Shown here in pieces: positions 1 through 49,603 of a stretch of 49,603 nucleotides of DNA (position 1 is the first letter of the stretch; each line of letters starts with the position of its first letter). A program made the position numbers and the translations under genes. Origin of the DNA: Cirrosporium novae-zelandiae (Eukaryota). The notes under the pieces are model-generated. The model worked only from the letters and a program-made list of their open reading frames with translations. It was not told the DNA's origin and ran no database searches. The stretch is taken from positions 62,001 through 111,603 of the forward strand of contig JAPETS010000060.1 in NCBI GenBank assembly GCA_026023565.1. Direction: 5' to 3'.

Positions 1-900
1 GGCTGTGAGTGTTGAGCATTCACTAATATTACCTTACATCTTGAGGGCAGTGTTAATTTTTTATACTAGTATCTGACTTTATACATTGTAAGGGAGGGTA
101 TAGTGTTGAAATATTTCCCCTACCCAACACTGTAGCCATCCTAATTAGTGTAAGTTCAGTATTCTGCGTACGTATTCGGGGTTGGGAATGGACCAGACCG
201 ACCAGGCCAACCTGTACGTATTATTAATCAATGAAGTCTCCCCTCTATCGCCTTGTCCTCCACCACAACCATACTAATAGAGACAAAACAGGATGGGTAC
301 TACTCGATAACCCCACCTGAAATATGGGATCCAGTCCTCATCTTGAGCTCCAACATGTTTCCTCCTTAACAGCATCCCTATGAAAATCCAACCTCTTTAT
401 ATTTAAAGCCCCAGAGTCACAAGGCAGTAGCGTTATAGACCATTCTAAATATCAATTTCCCACACTACCATGTTTATCTTGTTCCTAGAGTTTCATAGAA
501 CGAACAACAAAGCTACTTCCACTTCCAAAGTTATGCTCTCGAGTTAAGAGAATGGAGGCTTGGAATCCCCTACAAACGGGCTCTAAACCAGCCTTTACAA
601 AGATTTTAGTTATTATGATGTTATCTTTGCACTTTCCCTAAGTTTTGAGATCGAGGGGAGTATGATTCTCCGGTCTGAGATGATTAATGCCAAGCACCCC
701 TTCCAGGACAATTATTGCTTCTGGACTAAGTAGCTCCAAATTCCTAGCGATCAGTCATAATAAGATTCTCTGTCTCGAAAGCTTGCCCAGGCGTAAGAAA
801 CGTAAAAGAATGGGAGAAATAATCACGCCGAGAGTTGGAGGAGCCTTCATAAAGGAGGTTCGATGTTGATGCGTAAGCCTACAGGTGGAAAGACAAAGAC
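1..900 (-). pseudogene. Degenerate, probably RIP-mutated gene remnant of unknown family; may continue past the left edge
   Basis: Minus-strand protein-like stretches are broken by TAA/TAG stops, e.g. GNMLELKMRTGSHISGGVIE*YPSCFVSISMVVVEDKAIEGRLH* (~363-230). Intron-like signals (...CTAATTAG, GTAAGG) lie near 140 and 35. Region is TpA-rich. Confidence 0.35.
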
Positions 901-1310
901 ATGGTTGATAGTGCAAAAAAGAATAACAACAAGGCCCAGGCTCTAGTTCAAGGAGAGTAGACTACGTTCGATATGGAAACGAATAGTCCTAGCCGTAAAG
1001 GGGGTGGGGAAGAGGGAGAGGTTGATCCATTCTACCGATACTTGAATACGGAAAGGGTATTACCTGAGCCAGAGAATATATTTCTAGATTGAGTTATCTC
1101 TATAGATAACTGCAGGTCTTTGACTTGGACGCCATAAGCCACATAGGGGAGAATAACGAGGGTAATTAGATACTTTTCCTCCTTCCATATAACAATTTGT
1201 GGTCCCATTGTTCCCCGATCATGTTAATTAGTGTGATTAGCTTCCAAACCATCCTAATTACCGCCTTCACCACGGCCCCATCGATTTCCTTGCCCTTCTC
1301 AAAGAACCTC

Positions 1311-2947
1311 TTACGCAGTATGGGAGGAGTTGTCTAAAAAAGACATCCGCCTAGCTCTCGAGTAAGGTATCCTTTTCGCCTTCTGAGTTCTAGTCCACTC
1401 CTCCTCTGCCGCCGCAATCTGCGAATTCCGAATCAAGTATCCAGCAAACACAGTCTCCCAGCCTCCGTTACTTGCAATAAAGATACTTGGGAAGAGCGTA
1501 AGCTCCACAGGATCCTCGAGCGGCGGTGTGATTGGAGTAGCCGTAGGTCTTGTGGCTGTGCTTTTGGGTGAAGTTGGAGCCGAGTGGTTGGAATCGCATG
1601 GCAGAAGGATGGTCCGCCAAATTGTCATATCGGTCTGTGTAACTTCGAGGCTGGCCTCGAGCCTCACTTTGCTTATTTGGGCCTTGTGCCAGAGTTGGAC
1701 GGCCTCTTTGATCAGATTTCTCAATTCGGGAAGAAACGTCTCGTGAGTTCCTGATGTCATTAGAGGAGCGAGGGTGACATCAGCATCCTGGACCACAGAG
1801 GATATCAGCTCTTCGGACGATTGCTCCTGGATACCTCCAGCTGATTCGGAGAGAAGTATTGCTCTACATAGAGATTCTTTAGTGACGTCTATTTCAGCCT
1901 GTTGGACGAGAAAGTCGTATAGATCTCTGGCCGTACGTGGGACACGTTTAGGTGTAAAAATATCGCGGGTAATCAATGCACTTAGGACTGCCATGGCAAT
2001 AGTCATCCTCACATTCTTCGCTGCCGTTGAGTTTGAACAAGGTATGTGCAGCTCAGACTCAAAAAGTGGCAGAGAATGGAACCATTTGAACCAATCGTCC
2101 TGTCCCTAAGTGTAACGAGTACAATGTCAGTATATATTTATAGACCCGAGGAAATATATCATTGTAGGTCCTAGATGATTTGGCACCAGACCTTAAGGAT
2201 ATGATCAGGAAGATCTTGTGCAAAACATCTTTTACAAAAAGAACTTAGGTGCTTCCATAACTCCCCCATTTCATTATAACTAGATAACAAGACCATGAAT
2301 CAGCAAGTATACGGATATGCAGAGGATTGAAACACGTACAAATCGACTACTTTTAATTGTTCAAGAGGGGAGCGGTAGCTCTCCCACTTACGCAACTCGC
2401 CCCGACACTCGTCCACCGTTCTCCGTAGGCCATTGGCTTCTTCTTCCTTTTGATCCAGGGTACTTTGGAACCCTTTGGTCTTTTCTTTCAGAATTCCTAT
2501 CTGTACCCGCAGGTCGTCCAGTTCCTTTTTCTTCTTGTTAAGTTCTTTGCCCAACCTTGCTTCCTCATCTCCAAGCCTTTTGATTTGAGTCGCATCGCTA
2601 ATTTTCTCCTCCTCCAAAGTATGTCTAGTTCGTTTTAAATTCTTATTTTGCTCTTCCAATTCGGCAATCCGTGAGGAGTCGGTCCTAGCTTGGATCGTAA
2701 GAGTATCTTTGAGTCCAGCTATTTCTTTGTTCATGTCCTTCAGTTTGGCTTCCTGGGCGGACAATTTTTCGACTAGTTTCCCTTTTTCGAGGTGATTGTT
2801 TTTGTTCCTCAACCAATTTTCAACAGACTGAAGAATTTGGTGCACATCTCCATTTGCTTTCTGGTCTTCGACTGAACAATTGTGGATTGTTGACTTGGAA
2901 ACCGGAAGAGTGGTGTTGTTCGGGAGGCCCTGCACTACCGTAGACAT
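1311..2947 (-). CDS. Fungal coiled-coil protein (family often auto-annotated 'MEI5-like'), 3 exons
   Basis: Exons 2947-2340, 2279-2192 and 2105-1311 join in frame across GT-AG introns with CTGAT/CTGAC branch sites. N-terminal heptad coiled coil, then IPCSNSTAAKNVRMTIAMAVLSALITRDIF and a C-terminal LFPSIF motif. Confidence 0.7.
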
Positions 2948-4731
2948 TTTTGAAAGAGCTCACCGGCCTTATGTGGTACTTTGAATCCTGATTAGTAAAT
3001 ACTAACGTCTGATAAATTTGCAATGGTGGTGAATCCAAAGCAAAAACTACTTGGAAAGTTAGACTCATGACCAACAGATATAGTTCAATCTCACTAATCA
3101 GTTTCCCCCTGCTGGATCAAGAATGGGAAGGCTTCCGGATGAATTAAAAGTGGTAGGCAGTGTAAGTTGATTCCTGTATATTGGTCCTTGAAACAATATG
3201 AATTTACAATGTTGATGGATAAAGTGCCGCAGTAAAAAGCATCCAAACTTGCCAATCAATTCTGAACAAGCCATTTATATATCCAACGCACCCCTTGTTA
3301 CTCTCCTCGATCCATGTTAGCACGGTATTGCCTCTCGAAAAGGCCTCCCGGTCGTATTATAGCTTCACCTAGCAACTTCCTTCAAGGATATCGAACATAT
3401 AGAAGGAAGCCAGGGGGTGCAGTCTGTGAATACCAGCGGGAAACGCGTCTAGCGCAAAGACTCTGCCGACATGATTTGCTTGAAACCTGTTTTGAGTTTG
3501 AGGCTAACTGCGTATGAAGGCAATTGCATATATTATACAGTATTAGATTCCGGCAAGCAATGACACCTACCTTGTTTATTGGCAAGCGGATATCATAACC
3601 GCCAAAGTAGATGAGTGACCTTTTGAGAATAGGTTTCTGCTGCGGCCTGACCACTCTAATCATTTTTCGTTATCGACAAGACCCTGTGGTTCGGTGCCCA
3701 ATGTTAACAGACGGGAGAAATAGAAGCAAGACCACGTCAATAGACAGGAGGGATCTTTTAAAATGTAAAGTATTAGAAGAAAATGCGTGCATAGTAAATG
3801 TTAATTGAAGTGAAATTAACGCTCTGATCAACCGTTCGATCGGCATCGAGAAGAGAGTTCATTCACTGTTTTGAGAGCCCTCGGCCACTCATTGTTGCCC
3901 ACGTAGGTAGCCTTGTAAATCATTTCTGCGGGGTTGCAGGCAGCCTCACATTTTTACCTCATAACCCGATATAAATATAACGCCACCGTAGAAAGTATGC
4001 GTCCCTATAATTGATAGAAGCCAGGACTCCCTTACGGCTACAGATCCCATAAGAAATGACAGCCCGTATGCGCATGCTAAGCCACACCTGCACTATTGTC
4101 GTGAATCCCCGACAGCTCCGCGATTTTGGTTGGATGCAAGACTACTCGAGTACATTCACAATGTAGACGGTACATGCGGGGAAGCACGTCATAAGTGGGA
4201 GAGGGGTTCCTTATAGGAAAAAGGAAGACGAGAAGGTCAGCATTCGGTTTTGTATTACAACAGACCCTATAAGTTATATATTTTATATTATATGCATCAT
4301 TGGAGTCTGCAGTGCGCTATTTACGCTATTTGACCTAGTCTTTGACAATATTATAATATAGGTAGTATATTATAGCAAAAACAGCCATTTCCGTAAATGA
4401 TAAGAAGAGACCCCCTAACATGATAGGCTTTTCTACCTCATACCAGTCACTAAAGGATTTACTAGTTTGAAAGAAGGGCGAAAGACCAGGGGCTACGGCC
4501 TAAGGAGAAGCTGCAAGACAAATAAACCTATAACAACCCATAATGGGATAGATTAACGGCTAGACCCAAGGGCTGGAAGTAAGCGGAATGAGCAAACTCA
4601 CTCCAGTATCCGATAGAGCTATTAGCATGACAGTAAAAAGATTACACACACATACGCCTCTGTATTTGCTTTCCATCAGCATCATGGATACTCAACGTAC
4701 GATATCCCAAATCCAGCGCTGGTATAAAACA

Positions 4732-5103
4732 TCACTGTGCTTCAAGCTTCTCTTCTGAGATGGAAAGTATACGTCCATAGCAGCCATTACACAAGGGTTC
4801 GTTCCATTGGCCCATCGTAAAGGCTACTAGCTTCGATGTTTTTTTGCGACCGCAGCGATTGCATGTAAAGTCTGTTCTCTTGGAAAGTCGATACAGGCAC
4901 AAAGAGCCACGTTTGGGATACTGCTTTTCTACCTCTAAATGTGGCGGCACAGAGCTTTGAGTTTGGTGGTTCATGAGGGACACTTTGGTTGTAGCCTCTA
5001 GGGCTAGAGTCTCAAAGTTGGCTTCGGGATAGACTCGTTTAACTTGGGAGAAAACTGTAGAATAATTACTACCTAGAACTAGAACAATGTTGATCTTGTG
5101 CAT
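4732..5103 (-). CDS. Small protein with a putative C2-C2 zinc finger; start uncertain
   Basis: Open frame with FTCNRCGRKKTSKLVAF...WNEPLCNGCYG (two CxxC pairs). First in-frame ATG is at 5103; an upstream exon is possible. Confidence 0.65.
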   Translation of the reverse strand: MHKINIVLVLGSNYSTVFSQVKRVYPEANFETLALEATTKVSLMNHQTQSSVPPHLEVEKQYPKRGSLCLYRLSKRTDFTCNRCGRKKTSKLVAFTMGQWNEPLCNGCYGRILSISEEKLEAQ

Positions 5104-5649
5104 TAGACTGTAGTACCTGCTGAAAGGTAATCCTTTGCTTGAATTCTTGGGATAGTGCGTGAGCTCGGTACTCAAGACAGAGATGCGTGGTGTTGTGGTG
5201 TTGGAGATTAGAGTAGATTGGTACTGATGGAACTGTTAAAGAAAGATTTCTTGATTGATTAATGGTCTCTCTAGTTGGGTGATGGAGGGACATATATAGA
5301 GGATGATGATCCCAATCCTCCGTATTTCATGACTGAAAGGTTTGTTCCGGGTAGTATACCTACTACGTCAATGGCTAGCGTAAACCCACGCCCTCCACGG
5401 CTCTCCCATTTGCTGCACATAAGCAGAAATGATGCAGTGCCGCGATCATGAGGATAAATAAAAGCTTTGTTAGGAGATCAATTGAATAGTTGGTACGAGC
5501 GTTCGGTAAAGTGAAGCTCCAAAAAAATATTTATCATGCCATCTAGACGAAGGCTCGACGTTTATATGGTTTAGAAAATTGCGATCTTCTTGCTCGATGG
5601 CTTCACAGCACTGAATTGCACCAATCAAGTCTTTTATTGGCGTTATTCT

Positions 5650-6930
5650 GGGATAAGCCTCTAAAATAGCTAGAATGACACCTTAGCGTTCGCGTCGAGT
5701 ACGAGAATCGAAGTTTCTAGGTATTTATCAGGTCCAACTCTCTTATGAAGGGCGACGAGGCCTTGGAGAGTGGATCGGCTTTGAAAACTTCGGAGCGAAA
5801 CCGGTAGGAATAGAGTACGTGCTAAGCGGTCACGTTTAGGCGTCCTATAATGGACACAGTTGAAAAGGGTATGGTGGTGATCGCCTTGGCTGACTCAGTC
5901 AGGACCTTGGGATGGATGTTTTCGAGGCTAACTTTGGCGGTACGTTGAATCTTGTAGGGTGAGCTACTACCATCTCCAATATAGTTCTCTTCATCGAGCT
6001 TGAATCTTTGGCTGGTCTCTTCGTTGATTGTCGTCTTGATATTCTCATTTAACGTTACAATCTCCTCTCCGAGGGCAATGAATTCCAGCCGCTGCTCAAA
6101 TTTATACTACATCCACACTGAGGGTGATTATCGACACTTATGGTAATACCACAGCGATATCTCACGCATGTCGTCGATATGGTCCTTCCAGAACGGCTGA
6201 TTAAGAAAACCGTTTTGGCTGTCGACGCTCCTTTCCGCCCTATAATACGTCGGGAACGTGTTATGATCCTAGTGTTTCCCCGAAACGGAGGATTCTGTCA
6301 ACTCTACCATCTAGAATGATGAGTAACAGCAGTAGTCCATTTGCCACTAAACCCCACCCGAGATGCTTCGTAGTCGTACTCATACCAGTCATTCTCCCAG
6401 ATCCCACTCACTAGAATGTGATATTTCTGTAGAGTTAGTGAGTGTCATTTTCCATACGTAGTGAGAAGGACGAGTTTTATTTTACGAGGCCTTTGATATA
6501 TTTTCATTTGTTAGTAATCATATGTTTATCATTAGATTAGAGAGAATAGTCAGATGACATTGTACTTACATAGGTACGTGGTTTCTTTACGTTCAGGGGT
6601 AGGTTCGCTAGAATCTCGTTCCTAACCAGAGTGAAATGCTATTTGTAGCTGCTTCGTACAGTATCAACGCTCGGCTCGTTCTCCAAGTCATCTTGGGTTC
6701 CTTGGGTCACGAACTCGGCAAAATGCTTCAAAGTAGAAAAATGACAAGGGTTTGTGCCTAGACGGTACTTTTTATATTTATAAAAATGGGATCGAGACTT
6801 TAGAATAGTTCTCACTGCAAGGTATATGTGTTCAGAATGGGAAGAGCATACTCCCACTATATATCTATCTGCTTTTTGTACAGTACAAGGGAAGAGAGTT
6901 GCACCTCGTATTGACTGACAGATCGGCACT
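5650..6930 (-). pseudogene. DUF3435 tyrosine recombinase (Starship captain) pseudogene with stops, frameshifts and an internal deletion
   Basis: Ordered minus-strand motifs: STLKHFAEFV..EPSVDTVR; intron (GTAAGT ~6569); YIKG; LTLQKY..IWENDWYEYDYEASRV; MVELTESS; H*DHNTFPTYYRAERSVDSQNGFLNQPFWKDHIDDMREISL; *YKFEQRLEFIALGEEI; AR*RELYW; TLFNCVHYRTPKRDRLARTLFLPVSLRS. These match remembered DUF3435/FluG-annotated captain motifs. Confidence 0.8.
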
Positions 6931-7439
6931 AAAATAATGAATATCGAGACGCTAGAGATATAGAGTATAATTGAGATGGGGAACTTATTAAGGTGAACGA
7001 GAAAGAAGCGGACGAGGGACAGAATTTAACAGATGGGAACGTCGCAACAGAGAGCTGAATAAGGTATGAATTGCAAGGTAGAATCCCAATTTTACCTTTG
7101 CGATATGATACAAGGGTGGATTAGGGGACCTATAATGATACGGGATTAATTTTGATACCGGAAGTCCATTCTGGCTCCCTTGGGCCTGCTCGCCAGAATA
7201 AGCACTCTAGACAGCGGCACGACCAGGATGGGTTCCGTTTCAATAGCACACGGAGGATGATGTAGGCCATGAGCTGCTGGGGCTTAGTTAGAAGAGGTGA
7301 GGGGTGGAGAGCGCCCATTGATGGGTGGGTGTGTATGAGTTAGGCAAGCACACAGAACTCCGTTAGAATTATGGTTAAACAACTCTAGTTCTGTTAAATA
7401 CTACAGCCTAATAAAGCAGCAGGTTTCATTTGATCTCTT

Positions 7440-8354
7440 GATCAGGGATCAGATCAAGGTTCCACTTTCTTACCATTCAGATTTTGGAATGTCAGATTAT
7501 ATTTTTAAGATCCTTGTGTTAGCTGCCATAAATACCAGGTTGGGTTCGATTCCTAAGAGCGCTAGTGATTGGTCAGACTGGTGTCAGTGTTCTTCTCCTC
7601 GCAAAATCAAAGCTTGTTATCAGGAGGCTCTTTTCTTGAGCAAGTATTAGGAGGCTTTAGATCATAGTGAAAGCCGATCGAGGGTTCGCTAGCGATGGGA
7701 GTCTTCAACCCGAATTCGTGGATTTATTCCATCGCATAAACGTTCCTTTGCATGTATCGATAAAAGTTCTCGTTTGATTGGAAGTAAGAAGGTTGGCGGG
7801 GTGGTTGTAGAAGGTTCTCCAGGCTGTGATGTCTCAATTGCTCGAGAGCTTGAGAGGACGCCTTTCACGTTGGAACTCCAACTCTAGGCTTTTAACCAAG
7901 CCCGAAACCTATAGCGGCTCTGGGTAGAACTCTTTACAAGCAAAGACCTATTGCTGCAACACACATTAGAATCTTCTATTCACATTGATTCGGGTTCTAA
8001 CCTGTTCATCGATGGATTGTTTTCAAAGTCATGGCAACGATAGTGAATCCACGGTTTAGTAGCCTTACCATAAGCTCCTAATAATCTCTTGGAATATCGT
8101 CCTCTCACACAAGGACCATTCATTGCTGCTGAGCAAAAGATAATCTATCTTCATTAGGAAGCCGTGTCAAGACTAGTGCGCGGAAAATTCAACGGCAGTT
8201 TGCCATTATAGACCTCATTCTCGAGGAGCACGTTGATGTAGGATTCCCGATGCGAGAAAAGAAGGATGAAGAGCACCTTGAGAACTTTGAAGAAAATAAT
8301 TTGATTCTTTGCATGTTTATGCTCATTCAGATCAAGCTCCTCAAAGTCGCTCAC
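7440..8354 (-). pseudogene. Protein kinase pseudogene (fungal accessory kinase type)
   Basis: Frameshifted remnants in kinase order: N-terminal KVLFILL..INVLLE..KLPL..SFAQQQ; LGAYGK..WIHYRCHDF (Gly-loop region); EFQRE..ALEQLRH; LCDGI/IHEF; IGFHYDLKPPN (catalytic loop, ~7678-7646); LLITSFDFAR (DFG region); SDI. Confidence 0.65.
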
Positions 8355-9021
8355 AATTTCAAGACCAGTTGTGGGGGTTGTCGAGCTTAGCTCGCAAGCC
8401 GACCGAGGCTCGTCACCTCGTCTACCACAGCAAGTTAAGTCGTGTCTCTGTGAGTCACGATGAATGACAGAAAGCGTGCCAGTAGTATGTACCTAGGTAA
8501 TTAATTTACAGAGCAAAACAAGACAAGGCAAGGCCAGGCAAAACATCTTCTGCCAAGTTTCAATGATTGGTATCATGGTTACTTTAACTTTATGCCTATC
8601 TACGAGTCCAATGATAACCAACAGTAATACCGCAATACATGACCGCTACGACCGACAACCAAGGGCAACCTCTCTCGTCAAGTCTACCCCGTCATTCCCA
8701 ACCAAAGTTTATGGCAACTATGTATGGCTGCCAGCTGTCTACCACGGCAAGGCACTTACAGAAGCTTGAGGCATCCTATCATTCCATGATTCTATGCAAG
8801 ATTCCGAAGTAGCTCATATCCTACTAATCTAGACTACATAGCTAGAATTGACCAATGCATCCTCTCAGTCCTCTCAAACAACCTTGACAAATACTATTCT
8901 CTAAGTTGCCGCACAAGGATAGGTTAGGACTAAATATGCAGGTACTGGAGAACTGGGAAATTCATGCCCAAGAAGCCTGAGAAAGCATCTGGAGGCTTCC
9001 AATTCTCACCAACTTTCCATC

Positions 9022-11258
9022 ATGTTTACTCAAGAAAAAGTCTCTGATATCTTCTCCACTGCGCTAACCCAATATCATCATGTCATCATCCAAGAGCAGC
9101 AGCAGTTCGAGGCCAGTCTTCCTCGCAATGGCAAAAATAGACTACAAGATGCTGATATCGACTACGAGAACGACTTAAGAGTCCGAGCAGAAGTTATTGA
9201 AACTGCTCTTTCCTACATTGACAAGATTTCATCTCAGACAGATTCTCTGACCAATCTGTTTTCCGACCTCCGTCAGAATTCACATAGTATACCACCAAGC
9301 AAGGTTGGGCATCAAATCACCGTCGAAGACAACGAACCATTCATCGACCCAATTTCTGGTATTTGGATATCACCCAATACACCATTTTCTGCAGGGCCTT
9401 CAAAACGCAGCTCCTTGCTGCCGGAGGTAAGAGCATTTTTAAAGAGGTCAACTTAAAGATAGCCCTACTATAAACTTCCAGTATCATGAGCCACGTTCTG
9501 ATTCCAAACTCTGCTCATTCAGAGCGAAAAATCCGTCAATGGGGTAGATAAGCCTCTATTTCCAAATCCTCCGCCGATATCTTCCAACCCTAGCGACACA
9601 TTACGATCCGCAGCTCCAGCGGATATAAACCACATTTCGACCCAGTTAACCAGTACGCTCCTCTCCTTAACCTCATCTGCACCAACAATTCCGCCTTCGC
9701 CTATAAAACAAAGCGAGATTCTACAGCTAGAGGAAGATCGATATCCAAGAGCGGAAGCGTTACATGTTATTCCTACGGCAGGAGACAAATATACGTCTCA
9801 AGATAATCGGTTCAATAAACCAATAGAGCAAGGTAATTGGACACCACAAAGCATGAATTCGGACGAAGAAATGCAATCTCAATCTTCTATTACGCAAAAC
9901 GGCAAAGCTAACATTGCCCAAGAAGTCTCTGGTGAACAAGAATTTGAATTCAACGAGCTTACTCAAGAATATCAAAAGATACAAACAAATTCGCAATCCC
10001 AGGTGCCACGGCAAGAAATTGAATCGAAGGAGGTCAACCCATTAACAGAGTCCCCTCCCATCCATTCAGCCATGGAGGAGCCAGACCCGTCGTTCGTGGA
10101 AGCAACCAGACTCCAAGCCAAATTTGATGCTGAAGATCGGGCACTCAGACTACAAGGACTGTATGCAAAGCAACTTGAAAGCAGCCAGAGGGATGATGAC
10201 CGACCGCAAGACGAGCACAACATCGAAGCTCAAGCACTTAGAGAACAAGAGATGTATGCGAGAAATCTAGCAATTCAAGCAAGGGAGGAATTTGACCAGC
10301 TGCTTCAAGATCAAGAAACTTTTGCCCGCAACTTGCAGGATCAGTTCGAAATTGAAGGGCGAGCCGAACTTGAGAGGCTACAGAGACATTTTAATGTTGA
10401 AACTAAAACCAACGTGCAACTCAAAGAACAGGAACTTCTAGCTCGTCAGCTACAAGATGACGAAGAACGGGAGCAGACTATCCGCGAGGCACAGAGACTC
10501 CAGCAACAGTGGGATGCCGAAGACCTTCAACGAGCACAAGATGCGAAACTTGCTACTGAGGAGAATGAAAAATTCAAATTGATAGAAGAGGAGGAGCAAA
10601 GAGAAAAGAGGGAGGACGAGGCAAGGAGGAAAGCCCGACAAGCTGAATGTGTTGTTTGCTCGGAGAACTACGACAAGGTTGACATGGCTGTCCTGAAATG
10701 CCAACACGCTTACTGTATTGAATGTCTCCGACGTGAGTGAGCTCCTTCCAACCCCAGAGTATAACATGTTCTAATGACATTAAAACAGAGGGAGTCAATA
10801 CGGCCTTGAAGGACAAAAAGCCATTTCACTGCTGCAATGTTCGTGTTCCCATCGCCTCTTTCGCCGGAAAAACCGACGCTGCCCTCGCTGCTGCCTACGA
10901 CGCTATGCTCCTCGAGCGTGATACACCCGATCCTCTCTACTGCGCCAATAACCACTGCCCAACCTTTATCCCACCGTCCTGCGTCAAGGCCGACGTTGGC
11001 ACGTGCCCTCAGTGCGACAGCCGCACCTGCAAGCTGTGCAAGAAGCTCGAGCACCCCGACGTTTGCGATCAAGACCACGATGGCGTGGAACTCATGCTCA
11101 AAGCCGAAAAGGAAAAATGGAAGCAGTGCCCACATTGCCATATCCTCGTCGAGAGGAACGAGGGTTGCTTGCACATGACGTGTCGCTGCGGCACAGAGTT
11201 CTGCTACAACTGCGGACGAGATTACGGTGTATGTCCTGGAACTTGCCCGAGGAAGTGA
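9022..11258 (+). CDS. RBR (RING1-IBR-RING2) E3 ubiquitin ligase with long coiled-coil N-terminus
   Basis: Exons 9022-9426, 9523-10732 and 10789-11258 join in frame. RING1 CVVC..CQHAYCIEC..PFHCC; IBR YCANNHCPTF..CPQC..TCKLCKKLEH; RING2 WKQCPHCHILVERNEGCLHMTCRCGTEFCYNCG. Confidence 0.92.
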
Positions 11259-12094
11259 GAACAATTCTCGGCTGGCTGAGGATCTACGTGCTCATGATAT
11301 ATTGTTTATTTATATATTGGTATCAATTTGACATACTATTGCGGAGACTAGAAGTACTTTGTTGGATTCGGATATTATTGTATATATAGGAGAAAATGCA
11401 TACTGGATATGTAGTTACAGCAAACCTCAACATGACCTGTCAATTAAAAGAACATTCCCTCCGTTCTCTCTCTCTCTCGATTGGGAAAAATTCTACTGAT
11501 GTTCCGTGCCCTAAATACATTTTCCACGTGTAGGTGTACTGAAGACGTTTGTTTAGTCCGCTTCTGTGGGATAACGATATTCCGGAATATTTTCTACCGA
11601 GATTAGATAATATGGATAGCATAACTTTCATAGATTTAATTTTACATTCTTGCACAAAATAACACTTCACCTTGGCTCAGAGAACAACAAACAACTGATG
11701 AGTAGCGGTGTATATTTTCAAAGATGAGTCAACAAGACTGATCTAGCCGGAGTTTGAAGCCTCGAAGCATATATCCATAGATACTAGGCACGGGACTCAC
11801 CGCCCGATAGGCAACAGTAGAGGGCTTCTTATCAGGTTTTCTCATGTGCCCATTCAGTCGCTATTTTCTTTGCATTTGCTTTGTTGCTTCACCATAGTAC
11901 CTAAAGAACTTGGAGTCATATATCTATTCCTAACAGAAATGATGCCTAATATTTGCCTACCCGCTGATCAATGATCATTCCACTCTACTAATTGGCTAAA
12001 TAGTCTGACCAATTCAGACCTCTTACGAGTTAGACGTTTCGTTATCGCCTATCCCGAAGCACTTTTATATACGGGACGAGTGGAAAGAGTGAAA

Positions 12095-13790
12095 ATGCCT
12101 AGTTATGCAAGATCCAAACCAATCTCCGGCCGAGTGCAGTCAACCGTGCATCAAACAGATGGACGTACTTCTGTTCCAGCTTCTTTTGAATCTCACCTGT
12201 TATTTCTCCTTTCTACAATTAACAAATTTATTACTGGCGCTAGCCCCTTCGGAGGTCTTTCTAAAGATTCTACCATTCGGGATTCTGGTAATGATACAAT
12301 CACGGGGGAAGAGTCACAATTCTCGGTATAGAATGGAACGTAGATAACTCCTGGCAAAGATGTCTTCAGTGATATCTCTATCTAAACAGGACGTCTCACT
12401 GCAAGAAAACGTTCTATTCAAGAAATGATGCTGAAAACATCAGAAACTTTGTTCAAGAATTGACAATCTTCAAGCTGCTTCTTGAACGTCCTAACATTAT
12501 TTGTTTTCTCGGCCTCAACTAGTCCGCAAAGGGGGATTCTCGTCCGTTTACAGAAGACTAGAGCTATATTTTTTCATTCCTAGAACCATTTCTGCTGCTT
12601 GAGCATTAACCTTCCGACACAATATCAGAGTGTTCGCCTACTAGTTCAAAGCCTAAAATATCTCCAATAACTTTTACCAACAAGGTCGGCATATGCACTG
12701 TTATCAGGAAAGGGTTGGAAGCTCTTCATAACCATAGCCTTGTCCATGGCGAATTGAAGTCGGGTGATATTTTATGTTTCAAAACTCACGGTATGGTTCA
12801 GTGACATCAAAACCTACAGGTTCTGGATCCAAAATTAGGAAAATGGCCCACCTATTCATATAGGCGAAACCCCAGGTCGGAGAGCCCCTGGCGAGTTACA
12901 GTTTTAAACCTCTTGTGCAGGCTAATGCGAGGAGCAGTGTTAAAAGGCGGCAGCGACATCATTGAAAATTCCGTAGCTATAGTCACGGGTGTTTATTCAT
13001 TCAACTTCATCATTCTCAGTGTCATGACAATGGTCTCTAACTCAACAAGTCTTTCAAACCCAACGATGACAGAAGCTTCGCCGTTCACCCATCACACTAG
13101 CAATCAGCCACCAAGAAGCTTAGACTACAGACTTTGTGATAACATTTGCAAAGCCTCTCTTGTACAAGATTCTACAAAGGCTTGCTGGAAACTTTTGATT
13201 CATGCCTGCAGCATGGTTTCCTGTTATCATCAATTCTAGCGGCATGCTTTTTATGCATGTAGAATATATTGATTTGGCATATAGGTTCATTGGGCTCCTG
13301 AAAATGCGCAAATTGACATACCAAGCGAAAATCTGTCTAGACCTTTACTTTAGACGATGAAGACTTGCTGAATGTGAGTTCTGATGATTCGAGCCACATT
13401 CCCACCATACCAGCGAAGGAGAGCCGGTGACAATGCCAATTTCAATGAAATTTTGGTGAGTGAAAGGTTCCTCGGGTCTTGGAAGAATGATAGTTCACAA
13501 GGGCATGTTGAGATATACTATCGATAACCCGGTGCCATTCTTGGAGATCATCAAGCTTCTTATTAAACCGCCATACTAGTGAGATACCCAAAAGATCAAT
13601 CTGGTGAGTAATTTGGCCTTGACGCTTGAAGCTGGTTTTGGAGATCTAAACATCGTCAGGTTATTAACAGAAGCATTAGTGAGCTTGCCGTTAGAGGCCA
13701 GAGTCAACAGATGCTATCAGACAATAGCCCATCTACAGGATGCTTTCAGGTCTGGTCATGAAGACATTTGATTACTTGGATGTAGAAAAC
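12095..13790 (+). pseudogene. Protein kinase-ankyrin repeat pseudogene
   Basis: Kinase remnants: TGEESQFSV*; VQELTIFKLLLERPNIICFLGLN*; PFLLLEH; EGLEALHNHSLVHGELKSGDILCF (~12710-12780). Ankyrin-like remnants: SQGHVEI, LEIIKLLIK, EAGFGDLNIVRLLTEA, LQDAFRSGHEDI (13495-13770). Many stops and frameshifts. Confidence 0.75.
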
Positions 13791-13859
13791 GTTGGTTGTT
13801 TTCGCTCTGTGCTTTTTTGACCTTAATATTTAACCAGGCTTATAGGACTTAGAAACTGG

Positions 13860-14800
13860 TTTCCTATGAGCTAATAGATATGTCCACGCCTTGATAGCTC
13901 ATTTGGGAAATCGGGTCCTTCTGAGAAGTCTTAACATGCTGCACCACTACTCCTTTTCCAAATCCCAATTTTTTGCCGGTCTCATCTTCGAATAAATAAA
14001 TAAACATGCAGAAATCATCGAGTTCAGTGAGAATATTTTCTTTCATCCGCGGGTCACCGACTTTACATATATTGGCGAAGGTTCTTTCAAGGGGTCGTAG
14101 AACCTCTGTGGGTGCAGACTGGCCGTGCCAAAGACATCGCTATTACGGTAGAATGGGATCGCTAGAGGCTTTTCTAGGGGGTTAACGTTTCTCTAAAAAT
14201 CTATCGAAGATGGTTTCTACTCCAGCTGCCACGATGGTTGTATAAATAGGCATCTTTGTATATCCTATGCATCTGCTCTATTTCGATGTTCTTGTCTCTC
14301 GGGCAATTTTGGAGGATACATACATAGCGTGTCGGCTCAAAGGTAGTGGATGGTGAGGGCCTGCGTTACTGTTATGGCAGCCCTTAATGTTGCAGGAATG
14401 GATTCTGACGGTATGCTGGTTGTTGTGCATTCCTGAATTGTAATCTGAGTTGTCATCACATTTTGCGAGCCGCCCCAGTAGGAGCTCAATGCGATATGTG
14501 CAGCTTTGGCACCCTAGGTAAGATGAAGCTTTAGAGTTACAAAATTGTCAGATGGATTCACATCAATAACACGACTTGGAAGTGCATTTGTAGTTGGGTT
14601 GGAGCAATGAGCGTGACGCAGAGAACGCAATCACGAATCTGCTTTCTAATCTGATCAAACCCGCGCTCAGAGCAAACCTCTGCTAGTTTCTCCCAATTCT
14701 CTATATATTTTACCACCCAGTTATCTTTTCTGTAGTGAGCTTCAATCAATATCTCCGAGCAAGGCCAAACACTTCCATGGAATTAAGAAACACACACCTT
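13860..14800 (-). pseudogene. HET-domain (heterokaryon incompatibility, PF06985-type) pseudogene
   Basis: Minus-strand motifs: FDQIRKQIRDC; LPSRVIDV..LKLHLT*GAKAAHIALSSYWGGSQNVMTT; IPATLRAAITVTQALTIHYL*ADTLC; DKNIEIEQMHRIYKDAY; TIVAA. These match the HET consensus ALSxxWG / LPxTxxDAI..YLWxDxLC / EIxxMxxIY. Confidence 0.85.
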
Positions 14801-15827
14801 GGGATCAGTAAAAATGTCAAAACTGAAAAATCGAGATGGTTTTTTCTAACGAGCGGAGAGAGTTGAAAAAGGTAGAATTCAAGCTATCAAAGGGGCTAAG
14901 CATGTTGGAAACCTCAACAAAGTAAAATGTGATGTTAATCGGGACTTCTAGCTTATCAAAATAGTCAAGGTACTTACTTGTACTTGCACAAAAAATGAAC
15001 ACCGTATACAGTTTTCGGCAGCAGAAGTGCATGATTCCTTTATACTGTACCTTTCACTATATATATAAAATTCCGTAACACCCTTCTAAAGGAGGTATCA
15101 TTGTCCATCCATAGTTCGTCCTATACACAATGTTCCAAAAAGTAGACGTGACAAAAACATCAGTTCAGCAGTTACTGGTAAAAAAGAAAAGTCTTCAATA
15201 TAGACTGGTCTGCTCATTTCCTACCTCGGTAGGTGAAGTTTAAAAAAAAATAGGATGATTGATGTAGGTATATATATATAGTGGAGCGGAGTATAAAATG
15301 TTATGCGGTACTGTACATAAAACTACTGGTTGCTAAATGGGAATGGGGGCTAAAAGTAAGAAGCCAACAACAAGGGACCCTTCCTTCTTTCATATTATTT
15401 CTACCCAGCAGCGTGCAGCCGAGGCTCATGGAAAGGAATAATCCTATTTCTTTCGGAAGTATAATTTGATAGATGACAACGACAGACGTGTTACTTCAAT
15501 CAAGGTTAGATAAGTATTTAAAGTGACTATGGAAAGTATCCTTACTAGAAACCATCACTTATACAATCAACACAATGAGAAACAGGAAAATCCATCCCCT
15601 TCCGGAAATATAAAGCAGGCACAGTACAAAATTGATCCTATTATGGATTTATGAACAAACACACTACTAAGCACATTCGTACATATGAACAACCCAAGTC
15701 AAACCAAACCAAACCACGAAGCTACCATGCCAACAACCCCAGGATAATCTTTGTACTTGTATCTATGCAGTTAAATACACAAGCCAAACAAACTCGTACA
15801 AATTTATCCCTATGCCATCACACCCAT

Positions 15828-16582
15828 TTAAGTCAAACTCTTCTTCTCTAACCTCACAGCCCCGCATCCAACATCAGGAAGGTCCGAATAACCATCATCA
15901 CCCATAATCACGAAAAGCCGAGGCAGATCATCATCGCCCAATCCAGGACCTATACAGTACGTACCCAGGGTTAATTAGCCATCACAAAAGCCGCAATCCT
16001 GATTTTGGTAGCTCTCTTTCAGAGAGAGAACCTGTTTGAGCACAACCGCGGGAGAAAAAAAAAAAAAAGATAAGAACTTACACATGTACCATGCGCCGAA
16101 GTTGGAGTCGCTGGACCAGATTCCTGGCTGTCCCGATGTATAATCGTAGACGACATCGCCGGTGCCTTCGGCATCGCTGACGGTTACGGGACCAGTGCTG
16201 CTAGGGATTTGGAGAGCCCAGACGCCATCCTCGGTATCAAACTGTAGTTTTTATAGACCAGAGTCAGCATATTCTGCATATGTGCAATACCGTTTATAAT
16301 GATGGTGGGAGGGGGGATACTGGAAAAACGGACCTTGAGTTCATCGCCGTCGAAAAATGCGACAGCTGCTCCGTCAGAGGAGACTTTGGAAACCAATTCG
16401 TTTCCGGAAATGAAGAGGTATTGGTTTTGATATGGACTGGTAGAGTGGCCGAAGTATGTTGGGGTGTAGAGCTGGATGTTGAATTGGCCGGTTTGACGCG
16501 AGGATATAGGAGTAGCAGTAGACGTAGAGCTGAAAAGGCTCAGGGCCAATGGAAGTATGCTTGAGGCGAAAGAGGTCTTCAT
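15828..16582 (-). CDS. Small secreted protein (~175 aa, 2 Cys), cell-wall/effector-like
   Basis: Signal peptide MKTSFASSILPLALSLFSSTSTA-TP. Exons 16582-16334, 16241-~16083 and ~15949-15828 join in frame. C-terminus FGAWYMCP...GCGAVRLEKKSLT*. Confidence 0.85.
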
Positions 16583-18711
16583 ATTGATGGTGTGTTGTAG
16601 GGAACTTGTTAAGGTCTTTGATTGTTTGAATAAGGTGGGTTTATTGATGTTGGATGCTGGATAGCTAGGCAAGAATTGAATTGATGATTGAATGCAATAA
16701 AGACCTAAGGAAGATCTCAATGGAGTCTTTATATACTGCTACAGTGATGGAGACACAGGGCCATATCCCGCCACAGCACTGTCCCTCGCGATGCCACTAA
16801 CGCCATGATTATATTTGGGGATGGTGACAAAGATTGTTGTTTATAGAAACAATGACAGTTATTCCCACCAACAAGCAAGGTGTTCCTGGTTGCCAAGCAA
16901 ACATTCCCCATTGCAAAATACCCATAACTCGTGTTGGGGATGCCAAAGGATCGCATTACCAAATTGCCATGTCTTGGTAGTCAGAAGTCAGATATTAACT
17001 CGAGTAGAATACAAGCAGAATCAAGCAGAGTTATCCATGGTAAAACCTCGTGTCAGCCGGAGCTAAGCGTTCAGTTAGCGAGGTAACCTTGGCCTTCAAG
17101 CTTATTTGCTTCTTGGAGTTTTTGACTTTCGGGACTTTTTGTTCAGCCTCAGCCTTGCCACGCTTATCCAACCACACACAAGACGCTGTCCAAACGAGGG
17201 CAGCTGGTGTCACGTGAAGGCCGGTACGATGATAAATCAAGCATGTTCCTGTCTTAGATTTGCTTTGGAGCTGAAGGAAATGCTATGTCTGCAGCATCTC
17301 CGCAGTATCCAAGACCCGGACTCAACGGACATGATCATTTACAAAACCTTTAGGGTCTATTCTGTCAGGTGACTGCTCAGGAGGCCAGTGCACCTCGCTT
17401 CTTATATCGTCAGCTTTTGGTCCCACAATCCATCATCACCTTTTAATATTTTTGTCATTCAAGAGATCGTGAATCCCTCGTCCTTCCTTACCGTGGCCGC
17501 GTTCAAGCTCCTGGACCGTGTGGATGCTGTATCTCACTCTTCGCCCGAGGTTTCCGATTTCCGACTCCGACTAATTAGGTCTTCTTTCCTACTCCTATGC
17601 AGAGAAGCATAAGCAAATGCTGTCATTACCAATTATAGCTTTTTATCCTTTAGAGAATTATTGAGATCCATACTCAACTTATCTTTGCTGTTCACACTCC
17701 ACGGAAGAATCAGATCCACAGCTTTTGTCTGTCGAGTTATCAAAAGTCGGCTGGGTTACTGAGTGACCTAGTATTGTATAAAACATGGGAGCACAGTATA
17801 GCACGTAGCTCAACCTTATCAAATCCTATATCTCACGCCGCTGTTGGCCACGCGCTTGCTGTTTTCCGTTGGCGGATCTGCCCTTTTCTGTATTTCAACA
17901 ACGGCGATACGGTGAGGCCAAACGAGCGGTATGGGGGAGATGGGAGGGCACAGCTATGCGATAGAATAATAAATTCGGAGGTCCTATAGCATGAGAGGAT
18001 CGACGGTTCATGATATTGTGATTTTGTATGACTGTTTATATTGTTAGTAATGTTGTAACCAGATAAATTAGACCAGACCAAGTAGAAAAGAATATATGGC
18101 CTGAATATAGCTAAATCAGTACCAAAGGCAACTAAAGTACCATATCCCAAGGGACATTTGATCAAAGGGCAAAGCAAATTCACCAATTCCCTAGTAGTAA
18201 TTAGTTATAAAACAAAGAATCGACAAGCCCTGTATGTATACTAAGATTTGAGGACAGTATTTCTTACCTTCTATACGTTGGCGCATGCCATTAGGAATAA
18301 TCGCCTCCCCCTTTTTTTCAGCTCGATGTTGTCAGATTAACACTCTTGTTCTGTTATACATATAATATAAAATTTGATAGCTTGATCTTCCGTAAGAATG
18401 ATTTGGAGGTGTTTTAATTACGAAAGAGGACAAGTTGTAGGGTAGCACGGTAAGAATAGGTAAACTGTGTCAAGCTGTACTGTACTGTACTGTACTATTC
18501 AAGTAAACAAGTCAAGCCTTCAGTATCTATACCATACTATACTTTAGTTAGGTATCAGATATTGAGAGTTGAACAAGCAAACAAACAAGTCTTCCTTCAA
18601 GGTGGATACTGTGGCAATTTACCTGCCTACCTGCCAGAAACCCACTTCTCAATCCAAGATGCCAACTCCTAATACGTTAACAGTCAACCACTCATCTCAC
18701 CTGATTCGAAA

Positions 18712-20469
18712 TCACTGAGCACCGACAATATTCAAAAAATCCCCTACCCCCCTCCGGAACCCCTGTTCCCACTCCCACAGAAACCCCCCACCCTGTCCAG
18801 AATCCCTCAAGCGTTTCAATGTCCAAATATCCAAAGAACCTATACGATCGGCGCCTTTTGCAGCTGCTCCAAATCCACCGTCTGCGCGCATTTGATAGAA
18901 TGCCATGGCATCTGCAAACCCCACATTCCAACCGGCGGCATATCGCCAGTGTTCGAATCGAGTATCCGGGGAAGTAGAGTTCCAATAGCCCTCGTGCTGC
19001 TGCACAGCAACGGTCATTAACTGGTGGCGATTATTCTCGGCGTATGTGACGCGCGAGCGCACCTCATCGAATGGGAGGAGCAAGCTGGAAGGTGGCGGGA
19101 GATTTCCGAGCTGGGATTGCTGCTTAAAGCCCCAGTCATCACCGTCCATCCAGTCCATGCGGTATGTCCAAAATGTGCAGCCGGCCGAGCGGGTCTGCCA
19201 CCGTGCAGATTGAGCGTGACCGAATTGTTGTGTTAGGGCCGAGCGTTGTTCTGAAGGGACCCTGTTCCAGGTTTGAGTGTCGAGGACGCAGGAATATTCT
19301 CCAATGAGCACGGCGCAAGCGCCTCGGTCGACCACGGAGCCGTCCTTGCCATCTAGTTCGCCGAGTTCGCTGGGGATACGAGCGATTATTTGCTGGGGGG
19401 ACTGGGAGCGGTCAGAGTCAGAAAATGTGTAGTACTTGTGCGTGTCGACGATGATGGGGTTTGTGGGGCCCTGAGTGTAGACTGTGTTTTTGGATTGGGA
19501 GTACCCCAAAGCTGTCGGAAGATCCCAGCCATCGGAGATGTAAATAGGAGCTCTGGAGCCTGCTTGGGCGATGGCTCCAATCACATCGTCGTACCACTGG
19601 TACATTCCATAGGCGGCCCATACCGACTCGTTGCAAAGTTGGATTCCTGCTACGCCTGGAAGACCCCCTTTCGCCTCCTCCTGGGCGATGAAGCTAAGAC
19701 ATCTTTTGGCTAAATCGAGATGAGCAGTATTACCCCAGAGCTCAGCTTTGCCAGAGTTTGTTCCACTGTGGCCCTCCCCGTTAGCGCCACCTGGAACGGC
19801 ATGGAAGTCAATTATGGTGCCAATCCCGTAGGAATATGCTCTTGATATAAGTGATTTGCAGGCGCTCCAGGCGTTTACATAAACCTGAGAGGCGTCTCCT
19901 TCAAATGGAGTGCCGGCGCAAAAACTGGGACCTAGGGTAAAGTATCCGATAGGCAGACGAAATGTGGTACAATTTGCAGTCCTAGACAGATAAATAAGAT
20001 CGGCGTCGGTCACATAGGTTGACCAGTGAGATTCCCATTTTGCTCTGGTTTCATCAAGGCCGGTTTCCTCGAGGGACCTAATCAAAAGTCAGCAGAGATG
20101 AAAAGGCCACATGTCCACGAATTCCTCTTCAGGCCAATAATGGTAGAAGAGAAAATTTGGAGTAATTTTGTCTAAATAGACTTACGCTGTTATAGCATCC
20201 AGCTCGCTATCCCCTTTTGCACCATTCAGGTACATGCTTCCAGAAAGCCATCTTTCTAGAACAAAAATACTACCTAGATTGGAGCCATGGTGGTAACGGT
20301 ATCGAATGACATCGAGGATTGTTGGTGCTTGCAAAGCGGGCGCAGTGTCATGTGGTGGAATAATCATTGTTTGGTTAATCTTTACAGGTTTAGGTGGAGA
20401 CTCTTGGGTAGTACTCAGGGCACCCTGAAAAGTGCCTCCAATCTTGAAACAGAAGAATTTGGAGCACAT
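18712..20469 (-). CDS. Glycoside hydrolase family 5 (glucan 1,3-beta-glucosidase-like), no clear signal peptide
   Basis: Exon 1 ends at 20186 (RYRYHHGSNLGSIFVLERWL); intron 20185-20078; exon 2 has FRLPIGY, IDFHAVPGGAN, catalytic LCNE and IGEYS motifs, FWTY. Start could be 20469 or ~20367. Confidence 0.92.
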
Positions 20470-21060
20470 GTGTAGTGAATGGATGAAAGTTGAGAGTTTA
20501 GTCTATCGGATTCGATGACAGTAATAGTGGAGCAATAGGACGAAAGCCAAGGTTTTTTCTTATAATTAATAGAAGATTCTTAGCCAAGCATGAGTGGCAT
20601 TGTAAGGAAACGTATCGGATCTTCATGAATAAAACAAAGATTCATTTCTTCAGCTCTTCAGCTCTTCATAGTTTTTTCTTATTTTTTCTTCCATAGGAAT
20701 CATGACATGTGGCTCACCGTTGTCGTGGCTGTGGTCTTTGTCTTTGTCGACGTAGATGTTGTCGCTTGTCGCCTACTCTAAAGATAGGTTGAGAGATATG
20801 ACGTATGCTGGTCGCTGCATTGGATGGAGCCATGGAAGCCCAACTTCAAATATTAAATATTGTACCATGTTCGGTTGAATATCTAAGAGCCAGTCCAAGC
20901 CATAGTAATAAGGCTGACAGCAAAAATAAACATATTTACACCTGAAAGCCCCCTTCAATATGCAGGTATCTAGCCCTCGTGCCCCCCCCAACCAACTCAG
21001 AACGCCCAGAATGCTAATCTTGAATCCGACTATCATAAATTTGAATAAGAAGAAGGAAAT

Positions 21061-24000
21061 CTACGATACAGGATATCCGATGACGTTACGATTATCATCT
21101 ATTAGACGACCATATCTATAGTTGCTTGTTAGCCGTCTCCTCGCCCCAAAAGTGTCGGTGCAAACTTACTCTAACAACAACCGGAAGAACCACGTCTCCA
21201 GATCCTCATTTCGAAGAGCCTTCTTGGCCCATTGCGTACCCTGTTCGGCCATCCGAGGAGCCGCTTCTTTACCTTCATACTCACGATCAAAGTATCGAAC
21301 ACTTTCAAGATACTCATCACCGTGTAAGCTGAGGGGTATATAGTGTACCCATGGCTTCAACCACTCTTCATGCCACTCTCGAAATAATGCAACCTTATAT
21401 ACCAGACTTTTGCTTTCAAGGAAGGCGTAGAAGCGCCCACTAAACGCATTCCCGTCGATGTCAACAAGGTATTTGGAAGTCCATGCATCTTGGAAATCTG
21501 CTGGAGGGGCAATCTCAAAATACTCTTTCTGCGCATCACAGTCGCCGGGATCGCACTGGCCAACATGTGAAAAGTGAACATCAAATATTTCCTTGTAGTC
21601 TTGCCTCTTGACCCTCTTGACTTTCCATTCACTAGGTCCATCTGCATTTGTGTTTTCAAGAATTTTTGTTTCGTCCAAGGCATTAACTTTTTGAACAAAA
21701 CGCTGTCGGTGCTGTCGCCGCCATCCGCCATCCCGGGAGAAGCCTCCGGTAGTGGACCCTCTCCAATACATTTTGTCCTGCTTATCTTTCCAAGCGGGAT
21801 CCTTTGACTCCTCATAGGTGACCTTGCCATACCAGTACCATGGACTTGGATAAAGAATGTCAGCGAAGCTGGATATTTTGCTCTGCGAGAAGACTGGGAA
21901 CAAGTCATGTACGATGTTGAATGCATTAGGGCGATCAAAGAAGCCATAGTGATCTTTCAGAGAAGGGGATATGCAAATATCGCTGAAGCTGGTCTTGTTA
22001 TAAACGAACCCGAGTTCGCCGTACGAATATGCCGTGAAATTATCAGGGGCATTCTCCTCTAACCCGCGAGAGGGTGTGTCAGGAGAACAAGATAGCTTCG
22101 AGTTTGACCAGGTTGCTTGATGTGCAAAGTAATTGAACCGAGTTGTCTTGTATTCTTCAACCCTGGTGCCATCATTCATGTCATCGGGTCGTTTCGAGAA
22201 GGCATTCCGAGGGTTTTCGGTGGCAAATGCGGCAGGCAACATTTCATCCTTGGCGATACGGACCATTCTCGATAGGTCTTCATGAGGAACAATCACACGA
22301 GGCTCATCATGAATGTTGAAGGGAATGTCCATGTCAGGTAGATAACGAACAAAATCTTGAATCATCCCAACGGTTGCCTTTTGTTGCCATTCCTGCCCTC
22401 CTTGAATTGTTGTGACTTCTCCTCCCCTTATTAATAGAGCAATTAAAGCATTATCAAAACCCAAGGATTCCCTAGCTCTTTCCCTGATCGTGTCTGGCTT
22501 GAGAGCCCAGAATGGTAACAATGAATCATAAATGGTATCGTATTCGTCGATAAGCTGTACATTCCTCTTCTTGGCATATTCATACCACTTGTCAAAGTTC
22601 GGCGGAGGTGAGATCTTGTACCGTCTCCTATATTCTTTCACCGCCTCTTCCAATGTCTTTGACTGCCTCGCCTTTATTTTTTCAAAGTCTTGCTCTGCAT
22701 CTCTTATCAACTGATAGATGGGGTGGGAACGAAGGTTTGTTGGAGGTAAAGGTTTGGCATCCTCCGGTAGAGGTCTCTGGTCAACGATGGGGGAATTTTT
22801 GATGGGTATGACATTTATCTGTGGAGGGCGCCGGAGTAGAATGGTAGTTATGGCGGCAAAGGAGAGTAGAGTACAGAGGGTAATCAGTTGTCTCGACCGC
22901 ATCCTCTTGGACCTAGGTGTGAGGAAGGTAGAAAACGAAAAGTCATGGAAAAGGCAATAGCTTGAAGCAGCTGAGAGGGTCAGACACCAGATATGTGTAG
23001 CGGAGATGGTTCGTATGAAGCTGGCTACTAGAGTACCCCCGACATCTGTAAAAGGTAGACTAAGAGCCCCTTGATCTCGAATCTATTTGGGATAGAAATT
23101 GAATTAGCTGGCTATGTCCCAATTGATGAGGGCTGCAGATCGAGGCTAAGTAAATTATCAAGAAAAGAAAAAACGACTAGTTGAATTTGCAGATTTGCAA
23201 CTTGTGGGTTATTAATTATTGACATTGATGTCTGGTCTCCGGTATTTGCAGGTGGGTTTTGAAAAACGGTAAAGTTGAAATTAGCGCCTTTGCCGCTGCG
23301 CGTCGACTCCACTTGGCAGGGGGGAAGCAGGGAACGAGGAGCAGGGAACGAATTGCCGATGACGAATATTACACTGTACAATGAAAGTATATGAAAAGAT
23401 TGAATCTGCTTTTTAAAAAAATCTGAGTACTTACCATCAAAATAGCGATGGGCCACCAGAAACCCCCAATAAATCCAACCAGAATCCCTTGCGCTGCTAT
23501 CATCCAACGCATTCCACTTTTCCAATCGCCACCCACCATATCCTCAAATTCTCGATGAAATCTCAATCCATGGGTACCAACCCCTTCAAAAAGAAGTGTA
23601 CATAGGAAAAAGGCCAGTGTCGATACCTCGGCCATGCTTCTCAAAACTACCACATCCTGAGTAGCCTTTTCCGTCTTGTGCGACCGATGGTCATAGTCCC
23701 AGCTCGTGGATCCGGCTTTTGTTTCAATATCGTCGTGTTCTTTGGGACAGTCAAAATGTGCCTCCAGTAGTGTATATCCTTGGCTAACCAGAAGAGCATT
23801 GCATACGCCGATTGTCACCAAGCCAGAAGGAAGAAAATGTGGAAGGAGTGGGTTCAAAGACGATATTGTAAAAATGGTGAGAAGGGTGGGTGAGTGACCG
23901 CTAAATATTTGCCTGGCTAGACTGGAATGCGACGTTTTCGGATTGCGCTGGCTGCCCGAGAACCAACGAAAAAGAAGGGTAGCTATGGGCAGCAAAGCCT

Positions 24001-24353
24001 TATGAATTGATTAGAGTATTCATAACATTGCGCTTCAAGTTAAGATGACCTACCCGTGTCCAGAGCAAACCATCTTCTACACCTGCTGCTCGCTCATATA
24101 AGCGGGCAGCGGTTAGAAGAATACCAGCAGCCCATCCCACCTTACGCGCTTCCAGGGTATTTCCAATATCATGGGCATCCTTTCGCAGCGAACTATATAT
24201 CCAAACAAGGGACCAGGAAATTGTTGACGTGAGAAGGATGTGGGTAGATGGTGTAAATCTTGTCTTTATGGCTGAAATAATAGTGAGCAGGATAGTGAAA
24301 AAAGAGGATTTGATAATCCTGCCATAATGTTGACTAAAGAAAAGAAATTTCAT
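21061..24353 (-). CDS. CAP10-like glycosyltransferase family 90 (beta-1,2-xylosyltransferase-like) with N-terminal membrane region
   Basis: Four exons (~24353-24053, ~23998-23435, ~23081-21170, ~21114-21061). Motifs EYRRRYKISPPPNFDKWY, FNIHDEPRV, YWRGSTTGG, KYLVDIDGNAFSGRF, WLKPWVHYIP, FRLLLEYGRLIDDNR. Confidence 0.93.
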
Positions 24354-25598
24354 CGAGTCTCATGGAGGTAATGACATGAAGCTGAAGATATGCCGGATAT
24401 TCCGTAGAGATGGATGGCACGACGAGCTGGGGGATCAGACGAAATGCAACTTCAATGGCTGCCTAGGTACCTAGGTTACTACGTATTACCTAGTTGGGTA
24501 CCTAGTTCGTACTCGCAAAACTATCATCATAAGAAATCTCGGGGGATCTGTCCGGGCCGCCCAAGCCCAAGGCCAGCTTGTTGGCGATCATCTTTACCGA
24601 AAGTACGGGGTTAACCTAAAGGACCTAGGCCCCCAAATGACCCCAAAAGATCTATGAAGAAGCCCCCAAAACAATGAGGTCTCAGAGACCCAAGAGGTCC
24701 AAGCGTCTTGTCTTTCCTTCTCCGCACACACAAAAAAAAAGAAATGATGAGGAAAATAGATATCCATCTTTGTTTAAGTAATGCATTCTATAAAATACGG
24801 AGCCCACAGCACGTTAATCTGAAGATGGGAAGATCCATCATCTGTACTCAAAACTCCGTTTTTCTGAGCACACCAGCTCTTTGACTTCGTAATCCATATA
24901 AAGCCCAGTCAGATCCCACTTCTTTCTTGTCAACTGTCGCGTGGTCATTGCTGAACTGTGGTCTCAACTTTTCGTCGAGAAATCGGGTTATAGAAAGACA
25001 AACTACCATTCCACCTAACACCTCATTGGCCCTGGTTCGATACGTGCTCCAAACTGCTGAAGAAAACTCTTTTCATTCTACAGGGATCACAACTTTGCTC
25101 GCCCACAGGCCAACAAGAATGCCTAAAGCAATCTCTATACCCTTATCCAGATGCTAGGGCTCTGCAGGCAAGTAAGGTTAAAAGTTTATTCCTCCTGTTG
25201 AGATGCGTGTATTTACAATTTTTGAACATATCGAAGGCACTTTAAAAAATATTCTTGCAACCTACCCTTCACTTGGAATTCTAGTGGATGGCTTATACTG
25301 TCGCCATCTTGATACCTTTTTGTTTATTATTGTTGAGAATTGAATTTCTGCCTCATTATGATATTTTGTCTTTTCAATCTTTTGGCCCTGGGTGAGCTCT
25401 AGCACGGCATCGCAGCCTCCATACGAATTAAAGAATGGACCATGGTTAGCACCTTTCCGGTCCGTTAATATCAGGAAAGTCTCCAGACCAAAAAAATATC
25501 TCTTCCCTCCCCGGAGATCATGATGATGTGACAACCCCGAAAAGTAAATTTTATTTTACTATCTACCCCGACTAGATCAGACAACCGACGTGTGCTAT

Positions 25599-26442
25599 TC
25601 AAACCGAGACCTTCTTTCCATATGTAGAGAAAAAGTTACATGGAACCAGATTCGCCTTTCCCGTCTCCGCGCTGAACACATGACACCCATCTCGAGCAGC
25701 GTTTGGGGGAGTATACAAATGAAGGGATACCGCAAACTCGTTGGGGTCTAGGTTTGTGATCTTATGCAAGCCGATCTATTCAACTAATCAGTCAGGGTCC
25801 TTACATCCAAGTTCATGCCAACGTAAGCACTAACCTTATCGGAGATGTAAGTCACCTCGTTCTCATGGTACATGGTTTGCTTCTGGATCTCAGGGGGTGC
25901 TTCTCTCCCAGCCTTAACAAGATCCTGGTCCGGCCAGGAATATCGTGTTTCTTGTAAACTACCTTTGAGGATCTGCCATTACAAGCGGCCATCAGAATGA
26001 GTTACAGTCAACAGAAGCATCATGAACAAACTTGCCTTCATCACGCAATGAGCATTGGCATGGTCGTGGATCAAACTACTCTTGCCGGGTGTCCAAACAA
26101 GGATCAGCTAAGGGTGACCTGTTAGTGTTGCAGCAAGAAAAACCTTCTAGGGAGATAATATCTGTTTGAACGACTCACCAAATTGCTCTTTCCGTTGCCT
26201 TCATCGACCAGATTCCTAGTATATCCCCTACTGCTATCGGACAGGGCATATTTGGACCATTCTGCGGGATTAGAATCGTAGTGCCTCATGAGGTCCTTCA
26301 GTTCTTCAACGTCGACATCATCGGAATCAATTCCAGAACATGGTCCAAGCTTGCGGCTGAGATCTTCCACCAGTTTATGAAAAGCACTGTCGCGGTTCAC
26401 GGAAGGCTGGACGAGCTTTTCTTGCGTCATGGTCGTTGACAT
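25599..26442 (-). CDS. CDO1: Cysteine dioxygenase type I
   Basis: Four exons: [15 protein letters not shown] | [24 protein letters not shown] | [18 protein letters not shown] | [18 protein letters not shown]. The three His ligands and the Cys/Tyr crosslink residues are present. Confidence 0.95.
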
Positions 26443-27226
26443 ATTAATATGGAGTGGGGTGGGCGTTAATTGTTTGGATTGATAAGTGGAGAGTGGGATT
26501 GTTGATGGAAAGAAACGTTTAAAAGAGGTGAGCTGTGTCTATTTATATTCTCTCGTCACAGAAAAAGCAACCGATGTGACTTGATGCAATCGATGATAGC
26601 AATTGCATTTGAATTTGTTATTCCGTTGTTGGTTTAGGAGCAGGAGTGAGGGTACGACTACTTTGGTAGCCACGTAACTATGAGTGCTCTGAAGTTCAGT
26701 CGTGCTCATTATTTCACCTCCCATCTGACCTTCACCGTAAGATAGGTTAGAGGAGAGAGGGTAATTAGTTATTCCAGATATCGCTTATCCACGGCATCCC
26801 ATCACGATTGCTAGTCGGCAGGGAGAGCTCTTGAAAAATAAGTTTGGTGGGAGTAGCTAAGATTGTGGAGAATAGCTATCACCTTGCTGTAGAATGAGAA
26901 GTTAAATTAAGATAGAATTTAATATTTATATTTACATGTGTCTGAGTAGAAGAAACTTGGAAGACCTTTGGTCTAGGTACTGGTCCATGGCATCTTCTAG
27001 GGCCTGACAATCGTTATTCTGTCATTTGAAGGAACGTGGAGCTTAAATTCCGGAGAAACCAATTCTCCATTTCAAACCCCCACAATTTTATCATTATCTT
27101 AGTACCACTCCCACACCAAAAGTTCAGCCTTCACCTCGAACGCCAGTACTATTGTGTTTCTCTCTTTGACTAGTGTTATTTTACATCTAATACAAAAGTT
27201 CAAGCTGACTAGGATCGTATCTAAAC

Positions 27227-28883
27227 ATGGCGACAACGGTGGACAAGGTAAGTTGGAAATTTCGTTCTTGGATAAGTGGACTATTAATGATGTCAAAATA
27301 GATCAAGGAAATCGAGACCGAAGTATATCACCACCAGCCGCCGCTTTTGTTCTAGATATTAAATAATTTCTTAGATGGCCAGGACCCAGAAAAATAAAGC
27401 AACCTCCTATCATCTCGGTATTCCGCTACCATCGTTGAAGATTTGTTGATCATGTTCTTACACACAAATAGGACAGCTAAAGGCCAAGCTTGCGAAGCTG
27501 AAAAGAGAGCTATTGACTCCGACCGGTGGTGGCGGTGGTGGTGGATGTACGTTGGACCAATATACTGAATAGAGAAATAGAACTGAATATAAATTACAGC
27601 TGGTTTCGATGTTGCTAGGACTGGTGTAGCCAGCGTGTAAGTGCTTGCTTTTGTCTACATATTATGAGTCGCTAATATTTGATAGCGGCTTTATCGGATT
27701 TCCTTCCGTGGGCAAGAGTACACTGATGAGTAGATTAACTGGCCAACATTCTGAAGGTTTGTCCTCGATGATATAAGTGTTGACCTATCTGACGTCTAGA
27801 AAGTGGCTGCCTATGAATTTACGACCTTGACCACTGTACCTGGCCAGGTTGCTTATAATGGTGCCAAAATACAGATGCTTGATCTTCCTGGTATCATTCA
27901 AGGTGCCAAAGATGGTAAAGGTCGAGGCCGCCAAGTTATTGCAGTCGCCAAAACATGCCATTTGATCTTCATCGTACTCGACGTCAACAAGCCATTGACC
28001 GATAAAAGAGTTATAGAGGCCGAATTGGAGGGTTTTGGGATTCGCATTAATAAGTCCCCACCAAATATCGTGTTCAAGAAAAAAGACAAAGGGGGCATCA
28101 ATATCACCAGCACCGTTCCGTTATCGCATATTGACCATGATGTTAGTATATCGCGAGAAGCTATCGGCCTGCTCTGACCCAGTTATAGGAAATCCGGGCG
28201 GTTATGAGCGAATACAGAATCGTTTCGGCTGATATCGCTATTCGATGCGATGCGACGATTGATGATCTTATTGACGTCCTAGAAGCAAAGAGTAGAAGTT
28301 ATATCCCTGTTATATATGCGCTCAACAAAATCGACGCTATCTCGATTGAAGAGCTGGACTTGCTTTACCGCATACCCAATGCTTGTCCAATTAGCTCGGA
28401 ACATGGCTGGAATGTCGACGAACTTCTCGAACAGATGTGGGAAAAGTTAAACCTGCGCCGAATATACACCAAACCCAAAGGAAAACTTCCCGATTATACG
28501 GCCCCGGTGGTATTGAGGAGTACGGCATGCACGGTGGAAGATTTTGTGAGTCACCAACCCATTACACCTAGGAGCGAGCCATGGCCGTCACAAGAGCACA
28601 GGTCAATCGGGCATCATTCGCGACGGCTGTGGCTCTTTACTAATGATGTCAATTCATGCATCATGCGGAGAAATCCTGCTGACTTGAAAAGTGCAATTCT
28701 ATCCACAAAACGATTGTGGAGCAATTCAAACAGGCGATTGTCTATGGACGATCGGTCAAGCACCAGCCGCAAAGAGTTGGACTCAACCATGAGCTTGCTG
28801 ACGAGGACATCAGTTTGTTCCCTCGTGTCTCCGTCTTGGATCGTCATACTGATGTTGGTATAGTCACAATCATCAAACGATAA
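27227..28883 (+). CDS. RBG1: DRG-family GTPase (RBG1/DRG1)
   Basis: About 10 short exons: [75 protein letters not shown] domain ending DEDIITIIKR*. Confidence 0.96.
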
Positions 28884-29479
28884 TGGAATCCAAGCAACTC
28901 GCAATCCCCTCGCGTCAGCTGGTCACTTGGTTTGCATTGGGCAGTAACACTGTACCCGAAACATAAAGAACTGCAGGTACTATGCAATAGTCCGATTACA
29001 GGCGGACTCGACACTCGATATCGGAGCTTCCGAGTCCATCTGCACCAATGCGACAGTACTATTATGCGATGCAGCCACTCAAAAAATGTCTGTTGGAAGC
29101 AGATTAACGGTGTAACGACAAGGAGGGATTCAATGACGGGTGAGGAAGATGTTTGGGAGGTTTGAGCAGCTTGATGCTTTTTCCCGAACATCGGATCATG
29201 ACTTCGCTTTTGGTCAAAACGAGGAGTCGAAGGAACAAGAGTGCAAACTTATGAATGGATGACCCGAGGGATTGGAACGACGTGGGATGGATGGTTACGG
29301 TCCATGGAGACAATGATTGATAATGCAATTATTATTATTATTATTATTTATTTTTTGAAAAATGAACCGCTTTTACCAATGGGGGGGTTTTTTTTTTAGT
29401 TTGGACAAGAATCGGCAGAACTAAGCAGTAATGAATTAGTTTTTCAACAGCAGAACAGGGCACACAGCATGAGACTTGT

Positions 29480-29530
29480 AAGTACCAAGTACCGTAAGTA
29501 CCGTAAGTACCGTAACTACTGTAACTACTT
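29480..29530. repeat. 9-bp tandem repeat (AAGTACCGT-like)
   Basis: aagtaccaagtaccgtaagtaccgtaagtaccgtaactactgtaactac seen directly. Confidence 0.85.
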
Positions 29531-31918
29531 CAGGAGTGGAGAGGGGGCGGGGATTAATGAATGACAGAATTAGGTCGGGGGTGGCTGGGGCCTTTTTGAA
29601 GGCCGAGTTGAACGAGTTGAACGAAAAGAAAGCGGAATTAAGTTGCGATAAGCAGTCAACGGTCCTGTCGGTAACAAAACCCGTCCGGTCAAGATGAATG
29701 AAGGAATAAATGAATGGATGGATGAATGAATGAAATAAAATGAGGCTACGACCTAAATTTCCCCTCTTGTCCTTTGTGAAAAATAACATGAAGATCTTAC
29801 GTGTTGGTTGGGCGCTTAGTAGCATGAGTCCATTGCACACATGATTGAAGAAAAAAAAAATCAAGAAATTTACAGGACAACCAAGTCCCTAAGGTATTGT
29901 CAAGGGAGTTCCTTTATCTCCGTTGCTCTTTCACTCTGATGCGAGTGACGGACACGGGTCTTTTTTTTGTCATGATTCTTTAATTCTTGAGTTGGCCATG
30001 ACCGGGTTATACCTGCCGGGGAAGATATTCTTGATTCTCCAAAGTTCAAGCCCAAGCCGAGGCCCCCCCCCTCCCTCCAGGAAAATAGTCAACTAAGATT
30101 GTGCGGCATTTGATCTCCATTGTAGATGAATCCTGGTTTGCTGCTTTGACAAATTGATGGATCAGATCATTAGAGTTGGATCGAAGGGATAGAAGGACGA
30201 AAGGAAACCCTCGTCCCCTCGTCCCCTCATCTCATCCCCCCTCATGCCCCTCCCTTTTTGTTTTTTTCCAAGTTGGTGAAGCAAAAAGACTAAAAGGGCT
30301 GGCTGAAGTGCCGTGAAGATTCTCACCGAGAAGGAGATTTTGGAGGGGAGGTTCAGGTAAAGCGGGTCCCTCGTGGCTCCCGGTTCCTGAGCAAGATGGA
30401 TAGCGGTGGCTGGGCACCAAAACCATGTCATGTAAGCGTTGGGAGTGAACCAGGGACAACCATGTGCCAACTGCAGATTTGGTGACACTTCGGACGCGTG
30501 AGGCGATCGACCCGAAAATATCATTTGATTTGATTTGATATGATTTGATTTAACAATTGGAGGGAAGAAAAGTGGAGGAGGTGGACGGGGTGTATCTTGG
30601 GGAATGGGATGGGAACAATGGAAAACAATTTGATTCAATCGACCCAGTTATCCGTGGACGAGGAGGCGAGTCTAGACGAATTTGGAGGAGATAGGAGAGC
30701 TTTTCGGCGATTTTATTATTCTGATTAAATTATTCCATTCTGCTGATTGGATGGGTTTTGGAGACAGGTAGAGAAATCCCAAGAACGAATTATCGCGAAT
30801 GGTACTGGGACTGGTACTGGGACTCCTCCTTTGGCTCCGATTCCTACGACTACGACTACGACTCCGACAACTAGTTGAAAGGATGAGAAATTATAAGACA
30901 AAAACCATCCATCAATCATGATGATAATAATAGCTCGATTTTGATTTGATTTTGGTTAAGAGATAAAGTTTAGGACGATAAAGGACCTGAGGAGAGAATC
31001 AATGGTGGCTAATCAAGACATGGTGGATAAGGGACGCTGAGGCAGTAGGTTGGAGTAGACTCCTCAGCTAAATTCTACTAAAAAGGATATAACAGAGACA
31101 ATGCGGGCCCGTTCACTCGATAACTTAACTATCTAGGCATTTAGTTTATCATCTCGGGACGGTCCTTTTTTGCTGAAAGTTTGAGTTTGTTGTGCTGACC
31201 AGTCTGAGCCTTGATGCTTTGTTTGACGGTGGGATTGGTTCAATAGCCTCACGTGAAGCGTATCCAGTGATCTAATGAGAGTGAGGAGAATAATCAATCA
31301 ATCATCAAACAATGAACTAAGCGATGAATGGGTTGATGGATGAGATGATACGAGCGATGTAAATATCACATCGTCATGTTCCATGAAGGTTCTTGAAAGC
31401 TTCCAGGGCTGATGGATCACCTTGGATCTTGCAGGATAGATAATTCGACCGATGAATGGATTTGATATTTCAACAGTGTTCATCAAAAATTAAATTAGAA
31501 AAGGAAGGAACCCCGAAAATGGTAATTGTTATCTCTTTTTTTTTCGCCTTCTTTTCTTTTTTTTTTAAGGCTGTTTGTTGGATGACTTTGACGATGGGCT
31601 GACTTAGCTGTTGATCTAATCATGATAATTACCAGGATTACCAAAGGGCTATATGACCCAGGACATATGTACCAGGAATACCTGACTATCTGATTACCAG
31701 ACTACCACAGTGAACAAAAACTCTCCTTCATTTTAAAACCATACTAAATGTCTAGTCAATAGCACCGTCTGTCCTTAGTCTTTCACAAGACCCAGAGTTT
31801 AGACATGCTCTCCTCCTCTAACATTTCTCAAAATACCTCCCCAAAGAACCACAAATACTAACAAAAACAATTTCAATACTTTGTGACAATACTCGGTTAC
31901 CAGTACCAACGAATACCG

Positions 31919-31968
31919 TACCACAACATACCACAACGTACTACAACGTACCACAACGTACCACAACG
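31919..31968. repeat. 10-bp tandem repeat (TACCACAACG, ~5 copies)
   Basis: taccacaacataccacaacgtactacaacgtaccacaacgtaccacaacg seen directly. Confidence 0.9.
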
Positions 31969-32843
31969 CCGAAAGAACACCTTTTACCTGATTACAACCC
32001 ATTACAACCTCCAATGTACTCCCAAATCTAACTCCAAGTACTCGTTTCGTCTTCCTTCTGCGCCCCAACTCTTTGCAAACTTCCCGTATTGGTCTCCTTC
32101 CTAGCTTTTTAACACTCATTAGTTCCATACGGGGATTGCCCTAGAGATGGCTCTGTCGTCCTTCTCCCAGCTTTCTTCATCCCATCCAACAACATTAGGT
32201 CTTCCACATCCTGACCTGAAGGCTACTCCTCACAATCCTGGTATAACCCAATCCCCCCCCCCCCCAAAGTCCCATTATTACTGTCCATTAACTATCCATT
32301 AACTATCCATTACCTCAACTCCCTTTAATTACAACCCACTTACCCTGAACTACCAAAACTACCCTGACGACCCCCCCCAAATACCCGCCTAAAATGGAAC
32401 GCTATGGCAGGCAAGCCATTTTCAGCCAGGCAAGCCATCAAATGCAATCTGCTCCATCCCCCCGACACTATCCTAGACCCCCCCAGGGTACGACCACGGT
32501 ACCTAAAGGGTAGCTCTCCGCACTTCTGCTGCAGAATGACCTTTGCCGCCTGCTCCGTGCTTCTAAAGCTGTGTGTACACAAGCTGCAAGCTATTTACTT
32601 TTGATATTACTTTTCTTTCGACTGGCCTTGCCTGCTCTAGGCTCCAGTTCCTCCACCGTCTCAGCCAGCGCATTTTATCTCTTGTCATGCTTGTTGTTGG
32701 GAACATTTAGTCAGGTACAAGCCATTGCTGTCGCGGCCGTTGGACATTGCAGATCCGACCTTTCGTCGTTGCGACCAGCTTTGTTATACATCATATAACC
32801 ATTTTTTTCAGATGAATTTATCCGCCTCTGTAACCACACCAGC

Positions 32844-34821
32844 ATGAATCCGTCAGAGATGGATCATGGTCATCAGGAGGAGGATTATGGCCATCATCAG
32901 TGGACCGATATAGGTGGATATCAATCTTCGCAACATCCGTCACCGTTGCATGAATATAATGCTTATGGCGGCTTCATACCAACTCCGCCGAATCCATTGT
33001 CCATGGGTTCCATGTATGATCGCACCATTCCGCCTCCCTATGTTCCTCCGCAATTGGTGATGCCCATTTCCCAATGGCCGAGTATGATGAATCCCACTGC
33101 AACATATCCTCCACCAATTTTGCCAGCGACCCCAGTATCCGCCCCAATTTCCACCCCAGCATCTGCCTCCACCACCACCACCAACCATTCCTTGCCCACC
33201 CCGACCCCGCGACGGACCCTGACCGATATGGACCGACGTCGAATGTGTCAATATCATGAGGACAATCCGACCGTCAAGCAGACAGAAATCGGAGGCAAGT
33301 TGAACCGTACTTCTTTCTTTCTTCTTCTCAAGCTAAGGAATTTACAGCCATGTTCGGAGTTGAAAGAAGGTACTTGGAGAGCGCAGGGTTCGGAGACGCG
33401 GGTTTACCGTTCTGCAACTGACGAAATTTTTCTCTAGTACGGTTTCCAAAGTCCTCCGCCAAAAAGAGAAATATCTTTTTCCTGATGATGGAAGCCGATC
33501 TCCCATCAAAGGCAGATCAAAAGGCAAATCGCCGGACATTGAAAGAGCTCTATCAAATTGGGCGCGTAATCAGCAGAAGCAAGGTCTTCCGGTAACCGAT
33601 CATGCTATCCGGGAAAAAGCCCGCTTCTTTGCGTCCAATGTGAGCAACTCTGAAACCCATCTAAAAATCACCAGCAGTGCTTGGCTGGAGAAATTCAAGC
33701 AGAAAAACAATCTCAGCGCAAAATCGCGCAAAGGATCTGTGGTTTCGGTGATTGTGGATGAAGATAGCGATAGGAAATCCAACTCCAACCCGGCATCAGC
33801 CACCCAGACTCCGAATGGAATTTCGCCGGTATCACCGGCTCCTGCCATTTCACCGTCGCCTAGATCTCCCCCACCAACCATCCAAGAAGGCTGTTTTATC
33901 AAACACGAATCCCCTTCATCGATGATTGATTTTTCCAATCCATATGGCCACAGCCACTCTCAAAGTAGCGCCTCGGTCACCAGCGCATTTTCCGATGCCC
34001 CAACACTTCCAAACCAGGGGCCCACAAGTCCCACTTCCCCCTTCTTTTCGCCTGATCCGTCAGTATCAGCAAGCCCATTTACAACAAATGCTCGTCTTCC
34101 ACCGCTCAGCTCTAATTCCATCCGTCCCCGGAGTCAAACGTTTCCGATTATTGGAGGAGTGGAGCAGCCCATGCCGCAGATGCTTTCTCCGCCCACGTCA
34201 TCCGACACCATGTCCTCCAACAAACTCCTACAAACCTCGCTTTCCACGCCGGTCTTGGAATCGCCGCTGGAAGACGAAGCGGCAGCCTCCCAGATGTCTA
34301 CTCTGCTATCAATTTCCCCGCACCAAACCCTGAAACGCAACCATAGCTCCCCAAACGTATCCACCAACACAGTTCCAACAAAGAACATGCGTCCCCCGCC
34401 ACCGCCCCCATCAGCACCCCCCACGCTTTCTCAATCCAGCACCACACCCACCAGATCTAGTACCACAACACCAACACTAGGTCTCGGGATTGGGCTGCAG
34501 CAACCCCACACCCCGACGCAGGACGAGGCACGACGAGCCCTGGAAACCATCATGGCGTTTTTCCAACAGCACCAAAGTAAAATGATGGTAGAACCCCAGG
34601 AGTTTGTTACCATCGGCAAGCTCATGCAGAAGCTGGAGCTTGTTTCGCCGTCCAGTACCGGGGGAAGCAATCTGCCTGGCGGTCTGCATCGGATTGATGA
34701 ACAGGTCGTTGGGGGAGAGGAGATGGGCATGACTGGGATTGAAGAGATGGAAGGCATTATGGATGCCATGAACGGGGAAGAGCGCAGGGGCCGGAAGAAG
34801 AGGAGTATTTGTTCCGTATGA
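32844..34821 (+). CDS. CENP-B/Tc5-type double-HTH DNA-binding protein, no DDE domain; probable transcription regulator
   Basis: Exons 32844-33294, 33348-33369 and 33438-34821. PRRTLTDMDRRRMCQYHEDNPTVKQTEIGAMFGVERSTVSKVLRQKEKYL..PDIERALSNW..IREKARFFA..SSAWLEKFKQKNNL, then a Ser/Pro-rich tail. Confidence 0.9.
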
Positions 34822-36559
34822 CGCCGCAGAGGACGTCAACTTTTTTTCTAACCGTCATCATTCCGGAGTAAGAGTTTTCGATTCGTTTTGAAGGAGCCAC
34901 AGGGGTTTTTCCTTTTTTTCTTCACATCCAAATTCACAGATACGACAGAACCAGACTTTCAGAAGACCAGATCCAAATTCCAGATTTGGGTCTGGTGATT
35001 ATGTATGACTCTTTTCATCAGGCGCAAGTACCGTGCGGTGCGGCATGAATTTATTCTATCACTTTGGATAATGGTTGTGGCATGCATACCTCCATCGTCT
35101 ACCGTGCTGAACACTCGCTCAAGCTGTCAATGGAATCTAAAGCAAATCGAAACGAATGAAGCGAAATGGACATTCCTTTGGACGTGCGCGCGCTTATACA
35201 TATACACATCCATGCATACATAAATACGTTCTGCGGTACATAACGACTGCATCCATCCATTTTTATCCCATAGAATCTATGGAATCTCGACTGGCCGGCC
35301 GATACTTGATGATACGACCACAATGGCGCCTTAAGAAGGAAAGGAGAACCAGGACATGGACATGGGCGAAACGAAAGACAGAATGGAAGGAAGGACAGAA
35401 ACGGACAAACAGTACTTGAACAGAAGGATTGGATATGGGAAAATCTTTTCATTTCATTTCATCTTTCATACGGTCTAATTTCCCCATTTCACCCAGCTCC
35501 AAACAAAAAAATCAGACCAGATCAGACGGAGAGATATATACTATCGATCTATCTATCCATGCTGCAAAGCATCCATCCATCCCCCCTCTTCATCCATCTC
35601 TCCTCAATCCTCATACTCATCTATCCTCGATCAGCCTAGCGACACCGTGACCAGCGATACATAAGTGTGCATACATAACGGATACACATACCCGAGCCTC
35701 GCGGCTCCAAAAACTTTTTTTAATGGCATTGTCTTTATTGCGCGATTTTTATGATGTCCTCTTTCTCATCTTCTTGACGCTTTTTTTTTCGAGTTTCGAG
35801 TTCTTTTTTGTGGGTGTAGGTGTGTGTGAATGTAAAAAACCTGAGTTTACACTCACTCGATCCACCCATCCCACCCACAACCACACCAACCCCATCTCTC
35901 CTCTCTCCTTTCTCCTTTCTCCCCCACCCCACTCTTTTTCCGTACAGGAAAAGAACCCCAACCCCCTCAAAACCTAACGCTCAAAACTCCCAGACAGAAA
36001 AAAGAAAAAAGAAAAAAAAGGGACACCTCGACGAAACAAAAAAACAAAAAAAACCCTCCTCTAATCTTTTCCCCCTATATCTACTTTTTTTTTCCTTTTT
36101 CTTCAAGGGGGCAGCGGCCAGGATCGGCCTGTCAGAGGCATATATATATATATATATATGTATGTATGTGACTTATGTTGCTGTGGGGGATATGATCTCT
36201 TAGCTTAATAATCTTTCATTTTTCTGATTTTCTGATTTCCTCATAGCGATAGCGACATAAGCGACCAGCACGCCCAATCGTTCATCCCATGTATTTTTTT
36301 TTCTTTTCTCCTTTCCCGTCGCAGCTATACATACCACCAACCCCCCACTTTTATCTCCTTCTTCCTCCCTTTCTTTCATGCAACCAATATCAAATTCTGG
36401 GCGGCAAATGTCAAATCAGTCTAATTAAGCGACAGGCAAGGGCGGCATTTTGTGGGAAATTGTTTTTTTTTCCTGTTGGGTTTCTGTTGATTTGACTTCG
36501 GGTCTGGAATTGGTTTTGTAACGGAACTTTGATTTTTGATGACACCGAGAGAGAGAGAT

Positions 36560-36700
36560 AGTCGAATGCAGTTGAATTGAATGCAGTTGATTTGGATACG
36601 ATTGAGTTGAACTGAATGAATACTACTGGATACGATTGAACGATTGAACGATTGAACGAACGAATGAATGAACGAACGAATGAATGAATGAATGAATAAC
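36560..36700. repeat. Compound microsatellite (GAAT/GAAC/GATTGAAC units)
   Basis: gattgaacgattgaacgattgaacgaacgaatgaatgaacgaacgaatgaatgaatgaatgaat seen directly. Confidence 0.85.
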
Positions 36701-37015
36701 TGCAATCGGGTTGATGCAATATGAATAAGTAAAATGCAGTGGATTGAAATTTCTAACCTAACGAACGCTGGGGTTTATGTTTATGTCTTGAGTAGCTCAG
36801 CTTGGCTTGTGGGTATTCTCTCTTTTCTCTTTTCTTGACAGGGTTATACCACACATGCACACATGCATGCAATATTATTCCACGTGAGTACGGAAATTGA
36901 TATTTAAAAACAACAACAACTTGGATTTGAATTTGAATTTGGGATATCTCATTTCATTTTACTCGTCTTCTTTCCCTCCCCTTCCCTCCCCAACCTACTT
37001 CTCCAGAAAAAAACA

Positions 37016-40000
37016 TCACCCCTGCTCCAACCTCCCCCCCATCAACTCCTCGACGCCCCTCCCCCCCAACTCCGGCACCGTCCCCAGCACCAACGCTTCC
37101 AGAATCCCATACACGACTCTACGATTCATATATCCATCTTCGAAGATCCTGACAAAATGTTCCTCAATCTCCCGGACCAGCAGTTCGTTTTTCGTTTCAT
37201 CCCCTTCATCCCCATCTTTATCTTTCGATGGTGGCGATAGTGGAAAATACAACTTCATAACCGATTCCGGAAGGACAGAAGCAATAGCCTCGGCGCAGCG
37301 ACGACGGAGAACGAGAGTTTCGGATTCGGACGGCGCGGGGGGGGCAGGCGGGCCCAGGGTGTTTTGGGGGAAGAAGTTTAGGCGGAAGGATAGGAGGAGG
37401 GGGGCGAGGAGTTTGGTTGGGGTTGTATTGGAAAGGTAGGTGTGGAGGGTTTGGGATAGGAATCTGCCATTGGAAGAGATGGGAGGTGTTAGTAGGGGTT
37501 CTCTCTCTTTCTTTCTTTTTTTGGAGGTTGGGTTGGTTGGTTGAATGGTTTGATGGTTTGATAGTTGGTTTGATGGCTGGCTAGCTGAGTGAATGTATGT
37601 ATGTATGGAATGTCTGTGGGTGTATGGAAATCTCGAGATGTCAGATGTGAGATTTCGTTCTGTCTGTCTTGTCTTGTTCTGTCACAAGGGGGAAATAACG
37701 TAGGCTTCTACGTAGAATGGAAGGAGAGATAATCGATAACCTCAAAGAGGATAGGATAGATAGGGAGGGGTTCAAAGCCGGAAGTCGGAAATCCATCAAC
37801 GATCGCATTTCGCGGAGTTTTTGTGACTTGACAGCCTCACTTGGTTTCATTTTTCTAATCCCCCCCCCACCACATTCATCATTCATCTCTCATCTCGCCT
37901 CACGTTCATCTTGCCCTAAGCCCTGCCAAAATATCACTATCATCAACATCCATACCCCCCCATGCTTTGCACATTGCAATGCCACATGCCCTGGCGGTAT
38001 AGGTAATCATTAAAATGCGTTGCCCGGTTTCTATTCTTTCACATGTTGGTTCGCTCACTTGCACCTTGCATCTGCATTGGAATCATGGCATGCTCGTACA
38101 AGTACCACAAGTGTACAGCAGGAACGGGAGGGTCATCACCCCCGCCCAGGGATAGCGCCTTATTTGCAGGGTCCTGACTTTCGACCTAGGAAATAAAAGT
38201 AGACGGATGACAAGGATGGCATTGATGGGGTTCATGTGCGGGAGAGGATTCGGTCCGTCCGTTCCTTTGTACTCGAGCGAGAGCACGGACATGGCATGTT
38301 TGAGCGTAGGGTCCAGAACCCCAAAGTCTGAACCTCCAAGTGAGATTTGGGCGCTTAATCAAATATTGTCAGAAAATGTTTTGACGTACGACAATACCAT
38401 GGTTGTGACGGTGTGGTACATGTCGTAGAGTTGGGGCGCATTAGATCAGACATTGATGACAGGATTGTAATCATCAAATCGTTCAGATAAACCGATACCT
38501 TCTTTCTGATTGATCCAATGTATTCTTAACAGCCGGACTAATTGTACGGATTTGGGGGTGAGCGCAACAATATCATTGGTCGAAAATTCAAAAAAAAAAT
38601 GTTGCATTTGCATTTTCAACCGATCATATGCCTGATAAAAATGGCCTTGCAATTGGTAGTGGTGTAAGCATTGTTGGTCAGCAGCATCGCACATTGTTCA
38701 ACATGACGGAAAAGTTGTTTGCGATTCGTATCCATTGCAACTATTCTTGTCCAGGCTTGTAGATTGGGTACAAACATCTCGAAGGAATTTCTGACGGTAA
38801 ACGGTAGACGGTCACCGAAAGGATCCTGAGTGGAAAAACAACTTGGATGGAAGCGAGATGATGATCTATGCCGTCTGTGGGCTACCGTACATTTGCATTT
38901 GTTATTTTCCCCCTTGGCGTTTGCAGTGGAGACTGCTGCAGAGTTGCTCGGACAGCCACCTTGGGGTGTATCGTCGATGGGTTTGCCTCTGGATTGCATT
39001 GTTCATCATCATCTGCGGCAAGATAACGAGTATCGGAGAGGTCACTCGGGAGGTCGCTGAAACAGGAGGGGGGCATGTTTGCTTGATTGGCGAAGGATGC
39101 AGACACTTCGAAATCAGATGACTGAACTCATATGCGAGAGGAGTTATCGTTCGGATCCGAATCCAGGGTGTTGCGTCCAATCAACACCACACTCTTTCAT
39201 CATCATTTTCCATACCCCCCTGATCATTCAACATACACAATGGGATTGCAGTGTAAGATACAATGCCGTCCCAATTCTTCCAATCCTTTCAGATGATTTT
39301 GTGCCAGGCAATAAATGAACGTCTAGTAATAATAAAATGTCTCAAGGAAATTTAATTCGACAACTCACCTGTCCACAATTCCATCTGTGTCACCCACCTG
39401 CCCGGGTCCATCAATCACTTGGTGTTGGACCAGCGACAGTATCCCCGCAAGCCATGGCATGCGCGTAGACAGATCCAGCAATGTCGAAACAAGCGAAAAT
39501 AATCTATATGCCAGTATCGGTCGTCGTCGACCACTTCCGATACGTGATGGGTTAAACGACCCTTCAATTGGAGTTTTGGTAGGTGGGGTGGTCGATGCCG
39601 ATACGGTTCCAACCCAGGTTTGACGAGACGGTATTGTTCCTGCTTGAAATAAACCAACCACCACGAATCGAAACACCACCAATGTTAGGTAGCAATACTG
39701 AAGCACCTGCCAGAGCACTATCGAGATCCGCCACGACGGTACCTTTGACCCCGCGGATGATCCTTTATTTTTTTCCGTGGATACGGATGGTAGAAGTCCA
39801 CACTTTTCCAATTGACTCTCTTTTGATTCCACACTATGTTCGGGCGCAGCTTTCTGCGAGTGTATCTCCACCGCCTTGATGATGCTACTCCAGATGAACC
39901 AACCCTCGCAGAGCTTTCCAGCAATGCCAGATCCTATAATCAAGTCGGCCAAAACATCTCCAACCAATGTGCGCAGAGGCGCATTTTCCAGATCCTCTGT

Positions 40001-40784
40001 CGGCAACAGAACTGCCAGTGTCCCTTGCACCAGCAGCTGCCGATATGCCGTCTCGTTTACTTGTTCCTCTTCAATCGATTCTGGTATCGAAGGGTCGGGC
40101 ACCGGCGACAATGCTGGATGTGGATTTAAGGTGTGGTAGATATGTCTTGGATCAGACGCCAGCTGTGGGGGATGGAAAGGTCGATGAGCAGCCCTATACG
40201 CTGATGGGATTCATTAGCCATATGTTACATATAGCCAGTCCATTGTAGCTTGTCCTACCCACAACATGTGCCTCCACCAAAGCGGGAATTTCATCGAACA
40301 ATAAAAGTTCGAGATCAACTTTTCTTAGACGTTCTTCCAGTGCGCGGGTGCAATGTGCGATCAGTTGCACAATCTCATCGACAAAAACCCGGTCGGGAGT
40401 AATCCTTCCATACCAACTATATACGTATTCTTTCAGCACAATTGCAATTATCGCGTAAAGTTGGAGGTCAATCTCGTTTGAGCTTGTTAGGGGAGGCAAC
40501 AAGTCTTCGATGGGACGAGGGGTATTTCGATTATCTTGATACGAATTCGCGGGACAAAGAACTCGTCGGATAAGAGCTGCAGTGGCTCTATCGGAGGTAT
40601 CTACTGGAAGTGTGGCGGATCTTGACACGGGAGTGTGGGATTTCGTTGGAGAGGGAGGCTGAGACGAAGCTGTTGATTTGGTCACAAGGGCATCCAGATG
40701 GGCGCTGCTGGCTGTTGGAGGAGCCTTGAGACGAGGTTGAAGGGGAGTTGGCGCTCGATGAATATGGGCTGTCATTATAATCAT
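37016..40784 (-). CDS. PXA-domain protein, 3 exons, with a 1,905-nt last intron
   Basis: Exons ~40784-40259, 40200-39369 and 37463-37016 join in frame: LLPPLTSSNEIDLQLYAIIAIVLKEYVYSWY..YRQLLVQGTLAVLLPTEDLEN..DGIVDR|FLSQTL..FFPQNTLGPP..YMNRRVVYGILEALVLGTVPEL. Donor GTGAGT at 39368; branch TACTAAC ~37494-37488; acceptor CAG ending at 37464. Confidence 0.9.
37600..39310 (+). ncRNA. TER: Candidate telomerase RNA (TER), antisense within the PXA intron; ends approximate
   Basis: Template-like GCCCTAAGCCCT at 37913-37924. Core-enclosing helix 37890-37908 with 38844-38861. Pseudoknot with U-rich and A-rich strands at 38601-38843. Terminal helix 37602-37630 with 39207-39237. Junction arm 39083-39184. 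Sm-like GATTTTG at 39295-39301. Length ~1.7 kb is in the range of filamentous-fungal TERs. Confidence 0.8.
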
Positions 40785-41081
40785 AAAAGAATTCGTAAAG
40801 TTTCAGGTTTCAAGTCATTATTCCAAGGTGATGTTATTTTTTGCTTGTTTTGCTTGTTTTGCTTGTTGCGACCCTGAAGATGAGATTCTCGGTCGCAATT
40901 CAGCTCAGTGGCTTCTTAATTTCCCCTGACGTAGCCGATAAGATAAGTCAAGACGCGCCCACTTTAAGCCCCGAGGCCTTGACTCACCAAAGCTATTTAC
41001 TTTCTCTTGTTCTTCTGACAATTCCCACAGCTTCCACAACAATCATCCTATTTTATTTATTAAATACATACCTGGGCCATA

Positions 41082-42849
41082 ATGACTTTTTCAAGTATTG
41101 ATGAAAATGAAAAGATTCCTCTCTGGCTTGACTGCGATCCAGGTAGGTAATCCTTAATCCTTTGGCTTACCCCCCCCCCCCCCCCCACTTCTTCCTTTAT
41201 CTTCCTTCATCCTCTTCCAGGATAATCTAATTATTTCTAGGACACGATGTATGCGTTGCAACTCATAATATTTCTTCCAGCTAGGTCTATCGAGCCGGAC
41301 ATTAGTAGCTGATAAAAAAGTCAAGGATGCTTTTGCTATTCTTTTATCCGTCTATTGTTCGGCTTTCAATTTATTAGGCATCTCTACTGTCCACGGGAAT
41401 GCCTCTCTTGACCATACCACCATCAATGGTAAGACATTTGTACTTTAATATTGGTTCCAAATCTGTAGTCAACTCTAGAGGCCAAGCATCTAGAGAGATT
41501 TTTAGAATTATATCTGAACAAATTTTGTACACTCGTTGGCTAATGTTCATTCCTTGAGTTCTCGAGAATTCCTTTCTTGTCGTTCATGTGGATATCACTT
41601 GTTTTATACTGTATCTGAGATATAGTATGATAAATGCTTACAATTTTCAGCTCGTCGAGTTCTCGCCGCCCTCAATCGTTCCGATATCGAAGTTTACCCA
41701 GGGACGGCGAAACCTTTCTGCCGACCTCCAGCATTTGCTCCTGATATCCATGGTCAAATCCACCTCTCGCCTTTCTAATTTCTTGAGTTCATAGTGAGCT
41801 AACTGGTATATGTTCTACGCAGGATCATCTGGCCTTGACACCCCTATCCCGCTACCGGAGGCCCCGCCTCCTTCCCTTAACCAGCCCAATTTCCTTTTAG
41901 CTATGCGCTCCGCAATTCTTGCTCAGCCGGCGAATACAGTGTGGGTGGTAGCAACCGGCTCTCTTACAAATGTTGCTCTGCTCTTTGCTAGCTTTCCAGA
42001 GATAGTCACTCATATTCGAGGTCTCTCCGTCATGGGTGGAGCCATTGGGAATGAGTTTACAACTGCAAACTTGGGAATAGTGGAAGGGGAGGATCCAAAC
42101 GAAGGACGAAGATGTGGGAATCGTACGCGATGGGCAGAATTCAATATATTCGTAAGTGATACTCATTGTTTGGCACTTTGAGGGACGAAGAACCTGGCAC
42201 AGGTATGGCTTTGTTTTCCGTGAATTGGGTAGCCTCTGGTTGGAGTTTGAGAGTACGGGACGGCCTGAAATATAACCTCCAAAGATCATACACACCAAAA
42301 CCACTGACAGGTATTCATCTACAGGTCGACCCCGAATCTGCCGCCTCCATCTTCAGTAACCATGTTCTTGCCTCGAAAACCGTTCTCGCCCCCCTGGACC
42401 TCACACATCTAGTTCTCGCCACCGAGTCTGTGCAATCCCTAATGCTCTATGGATCATCTTCTCCTACTGCTACCTCACCCTCTCCCCTCCGCCAAATATT
42501 CCATGGCATCTTGACCTTTTTCTCCAAAGCTTACTCTGATACCTTTTCTCTCCACTCCCCACCGCTCCATGACCCTATTTCGGTCGCAGTGTTGTTAGAT
42601 AGCTATTCAAACCCAGACTACCAGATCGCTTTCGATGATAACAACGGTGAGAGATGGGAGGTCACAGTTGATACATCGCCATTTCCACCAGGTAGGCAAG
42701 AGGGCCCAGAAGCGAAAACTGGTATGACTTTGGTAAAAAAGTTGCCAGCGGGAGAGAAAGGGGTGAGAATTCCCAGGGGATTGGATACTGAAAAGTTTTG
42801 GAAAGTTGTGAATGAGTGTTTGTCAGTGGCAGAGACGAAGAAGGACTAG
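41082..42849 (+). CDS. URH1: Inosine/uridine-preferring nucleoside hydrolase (uridine nucleosidase)
   Basis: Spliced IPLWLDCDPG|HD|DAFAI..LGISTVHGNASL..DIHGSSGLD..VATGSLTNVA..MGGA..AEFNIF|VDPESA..PLDLTH..PPLHDPISVA. About 6 exons. Divergent from the PXA gene. Confidence 0.93.
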
Positions 42850-43350
42850 GGACATACAATAGAGGGCTTGATAGAATTGATAGAATAATTGTTTTGGGAT
42901 AGGGAGCATGAAGAGTCTAAGCCATTAAGCTTGTACCTGATCAGCTACTGACCAGTGATCCGGCGGCCCGTTCCGTACTTGGCTGTTGGTCCGTTTTCCG
43001 GCACAATTCATGTCCGAACCATGATGTAAATTTATTGATTCACATTTCCATCAGACAACTTTCTCCCCCACCACTCCCCGCCTTTCATCCCCATTATTCG
43101 TGCATCTTCTACTCCATGGCTCGTGATTCTATCTGCCAATTTCAAATAACCTAACCCTGTCACCTCTTTTACGGTGATATACTCATCATTGTCATCATCA
43201 TTGTCATTATTATCCGACCCGCTTTGTTTCATCAAGCACATCTCGAGGGAATTATGACAAACTGGCATTAATATCCTCTTATTTCCGAACCGATAACCTA
43301 TCTCAAGACATGGGATTTGCAAGATGAATCCCATATAGCCGCGAGATGAG

Positions 43351-44241
43351 GCTAATTATGCAATAAACATGTACGTTGATTGAAGCCATAATTTACAATA
43401 TCTGGAAGACTGGTGATTACGCACAAGGCTGCAGACAATCTAGATTATTTCCTGTTCCTGAGAAACTGTTCGTCGTTTGCAGAGGGATCCCTAAACTTAT
43501 AGTAACCAAAGAGGCATGGACAACCTCTACAGAGCCCACTATGCGGCCATGCCTCTAGGCTATCAATTTCAATATCGTTGGAACTTCGGAACGGAACTTT
43601 TGATCCGATTTTCTTTCTTTTGTTGCCTGTTATCTCTTTTTTTAGTCTATCGTTGGACGAGGTTATTTGGTTATTTGGTTATTCAGATGCTACTACTGCG
43701 TATTGTATGCGCATCATTCAATACTAAAGTAGGAACTCTTAAATCCCCGCTGGAGAAATGCGCCCCGAATGCCTCGGTATAGAATACCCTGGTCCGCTTG
43801 GACTGCGATTGGTGGGAACTGATAATATTCCCCGGACAATCTTGCCTGTCTTACCCCATGTTACCCCATGATCCACCACCAGCGCTTTGAATATCACTTA
43901 ATTCCATTTACAGACACTGTACCTGCTTCAGTAGATCGCCAAGAATGCACCATGCAGTTCCAACGGTCAAAACGTTGGAATTTCATTTATATTGTCTAGT
44001 CTTCTTCATACAATAGCCGTTGGCCAATGATTCTGGCACTCCTCTCTTTTACTTGCTTATGATGGAAGTAAATGCGATGATCCCTTCAAACTATTGCCTC
44101 TATTCTATTTCTAGCAATTGGAATGGTCGACTCACGGTGAAACTCCTGAGAACCGAGTATTACTACCCCGCTATCATTTCTCCGAGCTCATGATCGTATC
44201 TAAGATTGCTATCGTATTTGCTGTACCAAAGTCCGGTGGGG
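43351..44241. promoter_or_regulatory. Possible XlnR (GGCTAA) and CreA (SYGGRG) sites upstream of the GH51 gene
   Basis: GGCTAA at 43351; CTGGAG ~43750; GCGGGG (minus strand) ~43745 and ~44166; GTGGGG ~44236. Short motifs that also occur by chance. Confidence 0.3.
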
Positions 44242-44355
44242 TGCTATAGGGACATAAGAAGGAATGCTTGGCCACGATGATGTCTGCACTTGCACCAAGG
44301 TATTTCTAGGTTACCTTCAAACTTGGTACGAGGTATATCGAAATAGAACGACACA

Positions 44356-46642
44356 ATGTTGACGGGCAGTCTTGTTGCGCTCTCCCTGGTGGGCTTGGCC
44401 CGCGCCCTCAATATCACTGTTTCTTCGAGTGGTGGAAACTACTCGTCTGGTCTTGAGTATGGCATCATGTTCGAGGTACGCTGGTCCATTTTATATTTTT
44501 TGTGTCTTTCTGACAATGCGACAGGATATCAGTCATTCCGGAGACGGTGGCATCTACGCCGAACTTATTCGAAACAGGGCATTTCAAGGCAGCACCACCT
44601 ATCCTTCAGTGGTTGATCCGTGGACATCGGTAAACGACGCAGTCTTGACTCTCAAAAACCTTTCCAATCCCCTTTCCGAATCACTTCCAACATCCCTTAA
44701 TGTCGCAGCAGGCGACTCCTCGTCCACCACCATTGGTATTTCGAACCCTGGTTGGTGGGGTATTGAGGTTAAAGAGCAGGAGTATACCGGTTCATTCTAT
44801 GTCAAGGGTGCTTATAGTGGGGATTTCACAGTTTCTCTAGTGTCGTCTTTGACCAATGAGACCCTTGGTAGCACCAGCATCACTTCGAATTCTACCGCCA
44901 GTCAGTGGACCCAGTATGAATTCACGTTGACACCTTCGGGCACCACAAATGAGAATAACACCTTTACCATTACTTTTGATTCATCAGTATGTATCACAAC
45001 CAAAGTTCCTGGATTTCATCTAACAAACAGTATAGAAAACCAATGGATCCCTAGATTTCAATCTGATCAGTCTCTTCCCTCCAACTTATAACGGCCGAAA
45101 GAATGGTCTCCGCAAGGATCTTATGGAAGCCCTAGCCGATCTTAAGCCCGTATGTGATTACTCAAGATCTCTAGATTATGCTAACACACCTAGTCCTTCT
45201 TGAGAATGCCCGGAGGAAACAATCTTGAAGGCGAAAGCCCACCTGATATGTGGAAATGGAACGAGACGATTGGAGACTTGAAAGATCGTCCGGGAAGGAC
45301 AGGTCCTTGGGGATACATCAATACCGACGGTCTCGGTCTCGTTGAATACCTCCAATGGTGCGATGATTTGGATATGGAACCAGGTAGGTTTGGTATTATG
45401 CCTACAATCTAATTTCTTACTTACGAACATGTCTCAGTCCTTGCCGTCTGGGCCGGACTTTATCTCGACGGAACCGTCATTTCCAAAGCCGGGTTGACGA
45501 CCTACATCGAAGACACAATGAACGAGCTAGAATTCATCATGGGTGACACCTCGACCGAATACGGAGCACTCCGAGAATCTCTTGGCTACCCGGATCCCTG
45601 GACGATCAAGTACATTGAAGTTGGTAACGAGGACAACCTGAACTCTGGACTATCCAGCTACCAGAGCTATCGATTCTCAGACTTTATGGATGCAATCCTA
45701 GAAACATATCCAGACATGGAAGTCATTGCTTCGACTGTCGTCCTTGATCCTAACCCAACCGGTGCCGCGGGAGATTATCACCAGTATACCCGACCCGACT
45801 ACTTTGTCAGCCAGTTTGATTTCTTCGATAACGACTACACCAGTGCGCACCCAACTCTCATTGGCGAGTATGCCGTGATCCAGCCAAATCTTGGAGATGG
45901 CTCCGGTGCCAATTGGAGCACAAGCAAATTGCGATTCCCAACGTGGATTGGTTCTGTGAGCGAATCTATCTTTACCATTGGAATGGAACGAAACTGTGAC
46001 AAGATGATTGGTGCTTCATATGTAGGTTTTCTATTTCCTTTAGCGCACACTACATACCAAAACCACCAGATCAAAAAAAATGTTTCTAACTTCTCAACAG
46101 GCTCCTCTCTTCCAAAATCTCAACTCATACGAGTGGTCTCCAGACCTAATCTCCTATTCAGCCTACTCAGACAACACCGTCCTCTCAACCAGCTACTACG
46201 CAATCCAAGTAAGCCCTCCCCCCTCCCTCCCTTCCATATCCCATATCCCATACCCCTCCCCACCTTAAGCAAACCTCACTAACGCCCCCCCCAGCTCCTC
46301 TCCACCCACCGCTTCACGCAAAACCTCCCCACAACCTCAACCTTCGACCCCCTCTACTACGTCGCCGGTCTAAACAACGAAACCTCCACCTACGTCTTCA
46401 AAGCCGCCGTCTACAACACGACCTCCTCCGCCGACGTAGACGTAAGCCTCGCCTTCGATGGGCTGGCTGCATCGGTCACGGCGACGATGACGGTGCTGAC
46501 GGCTCCGAGCGGGTACGCGACTAATACTGTGGGGTCGAATGTGGTGGAGACGGCGGTGCAGACGGTTGTTGCGGGGGCGGCGGGGGTGTTGGAATTTAGT
46601 TTGCCGGAATTGAGTGTGGCGGTTTTGGAAGTTGCAGCTTAG
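44356..46642 (+). CDS. abfA: Secreted GH51 alpha-L-arabinofuranosidase A
   Basis: Signal peptide; [84 protein letters not shown]. Last exon ~46294-46642 ends [15 protein letters not shown]. About 6 introns. Confidence 0.95.
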
Positions 46643-46999
46643 TGAGTGGGTGTTGAGATGGTAGACGTCAGGAAGGGGGTTTAGTTTGGATATTCTATAT
46701 TATACAGTATATGGTGTGTATATATACACATATGCACACACCACTACATCGATATAAGCCCATACGCCCATAGCTTCATAAAAGAAAGGTTAATAAACCA
46801 GCAAGAACACCAAATAAATAAATAAATCTTAAATTGAACCAACAGCCCCCATGTTACGGTTCCCTATTAAGTTAGACTGCTAGGGCCATCTTTATAAGCT
46901 GAACTCCCTACCTGAGATTCTAGACCTTAGTCAACAATATCCACGCCAGGTACACCCTCCTATTAGGCATCGTAACATCCCCCCCCCTCCCCTCTTACA

Positions 47000-47676
47000 A
47001 ATCATAATAACCTCGACTTCGATCTCTATCTTAGCTTATCTATTATATATAGCTTCAGCATAACTTATTCTATGCTATGCTTTATACTTTACCCTATATA
47101 CATCGTACACTCATCCCTCCCCTTTCCTTTCCTTTCCTTTCCTCTCCTCTCCCCCTTCTCCCCCGCCTCCAAAAATCAAAAAATCAAAAAAATAGCCAGC
47201 CCAAATCTTACGACAACGCACCCAGGTTATATATCCTTATCCTTATCCTAATATCCTAACACTAAATTATCCTACCATCAGATATCCATATAAATTCAAA
47301 TAGCAGATAATAAATAGATTTATCCCACGTCCCTTTGAGCCACTTTGGCTTAATGCTTAATGCTTAGCTAGGTTAAAAAAAAAAGAGTGTTGGTTTGGGT
47401 TATAACGGTAAATTTGAATTAACAACCTTGGAGGGTGTTTTTTTTTTTTTTTTTTTGAAATCATAACAGTCTTAACCATCCATCGCATTATTGCTATATC
47501 CTAAGTCCCCTCTCAATTTATCCTAAACCATTACTATAAGCTCCAACGATAAATAATAATTACTATACAGCCTTATCCTAAGTCCTATAGTCTATACCGT
47601 ACAACCTTCTTTCCGTCTCCTCTCCTCTCCTCTCCACCCCCCCAAAAAATAAATAAAAAAAGAATTCGCCGAAATA

Positions 47677-47719
<43 letters not shown>

Positions 47720-49540
47720 TAATATCGATCTTAATCTCGATATCCGAAACTCCCCCATCCTCCCCCTCCTCCTCCAAAAAAAAAAGAGGAAAAAAACAAA
47801 CGAAGAAAAAACAAAAGTGAATAACACCCCCCTAACCCTCTTGGATCCCCTTAACCACCAACTTAACCAAATAGAATTTTCTAACCAGACCCGACGATTT
47901 TTATTTCTTATTCTTTCTTGTTCTTTCTTATTCTTATCCCCACAAACCCCAGTACCACCAGCCCTACACCTCCCTCCCAGCACAATAGAAACTACTCTAT
48001 TGCCATTACCATTGCCATTTCCGTTTGTTGCAAATTATAAGAATAGCAGGATAGTGTATAGTACTATCCACAAAGAACCATGAAGAACCACAAAACTAAA
48101 AGGGGTGGAGGCTCACCTTATAAGGTGAGCCTAGGGTCTATGCCCTAATGGCCTAACCTAATAGGGAACCGTAACAGCTATGCTACATTATGCTATGCCA
48201 TACCATACCATGCTGCACACTTATTCGTTCGTCCGTCCGTTTTTTTTCTTTTCGTTTTTGAGGATTTTAGAATTTTTGTGGGGTTTGTAGGTTCTTATAG
48301 AGGATATTTATGGGGATAAATGGTGTTTGGAAGGAAAAGAAGAAGAAGAAGAAGAAGAAGGGGAAAAGGGGTAAAAGAAAAGGGAGGGTGTTGAATATGT
48401 GCTGTGTGCTGCGTAATATTTATTGTGTAATTGTTGGAAAGGAAGACGAGAGAGCTCGGAGGTAAGGGCTCAGGGTGAGAGTATCTAGCCCATCCATTCC
48501 ACCTCTATGCAATTAGCAGATATAAGGCGTGGGATATTTACGTTGTGTTAGATATGAATCTCTCTCTCTCTCTCTAGATAAATAAACACCCCCATCAAAA
48601 ACCCCTTCTTCAAAAAAAAATTAAACAAATAGAAAGGGTCATCTAGATATAATCGCCAAAAGAGACGATATTCGAGAAGAGGAGAAAAAATATTTTATTT
48701 CTCTGGATGGTTGGTTGTAGGGGTATGATGAGTATAGGAAGAATGAGTATTTAACGGGGTTTTTGAAAGGGATAAGTATTTTAATTGTGTAATATCCAGA
48801 ACCCTAAGGTTAGTCTTTTTTTTTCCTTTCTTCCCCCCTTCTTTCTCTTCCTTTCCCCCTTCCCTTGGTTTTTTCCCTCATAGAATCAACACACACTCAC
48901 GCACACACACACACCGTCACTCTCACCATTAGTACACTAGAGGGGTAAGAACAGCCAACACTCTTACCTACACTCCTTACACTCCCACAATATACCTATC
49001 TACCAACCCACCAACCTACATACCAAAACAAAAACCAAAAAAGAAATATAAATATAGAAAAATGGCTATAACGTAGACAGACAGACAGACAGGCAAGTTG
49101 GTAAGTGATAAAATAATAAGATAAAATAAATAGCTATTACTATTATTACAATTATTATTATTATTATTTACTACAGTAGAAGCCCCAACCCCTTTTTCAA
49201 GTTCTCTTTTTTTTTATCTTTCTTTGGAGAGGGGGAGAAGGAGGAGGAGGAGGAGGAGGAGGCAGAATGTAGAATTTAAAGATATGGAGGTCTAGGGGTT
49301 TAGGATTTTGGGGGTTAGGTAGAAGAGGGGGAGCGTTAGGGGGGGGGGGATAGAGGAGGAAAGGAGGAAAAAGTAGGGGAGGAAGGGAGCTAGCAGAAGG
49401 GGGGAGGATTAATGGTTGATGGTTGATGGCAATCACCATATCCATCCCATCATTCCACCCCACCATTCCATACCCATCTCGTTCATACACCCCCAAAAAC
49501 CTTCCAATTAATCAACCAAACCCAATTAATCCCCCCCCCC

Positions 49541-49603
<63 letters not shown>
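47000..49603. repeat. Low-complexity, SSR-rich non-coding tail ending in poly-C/poly-T
   Basis: (AAT)n ~47680-47722, (GAA)n ~48338-48360, (CT)n, (CA)n, (GGA)n; C-run ~49530-49547 and T-run to 49603. ORFs here are low-complexity artefacts. Confidence 0.85.

Follow-up and report, generated by a model that had tools for sequence, protein, structure and literature searches.

Probable decayed 5′ portion of a captain-type DUF3435 tyrosine-recombinase element in fungal chromosomal DNA

Cryptons, small elements of eukaryotes, have a tyrosine recombinase as their sole gene. In the starfish paper, three CryptonF sequences were used beside, and as distinct from, the recombinases of Starships (PMC11162782). 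The latter, the captains, are PF11917 (DUF3435) proteins of the Pezizomycotina, for which the same paper gives a median predicted length of 812 aa and places the upstream boundary of the element usually no more than 2 kb from the captain (PMC11162782). Fragmentary and pseudogenised captain-type recombinases form a large share of the captains predicted in fungal genomes (PMC11162782; 10.1101/2025.11.25.690456). In the starfish dataset, a length filter at one quarter of the 812-aa median took the total from 10,771 to 8,369, and a further filter discarded sequences in which more than one active site was missing (PMC11162782). Of the 4,128 captains predicted in lichen-associated fungi, 1,481 had a length below 203 aa, and in 1,139 more than one active site was missing (10.1101/2025.11.25.690456). 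By the criterion used in the field, a sequence that lacks more than one of the six active-site residues is a pseudogene (PMC11162782; 10.1101/2025.11.25.690456). The captain of the Starship Wallaby, with its many premature stops, is described as a likely pseudogene, and 'derelict' is the term recommended for copies inactivated by RIP (PMC11162782).

We analysed a 49,603-nt stretch of DNA (the window), within which a first-pass annotation had placed, at 5650-6930, a derelict captain-type recombinase gene with its catalytic core deleted. The window has the character of fungal chromosomal DNA with ordinary genes, as seen from a Pfam scan of its 36 open frames of at least 110 aa (Table 1), and its GC content lies between 0.39 and 0.54 throughout. 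The relic is on the minus strand, inside 3.7 kb of DNA that has no long open frames and is bordered by a 167-aa frame (5235-4732) and by the gene for the RBR ligase. The frame at 5235-4732 is small and Cys-rich. Further to the left is P0025 (496 aa, 2947-1314, minus strand), whose sole match among 2549 candidates of 463-2000 aa was its own, 100%-identical record (labelled a hypothetical protein from a fungal metagenome-assembled genome). P0025 is thus an orphan, and not an obviously conserved core gene.

Table 1. Features of the relic and its surroundings, in window coordinates
Feature	Position	Strand	Basis and remarks
Non-coding 5′ leader	6916-7384	minus	7343-6916, significant homology; 7384-7344, motif level only
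Segment A, N-terminal coding remnant (P0011 29-119; profile 52-107)	6570-6869	minus	tblastn with P0011, E 0.11 alone, weak
Putative 79-nt intron, decayed (GTAAGT...TACTAAC...AG), separating segments A and B	6491-6569	minus	Read from the sequence
Segment B, conserved W-x-x-D-W region (P0011 128-171; profile 129-185)	6343-6480	minus	44 residues aligned with P0011, 48% identical
Segment C, MDYCCYSSF*MVELTESSV (P0011 174-192)	6284-6340	minus	9/19 identical to P0011; linked alignment set, E 1.1e-7
Deletion junction	6283/6284	minus	In-frame joining of P0011 192 to ~363
Segment D, SGKH*DHNTFPTYY... (P0011 ~363 to 445; profile 368-460)	5996-6283	minus	phmmer and profile
Segment E, ...HHHTLFNCVHYRTPKRDRLARTLFLPVSLRS... 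(profile 446-542)	5739-6026	minus	Profile; tblastn with 17/21 relatives
Match to profile 52-107	6779-6615	minus	i-E 0.2 in whole window; 5.4e-5 as single piece
Match to profile 129-185	6480-6310	minus	i-E 6.9e-6 in whole window; 8.2e-10 as single piece
Match to profile 368-460	6274-5996	minus	i-E 8.3e-10
Match to profile 446-542	6026-5739	minus	i-E 5.5e-13
RBR-type RING/IBR ligase	8.9-11.3 kb		Pfam
GH5 cellulase			Pfam; window gene
GT90 glycosyltransferase			Pfam; window gene
Cysteine dioxygenase			Pfam; window gene
DRG-type GTPase			Pfam; window gene
PXA-domain protein			Pfam; window gene
Nucleoside hydrolase			Pfam; window gene
Arabinofuranosidase			Pfam; window gene
Tc5/pogo transposase frame (one)			Pfam

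The stop-masked minus-strand frame 5650-6445 was used as a phmmer query in an exhaustive search of 1.84e9 representative proteins, and this returned seven relatives with E values from 3.0e-12 to 8.5e-5. All seven alignments cover query residues 57-162, corresponding to window 6277-5960, and all seven relatives are predicted proteins of small size (94-367 aa). PF11917 is present at E <= 0.01 in six of them, P0005 being the one without a PF11917 row, and four of the seven score above the gathering threshold (25.8 bits). Starting from P0010, we gathered 14 full-length relatives (697-1033 aa), every one with PF11917; in the full-length relative P0011 the match has an E value of 6.7e-26 over residues 149-500. 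When 21 relatives were compared with the whole window by tblastn, every match with E < 1e-3 fell within 5739-6477 on the minus strand. A family profile with 863 positions, built from the 14 full-length relatives and searched against a six-frame translation, had the relic as its sole matching place in the window. The profile matches are colinear across three frame changes, which bears out the earlier observation of colinear DUF3435-like motifs spread over several frames. At the DNA level, blocks of ~500 nt are 65-67% identical to five metagenome loci with DUF3435 genes.

The Pfam model itself gave no PF11917 row, either in three stop-masked frames (hmmscan, E <= 1) or in six relic pieces (hmmscan, E <= 10), so that family membership rests on relatives that themselves match PF11917. 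The Pfam DUF3435 match proposed as a check in the first-pass annotation was thus negative. A weak Pfam row for DUF5785 on the relic (E 0.045) was under the cut-off and was rejected. A word-based protein search with P0003 residues 240-460 produced 794 candidates, none at E <= 0.01. With a 46-aa stop-free frame, the top score in the ESM Atlas was 0.76, to an Ndr family cluster, and was uninformative; a PDB profile search with the relatives' alignment yielded no recombinase, its top rows (E 0.54 and 0.79) being unrelated. Judged by the protein and DNA alignments together, the similarity of the relic to DUF3435 recombinases is not due to chance. In terms of method, a relic invisible to Pfam was recovered in two steps, first by exhaustive searching of protein sequences and then with a profile of the family.

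The interval 5650-6930 does span the coding remains, which we divided into segments A to E (Table 1), whilst the homologous leader described below carries the relic further, to at least 7343. Segment A has one in-frame TAG, and its 128-aa host open frame is without an ATG. If the intron-like 79 nt that follow are taken out, the frame is still broken; L001 and L003, two of the metagenome loci, also change frame at the profile point of this putative intron. A different intron, at 6564-6427, was considered and rejected since homology to P0011 extends to 6477. Segment B has one in-frame TGA and includes WENDWYEY, aligned with WQNDWYEY in P0011. It is connected by a frame change to segment C, the counterpart of which in P0011 is LQLCCYTSGRIGEFFESSV; taken alone, segment C gives a weak match (profile 177-194, 18 residues, E 0.021 as a single piece). 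In segment D, SGKH*DHNTF stands against FAGHIDSSTF of P0011, and two of its three in-frame stops are at positions occupied by Gln in relatives. Segment E is entered by another frame change, P0011 residues 480-539 being aligned in a different frame from residues 363-445; it has 4-5 in-frame stops, and similarity stops at its end. An open frame of 94 aa at 6106-5822 no longer follows the family register past ~5996. Over all segments we count at least 10 in-frame stops and three changes of frame, the first of which falls at the intron-like stretch, with no ATG and with representation of ~300 of the 863 profile positions.

The transition from segment C to segment D has the form that the first-pass annotation had described. 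The letters were confirmed at 6310-6242 on the minus strand: MVELTESSVSG (6310-6278) runs directly into KH* (6277-6269), DHNTFPTYY (6268-6242) and ..SVDSQ, in one frame and with no gap. The long segment said to separate these motifs normally amounts to ~170 codons in the relatives (P0011 193-362; profile ~195-364), all of them missing here. A DNA comparison with the L004 locus agrees: ~689 nt are absent, and flanking blocks with 65-67% identity are 706 nt apart in L004 versus 17 nt in the window.

We assigned active-site positions from the near-invariant columns of the 14-relative alignment and from what we take to be the canonical order of the active-site residues in tyrosine recombinases; the assignment is thus a purely sequence-based one. 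The first active-site Arg (R183 of P0011) is aligned with a TAG codon. K229, H341 and R344 (the Lys and the His-x-x-Arg motif) are inside the deletion, and counterparts of H366 and Y376 are retained in segment D. Hence two of the six positions are left and four are lost. The Cys/His-rich C-terminal third of the family (profile 543-863) left no trace in the window in a protein-level profile search. DNA from the 3′ parts of related elements (L006 and L008, 11.3-12.6 kb; L002, 1541-2246) had no match in the window at E <= 10, and tblastx of window 1-5800 against all 12 metagenome loci gave nothing at E <= 1e-3. As aligned here, the relic cannot encode a recombinase and has no predicted present function.

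The 12 loci were obtained by scanning metagenome contigs with the relatives' alignment, and they provided the comparison for the DNA upstream of the coding region. Islands of blastn similarity were seen there at 7042-7112 (to L001) and 7158-7227 (to L003). We then used leader profiles, defined as the stretch from the apparent element edge to the start codon of metagenome loci. A profile from L001, L003 and L007 matched 7343-6916 on the minus strand (nhmmer, E 5.6e-28), and a five-locus profile matched 7339-7006 (E 8.8e-20). The relic thus has a leader of ~430 nt homologous to the leaders of intact relatives. As far as these alignments reach, this apparently conserved non-coding leader, common to the window and to intact relatives, is new here.

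The edge of the element was located from L006 and L008, a more distant pair of relatives and the only one with long flanks, which share 85.8% identity over 4.43 kb with sharp edges and unrelated flanks. Their unit starts with AGTTTTTTAA(C/T)CCGAAT, and L001, L003 and L007 start with TGTT. At 7384 the window reads AGTTGTTTAACCATAAT, a 17/24 match to the L006 edge. The last ~40 nt up to this point were placed by MAFFT alignment and motif match, with no significant score, and the nhmmer alignment ends at 7343 (envelope 7348-7360). Homology probably ends at a shared 5′ terminus near 7384, ~0.5 kb upstream of the coding remains, with the edge itself read from the metagenome loci. Such a position would agree with the usual distance between a Starship boundary and its captain (PMC11162782). 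No convincing terminal inverted repeat was found at the ends of the L006 unit. Separately, a 46-nt inverted match between L012 and L011 could represent either a terminal repeat or a copy placed head to head. The leader homology, the common edge and the orientation together point to the relic being the 5′ part of a mobile element that points left.

Decay was counted over 625 alignment columns in which two relatives agree. There were 149 window-specific changes: 74 C>T or G>A, 38 T>C or A>G, and 37 transversions. The GC-to-AT bias is therefore about twofold, and C>T changes sorted by the next base (CpA 12/32, CpT 15/58, CpG 17/67, CpC 4/40) reveal a mild CpA preference. Within the first 12 kb, (CpA+TpG)/(ApC+GpT) falls below 1.03 only at ~5600-7200. 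The composite RIP index of the relic is 0.09. Of 968 sliding windows, 38 match this value; apart from those of the relic, two are at ~31.5 kb and all further ones at 45.7-48.2 kb. Contigs from the probable source run showed no second copy with at least 80% likeness over 5337-6670, which is weak evidence since a contig can show presence but not absence. Among sequencing runs this was the only one to match the stretch, no RNA run matched, and two other runs of the same study gave one short piece each. The mutation pattern fits mild RIP, and plain neutral decay would fit it equally well.

Taken together, the locus is very probably what is left, in decayed form, of the 5′ part of a single inserted captain-type DUF3435 tyrosine-recombinase mobile element, extending on the minus strand from ~7384 (securely 7343) to 5739. 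We suggest that the element would have arrived by site-specific integration, then accumulated GC-to-AT mutations, possibly by RIP while a second copy existed, and later been shortened by deletions. These events would have left the non-coding leader and pieces of the recombinase gene, and the C-terminal third would have gone together with the 3′ end and whatever cargo there was. Both a giant Starship and a compact element with a single gene are conceivable as the original element.

A tentative suggestion, to which we give a minority share of our confidence, is that the relic and its relatives may represent a compact single-gene DUF3435 lineage with a conserved leader of ~0.45-0.6 kb, its own 5′ terminus and no cargo. 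It is raised by the observations that L006 and L008 share exactly one sharp-edged unit of 4.43 kb and that the window has the same edge motif. If true, 'solo captains' would not be giant Starships that have escaped recognition but small transposons able to move on their own. The starfish paper leaves the autonomous mobility of solo captains as a question (PMC11162782), and at the level of titles and abstracts we found no report that settles whether solo captains are small autonomous transposons. The leader, the edge motif and the 4.43-kb unit are a side lead that bears on whether 'solo' captains move alone.

Starships carry their cargo genes between two boundaries, over tens to hundreds of kb, and are polymorphic in presence, relatives having an empty site. 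Auxiliary genes often carried by Starships include DUF3723 and FRE. PLP and NLR are also named as Starship auxiliary genes (PMC11162782). Such genes bear on the proposal, made in the first-pass annotation, of an immobilised Starship whose cargo continues to the left. In its full form, a derelict giant Starship would be largely present, with window 1-5700, including P0025 and the 5235-4732 frame, as cargo that extends beyond the left end of the window. The gene does point left and starts ~0.5 kb inside the probable edge, the orphan P0025 is more in keeping with accessory cargo than with a core gene, and TpA/ApT exceeds 1 at 1-1200 and 4000-5200. However, the captain's own last third and everything after it in the relatives are absent, which means that a deletion cut the element exactly where the cargo would start. 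The frames scanned at 1-8.9 kb have no Pfam domain, bar a weak DUF7685 under the cut-off, and Starship auxiliary domains were absent from the four frames of at least 110 aa and seven hand-chosen shorter or neighbouring frames in that interval, a survey that could miss multi-exon genes. The drop in the substrate-type RIP index is confined to ~5600-7200, repeat searches found no direct or inverted repeat pair bracketing the relic, and the DNA common to L006 and L008 is only 4.43 kb. In the starfish dataset, elements with boundaries stand to 'solo' recombinases as 559 to 10,212 (PMC11162782). As regards an integration target, Rfam at gathering thresholds had no match in the whole window, with no 5S rDNA or tRNA target; at E <= 1, the interval 6900-9000 had two sub-threshold snoRNA rows only, and ARAGORN predicted no genes. 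A largely present giant Starship is thus unlikely, and the proposed cargo is unsupported, given the missing 3′ third, the lack of auxiliary domains in the surveyed frames, the ~5600-7200 footprint and the 4.43-kb unit.

Still less probable, to the point that we give it very little weight, is a working gene, i.e. a shortened, spliced and domesticated derivative of the recombinase. Such a gene could account for an internal deletion that is in frame, for the open 94-aa frame and for the intron-like stretch at 6569-6491; but stops are spread over every homologous segment and accompanied by three frame changes, the frame of segment A has no ATG, only two of the six active-site positions survive, and the 94-aa frame leaves the family register beyond ~5996. 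A chance resemblance with no DUF3435 ancestry, which the negative Pfam hmmscan and word-based searches would allow, is barely credible against an E value of 3e-12 among 1.84e9 proteins, colinear profile matches at this one place in the window, and the DNA identity to five metagenome DUF3435 loci.

The locus compares with known systems as follows, keeping to the preferred reading of a decayed 5′ element portion. It resembles Starship captains in its homology to PF11917 proteins and, if the probable edge is right, in having its gene near to it and pointing away from it. It differs from them in its two remaining active-site positions of six, its ~170 missing codons, its stops and its lack of a C-terminal third, and no 3′ boundary can be recognised in the window. 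On the alignment-based assignment of those positions, the relic is a pseudogene by the criterion of the field. It is the same kind of object as pseudogenised captains and derelict Starships, and as such is ordinary, pseudogenised and fragmentary captains being routine in fungal genomes; in itself it matters little, and its use for annotation is that the 1.6-kb stretch should be treated as transposon debris and not as a gene. Published derelict Starships are defined with cargo and boundaries, whereas in the window recognition is limited to 1.6 kb at the 5′ end. With respect to Cryptons, if the 4.43-kb unit of L006 and L008 is a whole element, then this clade would move as a single-gene element of Crypton-like size.

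The best protein match to the relic, the decayed 5' part of a DUF3435 captain-type recombinase element, was P0004, a protein of 259 aa that its source annotates as hypothetical, from Chlorociboria aeruginascens. It is a fragment as well: in the protein alignment (A2), it passes almost directly from the region that follows the catalytic Lys to the His/Tyr region, and it is missing the His-x-x-Arg stretch that is seen in two other relatives (P0009 and P0010). The seven closest database relatives of the relic are all 94-367 aa. Given the short length of these proteins and the fragmentary state of P0004, annotated debris of the DUF3435 recombinase family is therefore common.

Coordinates and properties of features in the window and in the metagenome loci (L006, L008, L011 and L012).
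Feature	Location	Strand	Properties
167-aa open frame	window 4732-5235	-	CxxC...CxxC stretch at its end
Dispersed repeat, ~75-80 nt	window 7517-7598		
485-aa open frame	window 33364-34821	+	Tc5 transposase DNA-binding domain (PF03221), E 3.2e-17
35-nt inverted repeat pair	window 46852-46886 and 48142-48176		86% complementary, arms 1.26 kb apart
46-nt inverted stretch	L012 144-188; L011 1240-1285		reverse complement, 95.7%
4.43-kb unit	L006 8159-12591; L008 8158-12588		85.8% identity between two metagenome loci

The 167-aa open frame is found just downstream of the relic. Searching the relatives and the recombinase-family profile against the window revealed no similarity between this frame and the family's Cys/His-rich C-terminus; the frame has a weak match to DUF7685 (E 0.0052; 17.1 bits, under the cut-off of 27).

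On the outer side of the proposed element edge, at a distance of ~135 nt, lies the dispersed repeat. When the probable source sequencing run was compared with the window, the repeat was the sole matching place for most of 124 records. At position 7554 there are 45 contigs of this run; most are 80-95% alike, their flanks are unlike, and contig breaks fall within the repeat. It contains a T-arm-like GGTTCGATTCC; a tRNA or known RNA family was rejected, as the RNA-family and tRNA searches gave no such match.

Elsewhere in the window, the 485-aa open frame is a transposase of the pogo/Tc5 type and appears much less decayed than the DUF3435 relic. The main other place with a RIP-like composite index at least equal to that of the relic is at 45.7-48.2 kb. 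Here the 35-nt inverted repeats flank an AT-rich stretch, which may be a small DNA transposon.

Among the metagenome loci, the 46-nt inverted stretch precedes the DUF3435 gene in L012, where there is a 19-bp hairpin, and comes immediately behind the gene in L011, a locus overlapping L012; the match may represent either a terminal inverted repeat or a second copy in head-to-head orientation. In L006 and L008, the 4.43-kb unit is the only common sequence and the flanks are unrelated: on the left, L006 has a helicase gene that encodes AAA_11, AAA_12 and RZ-finger domains, and L008 has a GC content of 19-36%; on the right, normal GC in L006. The DUF3435 gene lies within the unit, starting 446 nt from its left edge. 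The unit is either a compact element with a single gene or a captain module whose cargo differs between the two loci.
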